Shown: piece after piece, positions 1 through 64,000 of the stretch
Layout of the letters: each line of letters opens with the position of its first letter
Position numbering within the stretch: the stretch's first letter is position 1
DNA from: Escherichia coli
GTDB lineage: Bacteria > Pseudomonadota > Gammaproteobacteria > Enterobacterales > Enterobacteriaceae
DNA length: 64,000 nt
Assembly: GCF_016903815.1 (NCBI RefSeq)
Contig: NZ_CP069973.1
Reading direction: 5' to 3' (one strand)
Position numbers and translations under genes: made by a program
Notes under the pieces: generated by a model
What the model was told of the DNA's origin: nothing
Databases searched by the model: none
The model's input: only the letters and a program-made list of their open reading frames with translations

Positions 1-450
1 CGCCGGTTCGTTAAATGCAATATGACCGTCGTTACCTACACCGCCCATAAACAGATGAATTTTTCCGTAAGAACGGATTTTTTCTTCATACTGGCGGCAC
101 TCGGCGTCGATATCCGGGGCGTTGCCGTTGAGAAGGTTGATGTTTTCTGCTGGAATATCAACGTGATCGAAGAAATTACGGTGCATAAAGCTGTAGTAGC
201 TTTCCGGATGCTCTTTCGGCAGACCGACATATTCGTCCATGTTGAAGGTGACAACGTGCTTAAAGCTGACCTGGCCTGCTTTATGCATTTCGACTAACGC
301 TTTATAGGTGGTCATCGGCGTGCCGCCAGTCGGCAGGCCCAGAACAAACGGACGATCGGCAGTCGGTTTGAACGCATTGATACGATTGACGATATGGCGA
401 GCAGCCCATTTGCCGACCTGTTCAGCGGTAGTCAGGGGGATCAGTCTCAT
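1..450 (-). CDS. nagB: glucosamine-6-phosphate deaminase NagB, N-terminal part; the 3' end lies beyond the window start
   Basis: Reverse-strand translation from the ATG (plus-strand CAT at 448-450) gives [29 protein letters not shown]..., matching NagB from memory; divergent from nagE as in E. coli. Confidence 0.9.
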
Positions 451-607
451 TATTCACCTCAATAAGTAAAATGTAAGCCGTTGGCGGATTAGGCATCTTT
501 AAGCGTAACCTGGATTTGCGCAGACAGGCGTCAATCCGACCTGATTTTTTGAATGATAAAATAAGTTTTCTGGTTTAGCCAGTAAAAGGGAGTGATGATA
601 ACGATAT

Positions 608-625
608 TTGGTGACAAAACTCACA
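608..625. promoter_or_regulatory. CRP-like site (GTGA-N6-TCACA) in the nagB-nagE divergent promoter region
   Basis: Sequence ttggtgacaaaactcaca read directly; close to the TGTGA-N6-TCACA consensus; the nag divergent region is known to be CRP/NagC controlled. Confidence 0.45.
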
Positions 626-782
626 AAAGACACGCGTTTAATTTGCGATACGAATTAAATTTTCACACACTCTGTAGCAGATGATCTAACAATCTGATTA
701 CAGAACATCGGCAGTACAATTTGCAGCAAAATAAAAATACGGCTTTAAACGAGCCAAATAGGGTTCTCGTAGGGGGAATAAG

Positions 783-2729
783 ATGAATATTTTAGGTTTT
801 TTCCAGCGACTCGGTAGGGCGTTACAGCTCCCTATCGCGGTGCTGCCGGTGGCGGCGCTGTTGCTGCGATTCGGTCAGCCAGATTTACTTAACGTTGCGT
901 TTATTGCCCAGGCGGGCGGTGCGATTTTTGATAACCTCGCATTAATCTTCGCCATCGGCGTGGCATCCAGCTGGTCGAAAGACAGCGCAGGTGCGGCGGC
1001 ACTGGCGGGTGCGGTAGGTTACTTTGTGTTAACCAAAGCGATGGTGACCATCAACCCGGAAATTAACATGGGTGTACTGGCGGGTATCATTACCGGTCTG
1101 GTCGGTGGTGCAGCCTATAACCGTTGGTCCGATATTAAACTGCCGGACTTCCTGAGCTTCTTCGGCGGCAAACGCTTTGTGCCGATCGCCACCGGCTTCT
1201 TCTGTCTGGTGCTGGCGGCCATTTTTGGTTACGTCTGGCCGCCGGTACAGCACGCTATCCATGCAGGCGGCGAGTGGATCGTTTCTGCGGGCGCGCTGGG
1301 TTCCGGTATCTTTGGTTTCATCAACCGTCTGCTGATCCCAACCGGTCTGCATCAGGTGCTGAACACCATCGCCTGGTTCCAGATTGGTGAATTCACCAAC
1401 GCGGCGGGAACGGTTTTCCACGGTGATATCAACCGCTTCTATGCCGGTGACGGCACCGCGGGGATGTTCATGTCCGGCTTCTTCCCGATTATGATGTTCG
1501 GTCTGCCAGGTGCGGCGCTGGCGATGTACTTCGCAGCACCGAAAGAGCGTCGTCCGATGGTTGGCGGGATGCTGCTTTCTGTTGCTGTTACTGCGTTCCT
1601 GACCGGTGTGACTGAGCCGCTGGAATTCCTGTTCATGTTCCTTGCGCCGCTGCTGTACCTCCTGCACGCACTGCTGACCGGTATCAGCCTGTTTGTGGCA
1701 ACGCTGCTGGGTATCCACGCGGGCTTCTCCTTCTCTGCGGGGGCTATCGACTACGCGTTGATGTATAACCTGCCGGCCGCCAGCCAGAACGTCTGGATGC
1801 TGCTGGTGATGGGTGTTGTCTTCTTCGCTATCTACTTCGTGGTGTTCAGTTTGGTTATCCGCATGTTCAACCTGAAAACGCCGGGTCGTGAAGATAAAGA
1901 AGATGAGATCGTTACTGAAGAAGCCAACAGCAACACTGAAGAAGGCCTCAATCAACTGGCGACCAACTATATTGCTGCGGTTGGCGGCACTGACAACCTG
2001 AAAGCAATTGACGCCTGTATTACTCGTCTGCGCCTGACCGTGGTTGACTCGGCTCGCGTCAACGATGCGATGTGTAAACGGCTGGGTGCTTCTGGGGTAG
2101 TGAAACTGAACAAACAGACTATTCAGGTGATTGTTGGCGCGAAAGCGGAATCCATTGGCGATGCAATGAAGAAAGTTGTTGCCCGTGGTCCGGTAGCCGC
2201 TGCGTCAGCTGAAACTGCGCCTGCAACTGCCGCGCCTGTAGCAAAACCGCAGGCTATACCAAACGCGGTGTCTGTCGCGGAGCTGGTATCGCCGATTACC
2301 GGTGATGTTGTGGCACTGGATCAGGTTCCTGACGAAGCATTCGCCAGCAAAGCGGTGGGTGACGGTGTGGCGGTGAAACCGACAGATAAAATCGTCGTAT
2401 CACCAGCCGCAGGGACAATCGTGAAAATCTTCAACACCAACCACGCGTTCTGTCTGGAAACCGAAAAAGGCGCGGAGATCGTCGTCCATATGGGTATCGA
2501 CACCGTAGCGCTGGAAGGTAAAGGCTTTAAACGTCTGGTGGAAGAGGGCGCGCAAGTAAGCGCAGGGCAACCGATTCTGGAAATGGATCTGGATTACCTG
2601 AACGCTAACGCCCGTTCGATGATTAGCCCGGTGGTTTGCAGCAATATCGACGATTTCAGCGGCTTGATCATTAAAGCTCAGGGCCATGTTGTGGCGGGTC
2701 AAACACCGCTGTATGAAATCAAAAAGTAA
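783..2729 (+). CDS. nagE: PTS N-acetylglucosamine-specific EIICBA component
   Basis: 648 aa ORF; membrane EIIC N-terminal half, EIIB Cys motif (DACITRLR) and C-terminal EIIA domain; recognised as NagE. Confidence 0.95.
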   Translation: MNILGFFQRLGRALQLPIAVLPVAALLLRFGQPDLLNVAFIAQAGGAIFDNLALIFAIGVASSWSKDSAGAAALAGAVGYFVLTKAMVTINPEINMGVLAGIITGLVGGAAYNRWSDIKLPDFLSFFGGKRFVPIATGFFCLVLAAIFGYVWPPVQHAIHAGGEWIVSAGALGSGIFGFINRLLIPTGLHQVLNTIAWFQIGEFTNAAGTVFHGDINRFYAGDGTAGMFMSGFFPIMMFGLPGAALAMYFAAPKERRPMVGGMLLSVAVTAFLTGVTEPLEFLFMFLAPLLYLLHALLTGISLFVATLLGIHAGFSFSAGAIDYALMYNLPAASQNVWMLLVMGVVFFAIYFVVFSLVIRMFNLKTPGREDKEDEIVTEEANSNTEEGLNQLATNYIAAVGGTDNLKAIDACITRLRLTVVDSARVNDAMCKRLGASGVVKLNKQTIQVIVGAKAESIGDAMKKVVARGPVAAASAETAPATAAPVAKPQAIPNAVSVAELVSPITGDVVALDQVPDEAFASKAVGDGVAVKPTDKIVVSPAAGTIVKIFNTNHAFCLETEKGAEIVVHMGIDTVALEGKGFKRLVEEGAQVSAGQPILEMDLDYLNANARSMISPVVCSNIDDFSGLIIKAQGHVVAGQTPLYEIKK

Positions 2730-2743
2730 TCTGCTTTATACCT

Positions 2744-2767
2744 GATGCGACACGGCAGCGTCGCATC
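2744..2767. repeat. REP-like palindromic hairpin immediately downstream of nagE
   Basis: gatgcgacacggcagcgtcgcatc forms an inverted repeat directly after the nagE stop codon. Confidence 0.4.
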
Positions 2768-2789
2768 CAACAATGACAAGCGGTGGAGA

Positions 2790-3520
2790 TCTTCTCTGCC
2801 GCTTTTTTTGTGCACAGAAAACCCCCAGCTAGGCTGGGGGTTCCGGAAAGCTTTCAGCTTTAAGCCAGTTATTAAAACCCCTTTTGATTTGTTAAAACAC
2901 CTTGCGGTCTGGCAACTGCAAGTGTCAAACAAGAAATCAAAAGGGGGTCCCAATGGGGAACGAAAAGAGCTTAGCGCACACCCGATGGAACTGTAAATAT
3001 CACATAGTTTTTGCGCCAAAATACCGAAGACAGGTGTTCTACAGAGAGAAGCGTAGAGCAATAGGCAGTATTTTGAGAAAGCTGTGTGAGTGGAAAAGTG
3101 TACGGATTCTGGAAGCTGAATGCTGTGCAGATCATATCCATATGCTTGTGGAGATCCCGCCCAAAATGAGCGTATCCGGCTTTATGGGATATCTGAAAGG
3201 GAAAAGCAGTCTGATGCTTTACGAGCAGTTTGGTGATTTGAAATTCAAATACAGGAACAGGGAGTTCTGGTGCAGAGGGTACTACGTCGATACGGTGGGT
3301 AAGAACACGGCGAAGATACAGGATTACATAAAGCACCAGCTTGAAGAGGATAAAATGGGAGAGCAGTTATCGATTCCCTATCCGGGCAGCCCGTTTACGG
3401 GCCGTAAGTAACGAAGTTGGATGCAAATGTCAGATCGTGTGCGCCTGTTAGGGCGCGGCTGGTAAGAGAGCCTTATAGGCGCATTTGAAAAACCTCCGGC
3501 TATGCCGGAGGATATTTATT
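2790..3520 (+). mobile_element. IS200 (IS200/IS605 family) insertion sequence, boundaries approximate
   Basis: Perfect hairpin cccccagctagctggggg (about 2822-2843), a second long stem-loop ccccttttgatt...aatcaaaagggggt spanning the tnpA ribosome-binding site, a 152 aa Y1 transposase and a right-end hairpin (cctccggctatgccggagg); the nagE-glnS spacer is about 0.7 kb longer than I recall for K-12. Confidence 0.85.
2953..3411 (+). CDS. tnpA: IS200 transposase TnpA (HUH/Y1 family)
   Basis: Translation MGNEKSLAHTRWNCKYHIVFAPKYRRQVFY...HIHMLVEIPP... with the HxH (HUH) motif; near-identical to Salmonella IS200 TnpA as I recall it. The ORF-track entry starts upstream at 2902; the ATG at 2953 is the homologous start. 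Confidence 0.9.
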   Translation: MGNEKSLAHTRWNCKYHIVFAPKYRRQVFYREKRRAIGSILRKLCEWKSVRILEAECCADHIHMLVEIPPKMSVSGFMGYLKGKSSLMLYEQFGDLKFKYRNREFWCRGYYVDTVGKNTAKIQDYIKHQLEEDKMGEQLSIPYPGSPFTGRK

Positions 3521-3643
3521 TTTCATCAATCATCCCCATAATCTCAGTGAGATTTTCGATTTTCACTAACTAACAGTTGTCAGCCTGTCCCGCTTATAAG
3601 ATCATACGCCGTTATACGTTGTTTACGCTTTGAGGAATCCACG

Positions 3644-5308
3644 ATGAGTGAGGCAGAAGCCCGCCCGACTAACTTTATTCGTCAGATCATCGATGAAGAT
3701 CTGGCCAGTGGTAAGCACACCACAGTACACACCCGTTTCCCGCCGGAGCCGAATGGCTATCTGCATATTGGCCATGCGAAATCTATCTGCCTGAACTTCG
3801 GGATCGCCCAGGACTATAAAGGCCAGTGCAACCTGCGTTTCGACGACACTAACCCGGTAAAAGAAGATATCGAGTATGTTGAGTCGATCAAAAACGACGT
3901 AGAGTGGTTAGGTTTTCACTGGTCTGGTAACGTCCGTTACTCCTCCGATTATTTTGATCAGCTCCACGCCTATGCGATCGAACTGATCAATAAAGGCCTG
4001 GCGTACGTTGATGAACTGACACCGGAACAGATCCGCGAATACCGCGGCACCCTGACGCAGCCGGGTAAAAACAGCCCGTACCGCGACCGCAGCGTTGAAG
4101 AGAACCTGGCGCTGTTCGAAAAAATGCGTACCGGTGGTTTTGAAGAAGGTAAAGCCTGCCTGCGTGCGAAAATCGACATGGCGTCGCCATTTATCGTAAT
4201 GCGCGATCCGGTGCTGTACCGCATTAAATTTGCTGAACACCACCAGACTGGCAACAAGTGGTGCATCTACCCGATGTACGACTTCACCCATTGCATCAGC
4301 GATGCGCTGGAAGGTATTACGCACTCTCTGTGTACGCTTGAGTTCCAGGACAACCGTCGCCTGTACGACTGGGTGCTGGACAACATCACCATTCCTGTTC
4401 ACCCGCGCCAGTACGAATTCTCGCGCCTGAATCTGGAATACACTGTGATGTCCAAGCGTAAGCTGAACCTGCTGGTGACCGACAAGCACGTTGAAGGCTG
4501 GGATGACCCGCGTATGCCGACCATTTCCGGTCTGCGTCGTCGTGGTTACACTGCGGCTTCTATTCGTGAGTTCTGCAAACGCATCGGTGTGACCAAGCAG
4601 GACAACACCATTGAGATGGCGTCACTGGAATCCTGCATCCGTGAAGATCTCAACGAAAATGCGCCGCGCGCAATGGCGGTTATCGATCCGGTGAAACTGG
4701 TTATCGAAAACTACCATGGCGAAGGCGAAATGGTCACCATGCCGAACCATCCGAACAAACCGGAAATGGGGAGCCGTCAGGTGCCGTTTAGCGGTGAGAT
4801 TTGGATCGATCGCGCCGATTTCCGCGAAGAAGCTAACAAGCAGTACAAACGTCTGGTGCTGGGTAAAGAAGTGCGTCTGCGTAATGCTTACGTCATTAAG
4901 GCTGAACGCGTGGAGAAAGATGCCGAAGGCAATATCACCACCATCTTCTGTACTTATGACGCCGACACCTTAAGCAAAGATCCGGCAGATGGTCGTAAAG
5001 TCAAAGGTGTTATTCACTGGGTGAGCGCGGCACATGCGCTGCCGGTTGAAATCCGCCTGTACGATCGTCTGTTCAGCGTGCCGAACCCAGGTGCTGCGGA
5101 TGATTTCCTGTCGGTGATTAACCCGGAATCGCTGGTGATCAAACAGGGCTTTGCTGAACCGTCTCTGAAAGACGCGGTTGCGGGTAAAGCATTCCAGTTT
5201 GAACGTGAAGGTTATTTCTGCCTCGACAGCCGCCATTCCACTGCCGAAAAACCGGTATTTAACCGCACCGTAGGGCTGCGTGATACCTGGGCGAAAGTAG
5301 GCGAGTAG
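3644..5308 (+). CDS. glnS: glutaminyl-tRNA synthetase
   Basis: 554 aa; class I HIGH motif (LHIGHAKS) and VMSKR (KMSKS-type) motif present in the translation. Confidence 0.95.
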
Positions 5309-5324
5309 TTTTAAGTTCTACCAG

Positions 5325-5357
5325 GCCGGGTGAGGTATTCACGCCGCATCCGGCAAG
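5325..5357. repeat. REP (repetitive extragenic palindrome) element
   Basis: tcacgccgcatccggca is the reverse complement of the GCCGGATGCGGCGTGA REP core. Confidence 0.6.
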
Positions 5358-5374
5358 AAATATGCAAACAATCC

Positions 5375-5403
5375 AAAACGCCGCGTTCAGCGGCGTTTTT
5401 TCT
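5375..5403 (+). terminator. Rho-independent terminator downstream of glnS
   Basis: Hairpin aacgccgcgttcagcggcgtt followed by a T-run. Confidence 0.7.
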
Positions 5404-5755
5404 GCTTTTCTTCGCGAATTAATTCTGCTTCGCAATTTATCCATAAAATAAATTTAAAATCACAAAACATAATTAAATAAAATGTAACCGCTTTCATCTT
5501 GCTGGAAATTCACGCTTTTATTCTTCTGCAAGCCTTTCAACCGCAAACTTAAGCCTTGTAACAAAAATCATCAAAATATGTGCGGTTGCTCATGTTCTTA
5601 CATTCTGGTTACAGAAAGAGATTGATAATTCGCGTCGCGAAAAATAGTCTGTTCCTGTAGTCAGCGAGACTTTTCTCAACGCTACTTTTTTAATTTTTAT
5701 TTTTTTCGCTGTTCACCTTTGGTGCAGCAATTTATACGTCAAAGAGGATTAACCC

Positions 5756-7162
5756 ATGCGTACGTTTAGTGGCAAACGTAGTACGCTGGCGCTGGCTATC
5801 GCCGGTGTTACAGCAATGTCGGGCTTTATGGCAATGCCGGAGGCTCGCGCCGAAGGATTTATCGACGATTCAACCTTAACCGGCGGTATCTATTACTGGC
5901 AGCGTGAACGCGACCGTAAAGATGTTACCGACGGCGACAAATACAAAACCAACCTTTCTCACTCCACCTGGAACGCCAACCTCGATTTTCAGTCTGGTTA
6001 TGCTGCTGATATGTTCGGCCTTGATATTGCTGCGTTTACGGCGATTGAAATGGCGGAAAACGGTGACAGCTCTCACCCGAACGAAATCGCGTTTTCAAAA
6101 AGCAATAAAGCCTATGACGAAGACTGGTCCGGCGACAAAAGCGGTATAAGCCTGTATAAAGCAGCGGCCAAATTTAAATACGGTCCGGTGTGGGCGAGGG
6201 CAGGTTACATTCAGCCAACTGGTCAGACGCTGTTAGCGCCGCACTGGAGCTTTATGCCGGGTACTTATCAGGGGGCGGAAGCCGGGGCGAATTTTGATTA
6301 CGGCGATGCTGGTGCGTTGAGTTTCTCCTACATGTGGACCAACGAATACAAAGCACCGTGGCATCTGGAAATGGATGAGTTTTATCAGAACGATAAAACC
6401 ACCAAAGTTGATTATCTTCACTCCATCGGTGCGAAATACGACTTCAAAAATAACTTCGTACTGGAAGCGGCATTTGGTCAGGCGGAAGGGTATATCGATC
6501 AATATTTTGCCAAAGCCAGCTACAAATTTGATATCGCCGGTAGCCCGTTAACCACCAGTTACCAGTTCTATGGTACGCGCGATAAAGTTGACGATCGCAG
6601 CGTCAACGATCTTTATGACGGCACCGCCTGGCTGCAAGCGTTGACCTTTGGTTACCGGGCGGCTGACGTAGTGGATTTGCGCCTCGAAGGCACCTGGGTT
6701 AAGGCTGACGGTCAGCAGGGATACTTCCTGCAACGTATGACTCCAACCTACGCTTCCTCCAACGGCCGCCTGGATATCTGGTGGGATAACCGTTCCGACT
6801 TCAACGCTAACGGCGAAAAAGCGGTCTTCTTCGGTGCGATGTATGACCTGAAAAACTGGAATCTTCCAGGCTTCGCCATCGGCGCTTCCTACGTTTACGC
6901 ATGGGATGCTAAACCCGCTACCTGGCAGAGCAATCCGGATGCGTACTACGACAAGAACCGGACTATTGAAGAGTCTGCATATAGCCTGGATGCGGTTTAC
7001 ACCATTCAGGACGGCCGCGCCAAAGGCACGATGTTCAAACTGCACTTCACCGAATACGACAACCACTCCGACATCCCAAGCTGGGGCGGTGGTTACGGCA
7101 ACATCTTCCAGGATGAGCGTGACGTGAAATTTATGGTAATCGCACCATTCACCATCTTCTGA
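5756..7162 (+). CDS. chiP: chitoporin (OprD-family outer membrane porin) ChiP/YbfM
   Basis: 468 aa with signal peptide and C-terminal aromatic residue typical of a beta-barrel porin; SD agagga upstream; recognised as ChiP. Confidence 0.9.
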
Positions 7163-7211
7163 TGCCCGACGCGGCAGGTTTTGTGCCTGCCGCACGTTTG
7201 AGGAATTTGCT

Positions 7212-7538
7212 ATGAAAAAACTGATTCTCATCGCCATGATGGCATCGGGGCTGGTGGCTTGTGCGCAATCAACCGCGCCACAGGAAGACAGCCGTCTGAA
7301 AGAGGCATACAGCGCCTGTATCAACACCGCACAAGGTTCGCCAGAAAAAATTGAAGCCTGCCAGAGCGTGTTAAACGTGCTGAAGAAAGAGAAACAACAT
7401 CAGCAGTTTGCCGACCAGGAAAGTGTACGCGTACTGGATTATCAGCAGTGTCTGCGCGCAACGCAAACCGGAAATGATCAGGCGGTAAAAGCCGACTGTG
7501 ATAAGGTCTGGCAGGAAATTCGCAGTAATAACAAATAA
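7212..7538 (+). CDS. chiQ: lipoprotein ChiQ/YbfN
   Basis: 108 aa with lipobox (LVAC); immediately downstream of chiP as in E. coli. Confidence 0.85.
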   Translation: MKKLILIAMMASGLVACAQSTAPQEDSRLKEAYSACINTAQGSPEKIEACQSVLNVLKKEKQHQQFADQESVRVLDYQQCLRATQTGNDQAVKADCDKVWQEIRSNNK

Positions 7539-7577
7539 GTGAGAGCTGTAACTCTCGCTTTTCTTATTTCCCGTGTA

Positions 7578-7610
7578 TAAAAAAGCCAACCCGCAGGTTG
7601 GCTTTTCTCG
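7578..7610. terminator. bidirectional Rho-independent terminator between chiQ and fur
   Basis: Hairpin agccaacccgcaggttggct flanked by an A-run and a T-run. Confidence 0.7.
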
Positions 7611-7621
7611 TTCCGGCTGGC

Positions 7622-8068
7622 TTATTTGCCTTCGTGCGCGTGCTCATCTTCGCGGCAATCGCCTTCGGCACAGTGACCGTAAAGATAGAGACTGTGGTTA
7701 GTCAGGCGAATGCCATGTTTTGCGGCAATTTCACGCTGACGCGCTTCGATGGAATCATCACTAAATTCGATTACCTTGCCGCAGTCGAGGCAGATCAGGT
7801 GATCGTGGTGATGTTGCTGTGTCAGTTCAAATACGGATTTACCGCCTTCAAAATTGTGGCGGGTGACGATACCAGCGTCGTCAAACTGGTTCAGTACGCG
7901 ATATACCGTAGCCAGACCAATTTCTTCACCCATATCGATCAGACGTTTGTATAAATCTTCCGCACTGACGTGATGGTTGTCCGGCTCCTGAAGAACTTCC
8001 AGGATTTTTAAACGAGGAAGCGTTACTTTCAGGCCAGCTTTCTTTAGGGCGGTATTGTTATCAGTCAT
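7622..8068 (-). CDS. fur: ferric uptake regulator Fur
   Basis: 148 aa MTDNNTALKKAGLKVTLPRLKILEVLQEP...; metal-binding HHDH and Cys motifs; recognised as Fur. Confidence 0.95.
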   Translation of the reverse strand: MTDNNTALKKAGLKVTLPRLKILEVLQEPDNHHVSAEDLYKRLIDMGEEIGLATVYRVLNQFDDAGIVTRHNFEGGKSVFELTQQHHHDHLICLDCGKVIEFSDDSIEARQREIAAKHGIRLTNHSLYLYGHCAEGDCREDEHAHEGK

Positions 8069-8147
8069 GCGGAATCTGTCCTGTTACTAAGCGGTTCACT
8101 TCATTAGGAGAAGTGACAGAATTTGCTCTTGAGATAATGCGTATCAT
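8061..8147 (-). CDS. uof: uof, 28-codon upstream ORF translationally coupled to fur
   Basis: Direct translation of the reverse strand gives MIRIISRANSVTSPNEVNRLVTGQIPHD, with the TGA overlapping the fur ATG (ATGACTGA). Too short for the ORF track, which shows it only as the tail of a longer reading frame. Confidence 0.75.
   Translation of the reverse strand: MIRIISRANSVTSPNEVNRLVTGQIPHD
8123..8140. promoter_or_regulatory. Fur-box-like operator (fur autoregulation)
   Basis: gataatgcgtatcattat matches about 15 of 19 positions of the Fur-box consensus GATAATGATAATCATTATC; it overlaps the uof start. Confidence 0.55.
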
Positions 8148-8325
8148 TATAGAATTGCCACGCCTAAATGAAAACCACAAGTCCCTGGCAAATATTGTTA
8201 ATAAAAACGTGGCACAGCTTACATTTACAACGGCAAGGCCACTTGAACACCGGGACATTGTACAGGTACAACAGCAAAAGTTACAAATTTGTAGCAATTA
8301 TTTTGATTGGCATTATCTATTAATA

Positions 8326-8349
8326 CGGCGTAGACATGAGTCTACGCCG
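8326..8349 (-). terminator. hairpin downstream of fldA (partial terminator before uof-fur)
   Basis: cggcgtagacatgagtctacgccg, a perfect 10 bp stem. Confidence 0.45.
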
Positions 8350-8356
8350 CATCACA

Positions 8357-8887
8357 TCAGGCATTGAGAATTTCGTCGAGATGCAACTCTTCAGAAATCT
8401 GTTTAACCCATTTTTCTACACGTTCAGCGGTCAGTTCCGGCTGACGGTCTTCGTCGATAGCCAGACCGACAAAGTGGTCGTCATCTGCCAGACCTTTTGA
8501 TGCTTCGAAATGATAGCCCGCAGTTGGCCAGTGACCAACAATGGTTGCACCGCGCGGTTCAATGATGTCGCGGATGGTGCCCAATGCGTCACAGAAGTAT
8601 TCAGCGTAATCTTCCTGGTCACCACAACCAAACAGCGCAACCAGTTTGCCATTGAAATCAATCTCTTCGAGAGTCGGAAAGAAGTCATCCCAGTCACACT
8701 GCGCTTCGCCGTAATACCAGGTTGGGATGCCCAGCAGCAGAATGTCATATGCTTCCAGATCTTCTTTGCTGCTTTTTGCAATGTCATGGACATCGGCAAC
8801 GTCTTTACCAAGCTGTTTTTGAATCATTTTTGCGATATTTTCGGTATTACCGGTGTCGCTGCCGAAAAAGATGCCAGTGATAGCCAT
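8357..8887 (-). CDS. fldA: flavodoxin 1
   Basis: 176 aa [23 protein letters not shown]... with the flavodoxin FMN-binding signature. The ORF-track entry extends upstream to 9004; I place the start at the homologous ATG. Confidence 0.95.
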
Positions 8888-9026
8888 GAGTGAAATAACC
8901 TCTTGAAACTTATTGAAATGGGGGTGGAAAATTGCCCACGGATAAAGGCAATCATAGCAGAACAGGCAGTCTTGCGGAATCAGCAAACGAGCAGGACTGC
9001 ACACTGTGCTACATGAAAGTGGAAAT

Positions 9027-9320
9027 TTAAACGATGCCCTGACTACGCAGCGCCGCCAGTTGCTGCATTAACATCTCTTCGATCAGTTCGCTACGGCTCA
9101 TATTGCGCGATTCCGCCAGCTCGTTCAGCGCCTCGACAGCTTCCGCGTTCAGCTTCAGTTCGACACGCTTAAGGCCACGTACTTTATCGCGTTTTAGCTG
9201 GTTGCGTTTATTAATACGCAGCTGTTCATCGCGCGAAAGCGGATTAGTTTTCGGTCGTCCCGGTCGACGCTCGTGCGCGAACAGATCTAATGTCGTACGG
9301 TCCGTTTGTTCTTTGGCCAT
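9027..9320 (-). CDS. ybfE: LexA-regulated protein YbfE (CopB-like)
   Basis: 97 aa [38 protein letters not shown]...; the open frame continues upstream to 9389, so the start is uncertain. Confidence 0.8.
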
Positions 9321-9459
9321 GATCTTGGTGACTTCGGGGGAAACAATCAGCCAGGCCTCTGCCCGGATGGATAGCGCGCCATAATACATCAGCGCGATGA
9401 GTCACGCCAACGCCCACGCGCGGAAAGCGACGCGGACGCTGGGTTTTTAATCAGTTGCG

Positions 9460-10224
9460 TTAATCATTGAGATAGCGACGGATAGCGCGTAATACCGCAT
9501 CCGGTTTTTCAGCATGGACCCAGTGACCCGCGCCTGCAATCACATGCGCCCGTGCCTGTGGAAATTGTGCCAGTAAATCATCGCGGTACTGCTCGCTAAC
9601 ATACGGAGAATTGCCGCCAGGGATAAACAGGGCAGGGTGATCCCATGCCGGGATTTTCTCCCAACCCACAATATGCGGATACTGATCCCACAATACCGGC
9701 ACGTTAAAGCGCCACTCCCCGTCAACAAAAGATTTCAGCAGAAACTGAATCACCCCTTCTTCATTAAGATGCTGGCGCATTATTGCCGCTGCTTGCTGGC
9801 GAGTTTGTGCGTCCGATTCACTGACTGCGTTGATGGCCGCGAAAATCTCATCATGCCGGCGAACGTGATAATCGACCGGAGCAATATCAATTGCCACCAG
9901 CTTGTCAATCCGATCGGGGGCCAGTGCAGTAAGTGCCATTACCGCTTTACCGCCCATGGAGTGACCGATAAATGTTGCTTTGTCGATCTGCAGTGCATCC
10001 AGGGTATCAACAAGATCCTGGGCCATCGCCGGGTAATTCATTACCGGATCTCTCGGTGAAAGACCGTGGTTACGCATATCAACCTGGATGATATTGTGAT
10101 CGTTTACCAGATCGCGAGCCAGTACGCCAAGGTTGTCTAGGCTACCAAACAGACCATGGACAAGAACGATGGGAGAATTATTGTGCTGGTTTTGTGCAGT
10201 TTGCGCGCGGATATTCAATTTCAT
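9460..10224 (-). CDS. ybfF: esterase YbfF (alpha/beta hydrolase)
   Basis: 254 aa; GHSMGG nucleophile-elbow motif in the translation. Confidence 0.9.
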   Translation of the reverse strand: MKLNIRAQTAQNQHNNSPIVLVHGLFGSLDNLGVLARDLVNDHNIIQVDMRNHGLSPRDPVMNYPAMAQDLVDTLDALQIDKATFIGHSMGGKAVMALTALAPDRIDKLVAIDIAPVDYHVRRHDEIFAAINAVSESDAQTRQQAAAIMRQHLNEEGVIQFLLKSFVDGEWRFNVPVLWDQYPHIVGWEKIPAWDHPALFIPGGNSPYVSEQYRDDLLAQFPQARAHVIAGAGHWVHAEKPDAVLRAIRRYLND

Positions 10225-10408
10225 GGCAAAGTTCTTTTTTTCGCGTTGTCGGGTTAGGGTATTATGTTGACCATTGTGCCACAGGGCTGCAACAAATAAG
10301 GTTTATTCCGAGTTTTTCTGCAAGCCAGGCTTGACGCTATCCGCTGCCGGGATTTATTCATATACTCCTGGCGACTTGTATTCAGCTAAGACACTGCACT
10401 GGATTAAG

Positions 10409-10954
10409 ATGAAAACGATTGAAGTTGATGATGAACTCTACAGCTATATTGCCAGCCACACTAAGCATATCGGCGAGAGCGCATCCGACATTTTACGGCG
10501 TATGTTGAAATTTTCCGCCGCATCACAGCCTGCTGCTCCGGTGACGAAAGAGGTTCGCGTTGCGTCACCTGCTATCGTCGAAGCGAAGCCGGTCAAAACG
10601 ATTAAAGACAAGGTTCGCGCAATGCGTGAACTTCTGCTTTCGGATGAATACGCAGAGCAAAAGCGAGCGGTCAATCGCTTTATGCTGCTGTTGTCTACAC
10701 TATATTCTCTTGACGCCCAGGCGTTTGCCGAAGCAACGGAATCGTTGCACGGTCGTACACGCGTTTACTTTGCGGCAGATGAACAAACGCTGCTGAAAAA
10801 TGGTAATCAGACCAAGCCGAAACATGTGCCAGGCACGCCGTATTGGGTGATCACCAACACCAACACCGGCCGTAAATGCAGCATGATCGAACACATCATG
10901 CAGTCGATGCAATTCCCGGCGGAATTGATTGAGAAGGTTTGCGGAACTATCTAA
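10409..10954 (+). CDS. seqA: replication initiation negative regulator SeqA
   Basis: 181 aa [33 protein letters not shown]...; the ORF-track entry starts upstream at 10274. Confidence 0.95.
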
Positions 10955-10979
10955 AACGTTGCAGACAAAGGACAAAGCA

Positions 10980-12620
10980 ATGGCAATCCACAATCGTGCA
11001 GGCCAACCTGCACAACAGAGTGATTTGATTAACGTCGCCCAACTGACGGCGCAATATTATGTACTGAAACCAGAAGCAGGGAATGCGGAGCACGCGGTGA
11101 AATTCGGTACTTCTGGTCACCGTGGCAGTGCAGCGCGCCACAGCTTTAACGAGCCGCACATTCTGGCGATCGCTCAGGCAATTGCTGAAGAACGTGCGAA
11201 AAACGGCATCACTGGCCCTTGCTATGTGGGTAAAGATACTCACGCTCTGTCCGAGCCTGCGTTCATTTCCGTACTGGAAGTGCTGGCAGCGAACGGCGTA
11301 GATGTTATTGTGCAGGAAAACAATGGCTTCACTCCGACGCCTGCCGTTTCCAATGCCATCCTGGTTCACAATAAAAAAGGTGGCCCGCTGGCAGACGGTA
11401 TCGTGATTACACCGTCCCATAACCCGCCGGAAGATGGTGGTATCAAGTACAATCCGCCAAATGGTGGCCCGGCTGATACCAACGTCACCAAAGTGGTGGA
11501 AGACAGGGCCAACGCACTGATGGCCGATGGCCTGAAAGGCGTGAAGCGTATCTCCCTCGACGAAGCGATGGCATCCGGTCATGTGAAAGAGCAGGATCTG
11601 GTGCAGCCGTTCGTGGAAGGGCTGGCCGATATCGTTGATATGGCGGCGATTCAGAAAGCGGGCCTGACGCTGGGCGTTGATCCGTTGGGCGGTTCCGGTA
11701 TCGAATACTGGAAGCGCATTGGCGAGTATTACAACCTCAACCTGACCATCGTTAACGATCAGGTCGATCAAACCTTCCGCTTTATGCACCTCGATAAAGA
11801 CGGTGCGATCCGTATGGACTGCTCCTCCGAGTGTGCGATGGCGGGCCTGCTGGCACTGCGTGATAAGTTCGATCTGGCGTTTGCTAACGACCCGGATTAT
11901 GACCGTCACGGTATCGTCACTCCGGCAGGTTTGATGAATCCGAACCACTACCTGGCGGTGGCGATCAACTACCTGTTCCAGCATCGTCCGCAGTGGGGCA
12001 AAGATGTTGCTGTCGGTAAAACGCTGGTTTCATCTGCGATGATCGACCGTGTGGTCAATGACTTGGGCCGTAAGCTGGTAGAAGTCCCGGTAGGTTTCAA
12101 ATGGTTTGTTGATGGTCTGTTCGACGGCAGCTTCGGCTTTGGCGGCGAAGAGAGCGCAGGGGCTTCCTTCCTGCGTTTCGACGGCACGCCGTGGTCCACC
12201 GACAAAGACGGCATCATCATGTGTCTGCTGGCGGCGGAAATCACCGCTGTCACCGGTAAGAACCCGCAGGAACACTACAACGAACTGGCAAAACGCTTTG
12301 GTGCGCCGAGCTACAACCGTTTGCAGGCAGCTGCGACTTCCGCACAAAAAGCGGCGTTGTCTAAGCTGTCTCCGGAAATGGTGAGCGCCAGCACCCTGGC
12401 AGGTGACCCGATCACCGCGCGCCTGACTGCGGCACCGGGCAATGGTGCTTCTATCGGCGGTCTGAAAGTGATGACTGACAACGGCTGGTTCGCCGCGCGT
12501 CCGTCAGGCACGGAAGACGCGTACAAGATTTATTGCGAAAGCTTCCTCGGTGAAGAGCATCGCAAGCAGATCGAGAAAGAAGCGGTTGAGATTGTTAGCG
12601 AAGTTCTGAAAAACGCGTAA
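10980..12620 (+). CDS. pgm: phosphoglucomutase
   Basis: 546 aa [12 protein letters not shown]...; active-site TSGHR (TPSHNP family) motifs; seqA-pgm arrangement as in E. coli. Confidence 0.95.
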
Positions 12621-12633
12621 ACACATTAAATAA

Positions 12634-12667
12634 GAAAAAGGGCGGTCGGAAGATCGCCCTTTTTTGC
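12634..12667. terminator. bidirectional terminator between pgm and potE
   Basis: Hairpin aagggcggtcggaagatcgccctt flanked by A- and T-runs. Confidence 0.7.
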
Positions 12668-12676
12668 TTTTCTTAA

Positions 12677-13996
12677 TTAACCGTGTTTATTTTTCAGTTC
12701 AAAGCGTGGTGAGACCAGACCATACAGTGTCCAACCGAGGAAGGTCACGATGGAACCGTATAGCATGGCTTCTTCCCCGGATGAGTACAGCGCATAAAAG
12801 CTGTACATCGCGCCAACAAAAGCAACAAAGTTTGCAACTTTCGCTTTTGAGGGGGGCACATTAGCGACCTTCTGAATAATGACTAATGCCGCCATTGACA
12901 GAATATACGGAATGATATTGGTCACCACGGCCAGGTTAACCAGCACGTTGAACTGACTGTTTAGCGACGGGCTAATCGTCATCAGCGCCAACCCGCTCTG
13001 GATAATCACAATGGTCAACATTCCCTGCACCGGTGCATCCACTTTGGTTACACGGGAGAAAATTTTAGGGAAGTAGCCTTCATCAGATGAAGATTTAAAC
13101 ACCTGGGCAATGGTGAACTGCCAGCCAAGCAGCGAACCGCAGCAGGACATCACCATCAGCGCCATAATGACTTTACCCACTTCTGGCGTGAACATCTGTG
13201 CGAAGGCCAGGCCAAATGGTGCCGTTGAATTTGCCAGCTCCATATTAGGCACAATCCCTGCAATCACGTTGGTGGAGACGATATAAATCACCGCCGCACC
13301 TAACGTACCGCCGAGTACCGCGATTGGCACATTACGTTCCGGGTTTTCCACTACATCAGTATTCGCACACGCAGACTCCAGACCAAGAAAAGCCCACAGC
13401 GTCATAGCGATGGAAGAACCTACCGCACTGAAGAACGGTGCATGATGCGGATTCCAGGAATCAACGTAAAGCGTCGGGCTAAACCAGAACCAGCCGATAA
13501 CGCACAGGCCTACCACCGGAATAATGACCCCCCACACGGTAATGCTACTGATTTGCCCGGTAATGCGCGCACCACCAAAGTTAGCCACGGTACAAATCCA
13601 CAGCACCCCGATGGTCGCAAGACCAATCTGCACTGGCGACAAACTCGCGCCGAGCAGTTCGGTGCCGTAACCAACCGCCGAAATAGCAATCGCGACGTTA
13701 GCAATTAGCAGTGAGACGCCGTAGGTATAGTTCGCCATAAAGTTCCCGGATTTACCGAAAGCATACTCCGCATAACCGCCCATACCGCCTGATTTACGGC
13801 TGAACATACCGCATTTTGCGAATGCCCATGCCAGTGCCATTGAGCCTACGGCTGTCACCAGCCAGGAAATAATTGAGATTGTCCCGACTTCGGCAAGCTT
13901 TGTCGGCAGCATGATGATACCGGAGCCCATCATGTTGACCATCGTCAGTATGGTTAACTGAACGACGCCCATTTTGTTCGATTTAGCCTGACTCAT
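12677..13996 (-). CDS. potE: putrescine-ornithine antiporter
   Basis: 439 aa polytopic APC-family transporter; its start overlaps the speF stop (ATGA). Confidence 0.95.
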   Translation of the reverse strand: MSQAKSNKMGVVQLTILTMVNMMGSGIIMLPTKLAEVGTISIISWLVTAVGSMALAWAFAKCGMFSRKSGGMGGYAEYAFGKSGNFMANYTYGVSLLIANVAIAISAVGYGTELLGASLSPVQIGLATIGVLWICTVANFGGARITGQISSITVWGVIIPVVGLCVIGWFWFSPTLYVDSWNPHHAPFFSAVGSSIAMTLWAFLGLESACANTDVVENPERNVPIAVLGGTLGAAVIYIVSTNVIAGIVPNMELANSTAPFGLAFAQMFTPEVGKVIMALMVMSCCGSLLGWQFTIAQVFKSSSDEGYFPKIFSRVTKVDAPVQGMLTIVIIQSGLALMTISPSLNSQFNVLVNLAVVTNIIPYILSMAALVIIQKVANVPPSKAKVANFVAFVGAMYSFYALYSSGEEAMLYGSIVTFLGWTLYGLVSPRFELKNKHG

Positions 13997-16191
13997 AATT
14001 TTTCCCCTTTCAACAGGGTGCTTTGCGCATCACGAGGCTTGATGACATAGCACCAAACTTGCTTACGACCATCATGTTCTTCGATATAGACACCCTGCAG
14101 CTCCGGTGCAAAACCTGGCAGCAGGTTGATCCCTTCTTCCAGAGCGCTGAAGTAACGCAAAACAGCACCACCCCAGATTTCACCCGGAACAACACACAGC
14201 ACACCCGGAGGATAAGGAAGCGCACCTTCGGCAGCGATACGGCCTTCTGCATCCGGCAGACGAACCAGCTCCACTTCACCGCGTAAATAGGCGTAGTTAG
14301 CTTCTTGCGGATTCATGCTGACGCGTGGGAAGTGTTCCTTACGGAACATCTCTTTTTGCAGTTGTTTCACGTTGTGGCGGGCATACAAATCATGCATTTC
14401 CTGGCACAACTGACGAAGGGTATAACCGGCGTAGCGCTCTTCATGCTGTTTGTAGATGGAAGGTAGCACTTCCGCCAGCGGCGCATCAGATTCCAGCAGT
14501 TTTTCGAAGCGTACCAGCAGGGCAACAAGTTGCTGAAGTTTGGCCATATCCTCCGCCGGAGTCAGCAGGAAGAGGATGGAGTTAAGATCGCATTTTTCCG
14601 GCACTACGCCATTTTCGCGCAGGAAGTTAGCAAGAATCGTCGCGGGTACACCGAATGTTTCATATTCGCCGTTACGTGCATCAATACCTGGGGTTGTCAG
14701 CAACAGTTTGCAAGGATCGACAAAGTATTGATTCTCTGCATAGCCTTCAAAAGAATGCCAGTGTTCCCCTGGTACAAACTGGAAGAAGCGCAGATCAACC
14801 GCAATTTGCGCTGTTTCATACGACTGCCAGGGTTTACCATCCACCAGTTCAGGTACGAACGGACGAATATGCTGACAGTTATCGAGGATCAGTTTGCGGG
14901 CATTAATGCCATTTACCACACAATCCATCCACATATTACGACCGCTGACACCTTCATGCATTTTGGCGTTGATATCCAGTGCGGCAAACAGCGGATAGAA
15001 CGGGCTGGTGGAGGCGTGCATCATAAAGGCGTTGTTCATGCGTTTGTGCGGTACATAACGCTGTTGCCCTTTGATGTGGCTGTCTTTTTTATGGATTTGT
15101 GAAGTTTGAGAAAAACCAGCCTGCTGTTTATGTACGGATTGCGTAACCAGAATACCCGGATCGTTCTCATTAAGATCCAGCAACAGCGGCGAACAGTCAG
15201 CCATCATCGGGATAAATTGCTCATAGCCGACCCATGCGGAGTCAAACAGAATGTAGTCACACAGATGACCAATTTTATCCACCACCTGGCGGGCGTTATA
15301 AATCGTACCGTCGTAGGTGCCTAACTGAATCACAGCGAGGCGGAAAGGACGAGCCTCTTTTGCCCGCTGCGGTGCGACTTCCGCGATCAGCTCACGCAGG
15401 TAACTTTCTTCAAAACAATGCGCATCAATGCCACCGATAAAGCCATACGGGTTACGTGCCGTTTCCAGATAAACCGGTGTTGCACCAGCCTGTAGCAACG
15501 CTCCGTGGTGGTTAGATTTGTGGTTATTGCGATCAAACAGCACCAGATCACCCGGTGTTAGCAGGGCGTTTAAAACCACTTTGTTAGAAGATGAAGTGCC
15601 ATTTAGAACGAAGTATGTTTTATCGGCATTAAACACTTTTGCCGCATGTTGCTGTGCAATGCATGGCGCGCCTTCGTGAATCAGCAGATCGCCCATTGCC
15701 ACATCCGCGTTGCATAAGTCGGAACGGAACAGCGTTTCTCCGAAGTACTCCACGAACTGATTCCCTGCCGGATGACGACGGAAAAACTCACCTCCCTGAT
15801 GACCCGGGCAGTCAAAAGCGCTATTGCCCTGATTGACATAATCGACCAGTGCGCGGAAGAAGGGCGGGCGCAGTTGCGTTTCATAATGGCTAGCAGCGGT
15901 TTCTAACTGACGTCCATAAAACTCTTTCCGTGATTCGCAATGCTCGAAGACACCAGAAATACGTGGCAGATATTCTGCTGGTACACGTTCTTCATTTGCC
16001 GTTGCAATAAAAACAGGAATGCCATAGCCAGTAGCGTCTATTTCATCGAGTTTTCCACGTTCAACATCATTGACTGATAAAATAATGGCGGCAACGTCAA
16101 TATAATTACTTTCGTCAATATTCACGCATGCACGATGAGTGGAAAAACAATCCGGGCAAGAACGGCTAACGGCAATTTTTAATTCTGACAT
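13993..16191 (-). CDS. speF: inducible ornithine decarboxylase
   Basis: About 732 aa PLP-dependent decarboxylase (start MSELKIAVS...); an in-frame ATG three codons upstream (16200) is an alternative start. Confidence 0.92.
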   Translation of the reverse strand: MSELKIAVSRSCPDCFSTHRACVNIDESNYIDVAAIILSVNDVERGKLDEIDATGYGIPVFIATANEERVPAEYLPRISGVFEHCESRKEFYGRQLETAASHYETQLRPPFFRALVDYVNQGNSAFDCPGHQGGEFFRRHPAGNQFVEYFGETLFRSDLCNADVAMGDLLIHEGAPCIAQQHAAKVFNADKTYFVLNGTSSSNKVVLNALLTPGDLVLFDRNNHKSNHHGALLQAGATPVYLETARNPYGFIGGIDAHCFEESYLRELIAEVAPQRAKEARPFRLAVIQLGTYDGTIYNARQVVDKIGHLCDYILFDSAWVGYEQFIPMMADCSPLLLDLNENDPGILVTQSVHKQQAGFSQTSQIHKKDSHIKGQQRYVPHKRMNNAFMMHASTSPFYPLFAALDINAKMHEGVSGRNMWMDCVVNGINARKLILDNCQHIRPFVPELVDGKPWQSYETAQIAVDLRFFQFVPGEHWHSFEGYAENQYFVDPCKLLLTTPGIDARNGEYETFGVPATILANFLRENGVVPEKCDLNSILFLLTPAEDMAKLQQLVALLVRFEKLLESDAPLAEVLPSIYKQHEERYAGYTLRQLCQEMHDLYARHNVKQLQKEMFRKEHFPRVSMNPQEANYAYLRGEVELVRLPDAEGRIAAEGALPYPPGVLCVVPGEIWGGAVLRYFSALEEGINLLPGFAPELQGVYIEEHDGRKQVWCYVIKPRDAQSTLLKGEKL

Positions 16192-16500
16192 TTTGTTCAT
16201 CTCTTTATTTCAGGTAATAGCAGGTCCTCAATTTCTCAAAGGAGAAATTGATCACGCCGGAAAAAAGCAAAACCCCACCGCTGATAAATAAATCAGTAGT
16301 TTGCTTTTTGTAGATGCAATAACCCAGACCAGCCCGGTAACTGGCTATACTCGTCATACCTCAAGTTGCAAGTGCTGCGACTCGAATTATTTAGAGTTTA
16401 AAAGGGTTAGCAGTATATGAGCACCGAGGAATACAGGTATTAACCTGTAATGCTTAAAGTCAGGGAGACCTGTACGTTGGGGTGCCCTTTAGTCAGAAGA

Positions 16501-16605
16501 CTAGCGGGCATTAAAGAAATGAAAGTCAAAACTATTACGATGGGCAAACTTCATGATATGGGTTGTCCGCCTTATATGAGGCATTAAGCGGTTATTATTT
16601 TCCAT
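16501..16605 (-). CDS. speFL: speFL, ornithine-sensing ribosome-arrest leader peptide of the speF-potE operon
   Basis: Direct reverse-strand translation: MENNNRLMPHIRRTTHIMKFAHRNSFDFHFFNAR (34 aa), closely matching the leader peptide I recall (HIRRTTHIMKFAHRNSFDFHFFNAR core); about 300 nt upstream of speF. Absent from the ORF track because it is under 60 aa. Confidence 0.85.
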   Translation of the reverse strand: MENNNRLMPHIRRTTHIMKFAHRNSFDFHFFNAR

Positions 16606-16799
16606 TTACCTTTACCTCTTGCTGTGTCAGTTGAAGGTAGAGTTATTCTATCCATGAAATGGCTATAATCTGTGAAGAAGATCAACAAAAAACGATCATA
16701 CCCCAGATAATAAATCATTAATTATGAATATTGCCATATTAGATGCTGTTTTGTTACTTAAATGTTGTAATTTTGTGTTTTATATTTGCGTTAAGAAAT

Positions 16800-16836
16800 T
16801 AAACCTGCCAAATAATAATATTTGGAGCAGGTTTAA
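16800..16836 (-). terminator. imperfect hairpin downstream of kdpE
   Basis: aaacctgcc...ggagcaggttt inverted repeat in an AT-rich spacer. Confidence 0.35.
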
Positions 16837-16879
16837 TAATAAATTAATCACTATTAAAGCGAATTTATTGAATAACAAT

Positions 16880-17557
16880 TCAAAGCATAAACCGATACCC
16901 AATACCGGTTTCAGTAATGAAATGGCGGGGGCGAGCGGGATCCTGTTCCAGTTTTTGTCGCAGATGTCCCATATAAATACGCAAATAATGACTGTGTTCG
17001 ACCGCGTTTGGCCCCCACACCTGGTTAAGGAGCTGGCGCTGGGTGAGCACTTTTCCGGCATTGTTGAGCAGCACCGCCAGCAGGCGAAACTCAATTGGTG
17101 TGAGATGCACCTCTTCCTCACCGCGATGGATCACGCGGGCGGCTAAATCGACGGTAACATCGGAAAATTTCACCAGCGGATCGGGCGCAGCGGTGGCGGA
17201 GTGGCGACGTAAAGCGACGCGCAGACGGGCCTGCAATTCGCCAATGCCAAACGGCTTACTCAGGTAATCATCCGCTCCGGCATCCAGCGCGGCGATTTTG
17301 TCGCTCTCTTCGCTGCGTGCGGAAAGCACAATCACTGGCACTGCGCTCCACTGGCGCAGGTCGCGGATAAACTCAATCCCATCACCATCGGGCAGGCCGA
17401 GATCGAGAATAATCAAATCTGGCTTACGGGTAGCCGCTTCCAGCAAGCCGCGTTGCAGCGTTTCGGCCTCATAGACGCGCATCCCGTCGCCCTCCAGCGC
17501 CGTGCGCAGAAAGCGACGAATAGCCTGTTCATCTTCAACAATCAGAACGTTTGTCAC
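16880..17557 (-). CDS. kdpE: two-component response regulator KdpE (OmpR family)
   Basis: 225 aa; receiver domain (VEDEQ...DLGLPDGDG) plus winged-helix output domain. Confidence 0.95.
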   Translation of the reverse strand: MTNVLIVEDEQAIRRFLRTALEGDGMRVYEAETLQRGLLEAATRKPDLIILDLGLPDGDGIEFIRDLRQWSAVPVIVLSARSEESDKIAALDAGADDYLSKPFGIGELQARLRVALRRHSATAAPDPLVKFSDVTVDLAARVIHRGEEEVHLTPIEFRLLAVLLNNAGKVLTQRQLLNQVWGPNAVEHSHYLRIYMGHLRQKLEQDPARPRHFITETGIGYRFML

Positions 17558-20238
17558 ATATCCTCATGAAATTCTTCAAGTTCAGGGGCTGTTTGCTGGG
17601 GAAGTGTAACACGAAAACAGGCACCACCTTCCGGTCGGTTGAATGCGGTAATGGTGCCGCCGTGTACATCCACTATCGCCCGACAAATTGCCAACCCAAG
17701 CCCTACACCCGGTACCGCCGACTCTTTATTCCCGCGAGCAAACTTATCAAATATCGTCTGCTCCTGGCCTGGTGGAAGACCGGGGCCGTTATCCCAGACA
17801 TCCAGTTGTAGATTTTCGCCCTCAACGTGGGCATTGATACCAATTTCGGCCTGCGCCCCCGCGTATTTCACCGCGTTCTCCAGCAGATTAATCAGCACCC
17901 GTTCAAAGAGTGGCCCGTCAACGTGGATTAAGGTCAGCGGTTCTGGCAGAGAAAGATTGATGGTCGACGATAAACCCGGTTCCAGCATTTGCAGCGCGCT
18001 GCCGACCACTTCTTCCAGCGTTAACCACTCTTTCTTCAAATTAAAGCCGCCGGACTGAATTCGTGCCATATCCAGTAGATTATTCACCAGTCGGGTGGTG
18101 TTCAGCACATGCTGACGAATCTCGCTGGCCTGGCGGGCGTGGGGCGATCCTTCGCTCGCCAGATCGAGCGTTAAGATTTCTGCCTGACCGAACAGCACCG
18201 TGAGCGGAGTGCGTAAATCATGCGAAAGCGCCGCCAGCAGGGCGTTGCGGATCTGTTCACGTTCGCTTGCCATCCGCGCCTGTTCTTCGCTGGCGGTCAG
18301 TGTCAGCCGCTCAAGGGCATTGGCGACTAACAACGTAAATGTCTCCAGCAGGCGCTGCTGTTCCGGGATCATCAACTGGCGCAGATTCCCCGGTTCCACC
18401 ACCACCAGTCCGTAGGTTTTCTCGCCGCTTTTTAGCGGCAAAATCTGGTACGGTACACCGGGTAACGTGTCGGTGCCCGCGCCCGCAGGCAGACCTTTAT
18501 CAAAACTCCACTGCGCGATGGCATCGTCCCACGGGGTCATTCCTTGCGGATGTGTTAACGGCTGCAATTTACCGTTGTCATCGGGTAACAGCACCTGACT
18601 GCGGGCATGAAACGTGGAGGCAATAAACTGTTCGCTGGTGGCGGCGATGTCCTGCGGACTGCGGCCCACCGCCAGAGCTTTCGACATTTCATATAAGTGC
18701 CGTGTGCGTTGCTCGCGGTAACGGGCTACCCGCGCCTGATAACGCACGCCCGCAGTAAGGTTCCCGATCACCAGCCCGACGGTTAACATCACCGCGAAGG
18801 TCAGCAGATATTGCACATCAGAGACGGCAAGCGTGCCGCGTGGGGCGATAAAAAAGAGATCGAAACTCACCACATTAATGACGGTGGCGACCACCGAAGG
18901 CCAGCGCCCATAAAACAGTGCCACCACCACCACGCCAAGCAGATACAGCATCACCAGGTTGGCGGCATCAAACGCCATCAGCCACTGCATGGCAATTAAG
19001 GTGATAACGGCGCATAACGCGGCGGCAACCACGCATCCCTGAATCTGTACCCGCCACTTGTCTTTAAAAGAGCGGCTATCCGGCGCGTTGTTAATCGTGC
19101 GGGCGGGTGGTTCATCAAGCGCGACCAGCACCTGATCGAGATCGGGGGCGATGCGCGCCAGTCGGTCAGCAAACGTTTCCCGACGCCACCAGCGGCGCGA
19201 GGCTGGGCGACCGAGAATAATCTTGCCGAGATTATGTTCACGGGCATAACGCACTACCGCTTTCTCTTCCGCTGGATCAGAAAGTGTTGCCGTCTCTGCG
19301 CCCAGCTCCTGCGCCAGACGTAAGGCGCTGAGAATTGCCCGACGTTTTTTCTCCGGTAAGCGATGCAGGGTAGGGGTTTCAACATACACCGCGTGCCAGA
19401 CGCTACCCAGCCGTGACGCCAGCCGCGCCGCCGCGCGGACCAGTTTCTCACTACCAGTGTTATGGCCGATGCATAAAAGGATCGCGTCGCGCGTGTGCCA
19501 GACTTTCTCTTCGCCAGGATGCCCCCGCCAGGCGCGCATTTGCTCATCTACGCGATCGGCAGTACGGCGCAGTGCCAATTCGCGCAGGGCGATCAGATTA
19601 CCTTTACGAAAAAAATGTTCAATGGCGCGTTCCGCCTGCCCGGCAATATAGACTTTACCTTCTTTCAGCCGTTGACGCAGATCGTCCGGGGGCAAGTCCA
19701 CCAGCACCACGTCGTCGGCGGCATCGAAAAAAGGATCGGGCACGGTTTCTCGTACCTGAATTCCGGTGACGCCACTGACCACATCATTCAGGCTTTCCAG
19801 ATGCTGAACGTTGACGGTAGTGAAAACATCAATGCCCGCTTCCAGCAGTTCTTCGATGTCCTGCCAGCGTTTAGGATGACGAGAACCTGGCGCATTACTG
19901 TGCGCCAGTTCGTCCATTAAGATCAGCGCCGGACGGCGGGCGAGGGCGGCATCGAGATCAAACTCGCTGATATGCCGCCCACGGTACGCCTGGCGTTTGG
20001 GCGGCAGAACAGCCAGCCCTTCCAGCATTGCGGCGGTATCTTTCCGCCCGTGGGTTTCAACCACGCCAACCACAATATCCAGCCCTTGCGCCCGCAGTCG
20101 CTGGGCCTCTGCCAGCATCGCCCAGGTCTTTCCGACGCCTGCGCAGGCACCGAAGAAAACTTTCAGCTTCCCCCGATGCGGCGCGGCAGTTTGTTCCAGC
20201 AGACGATCGGGGTCGGGACGTAAAGGTTCGTTATTCAT
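17554..20238 (-). CDS. kdpD: sensor histidine kinase KdpD
   Basis: 894 aa from [16 protein letters not shown]...; N-terminal Kdp sensor/Usp domain, four transmembrane segments, HisKA (HDLRTPL) and HATPase domains; overlaps kdpE (ATGA) and kdpC. Confidence 0.95.
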
Positions 20239-20803
20239 CAAGTTTATCCAGCGCCAGATTGAGTTCGACAATGTTGACGACCGGCTGGCCGATATATTTC
20301 ACCAGCGGTTGTTGGCTGTATTTTGCGATCAGCTGCGTGAGCTGTTCAACGCTGAGATTGCGCGCTTTCGCCACGCGTGGGATCTGCCAGGCTGCCGCTT
20401 GCGGGGTGATGTTATTGTCCAGCCCGCTTGCCGATGCCGTCACCAGTTCAACCGGAACGTTCGCGCTGGCATCCGGGTTAGCGGCCCGTAATGCAGCAAC
20501 GCGTGCGGCTATTAGTTTATCCAGCTCAGGGTTACTGACCGCCAGGTTGCTCCCGCCAGAAGCCTGTGGATTATAGGGCATTTCTGCCGTTGCCGACGGG
20601 CGACCCTGAAAATAGCCGTTGCCGGTAAAATTCTGCCCGATTAATGCCGAACCGCGCACCGTATCACCTTCACGAATCAACGAACCGTTGGCCTGCCAGG
20701 GAAACCACCATTGCCCCAGCACGGTGGTTAGCAGCGGGTAAACGCCGCCAGTAATCAATAACAGAAAGAGAAATGTCGATAATGTCGGACGTAATCCACG
20801 CAT
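20231..20803 (-). CDS. kdpC: K+-transporting ATPase subunit KdpC
   Basis: 190 aa from [25 protein letters not shown]...; 8 bp overlap with the kdpD start. Confidence 0.9.
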
Positions 20804-20811
20804 GGTAAACC

Positions 20812-22860
20812 TCACACCAGACCGCAAACGGTCAGCAGTAAATCAATGACTTTGATACCGATAAACGGCACCAGCAGCCCACCCAGACCGTAAATCCATA
20901 AGTTACGGCGCAACATGGCAGAAGCGGTAAGCGGTTTATAACTCACGCCTTTTAACGCTAGGGGAATCAAAAAGACGATAATCAAGGCGTTGAAAATCAC
21001 CGCACTGAGGATTGCGGAGTCGGGCGAATGCAGGCGCATGATGTTCAGCGCATTTAACTGTGGATACGTTGCCGCGAACGCCGCCGGAATAATGGCGAAG
21101 TATTTCGCCACATCGTTGGCAATGCTGAAGGTGGTCAGCGAGCCACGGGTCATCAGCATCTGTTTGCCAATATGTACCACCTCGATCAACTTGGTCGGGT
21201 TAGAGTCGAGATCCACCATATTGCCCGCTTCTTTCGCCGCCTGAGTACCGGAGTTCATCGCCACCGCGACATCTGCCTGCGCCAGCGCCGGAGCATCGTT
21301 GGTGCCATCGCCGGTCATCGCCACTAAACGGCCTTCTGCCTGATACTGACGAATCAATGCCAGCTTGGCTTCTGGTGTCGCTTCGGCGAGGAAATCATCG
21401 ACGCCCGCTTCCGCAGCAATGGCGGCGGCAGTCAGACGGTTATCGCCGGTAATCATCACCGTTTTAATGCCCATTTTGCGCAGTTGGGCGAAGCGCTCTT
21501 TAATACCGCCTTTGACGATATCTTTTAGCGCAATAACGCCCAACACGCGGGAACCTTCCACCACGACCAGCGGTGTTGCCCCCAGGCGTGCTACTTGATC
21601 GACTTTTTGATCGACGTCGGCAGGGAAGTGACCACCATTAGCCTCAACATGGCGGCGAATGGCATCGACAGAACCTTTACGGATCATGCGGTTGTCGATG
21701 TTGATCCCGCTCATCCGGCTTTGCGCAGTAAACGGTACAAAGGTGGCATGGAGCGACTGCACATCGCGCTCGCGCAGGTTAAAACGCTGCTTGGCGAGGA
21801 TCACAATACTGCGGCCTTCCGGCGTTTCATCAGCCAGTGAAGCCAGTTGTGCGGCGTCAGCCAGCGTTTTTTCATCCACGCCCTGCGCGGGGATAAGCTC
21901 CGACGCCTGACGGTTACCGAGTGTGATGGTGCCGGTTTTATCCAGTAGCAGAACGTCAACGTCACCTGCCGCTTCAACTGCACGTCCGCTGGTGGCAATC
22001 ACATTCGCGCCCAGCATCCGACTCATCCCGGCGACGCCGATCGCTGACAACAGGCCGCCAATAGTGGTTGGGATCAGACAGACCAGCAGCGCCACCAGTA
22101 CCGTTACACTCACTGCATTACCGCCCCACGCGGAAAACGGCCACAGCGTGGCGGTTGCCAGTAAAAAGACGATAGTCAGGGCAATCAGGAGAATGGTCAG
22201 GGCAATCTCGTTCGGCGTTTTGCGTCGCTGTGCGCCTTCCACCATCGCGATCATCCTATCCAGAAATGTCTCGCCGGGGTTAACGCTGCACTCAATCACC
22301 AGCCAGTCAGAAAGAATACGCGTGCCGCCAGTGACGGAGGCAAAATCGCCGCCGGATTCACGGATCACCGGTGCCGATTCCCCGGTGATGGCGCTTTCAT
22401 CGACCGATGCGCCCCCTTCAATGACTTCACCATCGCAGGGGATAATATCGCCAGCTTCTACCAGTACGATATCGCCTTTACGCAGTTGATCGGCGGGAAC
22501 TTTGTCCGCCGCAGCGCCATATTTCGGCTCACACAGCTTGCGGGCAAAGGCAGTTTTTTTCACCCCTTTCAGGCTGTTGGCCTGCGCTTTACTGCGGCCT
22601 TCTGCCAGCGCCTCGGCGAAATTAGCGAACAGTACGGTGATCCACAGCCAGCCGCTAATGGCCGCGCTAAACAGCGCATTGCCAGGCATCGCACCGCTTG
22701 CCATCGCGATGCTAATACAGGTGGTCAGCAGACTGCCGATCCAGACGATAAACATCACCGGATTGCGCCATTGCGCCTGCGGGTTTAATTTTTTCACCGC
22801 TTCTTTCAGCGCCTGAACGACAAGTGTTGGTTCGAATAGCGCCAGTTGTTTACGACTCAT
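20812..22860 (-). CDS. kdpB: K+-transporting P-type ATPase catalytic subunit KdpB
   Basis: 682 aa; P-type ATPase motifs DKTGT and TGDN/GDGTND present. Confidence 0.95.
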
Positions 22861-22882
22861 ATTCAGTGCTCACTCAATATCA

Positions 22883-24556
22883 TCAGGAGAGATATTCCGC
22901 CACCGGACCAAGCGCCAGGGCAGGGATAAAGGTCAGTGCGCCAACCAGCAACACGGTGCCGATTAACAGGCCAACAAACAGCGGGCCGTGCGTTGGCAGC
23001 GTGCCGGAGCTGGCGGGTTGGCTCTTTTTACTCACCAACGAACCGGCAATTGCCATCACCGGGATAATCACCCCGAAGCGACCGACAAACATGCAGAACG
23101 CCAGTAAACAGTTCCAGAATGGGGAGTTGGCGCTTAATCCGGCAAAGGCGCTGCCGTTGTTGTTAGCGGCGGACGACACGGCGTACAGCACTTCGCTAAA
23201 ACCATGCGGGCCAGGGTTGAGCATGGCGCTACGTCCGGCGTCGGTCATCATTGCCAGCGCCGCGCCCATCAGCACCAGTGTTGGAGTAACCAGAATCGCC
23301 AGTGCAGTCAGTTTCATCTCGCGTACGTCGATTTTTTTACCCAGATATTCCGGTGTACGACCAATCATCAGCCCGGCAATAAACACCGCCAGCAGAACAA
23401 ACAGCATCATGCCGTAAAGACCAGAACCGACACCGCCGAATACCACTTCACCAATTTGCATCAGCCACATCGGCACCATGCCACCGAGAGCGGTAAACGA
23501 ATCATGCATCGCAATCACCGCGCCACAGGACGCCGCCGTAGTCACGACCGCAAACAGGCTACTGACCAGCACGCCGAAACGGCTCTCTTTACCTTCCATA
23601 TTGATGCTGCTGTCCGCACCCAGCGCCAGCAGATGAGGATTACCCTGAACTTCTGCCCACATCACCACGCCTACGCAGATGACAAAAATCACTGACATCG
23701 CCCACAGCAACATGCGCCCCTGGCGGCGATCGCCCGTCACTTCACCAAAGGCAAAGCACAGCGCTGTTGGGATCAAGAAGATCGCCAGCATCTGCACGAA
23801 GTTGGTCAGTGCGGTTGGGTTTTCAAACGGATGCGACGAGTTGGCATTAAAGAAGCCACCGCCGTTAGTACCGAGCATCTTGATCGCTTCCTGAGAAGCC
23901 ACCGGACCCATGGGTAACAGCTGTTGCGCTCCTTCAACGGTATTCACCGCCTGATAGGGCAGAAAGTTTTGCAGTGCACCTTGTTGAATAAAAAACAGTG
24001 CGATCAACAACGCCACAGGGACTAGCACCCATAACGTGATGCGTAGCAGATCGACCCAGGCATTCCCGAGTGTGCTCATGCTCTGGCGGGTAAATGCACG
24101 GATGAGGGCAAAAATCACCGCAATCCCGCTGGCGGCAGAAAGAAAGTTTTGCACCGTTAAGCCCGCCATCTGGCTGAAATAGCTCAACGTGGTTTCACCG
24201 CTATAAGATTGCCAGTTGGTATTGGTGACAAAGCTGACGGCGGTATTCAGCGCCAGATCCCACGACAGCCCTGGCAACTGCTGTGGATTAAGCGGCAGAT
24301 AGTGCTGACCGAGCAACATAAAAAACAGCACCGCCAGCCCCAGCATGTTCAGGCCGAGAATGGCAGAGAGATACTGCTTCCAGTTCATCTCACTGTCAGA
24401 GACGCCAGGTAAACGAAAAAGTACGCGTTCAACACCCGCTGTACCGGGAAGAGGTATGTCGTTAATCAGCCGCGCCAGCCCGCTGCCTAAAGGACGCGCC
24501 AGCACCATTAACACCAGTAAAAACGTGGCAATCAGTAAGAACCCTTGCGCAGCCAT
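22883..24556 (-). CDS. kdpA: K+-transporting ATPase channel subunit KdpA
   Basis: 557 aa from [16 protein letters not shown]...; the ORF-track entry extends upstream to 24751, which would read through kdpF. Confidence 0.95.
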
Positions 24557-24645
24557 CAGAACGCCTCCGCATTGATCAGGGCATAAACCAGATAACCCAG
24601 TAATAAAAACACCAGCAACACGCCGGCTATCACGTCTGCACTCAC
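24556..24645 (-). CDS. kdpF: K+-transporting ATPase small subunit KdpF (29 aa)
   Basis: Direct translation (V/M)[28 protein letters not shown] with a GTG start preceded by GGAGG at 6 nt spacing; stop TGA overlaps the kdpA ATG (TGATG). Confidence 0.75.
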
Positions 24646-24956
24646 AGTGCACCTCCAGTGGCCTAAAAGTGATACCGGAAGGGTAGAATTCTGGCTGCAA
24701 AGATTTCGCAAAAATCTTCGGGCGGGATGTAAAAAAAGTATAAAATGGCAAAAGCCATGATTTAACTGATGGTTAGTATTAATTTAACTTTTGTGTAACT
24801 TAATTACACGATGAATGTAAATAAACCATCAATAAGCAAAAATAAGTGGTCGGATGAGTAGTAAAATTACACAAAAGGCGGTACTATTTTCATCAGATAA
24901 ACAAATTCATTTTTCCGGTGCCATTCACCGGGTAGATACAAAAGGGGGAGAAAAGT

Positions 24957-25163
24957 ATGGAACTCTACAGAGAATATCCTGCATGGCTTATCTTTTTACG
25001 CCGTACTTATGCGGTTGCAGCGGGCGTTCTGGCGCTGCCTTTCATGCTTTTCTGGAAAGACCGCGCCCGCTTTTACAGCTACCTGCACCGCGTCTGGTCG
25101 AAAACCAGCGAGAAACCGGTGTGGATGGATCAGGCAGAAAAGGCAACTGGTGATTTTTACTGA
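24957..25163 (+). CDS. ybfA: small membrane protein YbfA (DUF2517)
   Basis: 68 aa [40 protein letters not shown]...; recognised as YbfA. Confidence 0.85.
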
Positions 25164-25190
25164 TTGCTAAATATTACGTTCAAAGAAAAG

Positions 25191-25224
25191 AAAACCGCCA
25201 GCGGAAACGCTGGCGGTTTTTTTG
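25191..25224 (+). terminator. Rho-independent terminator downstream of ybfA
   Basis: Hairpin ccgccagcggaaacgctggcgg followed by a T7 run. Confidence 0.75.
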
Positions 25225-25410
25225 TCGGGAAGACGTTCAGGTAAGTATTTATACATCGCATTACCCAACCGAAATATATATTCATGAAATATATATAAAT
25301 ATTTTCCTAATTGTTCTTATCTGACAGATATCTCACTTAAGGCTTTCTTATAAATCTGTAGGGTTTCGCCTGTCAGCAGACAAATAACCCGATAAAACAA
25401 GGATGAGCAG

Positions 25411-28400
25411 ATGAGTGGAAAACCGGCGGCGCGTCAGGGCGACATGACGCAGTATGGCGGTAGCATTGTCCAGGGTTCAGCCGGGGTGCGCATCGGTGCC
25501 CCCACCGGCGTGGCCTGTTCGGTGTGCCCCGGCGGGGTGACGTCCGGCCATCCGGTCAATCCGCTGCTCGGCGCGAAGGTCCTTCCCGGAGAAACCGACC
25601 TTGCCCTGCCCGGCCCGCTGCCGTTCATCCTCTCCCGCACCTACAGCAGTTACCGGACAAAAACGCCCGCGCCGGTGGGGAGCCTCGGCCCCGGCTGGAA
25701 AATGCCTGCGGATATCCGCTTACAGCTGCGCGATAACACACTGATACTCAGTGATAACGGCGGCAGAAGCCTGTATTTTGAGCACCTGTTTCCCGGTGAG
25801 GACGGTTACAGCCGCAGCGAGTCACTCTGGCTGGTGCGCGGCGGTGTCCTGAAACTGGATGAAGGTCACCGGCTGGCCGCACTCTGGCAGGCGCTGCCGG
25901 AAGAACTCCGCTTAAGTCCGCATCGTTATCTGGCGACGAACAGTCCGCAGGGGCCGTGGTGGGTACTCGGCTGGTGTGAGCGGGTGCCGGAGGCGGATGA
26001 GGTGCTGCCTGCGCCGCTGCCGCCGTACCGGGTACTGACCGGGCTGGTGGACCGCTTCGGGCGCACACAGACGTTCCACCGTGAGGCTGGCGGCGAAATC
26101 ACCGGCGTGACGGATGGTGCCGGGCGTCACTTCCGGCTGGTACTGACCACGCAGGCGCAGCGGGCAGAAGAAGCCCGGCAGCAGGCCTCTTCCGGCGGGA
26201 CGGAACCGTCCGCTTTTCCTGATACCCTGCCGGGTTACACCGAATATGGCCGGGACAACGGCATCCGTCTGTCTGCCGTGTGGCTGACGCACGACCCGGA
26301 ATACCCGGAGAATTTACCTGCCGCGCCGCTGGTGCGCTATGGCTGGACGCCACGCGGCGAACTGGCGGCGGTGTATGACCGCAGCAATACACAGGTGCGC
26401 AGCTTTACTTACGATGATAAATACCGGGGCCGGATGGTGGCGCACCGTCACACGGGCCGGCCGGAAATCCGTTACCGTTACGACAGCGACGGGCGGGTGA
26501 CAGAACAGCTAAACCCGGCAGGCTTAAGCTACACGTATCAGTATGAGAAAGACCGCATCACCATCACCGACAGTATGGACCGCCGTGAAGTGCTGCACAC
26601 GCAGGGCGAAGGCGGGCTGAAGCGGGTGGTGAAAAAGGAACACGCGGACGGCAGCGTCACGCAGAGTCAGTTTGATGCGGTGGGCAGGCTTAAGGCACAG
26701 ACGGATGCCGCAGGCCGGACGACTGAGTACAGCCCGGATGTGGTGACGGGACTCATCACGCGCATCACCACACCGGATGGCAGGGCATCGGCATTTTACT
26801 ATAACCACCACAACCAGTTAACGTCAGCCACCGGGCCTGACGGGCTGGAAATACGCCGGGAATATGATGAATCCGGCCGTCTGATTCAGGAAACCGCACA
26901 CAACGGCGATATCACCCGCTACCGTTATGATAATCCACACAGTGACTTACCCTGCGCAACGGAAGATGCCACCGGCAGCCGGAAAACCATGACATGGAGC
27001 CGTTACGGTCAGTTGCTGACCGTCACTGACTGTTCCGGTTATGTAACCCGTTATGACCATGACCGTTTTGGTCAGGTGACGGCGGTGCACCGCGAGGAAG
27101 GGCTGAGTCAGTACCGCGCATACGACAGCCGTGGACAGTTAATTGCGGTGAAAGACACGCAGGGCCATGAAACGCGGTATGAATACAACGCCGCCGGTGA
27201 CCTGACCGCCGTCATTGCCCCGGACGGCAGCAGAAACGGGACACAGTACGATGCGTGGGGAAAGGCCATCCGTACCACACAGGGCGGTCTGACGCGCAGT
27301 ATGGAATACGATGCTGCCGGACGGGTCATCCGCCTGACCAGTGAAAACGGCAGCCACACCACCTTCCGTTACGATGTACTCGACCGGCTGATACAGGAAA
27401 CCGGCTTTGACGGCCGCACACAGCGTTATCACCACGACCTGACCGGCAAACTTATCCGCAGCGAGGATGAGGGGCTGGTCACCCACTGGCACTATGACGA
27501 AGCAGACCGCATCACACAGCGAACGGTGAATGGTGAAACCGCAGAACAGTGGCGGTACGACGAACGCGGCTGGCTGACACAAATCAGCCATCTCAGCGAA
27601 GGCCACCGGGTGACGGTGCATTACGGGTATGATGAGAAAGGCCGCCTGACCGGTGAGCGCCAGACGGTGCATCACCCGCAGACGGAAGCACTGCTCTGGC
27701 AGCATGAAACCAGACACGCTTACAACGCGCAGGGACTGGCGAACCGCTGTATACCGGACAGCCTGCCCGCCGTGGAATGGCTGACTTACGGCAGCGGCTG
27801 GCTGGCAGGCATGAAACTCGGCGACACACCGCTGGTGGATTTCACCCGCGACCGCCTGCACCGGGAAACGCTGCGCAGCTTCGGCCGTTATGAACTCACC
27901 ACCGCTTATACCTCTGCCGGGCAGTTACAGAGCCAGCACCTGAACAGCCTGCAGTATGACCGCGATTACACCTGGAACGACAACGGCGAACTCATCCGCA
28001 TCAGCAGCCCGCGCCAGACCCGGAGTTACAGCTACAGCGACACCGGCAGGCTGACCGGCGTCCACACCACGGCAGCGAACCTTGATATCCGCATCCCGTA
28101 TGCCACGGACCCGGCGGGCAACCGCCTGCCCGACCCGGAGCTGCACCCGGACAGCCCCCTCAGCGCATGGCCGGATAACCGTATCGCCCGTGACGCGCAC
28201 TATCTTTACCGGTATGACCGTCACGGCAGGCTGACGGAGAAAACCGACCTCATCCCGGAAGGGGTTATCCGCACGGATGATGAGCGGACTCACCGGTACC
28301 ATTACGACAGCCGGCACCGGCTGGTGCACTACACGCGGACACAATATGCAGAGCCGCTGGTCGAAAGTCGCTATCTTTACGACCTGCTGGGCCGCAGGGT

Positions 28401-29550
28401 GGCAAAACGGGTATGGCGGCGTGAACGGGACCTGACGGGCTGGATGTCGCTGTCATGGAAACCGGAAGTGCCCTGGTACGGCTGGGACGGCGACCGGCTG
28501 ACCACAATACAGAACGACAGAACCCGCATCCAGACGGTTTATCAGCCGGGGAGCTTCACGCCACTCATCAGAGTTGAAACTGCCACCGGTGAGCTGGCGA
28601 AAACGCAGCGCCGCAGCCTGGCGGATGCGCTTCAGCAGTCCGGCGGTGAAGACGGTGGCAGTGTGGTGTTCCCGCCGGTGCTGGTGCAGATGCTCGACCG
28701 GCTGGAAAGTGAAATCCTGGCTGACCGGGTGAGTGAGGAAAGCCGCCGCTGGCTGGCATCGTGCGGCCTGACGGTGGAGCAGATACAAAACCAGATGGAC
28801 CCGGTGTACACGCCGGCGCGAAAAATCCACCTGTACCACTGCGACCATCGCGGCCTGCCGCTGGCGCTTGTCAGCACGGAAGGGGCAACAGAATGGTGCG
28901 CAGAATACGATGAATGGGGCAACCTGCTGAATGAAGAGAACCCGCATCAGCTGCAGCAGCTCATCCGCCTGCCGGGTCAGCAGTATGATGAGGAGTCCGG
29001 CCTGTATTACAACCGCCACCGCTATTATGACCCGCTGAAGGGGCGGTATATCACTCAGGATCCGATTGGACTGAAGGGGGGATGGAATTTTTATCAGTAT
29101 CCGTTAAATCCGATCTCAGAGATAGACCCACAAGGGTTAAATCCGTTAATTCTTAGTGTTGTAGCACTGATGAGTTGCGGTTTGTTTTCATCAGGTGGTG
29201 TTATCCAAAGTGGGCAACAACGCAGAGATCAATATGGCCGTAAAGTTAATCCAGAAGCCGACAAATTAACAGATGAACATAAGTCAGGTGTAAATCCTGG
29301 TGGTAACTGTAGTCCCCAGAACCTGAGTGACTTACAAAATGAAAAAAACAGATTATGTAACCAGTCTAGAGCTTGCGCTCCTCAGATGCTGAGAAAAGAA
29401 ATATTGAGACGGTACGAGATAAATTTGGCGTGCGCTTCGGTCAGAAAGCAGATTAATAATCAGTGCTTTGGTGGTGGAGATAAGGCCCATATGGAAGAAG
29501 AGAATAAAGCATATAAAACAGCAGCTGATTGCAGTGGCTTAATAAAATGA
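25411..29550 (+). CDS. rhsC: Rhs-family polymorphic toxin: YD-repeat shell, PxxxxDPxGL core boundary, variable C-terminal tip
   Basis: 1379 aa; GC-rich YD/RHS repeat core with an N-terminal region close to K-12 RhsC as I recall it; core ends at ...[14 protein letters not shown] (about 29139), followed by a roughly 136 aa AT-rich tip. Confidence 0.9.
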
Positions 29551-30050
29551 AAAAAATAATTTTCTCTAACGAGAGTGCAGTCTATGATGAACTTATGATT
29601 CATTTCCCATGCCAGCCATTACCTCATATTTCAAATGATATTACAGGGCTGGAGGAACTGGATATTGTATATAATTTTTTCCAAAAGAAACAATGGAATG
29701 AAATAGCCAACAATTTTAAAATAAAGGATGACTCTTATGCTTTAGAGTTAGGAATTACATTCCTCCCTGAGAAAGTATTCTGCTATTACATCCCTCTGTA
29801 TATTTATGCCTCGTTGTTTAATAAGAATGATTTTTGGGTTTTTGAATCCGATTTTATTCAACAATATTTATGTCCTGAGTATCGGGATCACGATGATTTT
29901 TTGAATTTTGTTTTTAATTTTTCAGATATACAACTATCTATTATTGCACAGTTTATGTCTTATGAATCAGACGCTGGATTCTTTTATGCAAGTAAAGCTT
30001 GTATGGATTTTTGGGAAGATTATTCACCTCTATTACATAAGAAAATTTAA
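29547..30050 (+). CDS. putative cognate Rhs immunity protein
   Basis: 167 aa ORF ([20 protein letters not shown]...) whose ATG overlaps the rhsC stop (ATGA); AT-rich like the toxin tip; the position and coupling are typical of rhsI genes. An in-frame ATG at 29529 is an alternative start. Confidence 0.6.
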
Positions 30051-30102
30051 TCGTAAAAGGTATAAATGGTTTAATAAAAAACTTGTCTACTCGTTGGAGT
30101 AG

Positions 30103-30720
30103 ATGAAAAATAAGATGACGTTGGCATATAGATCACTGCGAATAATCCACCTCTACCACTGCGACTATCGCGGCCTGCCGCTGACGCTTATCAGCCCTGA
30201 CGGGGCAACAGAATGGTGCGCAGAATATGATGAATGGGGCAACCTGCTGACTGAAGAGAACCCGCAGCACCTGCAGCAGCTTATCCGTCTGCCGGGGCAG
30301 CAGTATGATGAGGAGTCCGGCCTGTATTACAACCGCCACCGCTATTATGACCCGCTGCAGGGGCGGTGTATCACTCAGGATCCGATTGGGCTGGAAGGCG
30401 GGTGGAATCAGTATGTATATGCTTCCATACATCCAACCTATTCTATTGATCCGCTGGGCTTAATTGATAAACCTGCTCCAGTATTCAATCGAGAACTAAA
30501 TTCAGATGCGTATTATCTTGCCGTAAATAATTGCTATTCATATGCTCTAAATAGGTATGGAAATCCTGGGAGTAGGATTTTTGGCGGCGGAGGATTACAA
30601 CCTGGAGAATTATCTGGAAAAGAGTTTTCTAAACTCACTTGTAGTAGTATTTTTGAAGCGTCAAAAAATGATGGTGCCAAGGACAGGGAAAGATCATCAG
30701 AAGTACACTTTTTGTACTAA
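30103..30720 (+). other. orphan Rhs C-terminal tip fragment (core-end homology plus an alternative toxin domain); lacks the Rhs core and a credible start of its own
   Basis: Translation ...[35 protein letters not shown]...[17 protein letters not shown]...IDPLGL then an unrelated 85 aa tail; nucleotides 30141-30408 are about 92% identical to rhsC 28821-29088 by eye. Confidence 0.8.
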
Positions 30721-30759
30721 ATAATTCGCATTTTATGTTTAAAAATTGAGATATTCCTC

Positions 30760-31700
30760 ATTACCTGAAGCTGTTTTTTATTGCTTATACATGATCAAAT
30801 ACTCCTTACATAATTAAGGAGAACAAAATGGAACTTAAAAAATTGATGGAACATATTTCTATTATCCCCGATTACAGACAAGCCTGGAAAGTGGAACATA
30901 AATTGTCGGATATTCTACTGTTGACTATTTGTGCCGTTATTTCTGGTGCAGAAGGCTGGGAAGATATAGAGGATTTTGGGGAAACACATCTCGATTTTTT
31001 GAAGCAATATGGTGATTTTGAAAATGGTATTCCTGTTCACGATACCATTGCCAGAGTTGTATCCTGTATCAGTCCTGCAAAATTTCACGAGTGCTTTATT
31101 AACTGGATGCGTGACTGCCATTCTTCAGATGATAAAGGCGTCATTGCAATTGATGGAAAAACGCTCCGGCACTCTTATGACTAGAGTCGCCGCAGGGGAG
31201 CGATTCATGTCATTAGTTCGTTCTCAACAATGCACAGTCTGGTCATCGGACAGATCAGGACGGATGAGAAATCCAATGAAATTACAGCTATCCCTGAACT
31301 TCTTAACATGTTGGATATTAAAGGAAAAATTATCACAACTGATGCGATGGGTTGCCAGAAAGATATCGCAGAGAAGATACAAAAACAGGGCGGTGATTAT
31401 TTATTCGCTGTAAAAGGAAACCAGGGGCGGCTAAATAAAGCCTTTGAGGAAAAGTTTCCGCTGAAAGAATTAAATAATCCAGAGCATGGCAGTTACGCAA
31501 TGAGTGAAAAGAGTCACGGCAGAGAAGAAATCCGTCTTCACATTGTTTGCGATGTCCCTGATGAACTTATTGATTTCACGTTTGAATGGAAAGGGCAGCC
31601 ATGGACAGAAACTACCTGACGTCAGTCCTTGCGGGGAGCGGGCTTTCGTAATCTTGCCCTGCTACAACAGGATTAACTTCACAAATATCATTTCCCAACG
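30760..31700 (+). mobile_element. H-repeat (ISAs1-family) element remnant, boundaries approximate
   Basis: Encodes an H-repeat-associated transposase-like protein ([57 protein letters not shown]...), as found beside Rhs elements in E. coli. Confidence 0.75.
30828..31619 (+). pseudogene. H-repeat-associated (ISAs1 family) transposase, disrupted
   Basis: Two same-frame ORFs (30828-31184 and 31230-31619) separated by an in-frame TAG at 31182-31184; the 3' part is shortened relative to full-length H-rpt proteins as I recall them, with the conserved C-terminal MDRNYL...SVLAGSGLS segment in a different frame after 31610. Confidence 0.75.
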
Positions 31701-31736
31701 TCTACACTTACTCCTGTAAACCGTTCAGGAGCAGTA

Positions 31737-32246
31737 ATGAATCAGCAACGATTTGATGACAGCACCCTAATCCGTATCTTCGCCCTTCATGAGTTACATC
31801 GACTGAAAGAACATGGCTTAACGCGCGGGGCACTCAACGATTATCACAGCCGCTATAAACTCGTCTTTCTGGCCCATTCCCAGCCCGAGTACCGCAAACT
31901 TGGCCCGTTTGTGGCTGATATTCACCAGTGGCAAAATCTGGATGACTATTACAACCAGTACCGCCAACGCGTAATTGTTTTGCTTTCTCACCCTGCCAAC
32001 CGGCGTGATCATACTAACGTTTTGATGCACGTTCAGGGATATTTTCGCCCACATATTGATTCCACAGAACGCCAGCAGCTGGCGGCGCTTATCGACAGTT
32101 ATCGCCGTGGCGAGCAACCGCTTCTTGCGCCGCTGATGCGTATCAAACACTATATGGCGTTTTATCCTGACGCCTGGCTTTCAGAGCAGCGTTATTTCGA
32201 ACTTTGGCCGCGTGTGATTAACTTGCGCCATGCAGGAGTTTTATGA
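31737..32246 (+). CDS. ybgA: DUF1722 protein YbgA
   Basis: 169 aa; overlaps the phr start (ATGA); recognised as YbgA. Confidence 0.9.
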   Translation: MNQQRFDDSTLIRIFALHELHRLKEHGLTRGALNDYHSRYKLVFLAHSQPEYRKLGPFVADIHQWQNLDDYYNQYRQRVIVLLSHPANRRDHTNVLMHVQGYFRPHIDSTERQQLAALIDSYRRGEQPLLAPLMRIKHYMAFYPDAWLSEQRYFELWPRVINLRHAGVL

Positions 32247-33661
32247 CTACCCATCTGGTCTGGTTTCGCCAGGATTTACGTCTGCACGATAATTTCGCAC
32301 TGGCTGCCGCTTGCCGCTATTCGTCTGCACGCGTGCTGGCGTTGTATATCGCTACACCACGCCAGTGGGCGGCGCATAATATGTCGCCGCGTCAGGCTGA
32401 ATTTATCAATGCACAACTGAACGGGCTACAAATCGCGCTGGCGGAAAAAGGCATTCCTTTGCTGTTTCATGAAGTGGATGACTTTGCCGCCAGCGTCGAA
32501 ATAGTTGAACAGGTGTGCGCGGAAAATCGTGTTACCCATCTGTTTTATAACTATCAGTATGAGGTGAATGAGCGGGCGCGGGATGTGCAGGTTGAGAGAA
32601 CGCTGCGTAACGTGGTGTGTGAAGGATTTGATGACAGCGTGATCCTGCCGCCTGGCGCGGTGATGACTGGCAATCATGAGATGTACAAAGTCTTTACGCC
32701 TTTTCAAAATGCCTGGCTGAAACGGCTGCGAGAAGGGATGCCGGAGTGCGTCGCTGCGCCAAAAGTACGTAGTAGCGGAATGATAGAACCCGCGCCATCC
32801 ATTACGCTGAATTATCCTCGTCAGCCTTTCGATACTGCGCATTTCCCGGTGGAAGAAAAAGCGGCGATTGCGCAATTACGCCAGTTTTGCCAGAACGGTG
32901 CCGGAGAGTATGAGCAACAAAGAGATTTTCCGGCTGTTGAAGGTACCAGCCGTTTGTCCGCCAGCCTGGCAACGGGCGGGTTATCGCCTCGCCAGTGTCT
33001 GCATCGCCTGTTGGCGGAACAGCCGCAGGCGCTGGACGGTGGGGCCGGTAGTGTCTGGCTTAGTGAGCTGATCTGGCGCGAGTTCTACCGTCATCTGATG
33101 ACGTATTACCCCTCGTTGTGTAAACATTGTCCGTTTATTGCCTGGACGGATCGTGTGCAGTGGCAGAGCAATCCCGCACATTTACAGGCCTGGCAGGAAG
33201 GCAAAACGGGATACCCGATTGTCGATGCTGCCATGCGTCAGCTTAACAGCACTGGCTGGATGCATAACAGGCTACGGATGATTACAGCCAGTTTTCTGGT
33301 GAAAGATTTGTTGATCGACTGGCGCGAAGGCGAGCGATATTTCATGTCGCAGCTGATTGATGGTGATTTGGCAGCTAATAACGGTGGCTGGCAGTGGGCC
33401 GCTTCAACCGGAACCGATGCAGCGCCGTATTTTCGTATTTTTAACCCGACAACCCAGGGCGAGAAATTTGACCGCGAAGGCGAGTTTATCCGCCAGTGGC
33501 TACCGGAACTGCGCGATGTGCCAGGGAAAGTGGTGCATGAGCCGTGGAAGTGGGCGCAGAAAGCAGGTGTGACGCTGGATTATCCGCAACCGATAGTTGA
33601 TCACAAAGAGGCAAGGCTGCGAACGCTGGCAGCGTACGAAGAAGCGAGGAAAGGAGCCTGA
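32243..33661 (+). CDS. phr: deoxyribodipyrimidine photolyase
   Basis: 472 aa MTTHLVWFRQDLRLHDN...; photolyase FAD-binding domain motifs (WREFY, GWMHNRLRM). Confidence 0.95.
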   Translation: MTTHLVWFRQDLRLHDNFALAAACRYSSARVLALYIATPRQWAAHNMSPRQAEFINAQLNGLQIALAEKGIPLLFHEVDDFAASVEIVEQVCAENRVTHLFYNYQYEVNERARDVQVERTLRNVVCEGFDDSVILPPGAVMTGNHEMYKVFTPFQNAWLKRLREGMPECVAAPKVRSSGMIEPAPSITLNYPRQPFDTAHFPVEEKAAIAQLRQFCQNGAGEYEQQRDFPAVEGTSRLSASLATGGLSPRQCLHRLLAEQPQALDGGAGSVWLSELIWREFYRHLMTYYPSLCKHCPFIAWTDRVQWQSNPAHLQAWQEGKTGYPIVDAAMRQLNSTGWMHNRLRMITASFLVKDLLIDWREGERYFMSQLIDGDLAANNGGWQWAASTGTDAAPYFRIFNPTTQGEKFDREGEFIRQWLPELRDVPGKVVHEPWKWAQKAGVTLDYPQPIVDHKEARLRTLAAYEEARKGA

Positions 33662-33686
33662 TAAAACGCAGCGAGCGTTTTATCAG
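33662..33686. terminator. bidirectional terminator between phr and dtpD
   Basis: Hairpin aaaacgcagcgagcgtttt between convergent genes. Confidence 0.5.
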
Positions 33687-33703
33687 GCATCGGTGCTGGC
33701 CTG

Positions 33704-35368
<1,665 letters not shown>

Positions 35369-35455
35369 TTAATATGTCAAAAGATTGGCTATCGACGAAC
35401 AGGCGAGGTAACGCTATGTTAACGGTGTAGCTATCAGAATACGGAAGGCGCGAAG

Positions 35456-36199
35456 ATGAAAAACACCGAACTGGAACAACTGATTAACGAAAAACTGAAC
35501 AGCGCGGCGATTAGTGATTACGCGCCGAATGGTTTGCAGGTGGAAGGCAAAGAGACGGTGCAAAAAATTGTTACCGGTGTCACTGCCAGCCAGGCTTTGC
35601 TCGATGAGGCAGTGCGTCTGGGCGCGGATGCGGTCATTGTGCATCATGGCTACTTCTGGAAAGGCGAATCTCCGGTCATTCGCGGAATGAAGCGTAACCG
35701 TTTAAAAACGTTGCTGGCAAATGATATCAACCTGTATGGCTGGCATTTGCCGCTTGACGCACATCCTGAGCTGGGCAATAACGCACAGCTGGCGGCGTTA
35801 CTGGGGATCACGGTCATGGGCGAAATTGAGCCGTTGGTGCCGTGGGGCGAACTGACCATGCCTGTGCCGGGACTGGAGCTGGCTTCCTGGATTGAAGCGC
35901 GTCTGGGACGTAAGCCGTTATGGTGTGGCGATACCGGACCTGAGGTGGTCCAGCGCGTTGCCTGGTGCACGGGCGGCGGGCAGAGTTTTATCGATAGCGC
36001 CGCGCGTTTTGGCGTGGATGCTTTTATTACTGGCGAAGTTTCTGAACAGACCATTCATTCAGCCCGCGAGCAGGGATTGCATTTTTATGCTGCGGGTCAC
36101 CATGCCACTGAACGCGGTGGTATTCGCGCATTGAGCGAGTGGCTGAATGAAAATACCGATCTTGATGTGACCTTTATTGATATTCCTAATCCTGCATAA
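35456..36199 (+). CDS. ybgI: Nif3-family metal-binding protein YbgI (GTP cyclohydrolase 1 type 2 homologue)
   Basis: 247 aa MKNTELEQLINEKLNSAAISDYAPNGLQVEG...; recognised as YbgI. Confidence 0.9.
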   Translation: MKNTELEQLINEKLNSAAISDYAPNGLQVEGKETVQKIVTGVTASQALLDEAVRLGADAVIVHHGYFWKGESPVIRGMKRNRLKTLLANDINLYGWHLPLDAHPELGNNAQLAALLGITVMGEIEPLVPWGELTMPVPGLELASWIEARLGRKPLWCGDTGPEVVQRVAWCTGGGQSFIDSAARFGVDAFITGEVSEQTIHSAREQGLHFYAAGHHATERGGIRALSEWLNENTDLDVTFIDIPNPA

Positions 36200-36221
36200 C
36201 GAATAATCAGAGGGATCGAAA

Positions 36222-36878
36222 GTGCAACGAGCGCGTTGTTATCTGATAGGTGAAACGGCGGTAGTGCTGGAGCTGGAACCGCCGGTGACGCTGGCTAGCC
36301 AGAAACGGATCTGGCGACTGGCACAGCGTCTGGTGGATATGCCGAATGTGGTTGAAGCCATTCCCGGCATGAACAATATCACGGTGATTTTGCGTAATCC
36401 TGAGTCGCTGGCGCTGGATGCCATAGAGCGTTTGCAACGCTGGTGGGAGGAGAGTGAGGCGCTGGAGCCGGAGTCTCGCTTTATTGAAATTCCGGTGGTT
36501 TACGGTGGCGCAGCCGGACCGGATTTGGCGGTGGTCGCGGCGCATTGTGGATTGAGCGAAAAACAGGTTGTTGAATTGCACTCCTCCGTGGAATACGTGG
36601 TCTGGTTTTTAGGTTTTCAACCGGGCTTCCCGTATCTCGGGAGTTTGCCGGAACAACTACATACGCCACGGCGCGCTGAACCGCGCTTGCTCGTTCCGGC
36701 AGGTTCTGTCGGGATCGGCGGGCCGCAGACTGGTATTTATCCGCTGGCAACGCCGGGTGGCTGGCAGTTGATTGGTCATACCTCACTCAGCCTGTTTGAT
36801 CCGGCGCGTGACGAACCCATCTTATTACGACCGGGAGACAGCGTGCGCTTTGTACCGCAGAAGGAGGGAGTATGCTGA
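36222..36878 (+). CDS. pxpB: 5-oxoprolinase subunit B (allophanate hydrolase subunit 1 family)
   Basis: 218 aa; GTG start with SD gaggg upstream; overlaps pxpC. Confidence 0.85.
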
Positions 36879-37804
36879 AGATTATTCGTGCGGGCATGTA
36901 CACCACTGTGCAGGATGGCGGTCGTCACGGTTTTCGCCAGTCGGGTATCAGCCACTGCGGCGCACTGGATATGCCCGCGTTACGCATTGCTAACCTACTG
37001 GTGGGTAATGACGCCAATGCCCCCGCGCTGGAGATCACGCTCGGTCAGTTAACGGTTGAGTTCGAAACTGATGGGTGGTTTGCTCTGACGGGGGCCGGTT
37101 GCGAAGCGCGGCTGGATGATAACGCCGTCTGGACCGGCTGGCGATTGCCGATGAAAGCAGGCCAGCGTTTAACGCTTAAACGCCCGCAGCACGGGATGCG
37201 CAGTTATCTGGCGGTCGCGGGTGGTATTGATGTTCCGCCGGTAATGGGGTCATGCAGTACCGATCTCAAAGTGGGGATTGGTGGGCTGGAAGGCCGTTTA
37301 CTGAAGGATGGTGACCGACTCCCGATGGGTAAATCGAAGCGTGATTTTATGGAAGCGCAGGGCGTTAAACAGTTGCTGTGGGGCAACCGCATTCGCGCCT
37401 TGCCGGGGCCGGAATATCATGAGTTCGATCGCGCCTCGCAGGATGCATTCTGGCGTTCGCCCTGGCAGCTTAGTCCGCAAAGTAACCGTATGGGCTATCG
37501 CTTACAGGGGCAAATTTTAAAACGCACCACCGATCGCGAACTGTTATCTCACGGTTTGTTGCCGGGTGTGGTGCAAGTGCCGCATAACGGCCAGCCGATT
37601 GTATTGATGAACGACGCACAGACCACCGGTGGTTATCCGCGTATTGCCTGTATCATTGAGGCTGATATGTACCATCTGGCGCAAATTCCGCTCGGTCAGC
37701 CGATTCATTTTGTCCAGTGTTCACTGGAAGAGGCACTGAAAGCACGGCAAGATCAGCAACGTTATTTCGAACAATTAGCGTGGCGGCTGCACAATGAAAA
37801 TTGA
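36872..37804 (+). CDS. pxpC: 5-oxoprolinase subunit C (allophanate hydrolase subunit 2 family)
   Basis: 310 aa; overlaps both neighbours (translationally coupled). Confidence 0.9.
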
Positions 37805-38528
37805 CCTGAACGCCGATCTGGGCGAAGGCTGCGCCAGCGACGCAGAGCTATTAACGCTGGTTTCCTCTGCCAATATTGCTTGTGGATTTCATGCAGGCAA
37901 TGCGCAAACCATGCAGGCTTGCGTGCGTGAAGCAATAAAAAATGGTGTCGCGATTGGCGCTCACCCGAGTTTTCCCGACAGGGAAAATTTTGGTCGCAGC
38001 GCCATGCAGCTGCCGCCAGAAACCGTTTACGCCCAGACGCTGTATCAAATTGGCGCGCTGGCAGCGATTACCCGTGCGCAAGGCGGCGTAATGTGTCATG
38101 TCAAACCGCACGGCATGTTATACAACCAGGCGGCGAAAGAGGCACAACTGGCAGACGCCATCGCCAGAGCGGTATACGCTTGCGATCCGGCATTGATTCT
38201 CGTCGGGCTGGCAGGAAGCGAGCTGATTCGTGCAGGCAAGCAATATGGCCTGACAACGCGCGAGGAAGTGTTTGCCGATCGCGGTTATCAGGCAGACGGT
38301 TCGCTGGTGCCGCGAAGCCAGCCAGGCGCGTTGATTGAAAACGAAGAACAGGCGCTGGAGCAAACGTTGGAGATGGTGCAACACGGCAGAGTCAAAAGCA
38401 TCACCGGCGAATGGGCAACGGTCACGGCGCAAACGGTCTGCCTGCATGGAGATGGCGAGCACGCACTGGCGTTCGCCCGCCGACTACGCTCTACATTTGC
38501 CGAAAAGGGGATTGTTGTCGCAGCATAA
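37794..38528 (+). CDS. pxpA: 5-oxoprolinase subunit A (LamB/YcsF family)
   Basis: 244 aa [35 protein letters not shown]... Confidence 0.9.
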
Positions 38529-38563
38529 CCCCGCTTAATAAAGAATGAAAAAAGGATATCACC

Positions 38564-39355
38564 ATGCCTGAAGGCCCGGAGATCCGCCGTGCAGCGGATA
38601 ACCTGGAGGCGGCGATCAAAGGCAAACCACTAACTGATGTCTGGTTTGCCTTCCCGCAGTTAAAATCTTATCAATCACGACTTATCGGTCAACACGTTAC
38701 CCATGTGGAAACGCGTGGTAAGGCGTTGTTAACTCATTTTTCCAACGACTTAACGCTCTACAGCCATAATCAGCTTTACGGCGTCTGGCGCGTGGTTGAA
38801 ACCGGCGAAGAGCCGCAGACCACGCGAGTATTGCGGGTAAAACTGCAAACGGCTGACAAAACCATTCTGCTTTATAGCGCCTCGGATATTGAGATGTTGA
38901 CCCCGGAACAACTGACCACGCATCCGTTTTTACAACGCGTTGGTCCAGATGTGCTGGATCCGAATCTGACGCCAGAGGTGGTAAAGGAACGATTATTGTC
39001 GCCGCGCTTTCGTAACCGTCAGTTTGCTGGATTACTGCTCGATCAGGCGTTTCTGGCAGGACTTGGCAATTATTTGCGGGTGGAGATCCTCTGGCAGGTG
39101 GGGTTAACCGGCAATCATAAAGCGAAAGATCTCAGTGCGGCGCAACTGGATGCACTCGCAGACGCGTTACTGGATATTCCTCGACTTTCTTACGCTACGC
39201 GGGGGCAGGTGGATGAGAATAAACATCATGGGGCGTTGTTTCGCTTTAAGGTTTTTCATCGTGATGGCGAACCGTGTGAACGCTGTGGCAGCATCATTGA
39301 GAAAACCACGCTGTCATCTCGCCCGTTTTACTGGTGTCCGGGCTGCCAGCACTAG
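38564..39355 (+). CDS. nei: endonuclease VIII (Fpg/Nei family DNA glycosylase)
   Basis: 263 aa starting MPEGPEIRR (N-terminal Pro nucleophile) with a C-terminal zinc finger CERCG...CPGCQ. Confidence 0.95.
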
Positions 39356-40398
39356 GCCGACCGTTTCGGCGCATAGGTTGAAATAAACCGCGCAATGGCT
39401 GGCCCCGTCAGCAAAATACTGAACAGGCGCAGGGTTTGCATCGCCATAATGAGCGCCATATCGGCATTGCTCCCTGCGGCGATGACCGCCACGGTATCAA
39501 GCCCGCCGGGGCTGGTGGCGAGGTAGGCAGTCATAAAATCAATGTGCATAAATCGGGTCAGTCCCCACGCCATACCCGCACAAATAGCCAGCAGAGCAAA
39601 AATCGACAGCAGGATTTGCGGTAGCGGGCGCAATGCCCGCAGTAAGATTTGTTTATCGAAACCAAGACCAATCCGCCAGCCAATTGCCATATACGCCATC
39701 GCCAGCAGCCATTCCGGTAGTTCGATGGTGATGAGCTGACCAGACTGGAGCACTGCGCCCGCCAGCATCGGGATGAGCATCGTGCCGGAAGGAAGACGTA
39801 GCAAGCATCCCGCCGTACCGGCAACGACTGCGAGCAAAATCGTAAGCAGGAGATTAATGCTCACTGGCGGGAACCAGACGATCTGCTGGTTAACCGCTTC
39901 AGCGTTATCATCCAGCATCATGCGGGTGACCAGAACAGCGGCCCCCGCGACGAACAGCACTCGCAGATATTGCATAAACGCCACCAGGCGAATATCTGCG
40001 CCGTAATCTTGCGCCATAGCGACCATTGCCGCCGCGCCGCCAGGAGAAGAACCCCAGGCACCAGTATTTCCAGGCAATGAGCTATAGCGCACCAATAACC
40101 AACCCACGATGGCGCTGGAAAGCAGCGTTACCAGTAAAATTGCAAGCACGATCGGCCAGTTGACGGCCAGGGTGGTGAGAATCGAACCAGTGAGGTTTTG
40201 CGCAATCATGCAGCCAAGAATGGCCTGGGCGGCGAGAAAAGCGGAGCGGGGGAGTTGTAAAGTAATTCCGCGCATACTAAAGATGATCCCGGCGATCATC
40301 GGTCCAAGTAATAGCGCCGCCGGGAGATGTAATCCGAGGAAGCCAATAGAAAGGAGAAGTGAGAGCACACATAACATTCCCCACTGCAAAACTGGCAT
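39352..40398 (-). CDS. abrB: AbrB-family membrane protein (putative regulator/transporter) YbgN
   Basis: About 348 aa polytopic membrane protein from [16 protein letters not shown]...; the ORF-track entry extends upstream to 40476. Confidence 0.85.
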
Positions 40399-40550
40399 CC
40401 TTCGCTCCCTCATTATTTTTTCTTTGGTGTATCGATACAGCATAAAGAAAGCCGGGCCAGGAAAAAATAACAGCAATCAAGGAAAAGGGGAAAATCAGCA
40501 ATTTTCTGAAAGAGAGGCCCTTTACTGACTGCAAAGGGCATCATGATAAA

Positions 40551-41612
40551 TTAGTTATAGTTAATCTTAAAAAGCACCACTGTATCGAAGGGACCCGCTT
40601 CGATGGGGGTGCCGGGAATGGACGAAAGTTCAGCCGTATAGGTTTTTTCGTAGATCAGCATATCGCTGGTGAAATCAGCATATTCGCTGTATTTGTTGAA
40701 AGTATAGGGTGAAGAATTTTCATCCAGCAAACGTAGCTTCAGTCCATTACCAATCAGCAGTGCTTTATCCTCTTCAATCAATGTTTCTTCGGTATAAAAC
40801 GAAGAGCTGACCTTAAATCCGTCGGTGCACTGGTCATTTTGTGATTTTGTCGTCTTAATACTGAATGTTTTCGACATTGTGTGGCGGCGAATATCCAGCA
40901 GGTTAAATTTACCAAAATCAATCACCTGTGTTTCTGGTGAAATAGAAAAATTGACGCTGCAATCCAGTACACGAATGTTTTCCAGACCAGTAATATGGTA
41001 TTTCAGGTTTTGGGCGGTAGGGTCTTCGTTAACGCTACCGGCACCATCAAATTGCACGACGATGTAGTCGCTAAGCGTACTTTGATAATCATGCGGCGGT
41101 ATTTCGCGAATCTTAACGTATAACCGCATACGAGCAAGAAAGGTTCGCGACATGTGAATATTAGCGGGGTCACCCGAGCATATTTTGTTCTGCCAGCCCA
41201 TCGCGATAATCTGCTCAGGGGTATAAATGTTAATGTTCTTACTGTCGATACACTGGTTGGTGTCGATGCGGCTTTTCCCCAGACTGGCATCGTAATCGAC
41301 ACCATTGTATGTCACGCCGAGTTGATAATAACGATCCTGTACCCCCGGGTAGGGGTTTACCCATGCGTAGACATGTTCGCTTTCAAAGTTGCCGTTGGTA
41401 TTGTTGTCACAATAGACGGGAATTTTAATATCGTCAGATTCCCAGATCTTATCGCCGGGTTTGGCATTACCTGGCACAGCAAAGGGTTGAATCGCTTCCG
41501 ATTTTTCTACCGTTCCGCCGGAAGTACCAAAATAGCAGTTCAGCGCTAGCGCAGACTTCAATGGCAGAAATAACAGACAGATGACGAGCAACAATCCTTT
41601 GCCAGTACTCAT
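40551..41612 (-). CDS. ybgO: putative fimbrial adhesin/tip subunit YbgO
   Basis: Signal peptide [23 protein letters not shown]; last gene of the chaperone-usher cluster; start overlaps the ybgP stop (ATGA). Confidence 0.8.
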
Positions 41613-42340
41613 TTCTTCGCCTCCACTGCTTGTAAACGGCAATGTCCGTTGCAATTGAGCGTCGTCATGCGTAACGCGCCGTAATCATCCATATAACCGA
41701 GATAAAACTGACTGCCGCTATAACTTCCGGTGTTTGTAATTACTGTACTAAAAGGCGCAACCATCACGGTTTTGAAGCCCGGGAGAACACCTTGCTCATT
41801 TCGTCCCAGGTAGGCGATTGTCAGGTAATAGCCGGTCGGGTTTTTTAAGTTAAGTTGATTGCCCTGCTGGCTGACCTGTAACTGCAGTTCGACCTTTTCT
41901 CCTGCTTTCTTGCGTAATGCAGCCGGTCGCCAGAATACCTTGATACGACTCTGAATGGCGACTTGCAGAACGGCATGGTCGCTATTTTTTTCCGGGGCGG
42001 GAGGAATTTCACGCATATTGTAGAAAAATAGCGTTTCGCGATCGCCCGGTAATTTTGTGGTCGAGGCTTGCTTTACTATCCGTACCTGCGTTGTTGCTTT
42101 CGGTTCCAGACGTTGTATCGGTGGCAGGGCAACCAGAAGATCATCGTTTTTCTCCCCTTTTTCATTTTCGAGCCAGGAATAAGCGAGGTAGGGGAGTTTA
42201 TCGCTACGATTATCCACGCGCAGACTGGTAGCTTTATCATTAGCGTTAAACACAATACGAGTGCGATCGGGTTGTAGTGCAGCGTGGCTGCACAGACTGG
42301 CAACCAACAACAAAAGGGGTAGTCCTTTCATAAATGTCAT
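41609..42340 (-). CDS. ybgP: fimbrial periplasmic chaperone (PapD-like)
   Basis: 243 aa with signal peptide; chaperone position within the cluster. Confidence 0.85.
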
Positions 42341-42355
42341 TTTTCATTTCCTTAA

Positions 42356-44815
42356 TTAATGACAAGGTAAAATCAGGCGATTTGCGGTGTCTTCCATATG
42401 TTCAGGAAGATGGATCGAGCAACGCTGGCTATCACCCCAGATCACGGTAAATTGTTGATTTTCAGCGACTCCACTTAACCAGGCGTGTCCTTCCTCGCCA
42501 ACCATTCCCACGCTAATGCCGCTATCCTCCTGGCGGATATCCGCACCGAGGGGGGGGAGCTGACCGCTGGCGTTGCGAATGATGACGTTAACGTCTTTAC
42601 CGGAACGGGAAGCCAGCGATTTGTAACCTATCGCGCCTTCAATCCACGTTTCTTTGATAACGTTATCTGCCACTGTTACGCCGTCGGGTAAATCATTCAT
42701 GTTCACCGCCACGGTGGAAGGCTGGTAACTGGAAATCAACGGCACCACCGCAATGCCAAAATGGTTGGTGTAGTCGAGATTGCCCTGAACCGGAATATCT
42801 GCCACGCCATCGGTGCTGACCATCAGGCGTGGTTCATTGGTGGAGCTGCGACGATGGAACGCCGCACCATATTGGGTTGCTGTGAAAGAACCGCTCCAGC
42901 TGCTGCTGACGGAACTGTAATCATTGGCGGCATAGGTACCAGAAATATCCCACTCACCCGCTGAACTCAGGTGCTGATAGTTACCGCTCACCTGGGCTCC
43001 ATTATCCGGACGGTCGGATTGCAGTCCGGTAGACATGCCCCAGCTATTACGTTCATCTAACGTATCATTCCACGACATGCGGTGCGTGGTGCTGTGACTA
43101 CTGTTTTGCATGTCATAACCGACCCGCCCCCCATTACCGAAGGGGAGCGAAATCGACAGGTAAATCTGATTGTCGCGATCTTTATCTTCGTAATGGGTTG
43201 TATTGAATGATGTCGAGATCGAGATATCTCTCCAGTTACCAATATCAACATTAAAACCCGCCGTGATGTTGGCGGTCGTGGAGGCGTCTGCATTCCACCA
43301 GGTTTGATGCAGCAGGTTGGCGTAAAGATTGAGGTTTAGTGGGGTAATCGGTTGGCCCACGGATAAGCTGATCGTCTGTTTTTCGTCCTGCGCATCGTTG
43401 TCGTTGTATTTGTGATCCAGATAGTTGGCGTAGCTGTGAAAATGACGATCTGAGAAGCGATAAGCGGCGAGCGAAATCGTGCTGTTAGTGGCATCCACTT
43501 GTTTGCTGTAATTAAAGCGGTAACTTAAGCCCCGCTCGTCCTGCTGAGTATCAAACTGACTACTGGCCCAGGTGACATCAAACGACAATGCACCAAGCCA
43601 GAGCATATTTTGCCCGATACCCATTGCGGCTGAATGGTAGTCGTCACCCGAAATCAGCAGGCCGCCGTACAGTGAGGTATTTGACAGCATCCCCCAGGAA
43701 ACTTCATTGCTAAAAAAGGTTTCATTTTCAGTTTGATGAGACATGGAGGGCCGTGGCTGACCCGCGGCCAATTTATAGCGAACCTGTCCCTGGCGAGTCA
43801 GGAAGGGAGTCGATGCTGCCGAAACCTGGAAATTGTTCACCCGACCATCTTCTTCCGTCACTTTGACATCCAACGTACCCTGGACGGACTGATTAAGGTC
43901 ATCAATGATAAACGGACCTGGTGGGACTTTTTTCTGGTAAATAACTCGCCCTGAGTGACTCACGGTGACGGTGGCGTTGGTTTGTGCAATGCCGCTGATT
44001 TGTGGGGCGTAGCCGCGTAGCTCCCACGGTAACATCCGATCGTCACTTGCCAGTGCCGCGCCGGTATAAGAAAAGCCGTCGAAAATATTGGAACTGAAAT
44101 CCGTTTCACCAAGGGTTAATTTTGAACCTAATTGCGGTAATGGACGAAAAAGATAGGTGCGTGATATTTCGCCTGACTGTTCATGGTTATCATCGCTATC
44201 GGTCTGATTCAATTGGTAATCACTGCGTAAACGCCATGCTCCCGCGTTAATTCCGGCTGTTCCATAGGCGTTCAGGTTAGTGCTGTTGCTACCATCCTGT
44301 GGGCGGTAGCTGCTGGCAAACAGGTTGTAGTCCATCAGGACGCCGGCGACACCTTCTTTCCATGTTGAGGGGGGAGTCCAGTTATCTGAGTGCCACGCCA
44401 GCCAGGCTTGTGGAATAGTGATATTCAGTTGCTGGCTAGCCTGATCAAAAATGAAGAGAATTTCAGGCCGGGAGCTAAAATCGACGCACTGGTTTAACCG
44501 TGGTAACGACTGACGAACTTCAGGTTTTAAACCAAATTTATCTACCAGTAAATCATTAATACACGGAATGGTTTGGTCACCGTTCTTTTTCCAGTCAATT
44601 TTTTGTCCATTACTGATTTGGTTGTTATTTACTGCAACGCTAACAAAATATTCACCGGGAGCAATGCCCCCTTTTTCCTTTAATAATGAAATATCAATGC
44701 GATCTCGCATCGATTTATCGAGGACATTCAGGTTGAATTCGACCGCCAATGCGGAAGGTATCGCCATGACCAGGCAGGATATAAAAGAGAGTCGATAAAT
44801 ATTCACGGTGTCCAT
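42356..44815 (-). CDS. ybgQ: fimbrial outer-membrane usher
   Basis: About 819 aa usher-sized protein with an N-terminal signal peptide (MDTVNIYRLSFISCLVMAIPSALA); start chosen at the ATG at 44815, though the open frame extends to 44857. Confidence 0.85.
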   Translation of the reverse strand: MDTVNIYRLSFISCLVMAIPSALAVEFNLNVLDKSMRDRIDISLLKEKGGIAPGEYFVSVAVNNNQISNGQKIDWKKNGDQTIPCINDLLVDKFGLKPEVRQSLPRLNQCVDFSSRPEILFIFDQASQQLNITIPQAWLAWHSDNWTPPSTWKEGVAGVLMDYNLFASSYRPQDGSNSTNLNAYGTAGINAGAWRLRSDYQLNQTDSDDNHEQSGEISRTYLFRPLPQLGSKLTLGETDFSSNIFDGFSYTGAALASDDRMLPWELRGYAPQISGIAQTNATVTVSHSGRVIYQKKVPPGPFIIDDLNQSVQGTLDVKVTEEDGRVNNFQVSAASTPFLTRQGQVRYKLAAGQPRPSMSHQTENETFFSNEVSWGMLSNTSLYGGLLISGDDYHSAAMGIGQNMLWLGALSFDVTWASSQFDTQQDERGLSYRFNYSKQVDATNSTISLAAYRFSDRHFHSYANYLDHKYNDNDAQDEKQTISLSVGQPITPLNLNLYANLLHQTWWNADASTTANITAGFNVDIGNWRDISISTSFNTTHYEDKDRDNQIYLSISLPFGNGGRVGYDMQNSSHSTTHRMSWNDTLDERNSWGMSTGLQSDRPDNGAQVSGNYQHLSSAGEWDISGTYAANDYSSVSSSWSGSFTATQYGAAFHRRSSTNEPRLMVSTDGVADIPVQGNLDYTNHFGIAVVPLISSYQPSTVAVNMNDLPDGVTVADNVIKETWIEGAIGYKSLASRSGKDVNVIIRNASGQLPPLGADIRQEDSGISVGMVGEEGHAWLSGVAENQQFTVIWGDSQRCSIHLPEHMEDTANRLILPCH

Positions 44816-44865
44816 ACCTGATAAATATTTGAAGAAAGGCGGCGATGACGCCGCCAAAGTGATAC

Positions 44866-45432
44866 TTATTTATAATCCAGTACGTAGGTCGCATTCGCCG
44901 TAACTGCGCCTGGTGTTACGGGCGTAGCCTGATCAATTTGTTCCATCCACGCAAAGAAATTTAACGTTTGTTCGCTGGAGGTTGGTGCCAGGTCGATATC
45001 TGGAGTAGCGGTGCCTAAAACGATATTGCTTTGATCTTTATTCATTAAACGCACGCCGACACCGGTCGCTTCACCCGTGCTGGTGTTGTTGAGAATCGGA
45101 TCTGCGCCGGTGGTTTTCGCTGAGCTGTCAAAGGTGACTGCAACTTTAGAAATCTTGCCGCCGGAACCGTTGTTGGAGTTTTCCAGATCGCAGTTGACTA
45201 AGCGCAGGTCGACAGCAACGGCATCGCTGTGATGCGACTGATTAATGTGGCTGGTGGTCACCTGACCGAGTTCAACCTCTTTATCAATATCATCCTGATG
45301 TATTTCACACGGTGCTTCAATAACTTCACCTTTAAAGTGAATTTCACCGGATCCTTCATCAGCCGCATAAACAGGTGCAGTGAACAGCAGAGATACGGCC
45401 AGTGCGGCCAATGTTTTTTGTCCTTTAAACAT
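44866..45432 (-). CDS. ybgD: fimbrial major subunit
   Basis: 188 aa from MFKGQKTLAALAVSLLFTAPVYA... (signal peptide), with SD aagga 8 nt upstream; first gene of the ybgDQPO cluster. Confidence 0.85.
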   Translation of the reverse strand: MFKGQKTLAALAVSLLFTAPVYAADEGSGEIHFKGEVIEAPCEIHQDDIDKEVELGQVTTSHINQSHHSDAVAVDLRLVNCDLENSNNGSGGKISKVAVTFDSSAKTTGADPILNNTSTGEATGVGVRLMNKDQSNIVLGTATPDIDLAPTSSEQTLNFFAWMEQIDQATPVTPGAVTANATYVLDYK

Positions 45433-45762
45433 AGCTGAGTCCTTTAAATAATGAGATAGAGTGTTGCGAGGCAAGAATATATTAACTGACAGTTGAATGT
45501 ATTTGGTTTTATTTAACAATATTAAAAAGCTTGTTATAGAAAGAATGGAATAATTGAGTGCATAAATTTATTGTTTAATGAGATGAAAGATGGGGTGGGA
45601 TGGATATGCATAATTTTCATTGGGTTAACAATGCTACCGGCAGGAAAGTATAAAAATAAACTTATCATTCTGCTCAGTATGTGACTTGTCACATTTTTTC
45701 ATCTTATTAATGGGTATTTGCATCTGGTTTAATTTTTACAATTTATTATGTTCAGCCATATA

Positions 45763-45800
45763 AAAAAGAACCCGCTCTATTAAAGGCGGGTCCGGAAAGT
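45763..45800 (-). terminator. gltA terminator
   Basis: Hairpin gaacccgc...gcgggtcc followed on the minus strand by a T-run. Confidence 0.6.
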
Positions 45801-45821
45801 AAACGGCTTAGCAATCAACCA

Positions 45822-47105
45822 TTAACGCTTAATGTCGCTTTTAAAGTCGCGTTTTTCATATCCTGTATACAGTTGACGCGGACGGGCAATCTTCATACCG
45901 TCACTGTGCATTTCGCTCCAGTGGGCGATCCAGCCAACGGTACGTGCCATAGCGAAGATCACGGTGAACATAGAAGACGGAATACCCATCGCTTTCAGGA
46001 TGATACCAGAGTAGAAATCGACGTTCGGGTAGAGTTTCTTCTCGATAAAGTACGGGTCGTTCAGCGCGATGTTTTCCAGCTCCATAGCCACTTCCAGCAG
46101 GTCATCTTTGGTACCCAGCTCTTTCAGCACTTCATGGCAGGTTTCACGCATTACGGTGGCGCGCGGGTCGTAATTTTTGTACACGCGGTGCCCGAAGCCC
46201 ATCAGGCGGAAAGAGTCATTTTTGTCTTTCGCACGACGAACAAATTCCGGAATGTGTTTAACGGAGCTGATTTCTTCCAGCATTTTCAGCGCCGCTTCGT
46301 TAGCACCACCGTGCGCAGGTCCCCACAGTGAAGCAATACCTGCTGCGATACAGGCAAACGGGTTCGCCCCCGAAGAGCCAGCGGTACGCACGGTGGAGGT
46401 GGAGGCGTTCTGTTCATGGTCAGCGTGCAGGATCAAAATACGGTCCATAGCACGTTCCAGAATCGGATTAACTTCATACGGTTCGCACGGCGTGGAGAAC
46501 ATCATATTCAGGAAGTTACCAGCATAGGAGAGATCGTTGCGCGGGTAAACAAATGGCTGACCAATGGAATACTTGTAACACATCGCGGCCATGGTCGGCA
46601 TTTTCGACAGCAGGCGGAACGCGGCAATTTCACGATGACGAGGATTGTTAACATCCAGCGAGTCGTGATAGAACGCCGCCAGCGCGCCGGTAATACCACA
46701 CATGACTGCCATTGGATGCGAGTCGCGACGGAAAGCATGGAACAGACGGGTAATCTGCTCGTGGATCATGGTATGACGGGTCACCGTAGTTTTAAATTCG
46801 TCATACTGTTCCTGCGTCGGTTTTTCACCATTCAGCAGGATGTAACAAACTTCCAGGTAGTTAGAATCGGTCGCCAGCTGATCGATCGGGAAACCGCGGT
46901 GCAGCAAAATACCTTCATCACCATCAATAAAAGTAATTTTAGATTCGCAGGATGCGGTTGAAGTGAAGCCTGGGTCAAAGGTGAACACACCTTTTGAACC
47001 GAGAGTACGGATATCAATAACATCTTGACCCAGCGTGCCTTTCAGCACATCCAGTTCAACAGCTGTGTCCCCGTTGAGGGTGAGTTTTGCTTTTGTATCA
47101 GCCAT
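45822..47105 (-). CDS. gltA: citrate synthase
   Basis: 427 aa [35 protein letters not shown]...; recognised as GltA. Confidence 0.95.
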
Positions 47106-47813
47106 TTAAGGTCTCCTTAGCGCCTTATTGCGTAAGACTGCCGGAACTTAAATTTGCCTTCGCACATCAACCTGGCTTTACCCGTTTGTTATTTGGCTCG
47201 CCGCTCTGTGAAAGAGGGGAAAACCTGGGTACAGAGCTCTGGGCGCTTGCAGGTAAAGGATCCATTGATGACGAATAAATGGCGAATCAAGTACTTAGCA
47301 ATCCGAATTATTAAACTTGTCTACCACTAATAACTGTCCCGAATGAATTGGTCAATACTTCCACACTGTTACATAAGTTAATCTTAGGTGAAATACCGAC
47401 TTCATAACTTTTACGCATTATATGCTTTTCCTGGTAATGTTTGTAACAACTTTGTTGAATGATTGTCAAATTAGATGATTAAAAATTAAATAAATGTTGT
47501 TATCGTGACCTGGATCACTGTTCAGGATAAAACCCGACAAACTATATGTAGGTTAATTGTAATGATTTTGTGAACGGCCTATACTGCCGCCAGGTCTCCG
47601 GAACACCCTGCAATCCCGAGCCACCCAGCGTTGTAACGTGTCGTTTTCGCATCTGGAAGCAGTGTTTTGCATGACGCGCAGTTATAGAAAGGACGCTGTC
47701 TGACCCGCAAGCAGACCGGAGGAAGGAAATCCCGACGTCTCCAGGTAACAGAAAGTTAACCTCTGTGCCCGTAGTCCCCAGGGAATAATAAGAACAGCAT
47801 GTGGGCGTTATTC
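47106..47813. promoter_or_regulatory. gltA-sdhC divergent control region including the long sdhC 5' leader
   Basis: 708 bp AT-rich spacer between divergent TCA-cycle genes; in E. coli this region carries the gltA and sdhC promoters with ArcA/CRP/Fnr sites and the small-RNA-targeted sdhC leader. Confidence 0.6.
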
Positions 47814-48203
47814 ATGATAAGAAATGTGAAAAAACAAAGACCTGTTAATCTGGACCTACAGACCATCCGGTTCCCCATCACGGCGATAGCGTCCATTCTC
47901 CATCGCGTTTCCGGTGTGATCACCTTTGTTGCAGTGGGCATCCTGCTGTGGCTTCTGGGTACCAGCCTCTCTTCCCCTGAAGGTTTCGAGCAAGCTTCCG
48001 CGATTATGGGCAGCTTCTTCGTCAAATTTATCATGTGGGGCATCCTTACCGCTCTGGCGTATCACGTCGTCGTAGGTATTCGCCACATGATGATGGATTT
48101 TGGCTATCTGGAAGAAACATTCGAAGCGGGTAAACGCTCCGCCAAAATCTCCTTTGTTATTACTGTCGTGCTTTCACTTCTCGCAGGAGTCCTCGTATGG
48201 TAA
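47814..48203 (+). CDS. sdhC: succinate dehydrogenase cytochrome b556 subunit
   Basis: 129 aa from [15 protein letters not shown]... Confidence 0.95.
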
Positions 48204-48544
48204 GCAACGCCTCCGCATTAGGACGCAATGGCGTACATGATTTCATCCTCGTTCGCGCTACCGCTATCGTCCTGACGCTCTACATCATTTATATGGTCGG
48301 TTTTTTCGCTATCAGTGGCGAGCTGACATATGAAGTCTGGATCGGTTTCTTCGCCTCTGCGTTCACCAAAGTGTTCACCCTGCTGGCGCTGTTTTCTATC
48401 TTGATCCATGCCTGGATCGGCATGTGGCAGGTGTTGACCGACTACGTTAAACCGCTGGCCTTGCGCCTGATGCTGCAACTGGTGATTGTCGTTGCTCTGG
48501 TGGTTTACGTGATTTATGGATTCGTTGTGGTGTGGGGTGTGTGA
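48197..48544 (+). CDS. sdhD: succinate dehydrogenase membrane anchor subunit
   Basis: 115 aa; overlaps sdhC and sdhA. Confidence 0.95.
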
Positions 48545-50310
48545 TGAAATTGCCAGTCAGAGAATTTGATGCAGTTGTGATTGGTGCCGGTGGCGCAGGT
48601 ATGCGCGCGGCGCTGCAAATTTCCCAGAGCGGTCAGACCTGTGCGCTGCTCTCTAAAGTCTTCCCGACCCGTTCCCATACCGTTTCTGCGCAAGGCGGCA
48701 TTACCGTTGCGCTGGGTAATACCCATGAAGATAACTGGGAATGGCATATGTACGACACCGTAAAAGGTTCGGACTATATCGGTGACCAGGACGCGATTGA
48801 ATATATGTGTAAAACTGGGCCGGAAGCGATTCTGGAACTGGAACATATGGGCCTGCCGTTCTCGCGTCTTGATGATGGTCGTATCTATCAACGTCCGTTT
48901 GGCGGTCAGTCGAAAAACTTCGGCGGCGAGCAGGCGGCACGCACTGCGGCGGCTGCTGACCGTACCGGTCACGCACTGTTGCACACGCTTTATCAGCAGA
49001 ACCTGAAAAACCACACCACTATTTTCTCCGAGTGGTATGCGCTGGATCTGGTGAAAAACCAGGATGGCGCGGTGGTGGGTTGTACTGCACTGTGCATCGA
49101 AACTGGTGAAGTGGTTTATTTCAAAGCCCGCGCTACCGTGCTGGCGACTGGCGGGGCAGGGCGTATTTATCAGTCCACCACTAACGCCCACATTAACACT
49201 GGCGACGGTGTCGGCATGGCTATCCGTGCAGGCGTACCGGTGCAGGATATGGAAATGTGGCAGTTCCACCCGACCGGTATTGCAGGTGCGGGCGTCCTGG
49301 TCACCGAAGGTTGCCGTGGTGAAGGCGGTTATCTGCTGAACAAACATGGCGAACGCTTTATGGAGCGTTATGCGCCGAACGCCAAAGACCTGGCGGGCCG
49401 TGACGTGGTGGCGCGTTCCATCATGATCGAAATCCGTGAAGGTCGCGGCTGTGATGGTCCGTGGGGGCCACACGCAAAACTGAAACTTGACCATCTGGGT
49501 AAAGAAGTTCTTGAATCCCGTCTGCCGGGTATCCTGGAACTCTCCCGCACCTTCGCTCACGTTGATCCGGTGAAAGAGCCGATTCCGGTTATCCCAACCT
49601 GTCACTACATGATGGGCGGAATTCCGACTAAAGTGACCGGTCAGGCGCTGACGGTGAACGAGAAAGGCGAAGATGTGGTGGTTCCGGGGCTGTTCGCGGT
49701 AGGTGAAATTGCCTGCGTATCGGTACACGGCGCTAACCGTCTTGGCGGTAACTCGCTGCTGGACCTGGTGGTCTTTGGTCGCGCAGCGGGTCTGCATCTG
49801 CAAGAGTCTATTGCCGAGCAGGGCGCACTGCGCGATGCCAGCGAGTCTGATGTAGAAGCGTCTCTGGATCGCCTGAATCGCTGGAACAACAACCGTAACG
49901 GTGAAGATCCGGTGGCGATCCGTAAAGCACTGCAAGAATGTATGCAGCATAACTTCTCGGTCTTCCGTGAAGGTGATGCGATGGCGAAAGGGCTTGAGCA
50001 GTTGAAAGTTATCCGCGAGCGTCTGAAAAATGCCCGTCTGGATGACACTTCCAGCGAGTTCAACACCCAGCGTGTTGAGTGCCTGGAACTGGATAACCTG
50101 ATGGAAACGGCGTATGCAACAGCTGTTTCTGCCAACTTCCGTACCGAAAGCCGTGGCGCGCATAGCCGCTTCGATTTCCCGGATCGTGATGATGAAAACT
50201 GGCTGTGCCACTCCCTGTATCTGCCAGAGTCGGAATCCATGACGCGCCGAAGCGTCAACATGGAACCGAAACTGCGCCCGGCATTCCCGCCGAAGATTCG
50301 TACTTACTAA
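48544..50310 (+). CDS. sdhA: succinate dehydrogenase flavoprotein subunit
   Basis: 588 aa from [24 protein letters not shown] (FAD-binding GxGxxG); ATG overlaps the sdhD stop (TGATG). Confidence 0.95.
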
Positions 50311-50325
50311 TGCGGAGACAGGAAA

Positions 50326-51042
50326 ATGAGACTCGAGTTTTCAATTTATCGCTATAACCCGGATGTTGATGATGCTCCGCGTATGCAGGATTACACCCTG
50401 GAAGCGGATGAAGGTCGCGACATGATGCTGCTGGATGCGCTTATCCAGCTGAAAGAGAAAGATCCCAGCCTGTCGTTCCGCCGTTCCTGCCGTGAAGGTG
50501 TGTGCGGTTCCGACGGTCTGAACATGAACGGCAAGAATGGTCTGGCCTGTATTACCCCGATTTCGGCACTCAACCAGCCGGGCAAGAAGATTGTGATTCG
50601 CCCGCTGCCAGGTTTACCGGTGATCCGCGATTTGGTGGTAGACATGGGACAATTCTATGCGCAATATGAGAAAATTAAGCCTTACCTGTTGAATAATGGA
50701 CAAAATCCGCCAGCTCGCGAGCATTTACAGATGCCAGAGCAGCGCGAAAAACTCGACGGGCTGTATGAATGTATTCTCTGCGCATGTTGTTCAACCTCTT
50801 GTCCGTCTTTCTGGTGGAATCCCGATAAGTTTATCGGCCCGGCAGGTTTGTTAGCGGCATATCGTTTCCTGATTGATAGCCGTGATACCGAGACTGACAG
50901 TCGCCTTGACGGTTTGAGTGATGCATTCAGCGTATTCCGCTGTCACAGCATCATGAACTGCGTCAGTGTATGTCCGAAGGGGCTGAACCCGACGCGCGCC
51001 ATCGGGCATATCAAGTCGATGTTGTTGCAGCGTAATGCGTAA
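50326..51042 (+). CDS. sdhB: succinate dehydrogenase iron-sulfur subunit
   Basis: 238 aa with Cys clusters for the 2Fe-2S, 4Fe-4S and 3Fe-4S centres. Confidence 0.95.
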   Translation: MRLEFSIYRYNPDVDDAPRMQDYTLEADEGRDMMLLDALIQLKEKDPSLSFRRSCREGVCGSDGLNMNGKNGLACITPISALNQPGKKIVIRPLPGLPVIRDLVVDMGQFYAQYEKIKPYLLNNGQNPPAREHLQMPEQREKLDGLYECILCACCSTSCPSFWWNPDKFIGPAGLLAAYRFLIDSRDTETDSRLDGLSDAFSVFRCHSIMNCVSVCPKGLNPTRAIGHIKSMLLQRNA

Positions 51043-51241
51043 TTAAATGTTGATGCCGGGGAAATCCCCGGCTATTCAGGAAATCTTTAAAAACTGCCCC
51101 TGACACTAAGACAGTTTTTAAAGGTTCCTTCGCGAGCCACTACGTAGACAAGAGCTCGCAAGTGAACCCCGGCACGCACATCACTGTGCGTGGTAGTATC
51201 CACGGCGAAGTAAGCATAAAAAAGATGCTTAAGGGATCACG

Positions 51242-54043
51242 ATGCAGAACAGCGCTTTGAAAGCCTGGTTGGACTCTTCTTACCTCTCTGGCGCAAACCA
51301 GAGCTGGATAGAACAGCTCTATGAAGACTTCTTAACCGATCCTGACTCGGTTGACGCTAACTGGCGTTCGACGTTCCAGCAGTTACCTGGTACGGGAGTC
51401 AAACCGGATCAATTCCACTCTCAAACGCGTGAATATTTCCGCCGCCTGGCGAAAGACGCTTCACGTTACTCTTCAACGATCTCCGACCCTGACACCAATG
51501 TGAAGCAGGTTAAAGTCCTGCAGCTCATTAACGCATACCGCTTCCGTGGTCACCAGCATGCGAATCTCGATCCGCTGGGACTGTGGCAGCAAGATAAAGT
51601 GGCCGATCTAGATCCGTCTTTCCACGATCTGACCGAAGCAGACTTCCAGGAGACCTTCAACGTCGGTTCATTTGCCAGCGGCAAAGAAACCATGAAACTC
51701 GGCGAGCTGCTGGAAGCCCTCAAGCAAACCTACTGCGGCCCGATTGGTGCCGAGTATATGCACATTACCAGCACCGAAGAAAAACGCTGGATCCAACAGC
51801 GTATCGAGTCTGGTCGCGCGACTTTCAATAGCGAAGAGAAAAAACGCTTCTTAAGCGAACTGACCGCCGCTGAAGGCCTTGAACGTTACCTCGGTGCAAA
51901 ATTCCCTGGCGCAAAACGCTTCTCGCTGGAAGGCGGTGACGCGTTAATCCCGATGCTTAAAGAGATGATCCGCCACGCTGGCAACAGCGGCACCCGTGAA
52001 GTGGTTCTCGGGATGGCGCACCGTGGTCGTCTGAACGTGCTGGTGAACGTGCTGGGTAAAAAACCGCAAGACTTGTTCGACGAGTTTGCCGGTAAACATA
52101 AAGAACACCTCGGCACGGGTGACGTGAAATACCACATGGGCTTCTCGTCTGACTTCCAGACCGATGGCGGCCTGGTGCATCTGGCGCTGGCGTTTAACCC
52201 GTCTCACCTTGAGATTGTCAGCCCGGTAGTTATCGGTTCTGTTCGTGCCCGTCTGGACAGACTCGATGAGCCGAGCAGCAACAAAGTGCTGCCAATCACC
52301 ATCCACGGTGACGCCGCAGTGACCGGGCAGGGCGTAGTTCAGGAAACCCTGAACATGTCGAAAGCGCGTGGTTATGAAGTTGGCGGTACGGTACGTATCG
52401 TTATCAACAACCAGGTTGGCTTCACCACCTCTAATCCGCTGGATGCTCGTTCTACACCGTACTGTACTGATATCGGTAAGATGGTTCAGGCACCGATTTT
52501 CCACGTAAACGCGGATGATCCGGAAGCCGTTGCTTTTGTGACCCGTCTGGCGCTCGATTTCCGTAACACCTTTAAACGTGATGTCTTTATCGACCTGGTA
52601 TGCTACCGCCGTCACGGCCACAACGAAGCCGACGAGCCGAGCGCAACCCAGCCGCTGATGTATCAGAAAATCAAAAAACATCCGACGCCGCGCAAAATCT
52701 ACGCTGACAAGCTGGAGCAGGAAAAAGTCGCGACGCTGGAAGATGCCACCGAGATGGTTAACCTGTACCGCGATGCGCTGGATGCTGGCGATTGCGTAGT
52801 GGCAGAGTGGCGTCCGATGAACATGCACTCTTTCACCTGGTCGCCGTACCTCAACCACGAATGGGACGAAGAGTACCCGAACAAAGTTGAGATGAAGCGC
52901 CTGCAGGAACTGGCTAAACGCATCAGCACGGTGCCGGAAGCAGTTGAAATGCAGTCTCGCGTTGCCAAGATTTATGGCGATCGCCAGGCGATGGCAGCCG
53001 GTGAGAAACTGTTCGACTGGGGCGGCGCGGAAAACCTTGCTTACGCCACGCTGGTTGACGAAGGCATTCCGGTTCGCCTGTCGGGTGAAGACTCCGGTCG
53101 CGGTACCTTCTTCCACCGCCACGCGGTGATCCACAACCAGTCTAACGGTTCCACTTACACGCCGCTGCAACACATCCATAACGGCCAGGGCGCGTTCCGT
53201 GTCTGGGACTCCGTACTGTCTGAAGAAGCAGTGCTGGCGTTTGAATACGGTTATGCCACCGCAGAACCACGCACTCTGACTATCTGGGAAGCACAGTTCG
53301 GTGACTTCGCTAACGGTGCTCAGGTGGTTATCGACCAGTTCATCTCCTCTGGCGAGCAGAAATGGGGCCGGATGTGTGGCCTGGTGATGTTGCTGCCGCA
53401 CGGTTACGAAGGGCAGGGACCGGAGCACTCCTCCGCGCGTCTGGAACGTTATCTGCAACTTTGCGCTGAGCAAAACATGCAGGTGTGCGTACCGTCTACC
53501 CCGGCACAGGTTTACCACATGCTGCGTCGTCAGGCGTTGCGCGGGATGCGTCGTCCACTGGTCGTGATGTCGCCGAAATCCCTGCTGCGTCATCCGCTGG
53601 CGGTATCCAGCCTCGAAGAACTGGCGAACGGCACCTTCCTGCCAGCCATCGGTGAAATCGACGAGCTTGATCCGAAGGGCGTGAAGCGCGTAGTGATGTG
53701 TTCTGGTAAGGTTTATTACGACCTGCTGGAACAACGTCGTAAGAACAATCAACACGATGTCGCCATTGTGCGTATCGAGCAACTCTACCCGTTCCCGCAT
53801 AAAGCGATGCAGGAAGTGTTGCTGCAGTTTGCTCACGTCAAGGATTTTGTCTGGTGCCAGGAAGAGCCGCTCAACCAGGGCGCATGGTACTGCAGCCAGC
53901 ATCATTTCCGTGAAGTGATTCCGTTTGGGGCTTCTCTGCGTTATGCAGGCCGCCCGGCCTCCGCCTCTCCGGCGGTAGGGTATATGTCCGTTCACCAGAA
54001 ACAGCAACAAGATCTGGTTAATGACGCGCTGAACGTCGAATAA
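51242..54043 (+). CDS. sucA: 2-oxoglutarate dehydrogenase E1 component
   Basis: 933 aa; recognised as SucA. Confidence 0.95.
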
Positions 54044-54057
54044 ATAAAGGATACACA

Positions 54058-55275
54058 ATGAGTAGCGTAGATATTCTGGTCCCTGACCTGCCTGAATCCG
54101 TAGCCGATGCCACCGTCGCAACCTGGCATAAAAAACCCGGCGACGCAGTCGTACGTGATGAAGTGCTGGTAGAAATCGAAACTGACAAAGTGGTACTGGA
54201 AGTACCGGCATCAGCAGACGGCATTCTGGATGCGGTTCTGGAAGATGAAGGTACAACGGTAACGTCTCGTCAGATCCTTGGTCGCCTGCGTGAAGGCAAC
54301 AGCGCCGGTAAAGAAACCAGCGCCAAATCTGAAGAGAAAGCGTCCACTCCGGCGCAACGCCAGCAGGCGTCTCTGGAAGAGCAAAACAACGATGCGTTAA
54401 GCCCGGCGATCCGTCGCCTGCTGGCTGAACACAACCTCGACGCCAGCGCCATTAAAGGCACCGGTGTGGGTGGTCGTCTGACTCGTGAAGATGTGGAAAA
54501 ACATCTGGCGAAAGCCCCGGCGAAAGAGTCTGCTCCGGCAGCGGCTGCTCCGGCGGCGCAACCGGCTCTGGCTGCACGTAGCGAAAAACGTGTGCCGATG
54601 ACTCGCCTGCGTAAGCGTGTGGCAGAGCGTCTGCTGGAAGCGAAAAACTCCACCGCTATGCTGACCACGTTCAACGAAGTCAACATGAAGCCGATTATGG
54701 ATCTGCGTAAGCAGTACGGTGAAGCGTTTGAAAAACGTCACGGTATTCGTCTGGGCTTTATGTCCTTCTACGTGAAAGCGGTGGTTGAAGCCCTGAAACG
54801 TTACCCGGAAGTGAACGCGTCTATCGACGGCGATGATGTGGTTTACCACAACTATTTCGACGTCAGCATGGCGGTTTCTACGCCGCGCGGCCTGGTGACG
54901 CCGGTACTGCGTGATGTCGATACCCTAGGCATGGCAGACATCGAGAAGAAAATCAAAGAGCTGGCAGTTAAAGGCCGTGACGGCAAGCTGACCGTTGAAG
55001 ATCTGACCGGTGGTAACTTCACCATCACCAACGGTGGTGTGTTCGGTTCCCTGATGTCTACGCCGATCATCAACCCGCCGCAGAGCGCAATTCTGGGTAT
55101 GCACGCTATCAAAGATCGTCCGATGGCGGTGAATGGTCAGGTTGAGATCCTGCCGATGATGTACCTGGCGCTGTCCTACGATCACCGTCTGATCGATGGT
55201 CGCGAATCCGTGGGCTTCCTGGTAACGATCAAAGAGTTGCTGGAAGATCCGACGCGTCTGCTGCTGGACGTGTAG
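54058..55275 (+). CDS. sucB: dihydrolipoyllysine-residue succinyltransferase (E2)
   Basis: 405 aa; lipoyl domain (ETDKVVLEV), Ala/Pro linker and catalytic domain (DHRLIDG). Confidence 0.95.
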
Positions 55276-55368
55276 TAGTTTAAGCTTCACCTGCACTGTA
55301 GACCGACGTGGATAGGGTGTCGGTCTACGGTTTAAAAGATAACGATTACTGAAGGATGGACAGAACAC

Positions 55369-56535
55369 ATGAACTTACATGAATATCAGGCAAAACAACT
55401 TTTTGCCCGCTATGGCTTACCAGCACCGGTGGGTTATGCCTGTACTACTCCGCGCGAAGCAGAAGAAGCCGCTTCAAAAATCGGTGCCGGTCCGTGGGTA
55501 GTGAAATGTCAGGTTCACGCTGGTGGCCGCGGTAAAGCGGGCGGTGTGAAAGTTGTAAACAGCAAAGAAGACATCCGTGCTTTTGCAGAAAACTGGCTGG
55601 GCAAGCGTCTGGTAACGTATCAAACAGATGCCAATGGCCAACCGGTTAACCAGATTCTGGTTGAAGCAGCGACCGATATCGCTAAAGAGCTGTATCTCGG
55701 TGCCGTTGTTGACCGTAGTTCCCGTCGTGTGGTCTTTATGGCCTCCACCGAAGGCGGCGTGGAAATCGAAAAAGTGGCGGAAGAAACTCCGCACCTGATC
55801 CATAAAGTTGCGCTTGATCCGCTGACTGGCCCGATGCCGTATCAGGGACGCGAGCTGGCGTTCAAACTGGGTCTGGAAGGTAAACTGGTTCAGCAGTTCA
55901 CCAAAATCTTCATGGGCCTGGCGACCATTTTCCTGGAGCGCGACCTGGCGCTGATCGAAATCAACCCACTGGTCATCACCAAACAGGGCGATCTGATTTG
56001 CCTCGACGGCAAACTGGGCGCTGATGGCAACGCACTGTTCCGCCAGCCTGATCTGCGCGAAATGCGTGACCAGTCGCAGGAAGATCCGCGTGAAGCACAG
56101 GCTGCACAGTGGGAACTGAACTACGTTGCGCTGGACGGTAACATCGGTTGTATGGTTAACGGCGCAGGTCTGGCGATGGGTACGATGGACATCGTTAAAC
56201 TGCACGGCGGCGAACCAGCTAACTTCCTGGACGTTGGCGGCGGCGCAACCAAAGAACGTGTAACCGAAGCGTTCAAAATCATCCTCTCTGACGACAAAGT
56301 GAAAGCCGTTCTGGTTAACATCTTCGGCGGTATCGTTCGTTGCGACCTGATCGCTGACGGTATCATCGGCGCGGTAGCGGAAGTGGGTGTTAACGTACCG
56401 GTCGTGGTACGTCTGGAAGGTAACAACGCCGAACTCGGCGCGAAGAAACTGGCTGACAGCGGCCTGAATATTATTGCAGCAAAAGGTCTGACGGATGCAG
56501 CTCAGCAGGTTGTTGCCGCAGTGGAGGGGAAATAA
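55369..56535 (+). CDS. sucC: succinyl-CoA synthetase beta subunit
   Basis: 388 aa [18 protein letters not shown]... Confidence 0.95.
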
Positions 56536-57404
56536 TGTCCATTTTAATTGATAAAAACACCAAGGTTATCTGCCAGGGCTTTACCGGTAGCCAGGGGACT
56601 TTCCACTCAGAACAGGCCATTGCATACGGCACTAAAATGGTTGGCGGCGTAACCCCAGGTAAAGGCGGCACCACCCACCTCGGCCTGCCGGTGTTCAACA
56701 CCGTGCGTGAAGCTGTTGCTGCTACTGGCGCTACCGCTTCTGTTATCTACGTACCAGCACCGTTCTGCAAAGACTCCATTCTGGAAGCCATCGATGCAGG
56801 CATCAAACTGATTATCACCATCACTGAAGGCATCCCGACGCTGGATATGCTGACTGTGAAAGTGAAACTGGACGAAGCTGGCGTTCGTATGATCGGCCCG
56901 AACTGCCCAGGCGTTATCACTCCGGGTGAATGCAAAATCGGTATCCAGCCTGGTCACATTCACAAACCGGGTAAAGTGGGTATCGTTTCCCGTTCCGGTA
57001 CACTGACCTATGAAGCGGTTAAACAGACCACGGATTACGGTTTCGGTCAGTCGACCTGTGTTGGTATCGGCGGCGATCCGATCCCTGGCTCTAACTTTAT
57101 CGACATTCTCGAAATGTTCGAAAAAGATCCGCAGACCGAAGCGATCGTGATGATCGGTGAGATCGGCGGTAGCGCTGAAGAAGAAGCGGCTGCGTACATC
57201 AAAGAGCACGTTACCAAGCCAGTTGTAGGTTACATCGCTGGTGTGACTGCGCCGAAAGGCAAACGTATGGGCCACGCAGGTGCCATCATTGCCGGTGGTA
57301 AAGGGACTGCGGATGAGAAATTCGCTGCTCTGGAAGCCGCAGGCGTGAAAACCGTTCGCAGCCTGGCGGATATCGGTGAAGCACTGAAAACTGTTCTGAA
57401 ATAA
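56535..57404 (+). CDS. sucD: succinyl-CoA synthetase alpha subunit
   Basis: 289 aa; ATG overlaps the sucC stop (TAATG). Confidence 0.95.
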
Positions 57405-57504
57405 ATATCTGTAATAAGAAATAGCCCTCGCCGCTTCCCTCTACAGGAATGGCGAAGGGCTGTCGGTTTCGACATGGTTGGCCATCGTATGATGGCCTTT
57501 TTTA
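57405..57504 (+). ncRNA. sdhX: SdhX (RybD) small RNA derived from the sucD 3' UTR
   Basis: About 100 nt from the sucD stop to an intrinsic terminator (ggccatcgtatgatggcc plus T-run); position matches the known 3'-UTR sRNA of the sdh-suc operon. Exact ends not determinable from sequence. Confidence 0.6.
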
Positions 57505-57507
57505 TGC

Positions 57508-58230
57508 TTATCGCGATGATTTTCGCTGCGCTATCAGGGTAAATTTATAGTCATCAGTATTAAAAGCGTTGCGGCTATATTCAAACACCCGGCCATCAAC
57601 TAAATATCCACGCGATACTTTTTCAAGAATCGGCTTAGACTGGCTGATATTAAGCAGACGGCTCATCTCTTCGGTTGGCATCAGAGGAATGATTTCCTGT
57701 TCGCTACGATCGATAACCATTTTCTTCACTTCTTCAATAAAGTGATATTTCGAATTTTCCATAACCTGCCAGGTGAGATCCGGGAACAACGCAAGCGGCA
57801 TCCAGGTTTCTTCCAGCGCCATTGGCTTTTGCTTGCGATAGCGCACGCGCTTCACATGCCACACACGATCCTGCGCGATGATTTGTAGCTGTTGCTGAAG
57901 AAAATCGTCAGCCGGAATCACTTCAAATATCAGAACTTCACTGTGTGTATCGACGTGACGGTCCGACAGTTTTTCATCAAAACTGGTTAACTGAAAAATA
58001 TCGTAATTGACCCGCTCTTCTTTGACGTAAGTCCCGCTGCCCTGAATGCTTTCGAGGATCTGTTGCTCGACTAGCTGGCGCAAAGCCTGACGCACCGTAA
58101 CCCGGCTGACGCCAAACTTTGTTTGCAATGCCGATTCGGTAGGTAACGCATCGCCAGGTTTTAGCTCGCCACGCGCAATTTGCTCACGAATGCGATCGGC
58201 AATCTGTCGATATAAGGGTTTCCGTCCCAT
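57508..58230 (-). CDS. mngR: GntR/HutC-family transcriptional repressor MngR (FarR)
   Basis: 240 aa; N-terminal winged helix-turn-helix (VSRVTVRQAL) and UTRA effector domain. Confidence 0.9.
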   Translation of the reverse strand: MGRKPLYRQIADRIREQIARGELKPGDALPTESALQTKFGVSRVTVRQALRQLVEQQILESIQGSGTYVKEERVNYDIFQLTSFDEKLSDRHVDTHSEVLIFEVIPADDFLQQQLQIIAQDRVWHVKRVRYRKQKPMALEETWMPLALFPDLTWQVMENSKYHFIEEVKKMVIDRSEQEIIPLMPTEEMSRLLNISQSKPILEKVSRGYLVDGRVFEYSRNAFNTDDYKFTLIAQRKSSR

Positions 58231-58345
58231 TATTTAGCATCTCATTAATACGAATTTAGCCATTATGCACGATAAATTCATCCTGTAAATAATACAAATA
58301 CAATACAAATAATTTCAATCAAGTGAAATTGATCACATAATAGTA

Positions 58346-60316
58346 TTGTTTTATCGGGCACACTGGCGCGACTATAAAAACGATCAAGTGAGGATCATGA
58401 TGAACCTGACGACTCTGACCCACCGCGATGCGTTGTGTCTGAATGCGCGCTTTACCAGCCGTGAAGAGGCCATCCACGCGTTGACTCAACGTCTTGCTGC
58501 TCTGGGGAAAATTTCCAGTACTGAGCAATTTCTGGAAGAAGTGTATCGCCGTGAAAGCCTTGGCCCGACCGCCTTAGGTGAAGGGTTGGCTGTGCCGCAT
58601 GGTAAAACTGCTGCGGTAAAAGAAGCAGCGTTTGCCGTTGCGACACTGAGTGAGCCGCTTCAGTGGGAAGGCGTGGATGGCCCGGAAGCGGTTGATTTAG
58701 TGGTGTTGCTGGCGATTCCCCCCAATGAAGCGGGTACTACGCACATGCAACTGCTGACAGCGCTGACCACGCGCCTGGCGGATGATGAGATACGGGCGCG
58801 TATACAGTCGGCGACGACGCCTGATGAATTGCTTTCGGCGCTGGATGACAAGGGAGGCACGCAACCCTCAGCTTCTTTTTCCAACGCGCCAACTATCGTC
58901 TGCGTAACGGCCTGCCCGGCGGGTATTGCTCACACCTATATGGCTGCGGAATATCTGGAAAAAGCCGGACGCAAACTCGGCGTGAATGTCTACGTTGAAA
59001 AACAAGGCGCTAACGGTATTGAAGGGCGTTTAACGGCAGAGCAACTCAATAGTGCAACCGCCTGTATTTTTGCGGCTGAAGTCGCCATCAAGGAGAGTGA
59101 GCGTTTTAACGGCATTCCCGCGCTTTCAGTGCCTGTTGCCGAGCCGATTCGCCATGCTGAAGCGTTGATCCAACAAGCACTGACCCTCGAGCGTAGCGGT
59201 GAGACGCGTACCGTACAGCAAGATACGCAACCGGCGAAAAGCGTCAAAACGGAGCTGAAACAGGCGCTGTTAAGCGGGATCTCTTTCGCCGTGCCGTTGA
59301 TTGTCGCGGGGGGTACGGTGCTGGCGGTTGCGGTATTACTGTCGCAAATCTTCGGGCTACAAGATCTATTTAATGAAGAAAACTCCTGGTTGTGGATGTA
59401 CCGCAAACTGGGCGGCGGGATGCTCGGGATTTTGATGGTGCCGGTGCTGGCAGCCTATACCGCCTATTCGCTGGCAGATAAACCGGCGTTAGCGCCGGGC
59501 TTTGCGGCTGGACTTGCCGCCAACATGATCGGTTCCGGGTTTCTCGGCGCGGTCGTTGGCGGATTGATAGCCGGTTATCTGATGCGCTGGGTGAAAAATC
59601 ACTTACGTCTTAGCAGTAAATTCAATGGATTCCTGACTTTTTATCTCTACCCGGTGCTCGGTACGTTGGGAGCGGGCAGTCTGATGCTGTTTGTGGTGGG
59701 GGAACCTGTCGCCTGGATCAATAACTCGCTTACCGCCTGGCTGAACGGTCTGTCAGGAAGTAACGCGCTGTTGCTGGGTGCCATTCTCGGTTTTATGTGT
59801 TCCTTTGACCTTGGAGGGCCAGTGAACAAAGCCGCTTATGCATTCTGCCTGGGCGCAATGGCGAACGGCGTTTACGGCCCGTATGCCATTTTCGCCTCCG
59901 TCAAAATGGTTTCGGCATTTACCGTAACCGCTTCCACGATGCTCGCACCGCGCCTGTTTAAAGAGTTTGAAATTGAGACCGGGAAATCCACCTGGCTGTT
60001 AGGGCTGGCAGGTATTACCGAAGGGGCGATCCCGATGGCGATTGAAGATCCGCTGCGGGTTATTGGTTCGTTTGTGCTGGGCTCTATGGTAACGGGCGCT
60101 ATTGTCGGCGCGATGAATATCGGCCTTTCGACACCCGGTGCCGGCATTTTCTCGCTCTTTTTACTTCATGATAATGGCGCGGGCGGTGTTATGGCGGCAA
60201 TTGGCTGGTTTGGTGCGGCATTGGTGGGGGCTGCAATCTCGACTGCAATTCTCCTGATCTGGCGGCGTCACGCGGTTAAGCATGGCAACTATCTGACTGA
60301 TGGCGTAATGCCATAA
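58346..60316 (+). CDS. mngA: PTS 2-O-alpha-mannosyl-D-glycerate-specific EIIABC component
   Basis: About 650 aa with EIIA, EIIB ([15 protein letters not shown]) and EIIC domains; alternative in-frame ATGs at 58397 and 58400 follow a GAGGA motif, so the start is uncertain. Confidence 0.85.
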
Positions 60317-60333
60317 ACAAAAAGGAAACGACG

Positions 60334-62967
60334 ATGAAAGCGGTATCTCGCGTTCACATCACCCCGCATATGCACTGGGATCGGGAGTGGTATTTCACCA
60401 CCGAAGAGTCACGCATTCTGCTGGTCAATAATATGGAAGAGATCCTGCGCCGACTGGAACAGGACAACGAATACAAATATTACGTACTCGACGGGCAAAC
60501 GGCGATCCTCGAAGATTATTTCGCGGTGAAACCGGAAAACAAAGAGCGCGTGAAGAAACTGGTAGAAGCCGGTAAGTTGATTATCGGCCCCTGGTATACC
60601 CAGACCGATACCACGATTGTTTCTGCGGAATCCATCGTCCGTAATCTGATGTACGGAATGCGTGACTGCCTCGCGTTTGGCGAGCCGATGAAAATAGGTT
60701 ATTTACCAGATTCCTTTGGCATGTCCGGGCAACTGCCGCATATTTACAATGGATTTGGCATTACCCGCACCATGTTCTGGCGCGGATGTTCTGAGCGCCA
60801 CGGTACTGATAAAACCGAGTTTTTGTGGCAAAGCAGTGATGGTAGCGAAGTGACGGCGCAGGTGCTGCCGCTGGGCTACGCCATCGGTAAGTACTTACCT
60901 GCCGACGAAGACGGATTACGCAAACGTCTCGACAGTTATTTTGACGTGCTGGAAAAAGCGTCAGTAACCAAAGAAATTTTATTGCCGAATGGTCATGATC
61001 AGATGCCATTGCAGCAAAATATCTTCGAAGTGATGGAGAAACTTCGCGAAATTTATCCTCAACGAAAGTTTGTGATGAGCCGCTTTGAAGAGGTATTCGA
61101 GCAGATTGAAGCGCAGCGAGATAATCTGGCGACCCTCAAAGGTGAATTTATCGATGGCAAATATATGCGCGTGCATCGCACCATCGGTTCCACGCGCATG
61201 GATATCAAAATTGCCCACGCGCGTATTGAAAATAAGATTGTTAATCTGCTGGAACCGCTGGCAACACTGGCCTGGACTTTAGGTTTTGAATACCACCACG
61301 GCTTGCTGGAGAAAATGTGGAAAGAGATCTTAAAAAATCATGCCCACGACAGTATCGGTTGTTGTTGCAGTGACAAAGTTCATCGCGAAATCGTCGCCCG
61401 CTTCGAACTGGCTGAAGACATGGCGGATAATCTGATTCGTTTCTACATGCGCAAAATTGCCGATAACATGCCACAGAGTGATGCCGACAAACTTGTGCTG
61501 TTTAACCTGATGCCCTGGCCGCGGGAAGAAGTGATCAACACCACTGTGCGGCTGCGCGCTAGCCAGTTTAATTTGCGGGACGATCGCGGTCAGCCTGTAC
61601 CGTATTTTATTCGCCATGCCCGTGAGATCGATCCTGGCCTAATCGATCGGCAAATCGTTCATTACGGTAATTACGATCCCTTTATGGAGTTTGATATTCA
61701 GATCAACCAGATTGTCCCTTCTATGGGCTATCGCACGCTTTATATCGAAACGAATCAGCCTGGCAACGTGATTGCGGCAAAAAGTGACGCTGAAGGGATA
61801 CTGGAAAATGCTTTCTGGCAAATTGCGCTCAATGAGGATGGAACGCTACAACTGGTAGATAAAGACAGCGGTGTGCGCTATGACCGGGTATTGCAAATTG
61901 AAGAAAGCTCTGATGATGGTGATGAATATGACTATTCACCTGCAAAAGAAGAGTGGGTAATTACTTCGGCGAATGCGAAACCGCAATGCGAGATTATTCA
62001 TGAGGCCTGGCAGAGCAGGGCTGTTATCCGCTATGACATGGCGGTGCCGCGTAATCTACAAGAACGCAGCGCACGGCAATGCACGGGTAGAGTAGGGGTG
62101 GAGTTGGTTGTCACTCTGAGTGATAACAGCAGGCGCATTGATGTGGTTATCAACCTTGATAACCAGGCTGACGATCATCGCCTTCGCGTCCTGGTCCCTA
62201 CACCTTTCAACACCGACAATGTTCTGGCCGATACCCAGTTTGGTTCGCTAACGCGCCCGGTGAGCGACAGTGCGATGGATGTCTGGCAACAAGAAGGCTG
62301 GAAAGAAGCGCCTGTTCCGGTGTGGAATATGCTCAACTATGCTGCCTTACAGGAAGGGCGTAACGGTCTGGCTGTCTTTAGCGAAGGGCTACGTGAATTC
62401 GAAGTCATCGGTGAAGAGAAGAAAACCTTTGCCATTACGTTGCTGCGTGGCGTGGGCTTACTGGGGAAAGAAGATCTGCTTTTAAGGCCTGGACGTCCTT
62501 CGGGTATAAAAATGCCGGTGCCCGATTCACAATTACGTGGCTCCTTTAGCTGCCGTCTGAGCTTATTTAGTTATACAGGTACGCCTTCGACCGCCGGTGT
62601 AGCCCAGCAGGCGCGTGCATGGCTGACGCCAGTACAGTGTTACAACAAAATCCCGTGGGATGCGATGAAGTTAAATAAAGCCGGATTCAATGTGCCGGAA
62701 AGCTATAGCTTGCTGAAAATGCCCCCTGTGGGATGCCTGATTAGCGCTCTTAAAAAAGCGGAAGACCGGCAAGAAGTGGTATTGCGACTGTTTAATCCGG
62801 CAGAATCGACAACCTGTGAGGCAACTGTCGCGTTCAGTCGTGAGGTGATTTCATGTACGCAAACGATGATGGATGAAAGCATCAGCACAGCGGAAAGAGA
62901 TAATTTAAAGGAACTGGGGGCATTTTTACCGGGGCAGTCACGGACATTTAGCTACCGCCTTGGCTGA
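60334..62967 (+). CDS. mngB: alpha-mannosidase (mannosylglycerate hydrolase, GH38)
   Basis: 877 aa; recognised as MngB. Confidence 0.95.
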
Positions 62968-63007
62968 TTATTGCGCTAAAAGTGTATCTAAGGGGGGCAA
63001 TAATTTC

Positions 63008-63033
63008 AGGCCATCTTCGGATGGCCTGAGATT
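63008..63033. terminator. terminator hairpin between mngB and the convergent rtcB-like gene
   Basis: caggccatcttcggatggcctg, a perfect 9 bp stem with tetraloop. Confidence 0.5.
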
Positions 63034-63111
63034 GTTGATAAACAAGTTTGTTAGCTTACGCAGATACCAGATTTGACCTGCGTGAGAACCGCAGGCCATT
63101 TATCATTTCAG

Positions 63112-64000
63112 TTACCCCTTAAACGTTAACCACGGTCGAAATCTGACCGCTGGCTGAATTAATCCGGCTTCTTGTTGGGCTTCGATAACCGGACCAATAT
63201 CTTTATAAGCCGCTGGCGCTTCTTCAAGACGTCGTTCTTCACGCAATGTGACGCATTGCCACGGCAGCGTTGACTCTTCAGTCGCGCTTGAGCGCATGGC
63301 CTGTCGACGCTGGCTGCGTCCTGCTCCGTGACTGCATGACCACAGCCACTCCGGGTTGCCGCAACCGACTGCAAGCCACGAATAATCGCCCATTGAACCG
63401 GGGATTAATGCCAGATCGCCCACTCGTGCCGGTGTTGCACCTTTGCGATGAATATTCATTTCATGCTCGCGAAGGATGATGTTATGTGGTACATCCACCA
63501 CCAGATGCGAATTGTCCTGATGAAAGAGATTGGCGAGACATACGCGCACCATTTCGGCAATTGTGACGCGATTTAACCACGCGTAACGCGCCGCCATTCC
63601 TATCGCTTGTAGATATTCCTCCGCCAGTCCGCCTGCCAGACCATATAACCCGCTTTGTGGATGTTTATGTCCGGTGGGCCATTCAGCACGGGCGCGATCC
63701 ATCCAGCGTCTTCCGACGTAAAAGCCAACATCTCGCGATCCACTGTGGATCATCACCACAATATCGCCTGTTTTCAGCCCTTGTTGCCAGGCTACATGGC
63801 GATCAACCACGCTATCAACGACCTGAAGTTCAATAAAATGATTACCTGAACCCGGCGTACCCAGACAAGGATCGCGGAGTAATGCGCGGTCCGTTGCCAG
63901 CAGGGCGGGTGGGGCATAACGCGAATGACTGTTATGCTCGTTAAGCCCAATGCAGCGGTCAATCTCTTGTACCATTCGGGGGATATTCGTGCGTGTCCAG
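63112..64000 (-). CDS. RtcB-family RNA ligase paralogue, C-terminal part; the N-terminus lies beyond the window end
   Basis: Translation contains RtcB signatures GSGNHF, HSGSR, IPGSMG and CSHGAGR and ends ...RPWLTFKG, parallel to canonical E. coli RtcB as I recall it; the minus-strand frame is open to the window edge. Confidence 0.75.
   Translation of the reverse strand, partial: WTRTNIPRMVQEIDRCIGLNEHNSHSRYAPPALLATDRALLRDPCLGTPGSGNHFIELQVVDSVVDRHVAWQQGLKTGDIVVMIHSGSRDVGFYVGRRWMDRARAEWPTGHKHPQSGLYGLAGGLAEEYLQAIGMAARYAWLNRVTIAEMVRVCLANLFHQDNSHLVVDVPHNIILREHEMNIHRKGATPARVGDLALIPGSMGDYSWLAVGCGNPEWLWSCSHGAGRSQRRQAMRSSATEESTLPWQCVTLREERRLEEAPAAYKDIGPVIEAQQEAGLIQPAVRFRPWLTFKG

Follow-up and report, generated by a model that had tools for sequence, protein, structure and literature searches.

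An intact IS200C element within the T-run of the nagE terminator of Escherichia coli, and the hairpin and T-tract target of IS200-type elements

The window analysed here, i.e. the whole stretch of 64,000 nucleotides, carries the genes nagE and glnS near its beginning, and the spacer between them is unusually long. It measures 914 bp, as opposed to 202 bp in K-12 MG1655, where nagE ends at coordinate 705890 and glnS starts at 706093. The additional sequence is an intact IS200C element, a member of the IS200/IS605 family with tnpA only, which lies in the same orientation as nagE and is absent from this spacer in K-12. The features of the region are collected in Table 1.

Table 1. Features of the nagE-glnS region, with positions counted from the first nucleotide of the window
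Feature	Position	Strand	Description	Basis
nagE	783..2729	+	648 aa, stop at 2729; upstream neighbour, IS200C in same orientation	ORF list and annotation of identical RefSeq genomes
REP-like palindrome GATGCGAC-N8-GTCGCATC	2744..2767		host sequence; not the insertion point	inverted repeats, K-12 alignment
nagE intrinsic terminator	2778..2809	+	stem-loop 2778-2804, T-run 2803-2809; insertion target	terminator scan
IS200C	2810..3520	+	711-712 bp; alternatives 2809-3520 or 2810-3521	empty-site comparisons with K-12
Left-end hairpin AACCCCCAGC-TAG-GCTGGGGGTT	2820..2842		perfect 10-bp stem	inverted-repeat search; Rfam alignment positions 1-23
Predicted art200 antisense sRNA	2872..2961	-	about 90 nt	coordinates carried over from Salmonella/E. 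coli 5' ends (PMC4513863)
tnpA 5'UTR stem-loop	2878..2946	+	16-nt arms 2878-2893 / 2931-2946; GGGG(G) Shine-Dalgarno run paired; IS200 nts 69-138	
tnpA	2953..3411	+	152-aa Y1 (HUH) transposase	Pfam PF01797, HIH motif
Inner right-end imperfect palindrome	3440..3483		13-nt arms, 85% complementary	inverted-repeat search
Right-end hairpin CCTCCGGC-TAT-GCCGGAGG, then ATATTTATT	3493..3511		terminator-like on both strands	terminator scan and inverted repeats
glnS promoter-like site TTGTCA-17-GATCAT	3577..3605	+	Dam GATC in the -10 hexamer	promoter scan
glnS	3644..5308	+	554 aa, ATG at 3644; essential gene	ORF list and RefSeq annotation

The transposase matches the Pfam family Y1_Tnp (PF01797) at 3.8e-38 over profile positions 2-121 of 121, with the HIH motif at residues 61-63 and the conserved tyrosines present. 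A family match was examined and obtained for a single ORF of the element, tnpA, the overlapping ORFs of the list being mechanical; with tnpA only and a length of about 0.7 kb, the organisation is that of the IS200 group, which has neither tnpB nor iscB. The two ends, GTGCAC... on the left and ...ATATTTATT on the right, are, as read from the sequence, not inverted repeats of each other, and both are accompanied by subterminal hairpins (2820-2842 on the left, 3440-3483 and 3493-3511 on the right). This copy differs from ten other IS200C copies at 0-5 nt, and exactly the same TnpA protein occurs in 21,686 blocks of a public collection. In RefSeq genomes with 100% identity to positions 2600-3800, the gene carries the label 'IS200/IS605-like element IS200C family transposase'. 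Since both the element and its insertion are found in public annotation, IS200C and even the nagE-glnS insertion are already known. A search for other IS200 copies within the 64-kb window found none, so that this copy is single there.

The original prediction, made from the sequence of the window, had described a complete IS200 with a terminator hairpin, a stem-loop sequestering the ribosome-binding site, a TnpA of 152 aa and a right-end hairpin, and every one of these parts was located. It had further proposed a comparison with K-12, and the aligned K-12 spacer does lack the element, while tnpA is flanked by IS200 ends in the window. The range that it gave, 2730-3643, contains the element but corresponds to the whole spacer; the element itself extends from 2809/2810 to 3520/3521.

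The boundaries were determined by direct reading and by anchored comparison with K-12. The intrinsic terminator of nagE begins, according to the sequence scan, 49 nt past the nagE stop codon and consists of 12 pairs (6 of them GC), a 3-nt loop and a T-tail. Its stem is identical in K-12, where it is followed by T9, the empty site reading ...CTCTGCCGC-T9-CATCAATC... The filled site of the window reads ...CTCTGCCGC-T7, then the element from GTGCACAGAAAACCCCC... to ...GGAGGATATTTATT, then TTTCATCAATC... The insertion point of IS200C thus falls within the T-run of this terminator. Comparison of filled and empty states at five sites (nagE and those downstream of guaA, kdsA, galU and fabF) gave the same ends throughout and, apart from a one-T difference in homopolymer runs, no target-site duplication at any of the five pairs.

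The length that fits is 712 bp at three of these sites and 711 bp at the other two, an ambiguity of one T, since the last base of the element is itself a T and the surrounding sequence is a T-run. If a length of 711 bp is assumed, the T-run adds up to 10, as opposed to T9 in the empty sites, and the ends are for this reason uncertain by 1-2 nt. The nearest empty sites, retrieved with a 180-nt query for the reconstructed empty site and present in E. coli 042 and many others, are identical to the reconstruction except for one T, i.e. they are 1 nt shorter than the version with T10. In a Mailhella subfamily, an element-specific G stands 11 nt before the hairpin, which together with the numbering of Ellis et al., who place the left-end hairpin at nts 12-34, suggests that position 2809 is the first base of IS200C.

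The original prediction had placed the IS200 immediately after the REP-like palindrome, and a different reading of the site follows from this, namely that the element was drawn to this palindrome and inserted beside it. The palindrome does exist, and its 5' arm, the only arm with a resemblance to the REP consensus, is similar to a Z-type REP arm. It ends at 2767, however, 42 nt before the start of the element at 2809/2810, and the complete stem-loop of the nagE terminator lies in between. The same palindrome, with a different loop, is found in K-12, the MG1655 record has no REP or repeat feature annotated at the homologous position, and a search of the 64-kb window for the REP-arm pattern with up to 2 mismatches gave 2 matches, a number reached by 13 of 100 shuffles and thus not above chance. 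REPs are similar to the end hairpins of IS200/IS605 elements and serve certain other insertion sequences as targets (PMC3333891), but the junction at nagE lies in the T-run of a terminator, as it does at almost every other site, without any need for a REP. The 42-nt gap, the occurrence of the palindrome in K-12, the lack of an annotated REP and the lack of significant relatives in the window mean that the REP-like hairpin was the wrong target, and attraction by it is very improbable.

The same insertion was found in 93 of 5,426 complete E. coli genomes, counting places that cover at least 80% of the query 2600-3800, and is thus lacking in most of them. All 30 carrier records listed agree with the 1,201-nt query at 100% identity, and each of them has 17-30 places matching the query, versus a median of 2 per genome overall; the carrier NZ_CP023820.1, for example, has 22. 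One carrier, WCHEC96200, belongs to ST405 and phylogroup D according to its description (PMC5762679). The parsimonious explanation is one fairly recent acquisition in a single clone. The insertion is accordingly a clonal marker that could serve in typing; of the 93 complete genomes which carry it, at least one belongs to ST405.

Precise excision is established for IS608 and ISDra2, and the empty sites are without a scar, as they would be if IS200C were ancestral at nagE-glnS and had been lost by precise excision from K-12 and the majority of other E. coli. Such a history would, however, imply that practically all other lineages had lost the element, whereas carriers number only 93 of the 5,426 genomes, the 30 records listed have 100% identical flanks, and the nearest empty sites share the phylogroup D background of the carriers (E. 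coli 042). In addition, IS200 transposition is of 'notoriously low frequency' (PMC4513863). We therefore consider an ancestral insertion followed by excision to be extremely improbable and retain the recent acquisition.

Several RNA features of IS200 could be placed on the element. The left-end hairpin corresponds to nts 12-34 of IS200, which have been experimentally characterised as a bidirectional rho-independent terminator (PMC4513863). The fold predicted for the tnpA 5'UTR has an energy of -40 kcal/mol (z = -4.8), a stability that none of 200 shuffles equalled, and its GGGGG run is paired. The region 2820-2943 matches Rfam family RF01405 (STnc490) over its full length on the tnpA-sense strand, with 146 bits as opposed to a gathering score of 56, and STnc490 is the sole Rfam family above threshold across the 64 kb. 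A weaker similarity of the right-end hairpin to Ysr202 (29.7 bits, gathering score 315) was dismissed as a mere hairpin similarity, and a weak match to snoTBR5 was dismissed as hairpin or chance.

As had been pointed out in the original prediction, the left-end region is the art200 locus of Salmonella IS200, in agreement with PMC4513863. This RNA, 90 nt in length, has its 5' ends at IS200 nt 153/154 in Salmonella and E. coli (PMC4513863), which maps to 2961/2962 on the minus strand of the window, and the art200 predicted from these coordinates gives a fold with z = -4.7. The strand of the Rfam match does not agree with the published description, as the STnc490 match lies on the tnpA sense strand and PMC4513863 describes STnc490/art200 as antisense. 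The inner right-end palindrome is kept in the right ends of IS1541 in Yersinia pestis, where these are seen in the flanks of two copies (L078 and L125). A built-in terminator had been predicted about 0.15 kb upstream of glnS; a terminator-like structure, the right-end hairpin at 3493-3511, is indeed situated there, but the characterised terminator of IS200 is the left-end hairpin, which lies about 0.8 kb upstream of glnS.

The right end of the element is located 123 nt upstream of the glnS start codon and 57 nt before the glnS promoter. In the stretch from 3568 to the ATG, which is identical to K-12 up to 3643, the only promoter-like site found is TTGTCA-17-GATCAT at 3577-3605. The GATC within it agrees with the Dam sensitivity of the glnS promoter described by Plumbridge & Soll 1987 (cited in PMC11741368). 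This site bears out the original prediction that glnS has to rely on a promoter in what is left of the spacer. Since neither the promoter nor the sequence between it and the ATG differs from K-12, glnS should keep its own native promoter, and an effect of IS200C on glnS is not expected. A hybrid or outward promoter at the right end of IS200C was considered and rejected, as the scan shows the native glnS promoter only. On the other side, nagE would keep its terminator with the stem-loop and 6-7 T residues, and this filled state is still called terminator-like by the scan. IS200C would in turn be shielded from read-through by the nagE terminator and by its own left-end hairpin. A mobile element has thus come to lie close to an essential gene, yet the promoter is untouched and there should be little consequence at the locus.

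This unchanged state of the glnS promoter and 5'UTR, together with the retained nagE terminator, also bears on the suggestion that the element has been co-opted, either by altering the expression of glnS or nagE (as an insulator or through its right end) or mainly as an extra source of the trans-acting 5'tnpA and art200 sRNAs. An sRNA derived from the IS200 5'UTR does regulate virulence genes in Salmonella (PMC5435999; 10.1101/2024.06.26.600842), the carrier genomes listed are rich in matching places, and the right-end hairpin looks like a terminator on either strand. Nothing, however, sets the copy at nagE apart from other IS200C copies, and co-option appears quite unlikely. Taken together, it is highly probable that IS200C transposed once into the T-tract of the nagE terminator, in an ancestor of a phylogroup D clone to which ST405 belongs, without duplication and with its neighbours minimally affected.

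The same arrangement is found at other copies. An exact lookup of the TnpA protein led to ten places in other E. coli genomes, representing nine distinct sites, and at all nine of these the left junction reads hairpin, T-rich tail, TT and then GTGCAC. At nine of the ten, the first called gene upstream points the same way as the element and stops about 40-65 bp short of the element's left end. Reportedly, Odaert and co-workers found IS1541 just downstream of monocistronic genes or of the last genes of operons.

For a wider survey, species-representative genomes were scanned with an exact 24-nt motif of the left end, which gave at least 120 stretches. The matches listed come from Yersinia pestis (IS1541), Vibrio, Brenneria, Edwardsiella, Budvicia and Pluralibacter and, among metagenome-assembled genomes (MAGs), from Mailhella/Desulfovibrio, Oxalobacter, Bacillota, Peptococcaceae, Saccharibacteria and Elusimicrobiaceae. 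From the matches listed, 122 distinct junctions with enough upstream sequence were analysed, 58 of which stem from one Y. pestis genome. A GC-rich hairpin is present close upstream of 108 of the 122 junctions, versus 5 and 13 at control positions 200 nt and 300 nt upstream and 9 in the reverse complement of the flank. The last 8 nt contain 6.0 T residues on average (controls, in the same order: 2.04, 2.14 and 2.17), and the mean folding energy of the last 45 nt is -18.6 kcal/mol (controls: -8.6, -8.5 and -7.0 kcal/mol). By the criteria used, 14 of the 122 junctions are without a hairpin.

The register of the junction is narrow. In 107 of the 108 junctions with a hairpin, its end is at most 10 nt away from the element, mostly 3-7 nt, and the flank ends in T at 120 of the 122 junctions, if in 13 junctions of the Mailhella type ('TTG') the G is read as the first base of the element. 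Only 2 of 131 copies have a base other than T at -12. Hairpins that point the other way are found at the control level only. In Y. pestis, tandem copies of IS1541 occur in which the left end of one copy abuts the right end of another exactly (L078, L125) or which are spaced by 710 nt (L079, L081). This abutment indicates that a right end, i.e. the hairpin followed by ATATTTATT, can itself serve as a target. The placement behind a hairpin and T-tract, in a single orientation, is therefore the normal target of IS200-type elements.

A preprint of 2025-26 (10.1101/2025.07.22.666184) has described an over-representation of terminator-like sequences directly upstream of insertion sequences, strongest for IS200/IS605, and interprets this enrichment as limiting transposase expression. 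It does not read the enrichment as target recognition, and a literature search for an outright statement that IS200 targets terminators led to nothing beyond it; older papers (Odaert et al. 1998, He et al. 2015) were outside the scope of this search. A regular target of hairpin and T-tract across many taxa had thus been seen only statistically and only recently, and the assessment of the nagE-glnS locus is unchanged by it.

Read in the way of the preprint, the enrichment could be due to selection only, with broad insertion and survival in harmless, transcriptionally shielded sites, and intergenic sites are indeed the least harmful ones. Selection would not, however, fix a register or a strand, and on its own it cannot explain the clustering of the distances between stem and junction, the T that almost invariably precedes the element, the excess of hairpins in one orientation only, or the use of a right end as target by tandem copies. 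That selection without targeting accounts for the pattern is accordingly unlikely, although selection for harmless sites after insertion may add to it.

As regards the strand, IS200C is co-oriented with nagE, kdsA, galU and fabF, all on the plus strand of K-12 at 0.7-1.3 Mb, and with guaA on the minus strand at 2.63 Mb. Replication of E. coli starts from oriC, situated at about 3.9 Mb, and its terminus is close to 1.6 Mb. At all five sites with K-12 coordinates the top strand of the element is on the lagging-strand template, an agreement which is confounded by the co-orientation of genes and replication; at the nagE site, the top strand is the K-12 plus strand and hence the lagging-strand template there. 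For transposition through single-stranded 'peel and paste' intermediates, the agreement would be indirect evidence at most.

A mechanism that would account for the targeting can be outlined as follows. Integration would take place on single-stranded DNA, as for IS608 and ISDra2, and the terminator hairpin with its T-tail might be recognised through its likeness to the element's own right end, again a hairpin followed by ATATTTATT. The A-rich stretches AGAA, 5' of the left-end hairpin, and GAAAAA, 5' of the right-end hairpin, could play a 'guide' role by pairing with the T-rich cleavage sites. Integration would then occur a few nt past a GC-rich hairpin, at the end of the T-rich tail and in one orientation.

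Extending this outline, we tentatively suggest, as a possibility rather than a probability, that IS200-type elements (IS200, IS200C, IS1541 and related elements in Vibrio, Desulfovibrionaceae, Bacillota and further genomes and MAGs) integrate under the guidance of structure, recognising intrinsic terminators on single-stranded DNA by mimicry of their right end, in a fixed register and on a fixed strand. If so, they would be natural 'terminator-seeking' transposons, whose target is a shape and a T-tract, unlike the tetranucleotide of IS608. Terminator targeting in many phyla would also explain why IS200-type elements are rarely harmful and always intergenic.

Compared with known systems, the element is one more copy of IS200C, the ISfinder name used by NCBI PGAP, with an identical TnpA, DNA that is 0-5 nt apart and no substantive difference. 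The IS200 of Salmonella (Ellis et al. 2015, 2017) can be aligned with it feature by feature, nts 12-34 corresponding to 2820-2842 and nts 69-138 to 2877/8-2946. That element is 707 bp in length and produces art200/STnc490 and a 5'tnpA sRNA, whereas the element in the window belongs to the IS200C subgroup, is 711-712 bp long, and its sRNAs are predicted only.

IS1541 (IS200G) from Yersinia pestis shows 87.6% DNA identity to IS200C over the full length and 94% identity in TnpA. The 24-nt motif of the left end used in the scan, i.e. the hairpin and one base, is identical in both, while the 10-nt leader differs between them (GTGCCCAGAA versus GTGCACAGAA). IS1541 likewise lies behind a hairpin and T-tract (58 junctions), but its copy number in Y. 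pestis is much higher and tandem copies occur.

Finally, IS608 and ISDra2 share with IS200C the Y1 HUH transposase, the subterminal hairpins, the lack of a target duplication and a left end directly 3' of the target. Both show a strand bias, and that of IS200C is likewise consistent with the lagging-strand template. In IS608 (TTAC) and ISDra2 (TTGAT), a tetra- or pentanucleotide is recognised by base-pairing to a guide 5' of the hairpin and no hairpin is needed in the target (PMC3201880). The sites of IS200, in contrast, have in common only a terminal T or TT and the GC-rich hairpin that precedes it.

Nine mismatches relative to K-12 are packed into 24 nt a short way 5' of the glnS -35 hexamer (CTCAGTGAGATTTTCGATTTTCAC in the window versus CCTTGTTAGATTATCAATTTTAAA in K-12), so that the A-rich stretch which adjoins this hexamer in K-12 is replaced, while the sequence on either side is almost the same. 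The variant is also present in genomes without the insertion, e.g. E. coli 042, and is therefore older than the insertion of IS200C.

Two other E. coli copies of IS200C likewise lie within a terminator T-run. One (L013) is found in the kdsA-ldrA spacer, adjoining Ldr toxin genes, the other (L006) in the galU-hns spacer directly downstream of the convergent hns. The right end of the L013 copy is the variant ATATTTTTT in place of ATATTTATT.

In Yersinia pestis NCTC5923, copies of the relative IS1541 occur in tandem, the right end of one abutting the left end of the next (...GGAGGATATTTATT|GTGCCCAGAA) with a hairpin-to-hairpin interval of 710 nt. As a left end directly follows the right end of another copy, the right end acts like a target site.

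Locations of the features discussed
Feature	Location	Strand
Variant patch upstream of glnS	3544-3567	
Rfam RF01405 match	2820-2943	+
art200 antisense counterpart, predicted	2872-2961	-
Rhs region	25411-30720	
Orphan RHS-core fragment	30103-30720	
Tandem IS1541, L078		
Tandem IS1541, L125		
Tandem IS1541, L079	2660/3370	
Tandem IS1541, L081	12604/13314	

Among the matches listed, the exact 24-nt IS200 left-end motif was also found in MAGs of distant phyla (L014-L075), assigned to Bacillota, Peptococcaceae, Mailhella/Desulfovibrio, Oxalobacter, Saccharibacteria and Elusimicrobiaceae. These listed matches are mostly located at contig ends, and TnpA of the copies with sufficient sequence shares 74-94% identity with that of E. 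coli. The motif in these MAGs reflects either broad horizontal spread or contamination from binning.

Elsewhere in the window, a 1,379-aa Rhs protein contains 10 RHS repeats, DUF6531, an RHS core and a C-terminal Ntox16 toxin domain. The small ORF following its gene, possibly an immunity gene, shows a sub-threshold DUF6714 match; the RHS-core fragment comes after both.

The RF01405 ('STnc490') match spans the left-end hairpin and the 5'UTR stem-loop on the tnpA-sense strand. However, art200/STnc490 has been described as an antisense RNA of 90 nt starting at nt 153/154 (Ellis et al. 2015, PMC4513863), and its predicted counterpart lies on the opposite strand. What RF01405 models appears to be the left end on the sense strand, not art200.

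Follow-up and report, generated by a model that had tools for sequence, protein, structure and literature searches.

The glnS–chiP Locus

The DNA considered here, called the window throughout, is a stretch of 64,000 nucleotides of Escherichia coli (RefSeq assembly GCF_016903815.1, contig NZ_CP069973.1). It contains glnS at positions 3644–5308 (TIGR00440, 1067 bits) and chiP at 5756–7162, the latter recognised by the chitoporin ChiP equivalog model NF047822 with 852 bits at a cut-off of 750. The chiP orthologue stands directly 3' of an AT-rich interval (5404–5755), in agreement with the RefSeq annotation of strains identical over 5250–5800, and is followed by an ORF of 108 amino acids (7212–7538) which has the size of chiQ; chiQ is annotated at the matching position of K-12. 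The upstream limit of the interval is a terminator-like hairpin with a T-run on the plus strand (5375–5409), which the terminator scan identified as the intrinsic terminator of glnS and which consists of a stem at 5375–5399, the loop GTTCA and the T-run. Both arms of the stem are about 90% conserved across 70 species and the loop is variable. A weak naRNA4/REP-like Rfam match was observed at 5324–5402, outside the interval and below threshold, and the Rfam scan of the region returned no family at threshold.

The interval measures 352 bp and has a GC content of 0.344, compared to 0.517 across the window, which bears out the initial description of some 350 bp of AT-rich sequence with A/T tracts between the glnS terminator and chiP. 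A/T tracts of at least five nucleotides are located at 5563–5567, 5640–5644, 5686–5691, 5694–5698 and 5700–5706, and the T runs of at least five cluster at 5686–5706. The interval belongs to the most AT-rich 1.7% of all 352-nt segments of the window; about five further loci in the 64 kb are equally AT-rich, so that it is marked rather than unique. Of 5426 complete E. coli genomes, all but two (5424) contain the segment 5250–5800. Compared to K-12 MG1655, the interval carries three substitutions and one extra T (about 99% identity); the substitutions all lie upstream of the chiP promoter, and the extra T belongs to the U-tract of the leader (T7 instead of T6).

The sequence-only reading, made from the letters of this DNA, had recognised neither an ORF nor an RNA gene in the interval. 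The first part stands for the plus strand, on which no ORF of at least 30 amino acids lies wholly inside 5404–5755, but the second does not, since the RefSeq annotation of K-12 contains the ncRNA gene chiZ (b4808) as the sole annotated feature of the glnS–chiP gap. The AT-rich gap is the known and well-studied cis-regulatory region of chiPQ, which is real but ordinary.

For the comparison between species, a protein-based search provided 80 chiP loci of Enterobacteriaceae with 83–100% protein identity. In 70 of these glnS is found directly upstream of chiP, with a gap of 385–565 bp and, in one case, of 1266 bp, and the column conservation profile was built on these 70 intergenic regions. In the approximately 70 loci a strong constraint acts on the promoter/operator and on the pairing site for the small RNA ChiX, and the spacer upstream of them is kept in composition, not in sequence.

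Promoter, Proximal NagC Operator and Candidate Distal Operator

The transcription start site of K-12 chiP, which is the 5' end of chiZ (708236), corresponds to position 5657 of the window. The DNA at 5404–5656 is, consequently, untranscribed promoter/operator DNA, and the leader, taken at first to be some 350 nt long, is reduced to 99 nt. Working back from the mapped K-12 start, the core promoter can be placed at 5622–5650 on the plus strand, with TTGATA (5622–5627) as the probable −35 hexamer, a 17-bp spacer and TAGTCT (5645–5650) as the probable −10 hexamer. The segment 5620–5650 is about 99% conserved across 70 species. A generic consensus promoter scan did not call the chiP promoter, because the −10 hexamer matches the consensus at only three of its six positions.

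The −35 hexamer, the spacer and the −10 hexamer are all overlapped by the proximal NagC operator GATAATTCGCGTCGCGAAAAATA (5624–5646), which is letter for letter the operator listed as 'ybfM proximal' in Table 1 of PMC3098098. Its leave-one-out PSSM score of 22.0 is the second in the 64 kb, behind the nagE operator at 637–659, and the sequence is retained exactly in 61 of the 80 species loci. The presence of this 23-bp operator across the deduced core promoter agrees with the membership of chiP in the NagC regulon. PMC4098024 describes chiP as repressed by NagC with reference to Plumbridge 2014, and a chiP::rho fusion was found to be adequately expressed only once nagC had been inactivated (2026 preprint, bioRxiv 10.64898/2026.05.02.722398).

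A candidate for a distal NagC operator of chiP is TCTGCTTTTCTTCGCGAATTAAT at 5401–5423, with a PSSM score of 9.4. Its right half GCGAATTAAT (5414–5423) is conserved, and its left half, which overlaps the T-run of the terminator, is degenerate in Escherichia. In other genera the homologous site is a good palindrome, the highest score being that of TTATTTTCGCGATGCGAATTAAT at 17.6, and this homology suggests that 5401–5423 represents the distal operator. Two other AT-rich positions, 5449–5471 (13.0) and 5419–5441 (11.1), outscore the candidate; they were rejected as the homologous distal operator since only 5414–5423 is conserved and aligned with the strong operators found elsewhere.

The spacing between the distal and the proximal operator is 223 bp in the window. 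Across 61 loci the operator–operator spacings fall into the classes 210–214, 221–226, 232–236, 245 and 253 bp, which are about one helical turn apart. The phasing gave a Rayleigh R of 0.63 near a period of 10.5 bp; the accompanying p value of about 0.007 is a naive one, uncorrected for shared ancestry. Such classes suggest, without proving it, that NagC molecules bound at the two sites could be brought together by looping of the DNA.

CRP-Like Site and AT-Rich Spacer

Between the two operators a CRP-like site, TGTGCGGTTGCTCATG, occurs at 5579–5594. Its centre (5586.5) is at −70.5 from the transcription start, a class I-type position. In the window 7 of 10 core positions match, and 62 of 69 loci reach 8 of 10. 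Conservation is about 95% in the TGTG and TCA elements, the stretch between them being variable, and 60 of 69 loci keep the same distance of 48.5 bp to the centre of the NagC operator. The gene ybfM is among the genomic-SELEX targets of cAMP-CRP, the position of the site not being given (PMC3105977), and it is from the conserved elements and the fixed geometry that we infer its exact place at chiP.

The remaining DNA between the candidate distal operator and the CRP-like site is an AT-rich spacer of 155 bp (5424–5578) with a GC content of 0.30 and a poorly conserved sequence. The comparison of spacers was made on the 61 species in which both of these sites could be located. Their spacers have GC contents of 0.26–0.46 (median 0.325), compared to 0.49–0.58 for the chiP coding sequences, and their lengths range from 94 to 185 bp. 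Two blocks inside the spacer are conserved to a different extent: the palindrome TGTAACCGCTTTCAT at 5483–5497, CRP-like or LacI/GalR-like, is patchily conserved, and a TTGTWACAA block at 5557–5566 is widely conserved.

It could be supposed that 5424–5578 is neutral intergenic filler of the non-coding composition usual in enterobacteria, and that the discrete sites alone matter. Column conservation of merely 0.2–0.4 over most of 5430–5480 and 5500–5555, the variable length of the spacer and the occurrence of several other equally AT-rich stretches in the window are all consistent with such an explanation. Nevertheless, neutrality would not lead one to expect operator spacings clustered in classes about 10.5 bp apart, a GC content of at most 0.46 in 61 of 61 species, or the two conserved blocks just described, and we therefore regard it as rather unlikely, though the most serious of the alternatives considered.

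A further gene hidden upstream of the chiP transcription start, whether for another sRNA or for a small protein, is very improbable. Three short minus-strand ORFs of 61, 36 and 34 amino acids overlap 5259–5564, and one promoter-like match occurs at 5454–5483; however, the ORFs lie where conservation is lowest and indels are frequent, a single promoter-like match is what chance would give (one found, 1.1 expected), Rfam contributes no family at threshold, and in K-12 RefSeq only chiZ is annotated there.

The composition of the interval could also be understood if the AT-rich DNA were chiefly a platform for H-NS/StpA filaments silencing chiP transcription. This is close to the original attribution of the AT-richness to silencing by nucleoid proteins. 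A GC content of 0.34 over 352 bp, falling to 0.30 in the 155-bp spacer, would suit these proteins, and an AT-richness that is kept in 61 species while the sequence is not would fit selection for composition-dependent binding. On the other hand, the tract is short, is embedded between core genes of about 52% GC, is all but universal in E. coli (5424 of 5426 genomes) and shows family-wide synteny, and is in these respects unlike the typical long, horizontally acquired targets of H-NS. The literature searched contained no link between H-NS and chiP/ybfM, and no match to the IHF consensus was found in 5404–5755. Moreover, transcriptional silencing is already accounted for by NagC, the documented repressor, whose known operator is exactly conserved on the promoter. 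Silencing by nucleoid proteins is therefore unsupported here, and an H-NS/StpA platform is considered improbable, although such proteins may bind to the spacer, whose AT-rich composition is conserved.

The Leader and the ChiZ RNA

The transcribed part of the interval (5657–5755, plus strand, 99 nt) is at the same time the 5' untranslated region of chiP and the equivalent of the K-12 sRNA gene chiZ. In K-12 RefSeq the ncRNA chiZ occupies 708236–708333 (98 nt) and ends just before the chiP ATG; all of these 98 nucleotides are identical in the window, which contains in addition the inserted T. The chiP RNA obtained in vitro starts at GUAGUCAGCGAGAC, the same bases as those from 5657 onward (PMC5606850). 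At the other end, a K-12 Term-seq 3' end flagged as 'sRNA' is given at 708334 in the supplement to PMC7815308, which corresponds to position 5756 of the window, the A of the ATG, and differs by 1 nt from the annotated 3' end of chiZ (708333).

ChiZ is a characterised sponge of ChiX derived from the 5' untranslated region (Adams et al. 2021, PMC7815308; its function is also described in PMC8043740). On northern blots it appears as an Hfq-dependent RNA of about 90 nt (PMC7815308). Its 3' end was ascribed by the authors to Rho-dependent termination, and its level was lower in the rho R66S strain at an OD600 of about 0.4 (PMC7815308). ChiZ accumulates without ChiX, and its overexpression raises chiP and lowers ChiX (PMC7815308). 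Rfam holds no model of ChiZ, and the PGAP annotation of a strain that matches the window exactly over 5250–5800 leaves the glnS–chiP gap empty; that chiZ was overlooked when only the sequence was read is for these reasons understandable.

In the minimum free energy (MFE) fold the leader forms two stem-loops separated by an open tract. Stem-loop 1 (5657–5685, plus strand) is placed at the 5' end of the transcript, and stem-loop 2 (5708–5728, plus strand) is made up of GCUGUUCACC, a UUU loop and GGUGCAGC. The U/A-rich tract UUUUUUAAUUUUUAUUUUUUU between them (5686–5706, plus strand) is unpaired, has a conservation of 0.73 and is likely a binding site for the rim of Hfq. This assignment is consistent with CLIP-seq data for Hfq in Salmonella, which show a peak and crosslink mutations at the UA-rich stretch of chiP (PMC5207318), and with the binding of this region to the Hfq rim reported in the literature.

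The folding energy of the leader is unexceptional compared to that of shuffled sequences (z −0.94), and no structure emerged from RNAalifold when 51 leaders were aligned with MAFFT by sequence only, as this left the stems of different genera out of register. When the Escherichia/Citrobacter/Salmonella clade was analysed, RNAalifold recovered both hairpins, with compensatory changes at 4 of 16 pairs. A covariance model derived from this clade was used to re-align 54 loci, and in the resulting alignment 93.4% of the cells were paired, with double changes at all 16 pairs. In 51 distinct sequences the helices of stem-loop 1 were 94.5% and 88.1% paired, with double changes at 9 of 9 pairs, and those of stem-loop 2 were 97.8% and 93.5% paired, with double changes at 7 of 7. 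The number of double-change cells was 127, compared to 30 ± 6 after shuffling (0 of 500 shuffles reached 127) and to at most 32 with slid partners; since the covariation was counted on a model-fitted alignment these figures lean toward structure, but the slid controls still fall far below the observed count. Therefore two hairpins, an open tract and an open Shine–Dalgarno (SD) region are the conserved layout of the chiP leader and of ChiZ.

The ChiX Pairing Site

The pairing site of ChiX, CGUCAAAGAGGA (CGTCAAAGAGGA), is located at 5737–5748 on the plus strand and includes the SD sequence AGAGGA (5743–5748), 7 nt before the ATG. It is a perfect 12-nt complement of ChiX nucleotides 45–56, has no second copy in the window and is the same in K-12, as the alignment of the two leaders showed; the identification of the chiP leader as a ChiX target, made at the outset from general knowledge of E. 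coli, was in this way confirmed. In the MFE fold of the leader the site is unpaired. It is exact in 50 of the 80 species loci, the 11-mer GTCAAAGAGGA being retained in most of the others, and its column conservation over the 70 intergenic regions is 0.93.

The ChiX sequence used was that of K-12 (507204–507287). The single-stranded part of ChiX (nucleotides 37–56) forms with the site a duplex of −19.9 kcal/mol (z of about −5.8), which is the best of approximately 25,000 tiles, tied with one other site that lies antisense within an ORF of 388 amino acids and is probably a chance match. The duplex scans were restricted to this seed, as 150-nt tiles scanned with full-length ChiX were uninformative (long inputs lead to long spurious duplexes), and in a scan that included the GC-rich terminator arm of ChiX several unrelated sites outscored the true one. 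The chiX gene is about 200 kb from chiP in K-12, outside the window; a single copy of it was counted in 5422 of the 5426 complete E. coli genomes.

Compensatory mutations made in both K-12 and Salmonella have proven that ChiX pairs with chiP (work cited in PMC7815308). The pairing prevents translation of chiP and uncovers a Rho terminator within its coding sequence (PMC12360218, Table 2). A bicyclomycin-sensitive site at K-12 708624 (Adams supplement, PMC7815308) is situated inside chiP, in line with a Rho terminator in the coding sequence. In Kosakonia the chiP site is CGTCCAGAAGGA and differs from the E. coli ChiX site. A metagenome scan for the co-evolved ChiX seed predicted for this genus (AATTCCTTCTGGACGGG; seed form TTCCTTCTGGACG) gave 74 matches, none of which was ChiX-like.

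Control at the DNA and RNA Levels

Taken as a whole, the interval is with high confidence the complete cis-regulatory region of chiPQ, acting at both the DNA and the RNA level. The DNA level combines the operator, the sequence identities and the conservation observed here with NagC repression as known from the literature; the hexamers, the position of the CRP site, the distal operator, the looping and the role of the spacer are our own deductions. The sigma-70 promoter, with its +1 at 5657, would be occluded by NagC bound to the high-affinity operator that extends from −35 to −10, and NagC would probably loop over some 223 bp to the weaker distal operator abutting the glnS terminator. The CRP site at −70.5 would fall inside this loop and could confer catabolite-dependent activation, and the AT-rich, sequence-variable spacer would serve as the loop DNA. 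Repression by NagC would be lifted by the entry of chitosugars into the cell. The specific inducer of NagC is GlcNAc-6-P.

At the RNA level the complementarity and the covariation were observed here, and ChiX pairing, Rho polarity, ChiZ sponging and the binding to the Hfq rim are taken from the literature. The 99-nt leader is expected to fold into two hairpins that leave the U/A tract free for the rim of Hfq and the SD region accessible. ChiX, made constitutively, would block translation by pairing with the 12 nt that cover the SD; this in turn would expose the Rho-dependent terminator inside chiP, so that chiQ would be silenced as well. Without ChiX pairing, transcripts ending at about the ATG would accumulate as ChiZ of approximately 90–99 nt, and ChiZ, which carries the same pairing site, would titrate ChiX and close a feed-forward loop of derepression.

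It is tempting to speculate that a NagC loop of about 210–245 bp, with a spacer kept for its bendability and for a length in whole helical turns, is a common property of these loci and, separately, that the two-hairpin leader and ChiZ are family-wide. We advance this reading tentatively, its chances being a little short of even, and part of it may already be contained in Plumbridge et al. 2014. If the two-hairpin leader and ChiZ are indeed family-wide, then the sponge loop of ChiZ would extend beyond E. coli. There are also Citrobacter strains with an ERIC insertion, in which the sponge may be disrupted.

Relation to Known Systems

The closest known system is the chiP (ybfM) leader of K-12 and Salmonella together with ChiX (also named MicM, SroB or RybC), with which the window shares the locus, the transcription start, the leader, the complement of ChiX and the U/A-rich Hfq site; nothing of substance differs, the changes being the one extra T and the three upstream substitutions. 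The regulatory region of chiPQ is already known, and the comparative details are small additions, some of which may already have been published. These modest additions are the covariation of the leader fold, the fixed CRP–NagC geometry and the spacing classes in helical turns, and they leave the understanding of the system unchanged. The locus is also useful as a calibration case for annotation from sequence only, in which promoter DNA and leader were merged into one, the sRNA gene chiZ, unreported by Rfam and PGAP, was missed, and the AT-richness was ascribed to nucleoid proteins instead of the documented specific silencer NagC.

The arrangement of the operators resembles that of nagE-nagBACD and chbBCARFG, which are repressed by NagC from two operators with a CAP site in between. 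At chiP the high-affinity 23-bp NagC operator lies on the promoter, a candidate NagC-like operator is placed farther upstream, and the intervening DNA holds the CRP-like site. The distal operator of chbB shares the right half CTTCGCGAATTA with the candidate distal site of chiP. The two nagE-nagB operators, present in the same window (543–565 and 637–659), are 94 bp apart, compared to about 223 bp at chiP, which is 129 bp more. Unlike in nagE-nagBACD and chbBCARFG, the candidate distal operator of chiP is degenerate in Escherichia, and looping at chiP is a proposal suggested by the spacing classes.

With respect to the RNA, the segment 5657–5755 is the same gene as ChiZ b4808 (PMC7815308), known here from its sequence, and carries the ChiX site to which ChiZ owes its sponge activity. 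Transcript fragments which bear the target site of an sRNA and titrate that sRNA are also represented by IspZ and by the ChiX trap of the chbBC intergenic region. ChiZ differs from the other sponges in being cut from the very mRNA that ChiX represses, which gives rise to an autoregulatory loop, and its 3' end is Rho-dependent, in contrast to that of IspZ, which results from intrinsic termination.

Variation within the chiP leader and the ChiX target

Inside the transcribed leader, which coincides with the ChiZ sRNA (5657-5755), the only difference between the window and K-12 is the length of the U-tract at 5700-5706, which is T7 in the window and in E. albertii (L006 of the compared Enterobacteriaceae chiP loci) and T6 in K-12.

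The chiP leader of several Citrobacter-type loci (L020 to L022) was found to carry a 125-nt insertion downstream of stem-loop 2 and ahead of the ChiX site, about 125 nt 5' of the chiP ATG. Both ERIC primer sites are recognisable in this insertion, with 17/20 and 18/21 positions matching; its predicted fold is a single long hairpin of -56 kcal/mol, and TTATAC is repeated at its flanks. The same insertion is probably present in L013, L024 and L026, as judged from model matches alone, which stop about 120 nt short of the ATG. Such an element would lengthen the leader and move the Hfq tract away from the ChiX site.

The ChiX target itself, which spans positions 19 to 8 nt ahead of the chiP start codon, is changed at three positions in Kosakonia and its relatives, and reads CGTCCAGAAGGA in L048, L057, L058 and L066 and CGTCTAGAAGGA in L049. 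The pairing of this Kosakonia-type target with an unchanged ChiX gives two mismatches and one G-U pair. A ChiX that had co-evolved with it would read TTCCTTCTGGACG, and a metagenome scan for this seed returned chance matches only.

The distal NagC-like operator and the AT-rich spacer

The distal NagC-like operator directly adjoins the T-run of the glnS terminator in E. coli and E. albertii (window 5396-5423), whereas in other genera an extra 20-60 bp separates the two elements and the left half-site is much better than in Escherichia. Taken together, the abutment and the poorer half-site suggest that the distal operator was degraded in Escherichia by a lineage-specific deletion.

Two conserved blocks occur within the spacer that follows (5424-5578). 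The short palindrome TTGTWACAA (window 5557-5566), with its centre at about -96, is conserved in nearly all genera. The second block, TGTAACCGCTTTCAT (window 5483-5497), shows patchy conservation, and Salmonella and Enterobacter lack it; the sequence agrees with the CRP-like pattern at 7/10 positions, and at 9/10 in Buttiauxella. It is also compatible with TGNAANCGNTTNCA, the LacI/GalR-type pattern.

Repeats behind glnS and further matches

REP/BIME-type repeats lie directly 3' of the glnS stop codon, and K-12 (L002, 2759-2950) contains about 131 bp more of them than the window does at 5309-5374, where a single REP-like unit is kept at about 5320-5358. A weak match to naRNA4 at 5324-5402 scored 28.6 bits, under the threshold. 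This strain-variable REP part probably lies behind much of the 90-99% identity spread observed among E. coli genomes.

On the minus strand of the window, CGTCAGAGAGGATGATTTTG (56274-56294) gave a ChiX-seed pairing of -20.0 kcal/mol, as good as that of the true chiP site. Since it is located antisense within a 388-aa plus-strand ORF (55369-56535), this pairing is probably a chance match. The NagC matrix gave further matches with CTTATTTCCCGTGTATAAAAAAG (7563-7585, score 15.1), just 3' of chiQ, and with TTATATTTGCGTTAAGAAATTAA at 16.8 kb (16780-16802, score 15.6).

Follow-up and report, generated by a model that had tools for sequence, protein, structure and literature searches.

How a short upstream open reading frame (ORF) controls translation of the gene behind it, and at which level a regulator acts when its binding site lies over the start codon of that ORF, are questions raised by the leader of fur in Escherichia coli, where translation of fur is coupled to that of the small ORF uof according to the literature and reviews. 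The DNA analyzed here is a 64-kb stretch of an E. coli genome (the window), in which an original prediction had placed such a leader, and all features lie on the minus strand unless stated otherwise. The anatomy of the leader, its identity to K-12, the matches to the family model and to the Fur box, the RyhB complementarity and the retention of the ORF were computed here, and the coupling, the repression by RyhB, the dependence on MiaB and the transcription start sites come from the literature, with the published start sites and the RyhB pairing model taken from secondary sources.

The fur coding sequence occupies 7622..8068 (148 aa plus stop in the ORF list) and is identified by the NCBIfam model NF006999 (309 bits) and by the RefSeq annotation of a K-12 stretch that is 99.8% identical. 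In front of it, an ATG-initiated ORF at 8147..8061, read from the sequence and present in the ORF list, comprises 28 codons plus a TGA and runs into fur. Its peptide, MIRIISRANSVTSPNEVNRLVTGQIPHD, matches the NCBIfam model NF011344, "fur leader peptide," over the full length (1-28) and above its curated cut-off of 71, at 81.3 bits (E = 3e-23). No Shine-Dalgarno-like sequence could be read directly 5' of the uof ATG. With a 471-nt query over the region, 5,424 of 5,426 complete E. coli genomes gave a match (95-100% identity), and beneath that match RefSeq annotates uof (as "fur leader peptide"), fur and fldA, again in 5,424/5,426 genomes. The gene order in K-12 is ybfF-ybfE-fldA-uof-fur, with chiQ and chiP next on the other strand, and EcoCyc includes uof in its leader peptides (PMC7815308). 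The region 8061..8147 is therefore taken, with a probability of roughly 0.93, to be the E. coli uof-fur leader, a system already described and one that is intact in this strain; as such, the leader found here is known and ordinary. In the gap between chiQ and fur, at 7531..7612, there is a sub-threshold Rfam match to STnc370 (28.9 bits vs. a gathering score of 54), which overlaps terminator-like hairpins on both strands at 7537-7560.

The leader had been called fully conserved, and this is very nearly the case. In the alignment with the K-12 leader, 320 of 321 bases are identical and there are no gaps, the uof frame has neither a frameshift nor an internal stop, and its overlap with fur is kept. 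The only difference is a T to C substitution at 8108 (U to C in the mRNA), which turns uof codon 14, TCT (Ser) in K-12, into CCT (Pro). In all other respects the locus is that of K-12 (fldA-uof-fur-chiQ), with the same length, start, stop and 8-nt overlap, and the Fur box, the UCA codon 6 and the stretch complementary to RyhB are shared as well. The exact 87-nt uof allele of the window is found in 393 of the 5,424 E. coli genomes, making it a minority allele, and the remaining 5,031 genomes are 95-99% identical to it, nearly all of the sampled rows being one base apart. Codon 14 is polymorphic more widely, encoding Ser in K-12 and E. albertii, Pro in the window, Phe in one other locus of the comparison set (L003) and Val in most Citrobacter, which fits its position in the loop of a hairpin discussed below.

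The stop and start codons at the junction are arranged somewhat differently from what had been proposed, namely a uof TGA overlapping the fur ATG. The 28-codon ORF does overlap fur, by the 8 nt ATGACTGA at 8061..8068, but its TGA (8063..8061) is separated by 2 nt from the fur ATG upstream of it (8068..8066), with which it shares no base, the junction reading CCG CAT GAC TGA in the uof frame and ATG ACT GAT in the fur frame. The arrangement resembles classical ATGA-type translational coupling in that the first ORF ends at the start site of the second, and differs from it in that the uof stop is located 2 nt past the fur ATG within an 8-nt overlap, whereas in an ATGA overlap the stop codon itself shares bases with the downstream ATG. 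The sequence ATGACTGA is found in 77 of 80 Enterobacterales loci that were chosen for comparison because they encode Fur with 90-100% identity; counts of leaders below refer to 81 sequences.

Just upstream of this junction is the Shine-Dalgarno sequence of fur, AGGA at 8079..8082 (read from the sequence; -14..-11 relative to the fur ATG), the GG of which is predicted to be paired, with a probability of being unpaired of at most 0.1 in three transcript models. These predictions lead us to infer that coupling would consist of the unmasking of a paired fur ribosome-binding site by a ribosome that terminates at +5. A specific masking helix proposed by RNAalifold, between -15..-4 and +27..+39, gained no support from covariation, given that 84.2% of its cells are paired compared to 83.6% in shuffled alignments and that a compensatory change occurs at only one pair, in two distinct sequences. 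Covariation is uninformative for this helix because its columns are almost invariant; the sequence AACAGGAC is nearly unchanged among the 81 sequences.

The Fur box is the second element for which the map had to be redrawn. A scan of the whole 64-kb window with the 19-bp consensus GATAATGATAATCATTATC, allowing up to three mismatches, returned a sole match, TATAATGATACGCATTATC at 8133..8151, which agrees with the consensus at 16 of 19 positions, and 100 shuffles returned none. This box spans the uof ATG (8147..8145). A Fur box over the uof start had been predicted at 8123-8140, and although the true box does cover the ATG, that position is off by 10 bases, such that only 8 nt of the Fur box fall within it and the ATG does not. 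The box opens with the hexamer TATAAT (8151..8146), which is also the -10 element of a sigma-70-like promoter match, TTTTCA-17-TATAAT at 8146..8174 (10/12 in a consensus scan), whose start site would be expected about 7 nt downstream, near 8137-8140, that is, inside uof and past its ATG. The box spans the start codon because TATAATG is promoter, operator and start codon together. This agrees in outline with the literature, where the uof start site is located upstream of the ORF and two fur start sites (a and b) are located within it (PMC7867234), the Fur box overlaps the -10 element of Pfur-a (PMC7867234; De Lorenzo et al., 1988, as cited there), and the Pfur promoter lies within uof (PMC6191717). 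The operator of De Lorenzo et al. (1988, via PMC7867234) is the same 19-bp Fur-box match over the -10 element upstream of fur, and at the fur promoter the window is no different from K-12.

Farther upstream, a promoter-like site, TTGTAA-18-TACAAT at 8257..8286 (9/12 in a consensus scan), is a candidate promoter of the long uof-fur transcript. Farther still, at 8321..8354 and just past the fldA stop at 8357, there is a perfect 15-bp hairpin (-25.4 kcal/mol, z -8.1) followed by a weak U tract, which from its predicted fold is probably a leaky fldA terminator or a stabilizer. A leaky terminator would fit the reported read-through from fldA into fur.

It had been further proposed that RyhB and Fur autoregulation both act on fur translation through this arrangement. 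Taken literally, the box over the uof start would then be an operator by which Fur controls the translation of its own gene, and the box does physically span the uof ATG. Such a role is hardly credible, however, in that Fur represses by binding to DNA, the box falls on a -10 hexamer, its role in the literature is the repression of Pfur-a, a promoter with transcripts that begin past the uof ATG (PMC7867234), and binding of Fur to RNA is not described in the literature reviewed. Because the box is the -10 hexamer of the fur promoter, Fur autoregulation is transcriptional, and because the start sites are downstream of the uof ATG, what Fur represses is the transcription of an mRNA that does not contain that ATG. 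Hence the Fur box is a transcriptional operator that acts on DNA and is not a translational operator. The proposal stands for RyhB, from the literature and from complementarity, and falls for Fur; according to the literature, only RyhB and the decoding of a UCA codon act on the translation of fur.

The complementarity to RyhB was computed with a RyhB sequence that is present at 99% identity or more in 5,358 genomes (of 5,424 checked). The best duplex between the leader (-104..-45) and RyhB nt 37-80 pairs mRNA positions -97..-46 (8165..8114) with RyhB nt 37-77 at a predicted -24.4 kcal/mol, compared to -13.6 +/- 3.6 kcal/mol for shuffles, of which 5 in 500 were as good. It is made up of four blocks, in which GGC.UGGC pairs with RyhB nt 70-76, UAAUGAUAC, which contains the uof AUG, with nt 60-69, GAGCAA with nt 42-47, including G44 and C45, and UGUC with nt 38-41. 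G44 and C45 thus have partners in the predicted duplex, which extends into the uof initiation region, and the mRNA stretch involved (8114..8165) is identical to that of K-12 in the alignment. Only this extended duplex, which includes RyhB nt 60-77, stands out from shuffles. Duplexes with a short seed (RyhB nt 31-62) did not surpass shuffles either in E. coli or in 18 other genera, their several sites ranging from -12 to -14 kcal/mol, and a fold of full-length RyhB with the leader, which gave a meaningless 118-nt duplex that was also no better than shuffles, was discarded. The published model of RyhB-fur pairing is described as not predictable and as reaching into the terminator stem of RyhB (PMC3018821), and the null result with seed-only duplexes fits that remark. 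The extended duplex agrees with the literature on three points, which are the requirement for RyhB G44/C45 in the repression of uof and fur (PMC6191717), the reported block of uof initiation by RyhB, and the overlap with the terminator stem.

The second translational input in the literature is at codon 6 of uof, a UCA serine codon that is present in the sequence at 8130..8132 and that is reported to require a MiaB-modified tRNA-Ser (PMC7466049; PMC11448259). Escherichia and most Citrobacter retain TCA at this codon, and Enterobacter, Kosakonia and Phytobacter have CCA.

These elements can be combined with the published account into a working model of the leader. Long transcripts, arising upstream of uof or by read-through from fldA, would carry the uof start codon, and ribosomes on them would translate the 28 uof codons and finish at the TGA, which is located 2 nt beyond the fur AUG. 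In the published account, this translation of uof is what would permit efficient initiation at fur, which is the translational coupling. RyhB, which is produced when Fur is inactive, would pair over the uof start region and block uof initiation, leading to less synthesis of Fur, and the UCA codon 6 would tie the decoding of uof to the iron-sulfur enzyme MiaB. At the level of transcription, Fur-Fe at the -10 element of the second promoter would repress the short fur mRNA, that is, the transcripts that begin inside uof. The heptamer TATAATG would serve in this scheme as -10 element, operator core and uof start codon at once.

The leader ORF was also compared across the Enterobacterales. The heptamer TATAATG is retained in 73 of the 81 sequences. 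The ORF that starts from it ends as uof does, at a TGA at +5 after 28-30 codons, in 37 sequences, and in 24 it stops 18-76 nt before fur. Among the others, seven, including Mangrovibacter and Cedecea, have a leader ORF in another frame whose stop forms a true ATGA overlap with the fur start codon, and in four, from Buttiauxella and relatives, the TATAATG ATG is in frame with fur with no stop between them (about -69..+3), so that the two are fused and long transcripts could encode Fur with 22-23 extra N-terminal residues. In one Enterobacter (Enterobacter asburiae, L044:1422-1571), the fur Thr2 codon is ACA and not ACT, which removes the uof TGA and results in a leader ORF of 49 codons that ends 68 nt inside fur.

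Among those that no longer have the uof frame are Salmonella, Citrobacter sedlakii, Klebsiella oxytoca and Raoultella, and in Salmonella and Klebsiella the ORF from TATAATG ends short of the fur start. In Salmonella, C. sedlakii and a further two loci, the frame is broken by a 1-nt deletion in a hairpin loop, and nothing else is visibly changed. In Salmonella arizonae (L026:1423-1473), the leader ORF has 16 codons, MIRIILSAISATSLMK, and its TGA is located in the 3' arm of the hairpin, 30 nt before fur, and the same 16-codon ORF is found in five assemblies with an identical 150-aa Fur. In both cases the 1-nt loop deletion leads to the 16-codon ORF and thereby to the absence of a uof-fur overlap.

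Such losses raise the question of whether uof is simply a by-product, with its ATG fixed by the core of the -10 element and Fur box, its 3' end fixed by the fur ribosome-binding site, and the frame between them open by chance. The heptamer is kept whether or not a uof frame survives, the uof peptide is poorly conserved, its middle being variable, except for the 13 C-terminal residues, where it overlaps the conserved fur ribosome-binding region, the loop deletion kills the frame with nothing else changed, and there is no Shine-Dalgarno sequence before the uof ATG. The pattern of stop codons points the other way. Among 55 distinct Enterobacteriaceae leaders, the frame of the ATG is open to the fur ATG in 43, compared to 1 and 22 for the other two frames, and stops are depleted in the ATG frame, with a mean of 0.38 per leader vs. 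3.0 and 1.04. The upstream ORF also reaches the fur start despite altered spacing, by an ATGA overlap in Mangrovibacter and Cedecea and by fusion in Buttiauxella, and published fusion, toeprint and mutational work, summarized in several reviews, argues for a functional uof. A chance origin of the frame is therefore considered improbable. The comparison suggests instead selection for an upstream ORF that reaches the fur start, although the lineages are not independent.

The loop in which the frame-breaking deletion occurs, and in which the K-12 difference is found, belongs to a hairpin inside uof, UCACUUC-uccuaau-GAAGUGA, at 8096..8116 (uof codons 11-18, -48..-28 from the fur ATG). It has a predicted energy of -8.5 kcal/mol (z -4.35), which is the same with the K-12 allele because 8108 is the second base of the loop. 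Folds of the whole leader are no more stable than shuffles (z 0.26 and -0.39). In a simple hairpin search, the best local hairpin is near the same position in most loci, with stems that differ, such as ACUUCC/GGAAGU, UUGCUCC/GGAGCGA, CGCUCA/UGAGCG and GCCC/GGGC. Plain MAFFT alignments were of no use for this element, since the variable hairpin loops are misplaced in them and RNAalifold accordingly found nothing, and a covariance model was needed. The model was built from 14 sequences and matched 81 of 81 sources. Covariation was scored on 68 distinct sequences, in an alignment fitted to the model, which favors the structure, and a control with slid partners was clear: 86.6% of cells are paired, compared to 77.1% in shuffles, none of which was as high in 500, and to 29-46% when the partners are slid. 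Compensatory changes are found in 7 of 8 hairpin pairs (3/500 shuffles), with 44 compensatory cells vs. 14 expected. On this comparative evidence, the uof hairpin is supported by covariation across the Enterobacterales, including genera in which the uof frame is broken.

No Rfam family was found over the leader, and two sub-threshold matches were found elsewhere in 6000-11000. It is possible, if rather doubtful at present, that the hairpin is an independent, uncatalogued (no Rfam match) cis-acting element of the fur leader, in which case the conserved unit would be an upstream ORF starting at the -10/Fur-box ATG together with the hairpin, rather than uof as such. If this were true, the hairpin could tune the dependence of fur initiation on upstream translation or could be a platform for RyhB or Hfq. 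In several genera the 3' arm of the hairpin (GGAAG...) is complementary to RyhB nt 53-59. In four loci (L012, L036, L041 and L052), the 3' arm and the sequence that follows it (-47..-15) are complementary to RyhB nt 41-62, with a predicted duplex in Cedecea of -20.0 kcal/mol vs. -12.3 +/- 2.8 kcal/mol for shuffles, and RyhB may target a different part of the fur leader in these genera.

The uof-fur leader of K-12 is reportedly the subject of Vecerek, Moll and Blasi (2007, EMBO J 26:965). Two other systems, PhrS-uof-pqsR of Pseudomonas aeruginosa and GcvB-thrL, also involve a small RNA that acts on a short upstream ORF coupled to the main gene, but PhrS activates whereas RyhB represses, and there is no sequence relationship with uof-fur. 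The leader in the window has little value as a discovery, in that uof-fur is a textbook case of how a small RNA exerts control by way of a leader ORF and receives its annotation automatically in E. coli genomes, and the Ser14Pro change in this strain is a harmless minority allele. What the analysis does provide is a corrected map, in terms of the position of the Fur box, the geometry of the stop and start codons and the level at which Fur acts. The arrangement is also less universal than the term "conserved architecture" implies, given that the leader ORF of Salmonella stops 30 nt before fur, and the covarying hairpin provides a small lead for work on the translation of fur.

Follow-up and report, generated by a model that had tools for sequence, protein, structure and literature searches.

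The junction between pgm and potE in the Escherichia coli DNA analyzed here (a stretch of 64,000 nucleotides, hereafter the window) raises the question of whether so short an interval results from the loss of genes that K-12 carries at this place, or whether the K-12 genes are the later addition. The first-pass annotation described pgm and the convergent potE as separated by 56 bp, and these coordinates are exact, with pgm ending at 12620 and potE at 12677. The features of the locus are the following.

10980..12620, + strand: pgm, phosphoglucomutase, 546 aa, stop codon TAA at 12618-12620 (ORF list, TIGR01132)
12621..12676, unstranded: 56-bp intergenic spacer between the convergent pgm and potE stops, without REP/BIME and without an ORF
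12632..12639, unstranded: A-rich run AAGAAAAA, read in the potE direction as the U-tract UUUUUCUU that follows the hairpin (sequence, folds)
12637..12669, unstranded: unit of ~33 bp, AAGGGCG...CCCTTTTTT[G/A]CTT, present in two copies (T1, T2) in BIME-bearing genomes
12640..12659, unstranded: hairpin core GGGCGGTC-GGAA-GATCGCCC, T1 allele (folds, terminator scan, allele comparison)
12660..12665, + strand: T-tract TTTTTT, the U-tract for pgm-direction termination (sequence, scan)
12677..13996, - strand: potE, putrescine-ornithine antiporter, 439 aa (NF007938, TIGR04299; annotation of strain 7/2)
13993..16191, - strand: speF, inducible ornithine decarboxylase, in an operon with potE (coordinates transferred from strain 7/2)
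16501..16605, - strand: speFL, leader peptide gene 5' of speF (annotation transferred from strain 7/2)
16880..17557, - strand: kdpE, whose 3'-terminal 145 bp (16879-17023) are duplicated and decayed in the K-12 type

In a profile search, Pgm matched the TIGR01132 equivalog with 1073.6 bits against a cut-off of 778, and the gene is annotated as pgm in the near-identical strain 7/2. PotE (NF007938, 856 bits; TIGR04299, 849.6 bits) and SpeF (TIGR04301, 1436 bits) likewise scored above the curated cut-offs. The window is 100% identical to strain 7/2 over 32205-64000 and differs from it at 58 positions elsewhere. The potE stop codon, TAA, is read as its complement TTA at 12677-12679, and the spacer between the two stops has the order ACACATTAAATAAGAAAAA-GGGCGGTC-GGAA-GATCGCCC-TTTTTT-GCTTTTCTTAA. 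A motif search found no REP palindromes (of the GCCGGATG / GCCTGATGCG type) in 12621-12676, and the 56 bp do not hold the ybfP and DUF2625 genes that mark the K-12-type allele between pgm and potE. The second terminator seen in other genomes (T2, with the loop ATTCA) is absent from the window, in which the sole hairpin match is 12640-12659, of the T1 type. Also absent is a 3' remnant of kdpE beside potE, the only match in the window to that remnant being kdpE itself (16879-17023). The insertion site, empty in the window, lies at the right edge of the ~33-bp unit, and most alignments of non-compact junctions break at 12665-12669.

The K-12 form of the interval is indeed much longer. The first-pass annotation had named ybfP and a ybfG/ybfH pseudogene between pgm and potE in K-12, and both are there: in a K-12-type chromosome of serotype O16:H48 (L001), the two stops are 1747 bp apart, against 56 bp in the window, and MG1655/K-12 records (H41, H89, H92) match the extra DNA of this chromosome at 100%. 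A K-12 junction as compact as that of the window was looked for by alignment and was not found. The annotated features of the K-12 type are a 164-aa lipoprotein (ybfP; no Pfam family matched its product), a DUF2625 gene interrupted by an internal stop (the pseudogene ybfG/ybfH) and a fragment labelled winged helix-turn-helix; BL21(DE3) (L002) has the same layout, also of 1747 bp, with an intact DUF2625 gene. The description of the extra DNA as small genes is correct for ybfP and ybfG/ybfH but incomplete, because the ~1.69 kb also include a BIME, another copy of the terminator and, as a dead 145-bp duplicate, the 3' end of kdpE, in the order pgm-T1-BIME(REP1-REP2-X)-ybfP-ybfG-spacer-'kdpE(145 bp)-half REP-X'-T2-potE. 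The hairpin region of the window aligns at both edges of this DNA, with terminator T1 beside pgm (GGGCGGTCGCAAGATCGCCC) and T2 beside potE (GGGCGATCATTCAATCGCCC). X forms the end of a BIME unit that is dispersed, REP1-REP2-X with the same ends being found between entD and fepA as well. The winged helix-turn-helix fragment (L001 8022-8166) is the kdpE copy, 90.3% identical to the resident kdpE and 89.7% to window positions 16879-17023 (blastn). It differs from the resident gene at 14 of 144 positions, contains an in-frame stop and is fused to a half REP. A query with the islet (L001:6545-8207) gave no full-length counterpart in compact genomes, and the literature searched on ybfP and ybfG contained nothing on a pgm-potE polymorphism.

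To what extent the window departs from the species as a whole is shown by 5426 complete E. coli genomes, which were searched with a 1056-bp probe across the junction, counted as contiguous when at least 80% of it was covered in one place; 3196 genomes (59%) were contiguous by this measure. With the counts obtained from targeted and synthetic probes, the arrangements are as follows.

Type A, pgm-T1-potE, the arrangement of the window: about 3194 genomes
Type A', pgm-T1-BIME-T2-potE: 2 genomes (N96 and R32_14_1F)
Type B, the K-12 type: about 1848 genomes
Type C+, pgm-T1-BIME-ybfP-ybfG-kdpE, without speFL-speF-potE: 3 genomes (CUWW10, GF4-3 and KL53)
Type C, pgm-T1-BIME-ybfP'-REPs-kdpE: 254 genomes
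Type D, pgm-T1-BIME-kdpE: about 100 genomes

A shorter junction probe, of 133 bp, was covered to at least 80% in 3159 genomes. The compact form includes CFT073, O157:H7 and HUSEC2011, as well as strain 7/2, which is 100% identical to the window across the junction. Seven compact junctions that we compared (the window, CFT073, O157:H7, HUSEC2011, JS316, MS1170 and 19AR0253) all have the same junction and the T1 hairpin, and differ from one another by lineage SNPs only. The whole speFL-speF-potE operon, which is acid-inducible, is missing in about 357 of the 5426 genomes (6.6%; types C, C+ and D, represented by L003, L093, L094, L096, L097 and L098). In these operon-less genomes, and in the additional locus L012, pgm is followed by the BIME with or without ybfP and ybfG, and then by kdpE, a layout that resembles the pgm-kdpE adjacency of many Enterobacterales. 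Three divergent sub-variants of type B (K-12; KN12-1; E06 with 181.1) share the truncation point of the kdpE remnant as well as substitutions and, therefore, type B arose once. In E06 and 181.1 (L092 1736-2650, L095), an IS200C copy lies just after the T-run of T1 (…CCCTTTTTT joined to GTGCACAG…), and this IS200C-bearing sub-variant also has an internal deletion in ybfG. Judged by these alignments, the interval from pgm to the kdp operon is polymorphic for insertions and deletions, with several alleles, and the window has the common one, which contains neither islet nor BIME.

The direction of change was assessed in a scan of species-representative genomes with the C-terminus of Pgm, in which at least 80 loci were mapped by tblastn; the outgroups are a single genome of E. 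albertii and a small number of other genera, with E. fergusonii, E. marmotae, E. ruysiae and Salmonella outside the loci listed. The genomes in which pgm abuts potE are E. albertii (L011, with a 57-bp spacer), Citrobacter sp. FP75 (L015) and Cedecea neteri (L024); the spacers in these outgroups are about 50-75 bp long, each with a single GC-rich hairpin. In many other Enterobacterales among the loci listed, pgm abuts kdpE. Neither YbfP nor YbfG had a match, even at E <= 1e-2, among the 80 outgroup loci listed, and the closest relatives of YbfG outside E. coli are only 50-57% identical. Together, the adjacency of pgm and potE in the outgroups and the lack of ybfP and ybfG there indicate that Escherichia and its relatives inherited this gene order from their ancestor and that the K-12 ybfP-ybfG pair is a derived insertion. 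The first-pass annotation was right that the genes are absent here, but the absence should not be taken for a strain-specific loss: the compact junction is the majority allele, and its gene order is shared with the outgroups.

Several other observations were made on these loci. The gap 3' of pgm contains unrelated, lineage-specific ORFs in Kluyvera, Enterobacter, Superficieibacter, Pluralibacter and Yersinia (L016 10598-11688, L017 10598-12674, L019, L052 and L042), so that the junction downstream of pgm is a general insertion hot spot in Enterobacterales. In Pseudocitrobacter faecalis (L013 10669-12822) and in 'Escherichia sp. ESNIH1' (L018 10664-12817), a gene resembling ornithine decarboxylase, 80-82% identical to SpeF, directly follows pgm, with no potE in between. 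Locus L012 (NZ_JAATUR010000017.1, labelled E. coli SCPM-O-B-8794) is 94-95% identical to the window over 13 kb, compared to 91% for E. albertii, and therefore represents a divergent Escherichia lineage; its arrangement is pgm-T1-BIME-kdpE, with an E. albertii-like left flank.

Overall, we consider it very probable that the window carries the common allele free of islet and BIME, with the ancestral gene order and one terminator-type hairpin, and that the additional K-12 DNA is derived, by recombination. The reverse history, in which the strain or its immediate clone recently lost ybfP-ybfG from a K-12-like ancestor, appears highly improbable. The T1/T2 direct repeats of the K-12 type would permit a precise deletion yielding exactly this junction, but the same junction is present in 59% of the genomes, across unrelated lineages, and E. 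albertii is compact too; furthermore, the SNPs of the junction vary by lineage, so the allele is old, and the right flank in the window, GCTTTTCTTAA, matches no sampled T2 flank. Still more remote is an assembly artefact, in which a REP/BIME or a duplicated terminator collapsed and real DNA is hidden. Short direct repeats of the kind that could be collapsed do exist at this locus in other strains, but an identical compact junction is found in thousands of independently assembled complete genomes, CFT073 and O157:H7 among them, and the perfect identity of strain 7/2 across the junction speaks against this as well.

The anatomy of the K-12 type suggests how it might have originated. It is probably the product of one recombination between two haplotypes still extant in E. 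coli, which would yield exactly this arrangement: a potE-less one with the arrangement pgm-T1-BIME-ybfP-ybfG-kdpE (type C+) and one with the arrangement pgm-T1-BIME-T2-potE (type A'). The left joint, on the pgm side, would be homologous, within pgm-T1-BIME, and the right joint would be illegitimate, connecting nucleotide 145 of kdpE to a REP (REP2). Both proposed parental arrangements were found, C+ in 3 genomes and A' in 2. The C+ genomes could in principle be derivatives rather than ancestors. A simple deletion from the K-12 type, through a crossover of its kdpE remnant with the intact gene, was considered as their source and is not supported: the kdpE 3' end of CUWW10 has 0 of the 14 remnant-specific bases and, therefore, the crossover would need to fall within the first 18 bp.

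Three further candidates were discarded. The 43-bp repeat X/X' was considered as the terminal repeats of a mobile ybfP-ybfG islet, but X is the dispersed BIME end also present between entD and fepA. Relatives of YbfG with 88-89% identity, which might have pointed to a donor species, proved to come from E. coli-like assemblies with other variants of the K-12 type. Finally, KN12-1 and E06 have a divergent potE beside T2, 6.5-8.7% away from the other E. coli compared over the 780 bp of potE adjoining T2, but this is weak as proof of an introgressed islet, the 3' end of potE being a general mosaic. Indeed, comparison of window positions 12677-13476 with L091, L092, L095, L008 and L009 reveals a recombination mosaic of deeply diverged allele blocks. 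In KN12-1 and E06, the divergence nears the E. albertii distance by the junction and then drops to normal; deep allele blocks of potE also occur in the compact genomes MS1170 and 19AR0253.

The hairpin in the spacer had been described as one bidirectional terminator. In the pgm direction, a GC-rich stem-loop followed by a U-tract lies between the convergent stop codons, as in intrinsic terminators. The 68-nt region of the + strand RNA folds with -21.6 kcal/mol (z = -4.55, with 0 of 200 shuffles as stable), and the hairpin region of the - strand RNA with -18.9 kcal/mol (z = -2.81, 2 of 200 shuffles as stable). A consensus terminator scan made a call on the + strand only, at 12634-12665, with 14 pairs, 6 of them G-C. 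One position of the T1 stem pairs as a G.U wobble in pgm-direction RNA but is mismatched, A.C, in potE-direction RNA, which explains the strand-specific call; the hairpin with its immediate flanks has -21.4 kcal/mol in the pgm direction versus -15.6 in the potE direction. Transcripts in the potE direction do have the U-tract UUUUUCUU, here after a stem interrupted by the A.C mismatch. Since one flank is an A-run and the other a T-run, the hairpin can structurally serve both directions, and we predict that it could terminate transcription in both, more strongly for pgm than for potE. The earlier description thus stands with regard to a single hairpin that is plausible both ways, but the element is asymmetric, and the scan supports the + strand only. 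Rfam searches of the spacer on both strands gave no family at the gathering threshold; MicX was the only match, with 23.9 and 23.7 bits against a threshold of 75, and these sub-threshold matches at the hairpin are a chance resemblance to a terminator.

Whether the exact junction, as opposed to the gene order, descended without interruption is a separate matter. The hairpin of E. albertii, GGGCGATCATTCGATCGCCC, is one base away from T2 and five from T1, whereas compact E. coli junctions all have T1, so that the exact junction need not have come down without interruption; an old re-compaction and an uninterrupted ancestral compact state are, in our assessment, about equally probable. If descent was uninterrupted, the compact junction would have persisted while its hairpin changed to T1, and T2 would have entered later, perhaps together with the divergent potE tract seen in KN12-1 and E06. 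Under the alternative, to which we give an even chance, a BIME would have been inserted long ago with duplication of the ~33-bp terminator, T1 would have drifted while serving pgm only, and a deletion between T1 and T2 would then have removed the BIME, plus the islet if present, making the junction of the window secondary. Like our main explanation, this alternative takes the gene order as ancestral and the genes of K-12 as derived.

In addition to the E. albertii hairpin, several lines of evidence favor such a re-compaction. T1 adjoins pgm in every haplotype (A, A', B, C, C+ and D), including the 94-95% identical lineage of L012. No compact E. coli junction with the T2 loop was found in the 5426 genomes, the best full-length match to a synthetic compact junction with T2 being 95.5% and, therefore, T2 occurs only where the BIME occurs. 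In N96 (L104 1613-1823) and R32_14_1F (L105), a complete BIME/REPIN lies between direct terminator repeats of ~33 bp, and this BIME has the same termini as the entD-fepA copy, which makes T1 and T2 around it look like a target (flanking) duplication. The G in the T1 stem, which pairs as G.U for pgm and leaves A.C for potE, is as expected of a terminator serving pgm alone, and the T1 of N96 retains the ancestral stem A. On the other side, the original compact allele would have to be gone from E. coli, and the founding event has no known mechanism, given that mobility by Y1-transposases (RAYT, IS200/IS605-type) makes no target duplication (PMC3333891). T2 could instead have come with the divergent potE tract of KN12-1 and E06 (6.5-8.7% over 780 bp), and the direction of the hairpin change is read from one E. 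albertii genome only. The complete proposition, namely that a BIME/REPIN insertion duplicated the ~33-bp terminator and that a compact junction, now dominant in the species, later re-formed without a scar, we put forward tentatively, as slightly less probable than its negation.

Some other parts of the window also vary or carry mobile elements. An IS200C transposase gene (IS200/IS605 family; annotation from strain 7/2) lies at 2953-3411, between nagE and glnS. An Rhs element occupies 25411-31595 and consists of a core gene (25411-29550), a small ORF 3' of it, an orphan Rhs fragment and an ISAs1 (ybfD) pseudogene; the core gene, at 26793-28925, accounts for 57 of the 58 positions at which strain 7/2 differs, a clustering that points to exchange between Rhs copies or to a difference in assembly. 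An ORF for a hypothetical protein of 44 aa (WP_001299172.1 in strain 7/2), at 16584-16718, overlaps the start of speFL on the same strand. After mngB, a gene of the RtcB family runs from 63112 to 64000, where it is cut by the end of the window; at this place K-12 presumably has cydA, and the mngB-RtcB junction may be another strain-variable one.

The compact pgm-potE junction is thus an ordinary majority allele, annotated alike in thousands of genomes and known in kind. The additions made here are minor: the K-12 remnant is a dead end of kdpE, six arrangements coexist, and the terminator is duplicated around the BIME. K-12 does not represent the reference state here; its ybfP and ybfG belong to the accessory genes and are missing from most E. 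coli, a point that is useful wherever the K-12 annotation serves as a template but has little import for biology at large. The locus offers a small, tidy case of diversification of an intergenic junction, in which the K-12 form can be rebuilt from two rare arrangements. Of some wider interest are only the duplication of a whole terminator on either side of a BIME and the possible role of terminators as end points of deletions: if the re-compaction is true, duplicated terminators would be built-in excision sites, making intergenic insertions reversible.

The window and the K-12 interval b0688-b0692 have pgm, potE, speF, speFL and kdpE in the same order and orientation, and their T1 hairpins are nearly identical, one loop base apart; unlike K-12, the window lacks the BIME, ybfP, the DUF2625 pseudogene, the kdpE remnant, the half REP and T2. 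The convergent pgm and potE with one hairpin between an A-run and a T-run are shared with E. albertii, Citrobacter sp. FP75 and Cedecea neteri, but the E. albertii stem is perfect, with the loop ATTCG (T2 type) and nearly equal stabilities in both directions (-22.6 and -24.4 kcal/mol). Bidirectional terminators between convergent genes of E. coli are, in the account given in 10.1101/2022.10.23.513370 (citing Ju et al. 2019), a prevalent class defined by mapping of transcript 3' ends, with ynaJ-uspE as an example, and its members are said there to be unlike intrinsic terminators (10.1101/2022.10.23.513370). The element in the window resembles this class in being a single hairpin between convergent genes, placed for both 3' ends, but differs from it in that it looks like a canonical intrinsic terminator on the + strand. 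Finally, as in the presence/absence polymorphism of REP/BIME elements, or REPINs (PMC3333891; PMC3116915), the alleles of this locus differ by a complete REP1-linker-REP2 unit whose ends match those of another copy in the genome; here, however, the filled alleles flank the BIME with a ~33-bp duplication of the whole terminator, not an expected product of Y1-transposase mobility, and the window represents the empty site.

Follow-up and report, generated by a model that had tools for sequence, protein, structure and literature searches.

The 34-codon open reading frame at 16501–16605 (minus strand) of the window, a 64,000-nt stretch of Escherichia coli DNA, is speFL, the known gene of the ornithine-sensing leader peptide, for which RefSeq already carries an annotation with the identical peptide. 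The surrounding sequence is very likely the native Escherichia speFL-speF-potE control region, and it would be expected to work as in K-12 and Salmonella. Sequence identity, conservation and predicted folds were obtained here directly, whereas stalling, Rho dependence and unmasking of the speF RBS are assigned by homology.

Translation of the minus strand from 16605 to 16501 yields MENNNRLMPHIRRTTHIMKFAHRNSFDFHFFNAR followed by a TAG stop, in exact agreement with the reverse-strand translation given in the initial annotation. The same frame is contained in the ORF list of the window as an ATG ORF of 34 aa, and it was assigned to speFL, the gene of the ornithine-sensing arrest peptide (34 codons plus TAG), by annotation (WP_001312672.1) and by Pfam and PDB matches. 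With 27.9 bits the peptide scores above the gathering score of 25 of Pfam PF10940 (‘Leader peptide SpeFL’), and 32 of its 34 residues are identical to those of the SpeFL chain in the stalled-ribosome structures PDB 6TBV/6TC3 (E = 1.7e-18). An NCBIfam search with the SpeFL peptide gave no match. Between 16150 and 16900 (751 nt) the window and E. coli strain 7/2 are 100 % identical in sequence; that strain has the same ORF annotated as speFL, WP_001312672.1, with kdpE upstream and speF downstream. The position is also that of the family, since the 34-codon ORF lies immediately upstream of speF on the same (minus) strand. In a collection of speF loci fetched from different species with the first 250 aa of SpeF as query (n = 80), speFL was found 5′ of speF in 75.

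The peptide differs from K-12 SpeFL (b4803, MENNSRTMPHIRRTTHIMKFAHRNSFDFHFFNAR), which begins with MENNSRTMPH, only by the substitutions S5N and T7L. The NNNRL N-terminus, described at first as slightly different, thus corresponds to real differences from K-12. Residue counts were made for 73 enterobacterial speFL genes, comprising the species genes with a MENN or VENN start. Position 5 is occupied by N in 61 of them and by S in 12, and position 7 is the most variable one, with L as the commonest residue (L 20, K 10, T 9, F 9, A 8, S 7, others). The exact N-terminus MENNNRLMPHIRR is present in Kluyvera, Mixta, Atlantibacter, Siccibacter, Citrobacter freundii and Enterobacter. Judged by these counts, N5 and L7 of the window peptide are the consensus state and not oddities, and S5/T7 of K-12 is a derived minority form that is common to some Citrobacter-like taxa. 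Lysine at position 19 is Escherichia-specific and also found in K-12, compared to methionine in 68 of the 73 species.

All residues reported as essential between Pro9 and Phe31 are kept, namely Pro9, His10, Ile11, Arg12, Arg13, His16 and Phe20/26/28/30/31, which bears out the initial statement that the functional core is preserved. The HIRRTTH ornithine-recognition motif of codons 10–16 (16558–16578, minus strand) was read from the sequence as H10-I-R-R-T-T-H16, preceded by P9, and conforms to the HIRRXXH motif defined in 10.1101/604074. The effector domain of codons 20–31 (16513–16548, minus strand), with roles taken from the same work, contains all five phenylalanines of the hydrophobic core (Phe20, Phe26, Phe28, Phe30 and Phe31). 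Residues 1–7 of the N-terminal hairpin segment, MENNNRL, have the same length as in K-12 with E2 and N3 kept. Two consecutive rare Arg codons, AGG CGG, are found at 16572–16567 as in K-12, AGG at codon 12 being shared by 50 of 75 species genes, and the UAG stop of speFL is likewise retained.

Two readings under which this gene would not act as an ornithine sensor have to be weighed against these data. That the ORF is a fortuitous and functionless short frame gains some ground from the abundance of short ORFs (112 of at least 25 aa in 9 kb), but the PF10940 score above the gathering score, the 32 of 34 residues shared with a structurally characterised peptide and the retention in 75 of 80 species loci leave it a practically negligible chance; the conservation data have already refuted it. 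The other reading accepts the gene and supposes that its response to ornithine is weakened or lost through S5N and T7L, which would leave speF uninducible or constitutively attenuated here. It draws on the location of both substitutions within residues 1–13, the sensor hairpin of K-12 SpeFL, and on the loss of stalling in K-12 upon removal of residues 1–7 (10.1101/604074), from which the N-terminus is seen to be of importance. For the contacts of this segment, however, Herrero del Valle et al. name Glu2 and Asn3, and neither residue 5 nor residue 7 (10.1101/604074). N5 in 61 and L7 in 20 of the 73 species genes, the latter the commonest residue at a hypervariable position, together with the occurrence of the same N-terminus across many genera, also argue against a loss of sensing. 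Furthermore, the peptide is invariant among diverse window-type E. coli: genomes up to 5 % apart in DNA encode the identical WP_001312672.1, as would be expected under purifying selection. We consider impaired sensing very improbable. Since both are consensus residues at variable positions, S5N and T7L should not impair the sensing of ornithine, and the preferred reading of speFL as a functional sensor is kept in the following.

Downstream of speFL both genes of the operon are intact. speF encodes the inducible ornithine decarboxylase of 732 aa (13993–16191, minus strand; TIGR04301 with 1436 bits, cut-off 1310; start as in strain 7/2). potE, the gene of the putrescine-ornithine antiporter of 439 aa (12677–13996, minus strand), overlaps the speF stop by 4 nt and was recognised by NF007938 (856 bits) and TIGR04299 (850 bits), both above their cut-offs. 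With these two models passed and the Pfam and PDB matches of speFL, the initial description of an intact speFL and leader upstream of speF-potE holds. The spacer between speFL and speF amounts to 309 nt (16500–16192) when counted from the annotated speF ATG at 16191, in accordance with the roughly 300 nt given before. An in-frame upstream ATG at 16200 serves as start in the mechanical ORF list. Compared to K-12, a 2-nt change within 16191–16200 (minus strand; ATGAACAAAATG vs ATGAAAAATG) sets this ATG in the frame of speF, resulting in a possible SpeF of 735 aa; RefSeq annotates the 732-aa form. At the other end of the operon, the pgm-potE junction (12620–12677) is without about 1.66 kb present in K-12 (ybfP and the pseudogenes ybfG and ybfI), and the distance from pgm to potE in the window is about 57 nt.

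A consensus promoter scan of the minus strand revealed no full or canonical sigma-70 match. The −10 hexamer and the start site were therefore placed from conservation and from the mapping in Salmonella, where transcription starts 31 nt upstream of the orf34 ATG (PMC6386406). By homology, TAGAAT at 16645–16650 (minus strand) is the probable −10 hexamer of the speFL-speF promoter, located in a TGGATA(G/A)AAT sequence conserved in 10 aligned species, and transcription of speFL-speF would start at about 16638. Some 45–60 nt 5′ of the inferred speFL start the motif GATCGTTTTTTGTTGATC with two GATC sites was noticed (16680–16697, minus strand). It is conserved in Escherichia, Salmonella, Citrobacter and Kluyvera and could represent a putative regulator-binding or Dam-sensitive site. 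RefSeq genomes of the window haplotype also carry a ‘hypothetical protein’ of 44 aa called by PGAP (WP_001299172.1 or WP_001295874.1) at 16584–16718 (minus strand), extending over the promoter and the speFL start. As a second uORF this frame was rejected: transcription is inferred to start only 3′ of its first codon, no family model matched it, and its apparent conservation coincides with the promoter elements. The annotated hypothetical protein is probably a spurious call.

The leader RNA from the inferred start to position +30 of speF folds with −136 kcal/mol (z = −4.5 vs shuffles). Minimum-energy folds and conservation reveal a hairpin spanning the stop codon of speFL (16483–16510, minus strand), which corresponds to the hairpin at which RNA polymerase pauses in the published model; its seven consensus pairs form in 33–34 of 34 unique enterobacterial leaders. 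In Salmonella, Rho terminates transcription about 21 nt past the stop codon (PMC6386406), and with the position taken from Salmonella +157, Rho-dependent termination would be expected near 16480, just 3′ of this hairpin. A C-rich and G-poor tract at 16360–16600 (minus strand) was found by sliding 60-nt composition, with C/G ratios of 1.4–2.1. In terms of composition only, such a tract would suit a rut region overlapping speFL and continuing downstream of it.

Farther along the minus strand, the folds contain the hairpins CAGG/CCUG (16472–16461) and UACAGGU/ACCUGUA (16449–16432, extended to 16454–16420), the UACAGG stem being paired in 26–34 of the 34 leaders. Taken together (16420–16472), they match the ‘DS’ hairpin region described for the Salmonella leader (PMC6386406) in position. 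They are followed by CCAG/CUGG (16345–16328), with compensatory pair types across leaders, by CUGAU/AUCAG (16296–16281) inside an A-tract/U-tract stem (16309–16262), and by a 10-bp hairpin UCAAUUUCUC/GAGAAAUUGA (16251–16228), all three resting on both folds and conservation. Five local hairpins, the one at the stop codon and four others, are conserved in the 34 unique enterobacterial leaders, and several pair types occur in the CCAG/CUGG stem. A further helix, 16409–16404 with 16325–16320, encloses the CCAG/CUGG hairpin together with the hairpin of an ERIC repeat described below. Finally, the whole-leader minimum-energy folds include a long-range helix of 22 bp in which speFL codons 24–31 (16534–16512) pair with 16207–16196 and 16189–16180, so that the Shine-Dalgarno and start region of speF (16180–16207, minus strand) is predicted to be paired; the consensus fold of the concatenated uORF and RBS segments places this helix in a different register and gave no covariation support for it. 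A helix joining the 3′ part of the uORF to the speF RBS has been confirmed in Salmonella by compensatory mutations (Ben-Zvi et al., PMC6386406). The corresponding helix in the window is predicted to be inhibitory and to be opened by translation of speFL.

What the spacer contains is a set of five conserved hairpins, a pairing partner by which the speF RBS would be sequestered, and a short ERIC repeat. Two elements ascribed to it in the initial annotation have to be revised. It had been supposed to hold the Rho-utilisation site, whereas the published model places this site so that it overlaps with speFL (10.1101/604074), and an RNA antiterminator, of which there is none in this model, where termination is prevented by the stalled and queued ribosomes (10.1101/604074). 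Rfam provided no family for the leader, only sub-threshold matches. Among these, isrH (17.3 bits, gathering score 45) at 16346–16402 (minus strand) falls exactly on the short ERIC block, and is most likely due to repeat-like sequence rather than to an sRNA; this suggests that the isrH model contains ERIC-like sequence.

By analogy to K-12 and Salmonella, regulation would proceed as follows. Transcription would start at about 16638, and ribosomes would translate the 34 codons of speFL. At low ornithine, the ribosome would terminate at UAG, leaving the C-rich rut region over speFL exposed, and Rho would end transcription near 16480, beyond the stop-codon hairpin. At high ornithine, the HIRRTTH loop of the nascent peptide would hold one ornithine against the 23S rRNA, and the Phe-rich C-terminal domain would compact and block release factor action, resulting in a stall on the stop codon. 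Following ribosomes would then queue behind the stalled one and cover the rut region, allowing RNA polymerase to continue into speF-potE. A ribosome on the 3′ part of speFL would also prevent the pairing of this segment with the speF RBS.

The spacer of 309 nt compares to one of 257 nt in K-12. An additional 51 nt, without counterpart in K-12, lie at 16401–16351 and belong to a block at 16345–16401 (minus strand) that, from its dispersal and its alignment with ERIC, is listed as a short, internally deleted ERIC/IRU repeat. Of 5426 complete E. coli genomes, 5425 contain matches to a 61–71 nt query, with a median of 4 places in each genome and a maximum of 9; dispersed copies occur also in K-12-type genomes that lack the block at speF. 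Both of its ends align with both ends of the full 127-nt ERIC at dxs-yajO (local score 66; shuffles 21.5 ± 2.9). The internal deletion of about 72 nt, which is the same as in the copies at yafP and yehK, removes the central conserved core with the ERIC1R/ERIC2 primer region; the primer sequences were located in full ERIC copies. Both termini and the multiple dispersed intergenic copies expected of ERIC are present, and the core is missing. The junctions read ...CCCTT|TTAAACTC and ...GACGAGTATAG, compared to the empty K-12 site CCCTT|GTAT, and the assignment of a TA duplication is ambiguous. The block folds as a self-contained hairpin (16397–16349) with −15.1 kcal/mol alone. On account of the shared termini, the yafP/yehK-like deletion and the score of 66 against shuffles, the 51-nt block is, by sequence, a short-form ERIC/IRU element. 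It resembles the known ERIC/IRU/RU-1 repeat (127 bp; PMC2229807) in these termini, in its dispersal in E. coli, in its transcribed intergenic location and in its stem-loop fold, and differs by the lack of the central ~72 nt including the ERIC1R/ERIC2 core.

A diverged homologous block at the same leader position is present in E. albertii and in ‘E. coli E69’. Since the block occupies the same site in E. albertii, the insertion must be old and tolerated, and the ERIC insert is most likely a tolerated, ancient insertion. Full ERIC copies were observed elsewhere in the speF leader of Citrobacter sp. On2M, Kluyvera genomosp. 1 and a Pluralibacter MAG, and unrelated inserts of about 120–125 nt in Salmonella arizonae, Salmonella diarizonae and C. 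freundii. Within the fetched loci, leader inserts lie at about 2185–2311 (L005) and 2195–2320 (L022) and in the spacers of L014, L015 and L046. The Salmonella (~125 nt) and C. freundii (~120 nt) inserts were tried as ERIC candidates and dismissed, as their scores of 24–27 are not significant against a null of ~22 ± 3.6. The speFL-speF spacer falls into length classes of ~255, 305 and 375–380 nt, and inserts have landed repeatedly in the speF leader. Much of the ‘ring’ described for Salmonella by Ben-Zvi et al. would therefore be lineage-specific.

Outside the control region, window and K-12 are collinear and 96–99 % identical over about 12 kb on each side. Identity decreases to 61–91 % from about 15600 to the kdpE stop at 16880, in a sharply bounded, hyper-divergent block that takes in the intergenic region between kdpE and speF as well as the initial ~600 nt of speF. 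Of 5426 complete E. coli genomes, 5043 have speFL and 383 lack it. The identity of speFL to the window is strictly bimodal, with at least 95 % in 3335 genomes, 90–95 % in 2 and 80–90 % in 1706, so that the window type accounts for ~62 % and the K-12 type for ~31 % of complete genomes, percentages that describe the database and not natural populations. In the divergent block, the window type shows its highest identity, 88–90 %, to E. albertii and E69. The K-12-type block shares no more than 83 % identity with anything sampled, and the K-12 leader is similar to Citrobacter-like leaders (82–85 %). With E. albertii and E69 nearest to the window type, and nothing sampled near the K-12 type, the window haplotype is, on sequence grounds, the native and majority Escherichia form; the K-12 haplotype has the look of an old acquisition from beyond Escherichia.

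Several irregular loci were met on the way. Some E. coli genomes (noted for LAM_HS, L001, and for the matches H16 and H21) have IS1 at this locus: one is without speFL, speF and potE and has IS1A beside kdpE, and in others IS1 lies within the speF control region. A 2.2-kb contig labelled as a MAG of Collinsella sp. (L013) is 100 % identical to the K-12 speFL-speF region and almost certainly represents E. coli contamination of the MAG.

The functional data on the speFL system come from K-12 or Salmonella alleles. As the window leader is only ~82 % identical to that of K-12 and carries an extra hairpin where the Salmonella ‘ring’ sits, which are points against an unchanged mechanism, its quantitative behaviour could differ from that of K-12. 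In a stronger form, the ERIC hairpin and the ~18 % divergence of the leader would change mRNA decay, Rho read-through or the induction threshold relative to K-12. Such a change is suggested by the position of the 51-nt structured insert in the part equivalent to the ‘ring’, which in Salmonella affects RNase G-dependent decay and whose deletions alter arginine- and RNase G-dependent stability (PMC6386406), by the orientation-dependent effect of Yersinia ERIC elements on the stability of flanking transcripts (PMC2229807), and by the sharp bimodality of the two haplotypes without intermediates. Against it stands the retention of all five conserved hairpins, of the rut-like tract and of the anti-RBS pairing; moreover, the insert folds alone in a junction that leaves the enclosing helix (16409–16404 with 16325–16320) unbroken, and in other genera the leader accommodates complete ERIC copies or different inserts of ~120 nt. 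We regard altered regulation as a rather unlikely outcome; if true, the K-12 model would not be quantitative for most E. coli. Equally tentative, and doubtful as a whole, is the wider proposition that E. coli maintains two ancient, non-intergrading haplotypes of promoter, speFL, leader and ~600 nt of speF, an imported K-12 minority and a majority with the ERIC hairpin, which differ in their ornithine, arginine or acid induction thresholds or in mRNA stability for putrescine synthesis. Control by speFL as in K-12 and Salmonella remains the preferred reading of the region.

With regard to its content, speFL in the window is an ordinary and already known, annotated system, and the finding mainly confirms this annotation. 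The ERIC within the leader and the control-region dimorphism, with K-12 carrying the atypical haplotype, are modestly interesting by-products; in the literature library searched, neither these nor natural variation of speFL were found to be described. For generalisations from K-12, caution is advised, since about two thirds of the speFL-bearing complete E. coli genomes carry the other haplotype, whose leader is 52 nt longer, contains ERIC and differs from K-12 at about one sixth of the aligned positions.

Of the known systems, K-12 SpeFL (b4803; 6TBV/6TC3; Herrero del Valle et al., 10.1101/604074) is shared in locus (kdpE-speF), in its 34 codons and in 32 of 34 residues. It differs from the window by the two residues exchanged in S5N and T7L, by a DNA identity of 85.7 % in speFL and ~82 % in the spacer, by the spacer length (257 vs 309 nt) owing to the short ERIC insert, by a kdpE-speFL spacer that is ~40 nt longer in the window, and by the strong divergence of the first ~600 nt of speF. 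The orf34 leader of Salmonella (Ben-Zvi et al. [quoted passage not shown] In contrast to the window, the Salmonella subspecies sampled carry F7 and M19 in the peptide, and the spacer of 379 nt contains a different insert of ~125 nt at another site (ERIC score 27 vs a null of 22.6 ± 3.6). TnaC of tnaCAB is similar in the metabolite-dependent arrest of termination on a leader peptide and in hiding rut from Rho, an analogy drawn in 10.1101/604074, yet it belongs to a different family, an unrelated peptide with tryptophan as ligand and another binding site.

Follow-up and report, generated by a model that had tools for sequence, protein, structure and literature searches.

The question raised by the DNA between speFL and kdpE of Escherichia coli is what so AT-rich a spacer is for. 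The window, meaning here the whole stretch of 64,000 nucleotides that was analysed, is 100% identical to DNA of E. coli strain 7/2 (NZ_CP023820), the RefSeq annotation of which was used. In it the spacer (16606-16879, 274 bp) has exact borders, the speFL start at 16605 (- strand) on the left and the kdpE stop at 16880 on the right (Table 1). In our view the spacer is likely to be non-coding and regulatory, a composite of the kdp terminator, an AT-rich stretch and the speFL-speF-potE promoter. As such it would be nothing out of the ordinary: an intergenic control region of a routine kind, most of it already known.

Table 1. Features in and around the speFL-kdpE spacer (window coordinates)
Feature	Position	Strand	Basis or remark
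What is left of the K-12 ybfK frame (45 aa), antisense to speFL	16450..16587	+	no gene; ends before the spacer
speFL leader peptide gene, ornithine-sensing arrest peptide	16501..16605	-	left border of the spacer; ORF list, RefSeq, Pfam PF10940
44-aa ORF, RefSeq 'hypothetical protein' WP_001299172.1	16584..16718	-	judged no gene
speFL 5' UTR with Shine-Dalgarno GAGG/AAGG (about 16609-16620)	16606..16637	-	sequence and alignment
Predicted transcription start of speFL-speF-potE	16638	-	same alignment column as the primer-extension-mapped Salmonella start
Conserved core-promoter block (about -62 to -4), including GATC sites 16680-16683 and 16694-16697 and a T6 tract	16642..16700	-	alignment
-10 hexamer TAGAAT	16645..16650	-	alignments; 5/6 match to TATAAT
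Conserved dyad GTTGA-TCTTCT-TCACA, CRP/FNR-family-like candidate operator	16671..16686	-	sequence comparison
Most AT-rich core (20-28% GC), between terminator and core promoter	16700..16797		composition; upstream promoter region, candidate H-NS nucleation or UP-like DNA
kdpE 3' UTR hairpin, AUUAAACCUGC..GCAGGUUUAAU plus inner 6-bp stem, UUAU loop	16798..16837	-	RNA folding; candidate terminator
TCAATAAATT, near-match to the H-NS high-affinity motif	16862..16871	-	motif count; single site, weak alone
kdpE (response regulator) CDS	16880..17557	-	stop codon 16880-16882 is the right border; ORF list and RefSeq annotation of strain 7/2

An earlier note on this DNA had called the spacer unusually AT-rich, and so it is, with a GC content of 27.4% against 51.7% for the whole window. 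Among 274-bp segments across the 64 kb (mean GC 51.7%, sd 6.45%) it lies some 3.8 sd low, only 0.09% being as poor in GC or poorer, and the window-wide minimum for such segments (26.6%) starts at 16631, within it. GC, taken in 50-bp steps, is 38% at 16600-16649, drops to 20-24% (16750-16849) and then rises abruptly to 56% at 16900; the spacer sits in an island of about 900 bp with GC of at most 45% (15900-16900). The present analysis established this composition, together with the layout of the parts, their conservation and the lack of any conserved ORF, all described below. An AT content of 72.6% over 274 bp lies above what marks H-NS-bound regions (more than about 65% AT over at least 200 bp), and TpA steps number 12 per 100 bp compared with 4.5 for the window. 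One element, TCAATAAATT, is a single mismatch from TCGATAAATT, reportedly the high-affinity motif of H-NS. Composition is shared widely: the corresponding spacers have 25.8-31.4% GC in K-12, E. albertii, Salmonella, C. braakii and Kluyvera, and 36.8% in Cronobacter, and the order kdpD-kdpE-speFL-speF-potE is common to the window, E. albertii, Salmonella, C. braakii, Kluyvera, Cronobacter and Superficieibacter. (Outgroup loci were found via SpeF homologues and exact-protein look-ups.) An Rfam search at a permissive threshold gave no match inside the spacer; two sub-threshold matches, to isrH (17 bits) and to a eukaryotic lncRNA model, fall in the speF leader only.

At the kdpE end, the earlier note had placed the 3' end of the gene inside the spacer. 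Its coding end is just outside, but its 3' UTR, with a pronounced hairpin, is inside. The hairpin begins 43 nt past the kdpE stop and has a GC core, CCUGC/GCAGG, with a folding energy of -17.3 kcal/mol (z -5.64; none of 200 shuffles equalled it); a stable stem-loop of this kind near a stop codon is what characterizes intrinsic terminators. After the GC core comes UUUAAUUUCUU, which has U in 8 of 11 positions in an interrupted tract, and a scan for consensus terminators did not call the hairpin. Hairpins of different sequence occupy the same place in other alleles and taxa. In the SaT040-type allele, K-12 and Salmonella they reach -17.4, -11.7 and -17.2 kcal/mol, respectively, with 0 of 200 shuffles as good in each case; the equivalents in C. 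braakii (-13.3; 1/200) and E. albertii (-12.0; 3/200) are also clear, and that of Kluyvera is weak (-6.8, z -1.5). In a K-12 Term-seq data set no 3' end is reported near 7209xx, though in the media of that study the kdp operon was presumably hardly expressed. As judged from folding, the hairpin probably acts as intrinsic terminator for kdpFABCDE transcription and insulates the speFL promoter that follows.

Between hairpin and core promoter lies the most AT-rich DNA, and here 12 of the 24 differences between the window-type (W1) and SaT040-type (W3) alleles fall. Its conservation across genera is patchy and it is not alignable to K-12, i.e. the sequence turns over fast while composition is retained. 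The adjoining core-promoter block is of a different character. It accounts for none of the 24 differences, all of which are in the remainder of the 274 bp (probability about 0.005 if differences were spread evenly), and it is conserved across eight sequences from six genera.

That the spacer holds the speF operon promoter, as the earlier note had it, is borne out by this block: its -10 and the predicted start align to the start mapped in Salmonella. There, in strain SL1344, the speF start was determined by primer extension, with the AUG of orf34 at +32 (Ben-Zvi et al. 2019, PMC6386406). The -10 is TA[G/A]AAT in all Enterobacteriaceae compared, and its Salmonella counterpart in the alignment precedes the mapped start by 6 nt, so that the hexamer is both near TATAAT and at the 6-8 nt from the start usual for sigma-70. 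No -35 near TTGACA is present at 16-18 bp, the closest hexamer being TTCACA, 20 bp from the -10, and a promoter scan of the - strand found no sigma-70 consensus promoter. The start site, and promoter activity, would be expected to carry over from Salmonella to the window's allele by analogy. In K-12, an in vitro site for RNA polymerase with sigma-S at 720060 (U00096.2) is 14 nt off the predicted start, and sigma-70 ChIP-seq of anaerobic cultures in glucose minimal medium gave no peak at the predicted promoter (Myers et al. 2013). The gene served, speFL, is secure: a 34-aa ORF (MENNNRLMPHIRRTTHIMKFAHRNSFDFHFFNAR), 309 nt upstream of speF, with an HIRRxxH sensor and an FDFHFFNAR-type effector motif, a Pfam PF10940 score of 27.9 bits (cutoff 25) and 32 of 34 residues matching K-12 SpeFL.

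With the -35 missing, attention is drawn to the dyad upstream of the -10. Its left half is of the FNR type (TTGAT) and its right half of the CRP type (TCACA), and its centre is near -40.5 from the predicted start, 1 bp from the canonical -41.5 of class II activation and over the -35 position. One possible, though doubtful, reading is that the promoter is of this activator-dependent class, a CRP/FNR-family protein on the dyad substituting for the absent -35, which would tie speF-potE to carbon or oxygen status, and that the left half-site changed from GTGA (CRP) to TTGA (FNR) in Escherichia, Salmonella, Citrobacter, Kluyvera and Cronobacter. The dyad is exactly 20 nt from the -10 in 12 of 12 sequences from ten genera, including loci in which the cassette is away from kdpE, and the combination of dyad, 20 nt and TAnnnT occurs once in the 64-kb window. 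A full CRP core, GTGA-N6-TCAC, is found in four distant taxa (Hafnia, Edwardsiella, Superficieibacter and a 'Mixta'-labelled locus) where other upstream DNA is unalignable. The absence of a sigma-70 peak in glucose medium would suit dependence on CRP, and ornithine aids growth of Salmonella at pH 4.5 under anoxic conditions only. However, while the right half-site matches the CRP consensus in 5/5 positions, the left does so in 3/5, and the two mismatches to the FNR consensus are at chance level, with 40 such matches in the window against 31 expected. Regulator binding, which class II activation entails, is not seen at the K-12 allele in published FNR ChIP or CRP SELEX: the locus has no FNR ChIP peak, predicted site or delta-hns/delta-stpA peak (Myers et al. 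2013 supplements), no ArcA peak, and no CRP SELEX peak in the spacer. Nor did a literature search turn up a paper connecting CRP or FNR with speF; a 2017 study reporting weak NtrC binding to speF/potE in K-12 presents this as the first direct regulatory link for the operon. Three specific candidates were set aside, namely FNR as the dyad-binding protein, given the Myers 2013 supplements and the chance-level consensus match, ArcA as a regulator, given the lack of a K-12 peak, and the CRP SELEX target assigned to kdpE as a spacer site, since its position is inside kdpD.

A different emphasis is that of the earlier note, which proposed an H-NS-silenced promoter. In its strong form the promoter would be essentially off under H-NS, with induction by acid and ornithine mainly due to relief of silencing. 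Occupancy stands, by K-12 ChIP-chip: bound regions extend over 718659-720811 in aerobic and 718920-720827 in anaerobic cells (U00096.2; Myers et al. 2013, Table S3), running from the 5' third of speF through the leader, speFL and the entire spacer and across most of kdpE, and such occupancy presumably extends to the window's allele. The AT content, TpA density and single near-consensus motif given above are in keeping with it, as are the missing sigma-70 peak in glucose minimal medium and the finding that K-12 Orn-system genes are uninduced aerobically at pH 5.8 or 4.4. 'Silenced' goes too far, since the promoter fires both in Salmonella fusions and, on Rho inhibition, in K-12. Salmonella PspeF fusions are active in LB and insensitive to ornithine or arginine (PMC6386406). 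Loss of orf34 translation there reduces speF-lacZ about 100-fold and bicyclomycin partly restores it (PMC6386406), and so the main block is after initiation. In K-12, inhibition of Rho by itself, for 15 min, takes the reads over the 800 nt that follow a point within the spacer from 28 to 312 (11-fold), with upstream reads staying level (66 before, 63 after; Adams et al. 2021, supplementary file 2); a Rho score of 11.7 is assigned to 720967(-), inside the spacer (Adams et al. 2021). A similar Rho effect would be anticipated for the window's allele. With a promoter that is active and blind to ornithine, and downstream reads that rise when Rho is inhibited, the known switch, ornithine-dependent ribosome arrest on SpeFL versus Rho termination (10.1101/604074, PMC6386406), is therefore downstream of the spacer. 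Further, speF is absent from the Myers 2013 supplementary tables, including the delta-hns/delta-stpA lists. Induction chiefly by relief of H-NS silencing thus seems unlikely to us, if by no means far-fetched.

Wet-lab results on the operon all come from K-12 or Salmonella, and work on SpeFL, H-NS ChIP, Rho and SELEX was done with the K-12 reference allele, for which a comparison of alleles is pertinent. The K-12 spacer (b4803-b0694) is 233 bp rather than 274 bp; its distal ~170 bp or so cannot be aligned to the window's, and the proximal part is 75-80% identical. Divergence is not limited to the spacer. A hyperdivergent block of 1.24 kb (15640-16876), which ends exactly at the kdpE stop, takes in the spacer, speFL, the leader (with a 51-bp deletion in K-12) and the SpeF N-terminal domain, and in it K-12 is further from the window strain than E. 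albertii is. Among 5426 E. coli genomes, 3335 (61%) have the window type and 1704 the K-12 type, and speFL is absent from 383 (7%); identity to a query of speFL plus promoter is strictly bimodal in these genomes, with no third spacer allele. A search of contigs with a degenerate speFL DNA pattern gave one match, on a contig of a Collinsella MAG; it has the K-12 allele without a difference and is evidently E. coli contamination.

Such divergence invites the thought that horizontal transfer or recombination left the AT-richness behind as a scar, with the spacer simply joining kdp to a mobile speFL-speF-potE cassette and its composition reflecting foreign origin instead of function. In Hafnia, Edwardsiella and the 'Mixta'-labelled locus the cassette does have unrelated surroundings; the stop of the divergent block precisely at the kdpE stop, a 145-bp copy of the kdpE 3' end (ybfI) beyond potE in K-12, an IS1 insertion and a deletion in the region, and the genomes lacking speFL all point the same way. 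(Generation of cassette-less strains by kdpE/ybfI recombination was considered and dropped, as identity is ambiguous, 91% to kdpE and 89% to ybfI.) Yet the kdpE-speFL junction is common to at least six genera and is therefore old, and GC is kept at 26-31% despite turnover of the sequence, which suggests constraint on composition. Also, the 'Mixta'-labelled locus has 47% GC upstream, and so AT-richness does not travel with the cassette. As a full explanation of the composition, a scar is improbable; as part of the history of the locus, it is complementary to the composite regulatory spacer that we favor.

Small ORFs annotated over the promoter remain to be accounted for. PGAP calls the 44-aa ORF in all inspected genomes with the window's allele, and the five nucleotide differences within it between the window-type and SaT040-type alleles cause only two amino-acid changes. 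Its start, however, is upstream of the promoter, and dyad, -10 and transcription start all fall within the frame; speFL mRNA therefore cannot encode it. Alignment revealed no intact conserved small ORF, the 44-aa frame being broken in K-12, Salmonella, Kluyvera and Cronobacter and without a start codon in C. braakii, and such conservation of the peptide as there is coincides with conserved promoter DNA. Product names contradict each other, the ORF being labelled 'TonB-dependent receptor' in strain SF-173, and neither it nor the ybfK remnant has a Pfam or NCBIfam match. The earlier note's placing of ybfK here was correct as to its former existence in K-12 annotation but slightly off as to position, for the 85-aa K-12 ORF (+ strand) is antisense to speFL and extends just 18 nt into the spacer. 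It was formerly listed as affecting fitness, but 'ybfK' insertions would hit speFL too; it is absent from the current NC_000913.3 annotation and truncated in the window. With neither frame both intact and conserved, the same note's failure to find a convincing small ORF is upheld, and that the spacer codes for a small protein, whether the 'hypothetical protein' or a ybfK-like product, can be all but discarded: the ybfK, 44-aa 'hypothetical protein' and 'TonB-dependent receptor' labels are artefacts over a promoter.

For the composite regulatory spacer, the parts can be put together as follows. Read on the - strand, the first ~90 nt after the kdpE stop would be the kdp 3' UTR, with its strong hairpin and U-rich tail, which most likely ends kdpFABCDE transcription and keeps read-through from reaching the next promoter. 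The next ~100 nt, at 20-28% GC, is the sequence type coated by H-NS, as seen on the K-12 allele, and H-NS there probably dampens the speFL promoter as well as spurious or antisense initiation. The last ~100 nt would then be promoter and 5' UTR, with the dyad at about -40.5, TAGAAT, no -35 and a start near 16638, from which a 33-nt 5' UTR with its Shine-Dalgarno leads to the speFL AUG at 16605. Initiation would be at a modest level and expression of speF-potE decided downstream, where ornithine-dependent stalling of ribosomes on SpeFL blocks Rho.

The practical yield is threefold. Annotation noise (ybfK, the 44-aa ORF, the TonB label) is cleared; a candidate, testable operator is provided for an ornithine-dependent acid-resistance operon still without an established transcription factor; and the K-12 version of the region is recognized as an atypical, highly diverged allele, which matters for extrapolation to commensal and pathogenic E. 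coli. Since K-12 carries a foreign-like 1.24-kb allele, regulatory results obtained with it may not transfer to the 61% of genomes with the window's allele. It is a tentative suggestion only that the dyad is the operator of a CRP/FNR-family activator undescribed for this operon, coupled with a half-site switch in Escherichia, Salmonella and Citrobacter and with the foreign-like K-12 allele.

Salmonella Typhimurium orf34(speFL)-speF (PMC6386406) has the same gene order as the window, a -10 of TAAAAT where TAGAAT is present here, and the dyad GTTGA-N6-TCACA, likewise 20 nt from the -10. The 5' UTRs are 31 and 33 nt, and the spacers 277 bp with 28% GC and 274 bp with 27% GC, in Salmonella and the window respectively, but little of the distal half can be aligned, and the sequence of the terminator hairpin is different. 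Regulation also differs: speF of E. coli K-12 is repressed about fivefold by OmpR, and that of Salmonella is not. The K-12 spacer retains the flanking genes, the -10, the right half of the dyad and the layout of hairpin, AT-rich stretch and promoter; unlike the window's, its left half-site is ATTGA, and its hairpin has its own sequence, AAAGCCGUA..UACGGCUUU, then UUUUAUCUU, with a U-tract UUUUUAUCUU.

Class II CRP- or FNR-dependent promoters are exemplified by galP1, and by yfiD with FNR at -40.5. Shared with these are a dyad of the TGTGA-N6-TCACA or TTGAT-N4-ATCAA type over the -35 position, the lack of a -35 and a good -10; in contrast, E. coli has mixed, imperfect half-sites, the centre lies at -40.5 and not -41.5, and the published K-12 FNR ChIP and CRP SELEX show no binding. 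H-NS-bound AT-rich promoters are known at other acid-resistance loci, cadBA, gad and adiY. In common with those, the spacer provides an AT-rich intergenic promoter for an inducible amino-acid decarboxylase/antiporter operon and is occupied by H-NS in K-12. It differs in that no derepression of speF in hns mutants was found in the literature consulted and in that the dominant known control is the leader-peptide/Rho attenuator.

With a GC content of 27.4%, against 51.7% for the whole 64-kb window, the spacer at 16606-16879 lies ~3.8 sd under the 274-bp window mean, a GC as low being reached by just 0.09% of such windows; the lowest of all (26.6%) begins inside it at 16631, bearing out the strong AT-richness claimed in an earlier note. 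Local GC is 20-24% at 16750-16849, then leaps to 56% at 16900. The flanking genes, speFL (a 34-aa leader peptide gene, orf34 in Salmonella) and kdpE, are as that note stated, both on the minus strand; of the kdpE 3′ end that it placed in the interval, the 3′ UTR is inside but the end of the coding sequence is just outside. The equivalent spacer has 26-31% GC in K-12, E. albertii, Salmonella, C. braakii and Kluyvera, and 37% in Cronobacter. Comparable 274-bp windows (GC 27-30%) also occur at about 29450-30180, 30569-31000 and 45386-45810. E. coli strain 7/2 is identical to the window across the 801 bp tested.

Features of the speF-kdpE region (window coordinates unless marked U00096.2)
Feature	Coordinates	Strand	Remark
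potE	12677-13996	-	
speF	13993-16191	-	
ybfK frame remnant	16450-16587	+	45 aa
speFL	16501-16605	-	product passes Pfam PF10940
44-aa ORF	16584-16718	-	RefSeq "hypothetical protein", annotated in genomes carrying the window allele
speFL core promoter and 5′ UTR	16606-16700	-	
Predicted transcription start	about 16638	-	alignment to Salmonella mapped start
-10 TAGAAT	16645-16650	-	alignment to Salmonella
Dyad GTTGA-TCTTCT-TCACA	16671-16686	-	exactly 20 nt upstream of -10
Most AT-rich part of spacer	16700-16797		sequence least conserved, composition kept
40-nt hairpin, kdpE 3′ UTR	16798-16837	-	-17.3 kcal/mol
kdpE	16880-17557	-	
kdpD	from 17554	-	
K-12 speF	717483-719681 (U00096.2)		
K-12 speFL	719939-720043 (U00096.2)		
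K-12 spacer	720044-720276 (U00096.2)		
K-12 kdpE	720277-720954 (U00096.2)		

The composition had also suggested an H-NS-silenced promoter; H-NS occupancy is supported in K-12, but 'silenced' is too strong a word. In K-12, the H-NS ChIP-chip regions of Myers et al. 2013 (Table S3; U00096.2 coordinates), 718659-720811 in aerobic and 718920-720827 in anaerobic cultures, cover the entire spacer and its flanks when set against the gene positions; U00096.2 positions are NC_000913.3 positions minus 779, an offset that agrees with the positions in the sigma-S binding and Rho data. Occupancy is further supported in that K-12 in anaerobic glucose medium has no sigma-70 peak where the promoter is predicted, the nearest being at 718350 and 720574 (Myers et al. 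2013). Other data speak against simple silencing. Salmonella PspeF fusions show activity in LB and no response to ornithine or arginine, and abolishing orf34 translation lowers speF-lacZ ~100-fold, which bicyclomycin partly restores (PMC6386406). Likewise, the strongest regional Rho effect in K-12, at 720967(-) (NC_000913.3; score 11.7), lies between the hairpin and the promoter, bicyclomycin changing reads in the 800 nt upstream from 66 to 63 and those downstream from 28 to 312 (Adams et al. 2021), and RNA polymerase carrying only sigma-S binds in vitro at 720060 (U00096.2), 14 nt away from where the K-12 start is predicted. The switch that is established is the stalling of ribosomes on SpeFL in the presence of ornithine, by which a Rho-binding (rut) site is masked (10.1101/604074). 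OmpR represses speF about fivefold in K-12, and weak NtrC binding in a 2017 ChIP study was called the first direct regulatory link for the speF operon. A further Rho-dependent termination region, at K-12 720082 (+) (NC_000913.3; score 3.9; roughly window ~15800), is antisense to the 5′ part of speF (Adams et al. 2021) and fits spurious antisense transcription in an H-NS-covered AT-rich island.

The sole start found by primer extension in Salmonella puts the orf34 AUG at +32 (PMC6386406); when aligned, it falls 6 nt past a TA[G/A]AAT hexamer whose position is invariant, and gives the window's speFL a 33-nt 5′ UTR with a GAGG/AAGG Shine-Dalgarno sequence. The speFL promoter has no -35, and a promoter scan of the minus strand gave no match. 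What is kept upstream is a dyad: the arrangement N[G/T]TGA-N6-TCACN, 20 nt, TAnnnT is present in 12/12 sequences compared (10 genera), and the window has a single copy of this composite pattern. The two half-sites are of different types in Escherichia, Salmonella, Citrobacter, Kluyvera and Cronobacter: the left one is FNR-type, TTGAT, and the right one remains CRP-type, TCACA. Superficieibacter, a 'Mixta'-labelled locus, Hafnia and Edwardsiella have the full CRP-type core GTGA-N6-TCAC, the last three with the cassette (speFL-speF-potE) away from kdpE and the surrounding DNA unalignable. Between the window and the SaT040-type allele, 24 of the 274 spacer positions differ, none within 16642-16700 (chance ~0.005 if evenly spread, by our own calculation). 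Counted from a start at 16638, the dyad has its centre at -40.5, as in class II CRP/FNR-family promoters, where it would take the place of a -35. The dyad is well supported as a conserved element and is a candidate operator. Its agreement with the FNR consensus (2 mismatches) does not exceed chance, the FNR ChIP, predicted-site and delta-hns/delta-stpA tables of Myers 2013 and the ArcA tables have no entry for the speF locus, and no CRP or FNR link to speF was found in the literature. A CRP SELEX target listed as "kdpE" was rejected as evidence for the dyad, being at 723360, inside kdpD. A pair of GATC (Dam) sites with a distance of 14 bp (16680-16683 and 16694-16697), flanking a T6 tract, lie immediately upstream of the dyad and overlap it; both are kept in most Enterobacteriaceae compared, the upstream one being absent in Cronobacter and AATC in E. 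albertii.

Could conservation here instead reflect a peptide? Beginning upstream of the promoter, the 44-aa ORF takes in the dyad, -10 and transcription start; its frame is broken or lacks a start codon in K-12, Salmonella, C. braakii, Kluyvera and Cronobacter, and a family search gave no match. It was rejected as a gene, its conservation being simply that of promoter DNA read as codons. The same ORF is 'TonB-dependent receptor' in strain SF-173 (L023 1584-1718 = window 16584-16718) and 'hypothetical protein' in thousands of other RefSeq genomes; the label is a propagated annotation artefact. As for ybfK, named by the earlier note as a K-12 ORF here, the 85-aa plus-strand frame (L003, a K-12 locus, 4584-4841) does touch the spacer but ends just 18 nt into it, is antisense to speFL and is no longer annotated in NC_000913.3. 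With that frame cut to 45 aa in the window and the 44-aa frame broken in other taxa, the note's failure to identify a convincing small ORF was justified.

Distal to the promoter, the kdpE 3′ hairpin (z = -5.64; 0/200 shuffles equally stable) has a GC core followed by UUUAAUUUCUU. Hairpins differing in sequence stand at the equivalent place in the other alleles and species examined: -17.4 kcal/mol in the W3 (SaT040-type) allele, -11.7 in K-12 (followed by UUUUUAUCUU), -17.2 in Salmonella, -13.3 in C. braakii and -12.0 in E. albertii, all with shuffling support (0-3/200 equally good), that of Kluyvera being weak (-6.8, z -1.5). Retention of structure despite replaced sequence is as expected of a terminator, and the hairpin is predicted to be a candidate terminator after kdpE; a consensus terminator scan made no call for it.

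Alignment to the K-12 spacer, proposed earlier as a check, succeeds for the proximal ~95 nt (75-80% identical) but not for the distal ~170 nt, which are unalignable. The spacer is part of a 1.24-kb divergent block (15640-16876; identity 37-92% per 100 columns, flanks 94-100%) that takes in the 5′ ~550 nt of speF, the leader and speFL, with its right edge at the kdpE stop; potE, kdpE and speF beyond its first 600 nt are 97-98% identical to K-12. Over the first 600 nt of speF the window is closer to E. albertii (88.5% DNA identity) than to K-12 (85.0%), K-12 and E. albertii being at 82.3%, so the K-12 allele is the outlier. Window/K-12 differences there fall 19/6/65 by codon position, the first 200 SpeF residues carrying 20 amino-acid changes and the other 532 carrying 2, from which both alleles look functional and old. 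Identity to speFL with its core promoter, taken over 5426 complete E. coli genomes, has a strictly bimodal distribution: 3335 are at 95% or above (window type), 1704 at 80-90% (K-12 type) and none at 90-95%, with 383 lacking a match. A 51-bp leader segment between speFL and speF (16353-16403), with a small hairpin and a weak isrH-like Rfam match, is missing in K-12; the leader lengths (309 nt in the window, 307 in E. albertii, 257 in K-12) indicate that K-12 probably carries a deletion in the attenuation-mediating RNA. Window and SaT040 differ by ~5-13% per 100 bp (roughly 9-10% average) in blocks 15106-15805 and 16706-17105 and by 0-4% in between, a mosaic that suggests repeated recombination across kdpE-speF among window-type alleles.

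The wider setting of the cassette also varies. Downstream of potE in K-12, pseudogene ybfI (L010, a K-12 locus, 10721-10865) is an 89.7% copy of the final 145 bp of kdpE, matching window 16879-17023, so that the K-12 cassette is bracketed by kdpE 3′-end repeats; ybfP-ybfG-ybfI (L010 9243-10907) is missing from the window. Some E. coli lack speFL-speF-potE, e.g. LAM_HS, with IS1A in the spacer and just 112 bp of distal spacer remaining beside kdpE, and GDSC2227PM, with the order pgm, REP-like repeats, kdpE. Cassette neighbourhoods are unrelated in Hafnia, Edwardsiella and the 'Mixta'-labelled locus, and in Pseudescherichia vulneris speF adjoins kdpE without speFL or potE.

The spacer is of a kind already known, a probable terminator and then an AT-rich promoter, H-NS-covered in K-12, feeding a leader-peptide/Rho attenuator. 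Only the conserved dyad and the atypical K-12 allele appear to be undescribed, and these are leads rather than demonstrated functions. Closest among described systems are the Salmonella orf34-speF promoter and leader, which share the spacer architecture though the window's distal sequence differs, and the K-12 speFL-kdpE spacer, again alike in architecture, from which the window differs over most of the sequence.

Follow-up and report, generated by a model that had tools for sequence, protein, structure and literature searches.

KdpF has been described as a single transmembrane (TM) helix that stabilizes the KdpFABC complex (PMC8385062), and it has been reported to be non-essential for transport in vivo (Gassel 1999, as cited in PMC3618439). 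The kdpFABC promoter carries a KdpE footprint that extends from -72 to -50 (PMC3264566), with the two half-sites placed at -67 to -62 and -56 to -51 (bioRxiv 10.1101/256826). Members of the kdpF family are small open reading frames (ORFs) of about 25-32 codons that lie directly 5' of kdpA, next to it or overlapping it, as the first gene of kdpFABC.

The window analysed in this study is a 64,000-nt stretch of Escherichia coli DNA (contig NZ_CP069973.1 of assembly GCF_016903815.1). The 5' end of the kdp operon was located on its minus strand, with the following genes and junction:

24556..24645, minus strand: kdpF ORF (29 codons and a TGA), GTG at 24645-24643 (identified by translation, NF011332, KdpF chains in the PDB and position in RefSeq)
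22883..24556, minus strand: kdpA, the downstream operon gene, ATG at 24556-24554 (RefSeq annotation)
24554..24558, minus strand: TGATG junction, in which the kdpF TGA (24558-24556) and the kdpA ATG share one base (same in RefSeq)

Read from 24645 to 24556 (reverse complement), the kdpF frame is GTG AGT GCA GAC GTG ATA GCC GGC ... GCG TTC TGA; a plus-strand reading of 24556-24645 was ruled out, with stops throughout. The ORF has the size and placement of the family, and it is the real kdpF gene, not a chance frame. Its product matched the NCBIfam equivalog NF011332 (K(+)-transporting ATPase subunit F) with 71.3 bits (cutoff 56), residues 1-29 aligning to model positions 1-29, and the TIGR02115 profile with 31.7 bits (cutoff 26.85). 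KdpF chains in 25 KdpFABC structure entries (e.g., 6hra_D and 5mrw_D) were matched as well, with 27 of the 29 residues identical to the KdpF chains in the solved structures. In every RefSeq record inspected, kdpF was annotated at the corresponding position; this includes E. coli strain 2779, which was 100% identical to the window over the 501 nt compared and has its RefSeq kdpF at the same place. The predicted product is a single hydrophobic TM helix belonging to the KdpFABC complex; as a 29-residue helix it would sit in the KdpFABC K+ pump and stabilize it.

The stop codon of kdpF overlaps the ATG of kdpA, and translation of kdpA is therefore probably coupled to that of kdpF. A one-base overlap of this kind (TGATG or TAATG) was observed in most of 28 Enterobacterales loci, and the remaining loci have no more than 3 nt at the junction. 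In E. coli SCPM-O-B-8794 (L009:1196-1203), the junction reads TAATG instead of TGATG with the one-base overlap retained; KdpF of the same strain carries V20I. The kdpA frame is open in the 5' direction through all of kdpF and into the promoter (22883-24751, minus strand; a 622-aa ORF from TTG), so that kdpF is wholly contained in an open alternative frame continuing into kdpA. An out-of-frame GTG at 24652-24650 also belongs to the kdpA frame.

Two further genes were found on the opposite strand:

24957-25163, plus strand: ybfA, 68 aa
25411-29550, plus strand: ORF of 1379 aa, annotated as Rhs in a related genome

The annotation suggests that the second of these encodes an Rhs core protein. The kdpF-ybfA-Rhs neighbourhood was annotated likewise in the related genome.

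The kdpF start codon is preceded by a ribosome-binding site (RBS), in which the out-of-frame GTG is embedded:

24652..24656, minus strand: Shine-Dalgarno GGAGG, spaced 6 nt from the GTG; extended by two bases it reads GGAGGTG (24656-24650)

The initial annotation had placed the 29-codon frame exactly, naming no strand, and had read the GTG with GGAGG 6 nt upstream; both can be seen directly in the sequence, where the spacer between GGAGG and GTG is TGCACT. It had also taken kdpF of K-12 to start with ATG, and this was wrong. Alignment to the K-12 reference showed a GTG behind the same RBS in K-12 NCM3722, and the start region GGAGGTGCACT-GTG was common to K-12 NCM3722, O157:H7, SA186, THO-008, and MMC-J-0085, with the Shine-Dalgarno GGAGG unchanged throughout a five-strain alignment. 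The longer stretch CACTGGAGGTGCACT-GTG-AGTGCAG was identical in the window, NCM3722, O157:H7, SA186, THO-008, MMC-J-0085, 2779, and 5283, and RefSeq puts the kdpF start at that GTG in each of the aligned strains. Since K-12 kdpF has GTG and the same RBS, no allelic difference exists at the start codon. The attribution of ATG to K-12 may stem from protein records, which print M first whatever the start codon; likewise, the M1 of the KdpF sequences in the PDB reflects the annotated gene and is not an independent mapping of the start.

The start region was then compared across complete E. coli genomes using a 50-mer probe, composed of the GTG, the 40 leader nucleotides before it, and the seven bases after it. 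It was identical in 5125 of the 5418 matching genomes. When GTG in the probe was replaced by ATG, no exact match was found among 5405 E. coli genomes, each of which had at least one mismatch. Two of the 293 genomes with a differing 50-mer were inspected, and in both the changes were in the leader/promoter with the RBS and start codon intact; with two inspected, start codons other than GTG and ATG may rarely occur among the 293. In K-12, about 14% of the genes begin with GTG (Blattner 1997, quoted in PMC5345727), and a GTG start is thus unremarkable in itself.

The distribution of start codons outside E. coli was studied in a sample of one genome per species, by scanning for the KdpA N-terminus and reading the small ORF directly 5' of kdpA. 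Codon 1 was GTG in 23 of 28 Enterobacterales loci, including those of Escherichia albertii, Citrobacter, Kluyvera, Klebsiella, Serratia, Yersinia, Erwinia, Rahnella, Pectobacterium, and Providencia, and ATG in the other five (Hafnia, Mangrovibacter, Rosenbergiella, Edwardsiella, and Budvicia). Beyond the Enterobacterales (Burkholderia, Paraburkholderia, sphingomonads, and rhizobia), ATG was mostly observed. Since GTG is normal in E. coli and in most of the sampled Enterobacterales, the start codon needs no explaining. The initial annotation's reading of a strain-specific change from ATG to GTG, here extended to a lowered KdpF expression, drew its only support from the supposed K-12 ATG; against the GTG of K-12, which refutes it, the lack of the ATG form in the 5405 genomes, and the prevalence of GTG in the order, its probability is practically negligible.

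The seven bases of GGAGGTG are complementary to the 3' end of 16S rRNA. Within the 20 nt upstream of codon 1 (L008-L035), this motif was present in 21 of the 23 GTG-start loci and in none of the five ATG-start loci. The pattern fits compensation of the weaker start codon by a strong RBS; shared ancestry would explain it just as well, because the ATG genera are more distant. In the window, translation would start at the GTG via this strong extended Shine-Dalgarno sequence, with its GGAGG core 6 nt upstream. A kdpF with a 1-nt frameshift was observed in Pantoea stewartii subsp. stewartii CCUG 26359 (L023:1113-1201). The two halves are in different frames, N-terminal VSAGVITGIVLVVLLLAI and C-terminal ...GYLVYALLNAEAF, each running to a stop, and the gene is either a pseudogene or the product of a draft-assembly error.

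The promoter region was compared with the published KdpE site:

24728..24744, minus strand: KdpE half-sites TTTATA (24744-24739) and TTTACA (24733-24728), half-site definition as in PMC3264566

Both half-sites and the 5-nt spacer are intact in the window. Using the published numbering, which is that of a promoter derivative, +1 would fall close to 24677; taking TACCCT (24685-24680) as the -10 element would move it a few bases downstream. A scan for consensus sigma-70 promoters between 24540 and 24900 gave no site, and this absence fits an activator-dependent promoter. Expression of kdpFABC would be expected from a KdpE-activated promoter under K+ limitation. Two terminator-like matches from the same scan, one within kdpF and the other within the region of the KdpE sites, were taken as chance. 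Five differences from K-12 were found between 24718 and 24772 (minus strand): the T-run adjoining half-site S1 on its 5' side is one T shorter (between 24746 and 24745), C→T occurs at 24727 (the first base 3' to half-site S2) and C→A at 24718, and 24772 and 24768 are changed as well. Because 127 of 5423 genomes shared 99% identity or more across the 501 nt, these differences look like a lineage haplotype.

It has to be considered whether kdpF is translated from another codon: an in-frame one upstream would lengthen the product, and an internal GTG or TTG would shorten it. The initial annotation had allowed for an upstream in-frame ATG; it was looked for, and no ATG is in frame upstream of the GTG. 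The frame is open upstream only to a TTG at 24711, from which a 51-aa product would be made, and the internal GTG/TTG codons available are codons 5, 9, 10, and 12. A literature search for mapping of the kdpF start codon or initiation site returned nothing specific to E. coli, and to that extent leaves room for such starts. However, with either placement of +1, the TTG at 24711 opens TTGCGA, a hexamer resembling a -35 element, about 34 nt before the predicted mRNA 5' end. The 51-aa extension was rejected because this TTG is in the -35 region and upstream of the predicted transcription start. The in-frame leader codons between the TTG and the GTG (CCG GTA TCA CTT TTA GGC CAC TGG AGG TGC ACT) include no start codon, and no Shine-Dalgarno sequence was found before the internal codons 5, 9, 10, and 12. 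Across genera, GGAGG(TG) is kept at a fixed distance from codon 1, residues 1-4 are kept as protein (VSAG, VTAG, VSIG), and the full-length alignment to the 29-residue NCBIfam model begins at residue 1. Based on these data, initiation at another codon is very improbable. The GTG at 24645-24643 is most probably the initiation codon in vivo, as backed indirectly by the conserved Shine-Dalgarno spacing and by a leader free of other in-frame starts.

Three coding differences from K-12 were detected in kdpF, two of which change the protein:

24635, minus (coding) strand: SNP G→A, codon 4 GGC→GAC, Gly4Asp; rare (alignment to K-12, O157, and others)
24627, minus strand: SNP A→G vs K-12, codon 7 ACC→GCC, Thr7Ala; common (alignment)
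24619, minus strand: synonymous change vs K-12, codon 9 (alignment)

The initial annotation had read SADVIAG in place of SAGVITG for K-12, and here it was correct: the K-12 translation has SAGVITG, and both differences (G4D and T7A) are real. Its description of the start and the substitutions together as a minor allelic difference is correct for the amino-acid changes, of which only G4D is uncommon, and incorrect for the start codon. Ala7 was also found in O157:H7, THO-008, and many other strains, and the residue at position 7 is freely variable between genera (T, A, I, C, G, L). The exact 90-nt allele of the window was present in 2 of 5,426 complete genomes, those of strains 2779 and 5283, which are Houston blood isolates with the same KdpF and KdpA accessions; the window was probably drawn from this clone or one closely related to it. 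At the protein level, the D4 peptide was found on 46 public contigs, compared with at least 1000 for each of the G4 alleles, MSAGVIAG... and the K-12 form.

In the 28 Enterobacterales species, position 4 is occupied by G, S, A, L, or F and is charged in none; for this reason G4D might not be fully neutral. It could be proposed that G4D is functionally important, altering the packing of KdpF on KdpA/KdpB or its membrane insertion, and that it is adaptive or deleterious in a bloodstream clone; the restriction of the D4 allele to a small set of isolates would agree with this. We consider this improbable. KdpF has been reported to be dispensable in vivo (in the citation of Gassel 1999 noted above), and Asp4 borders the hydrophobic core on its N-terminal side, right at the helix terminus, with the opposite, C-terminal end likewise acidic (Glu27). 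In kdpF of E. coli 2014C-3075 (NZ_CP027447.1, L088:1492-1569), 12 nt have been lost in frame between two GGCGTG direct repeats; the resulting KdpF of 25 residues (VSAGVLLVF...) is without residues 4-7, and RefSeq starts it at the same GTG. The D4 allele persists on the 46 contigs, and the predicted mRNA fold is the same with the D4 SNP. When the leader and start region was folded as RNA, no significant structure was predicted (window, z = -0.9; K-12, z = -1.2), and a structural role for either the G4D SNP or the GTG was rejected on the basis of the unchanged minimum free energy (MFE) shape and the non-significant z-scores. The more specific proposal, that G4D measurably alters membrane insertion of KdpF or stabilization of KdpFABC with consequences for the fitness of a bloodstream-associated clone when K+ is very low, seems slightly less probable still. 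Asp4 is most likely tolerated, as supported by the natural KdpF of 2014C-3075 without residues 4-7, and G4D would then be neutral or nearly so. It is a clone-level polymorphism in a 29-residue accessory subunit and could serve as a lineage marker.

The kdpF gene described here is a known gene in the ordinary E. coli configuration, with minor allelic variation. We regard it as nearly certain that it is an ordinary first cistron of kdpFABC, that its GTG is a species-wide and largely order-wide state, and that its only peculiarities are T7A and the rare G4D, the latter most likely neutral or nearly neutral. The finding matters very little; what it corrects is the start codon assigned to K-12 in the initial annotation, since GTG is the normal first codon of kdpF in E. 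coli and most sampled Enterobacterales.

In comparison with described KdpF proteins, that of K-12 (KDPF_ECOLI; WP_001272653.1; 6HRA chain D, 5MRW chain D) shares 27 of 29 residues with the window. The two genes are alike in length, site 5' of kdpA, GTG start, GGAGGTGCACT RBS region, and TGATG overlap, and K-12 differs in having Gly4, Thr7, and the one synonymous difference at codon 9. The common E. coli/Shigella allele MSAGVIAG... (P0001, "MULTISPECIES: Enterobacteriaceae") has Ala7 like the window and Gly4 instead of Asp4. The closest relative is KdpF WP_204638449.1 of strains 2779 and 5283, for which no difference from the window was detected in either the protein or the 90-nt DNA.
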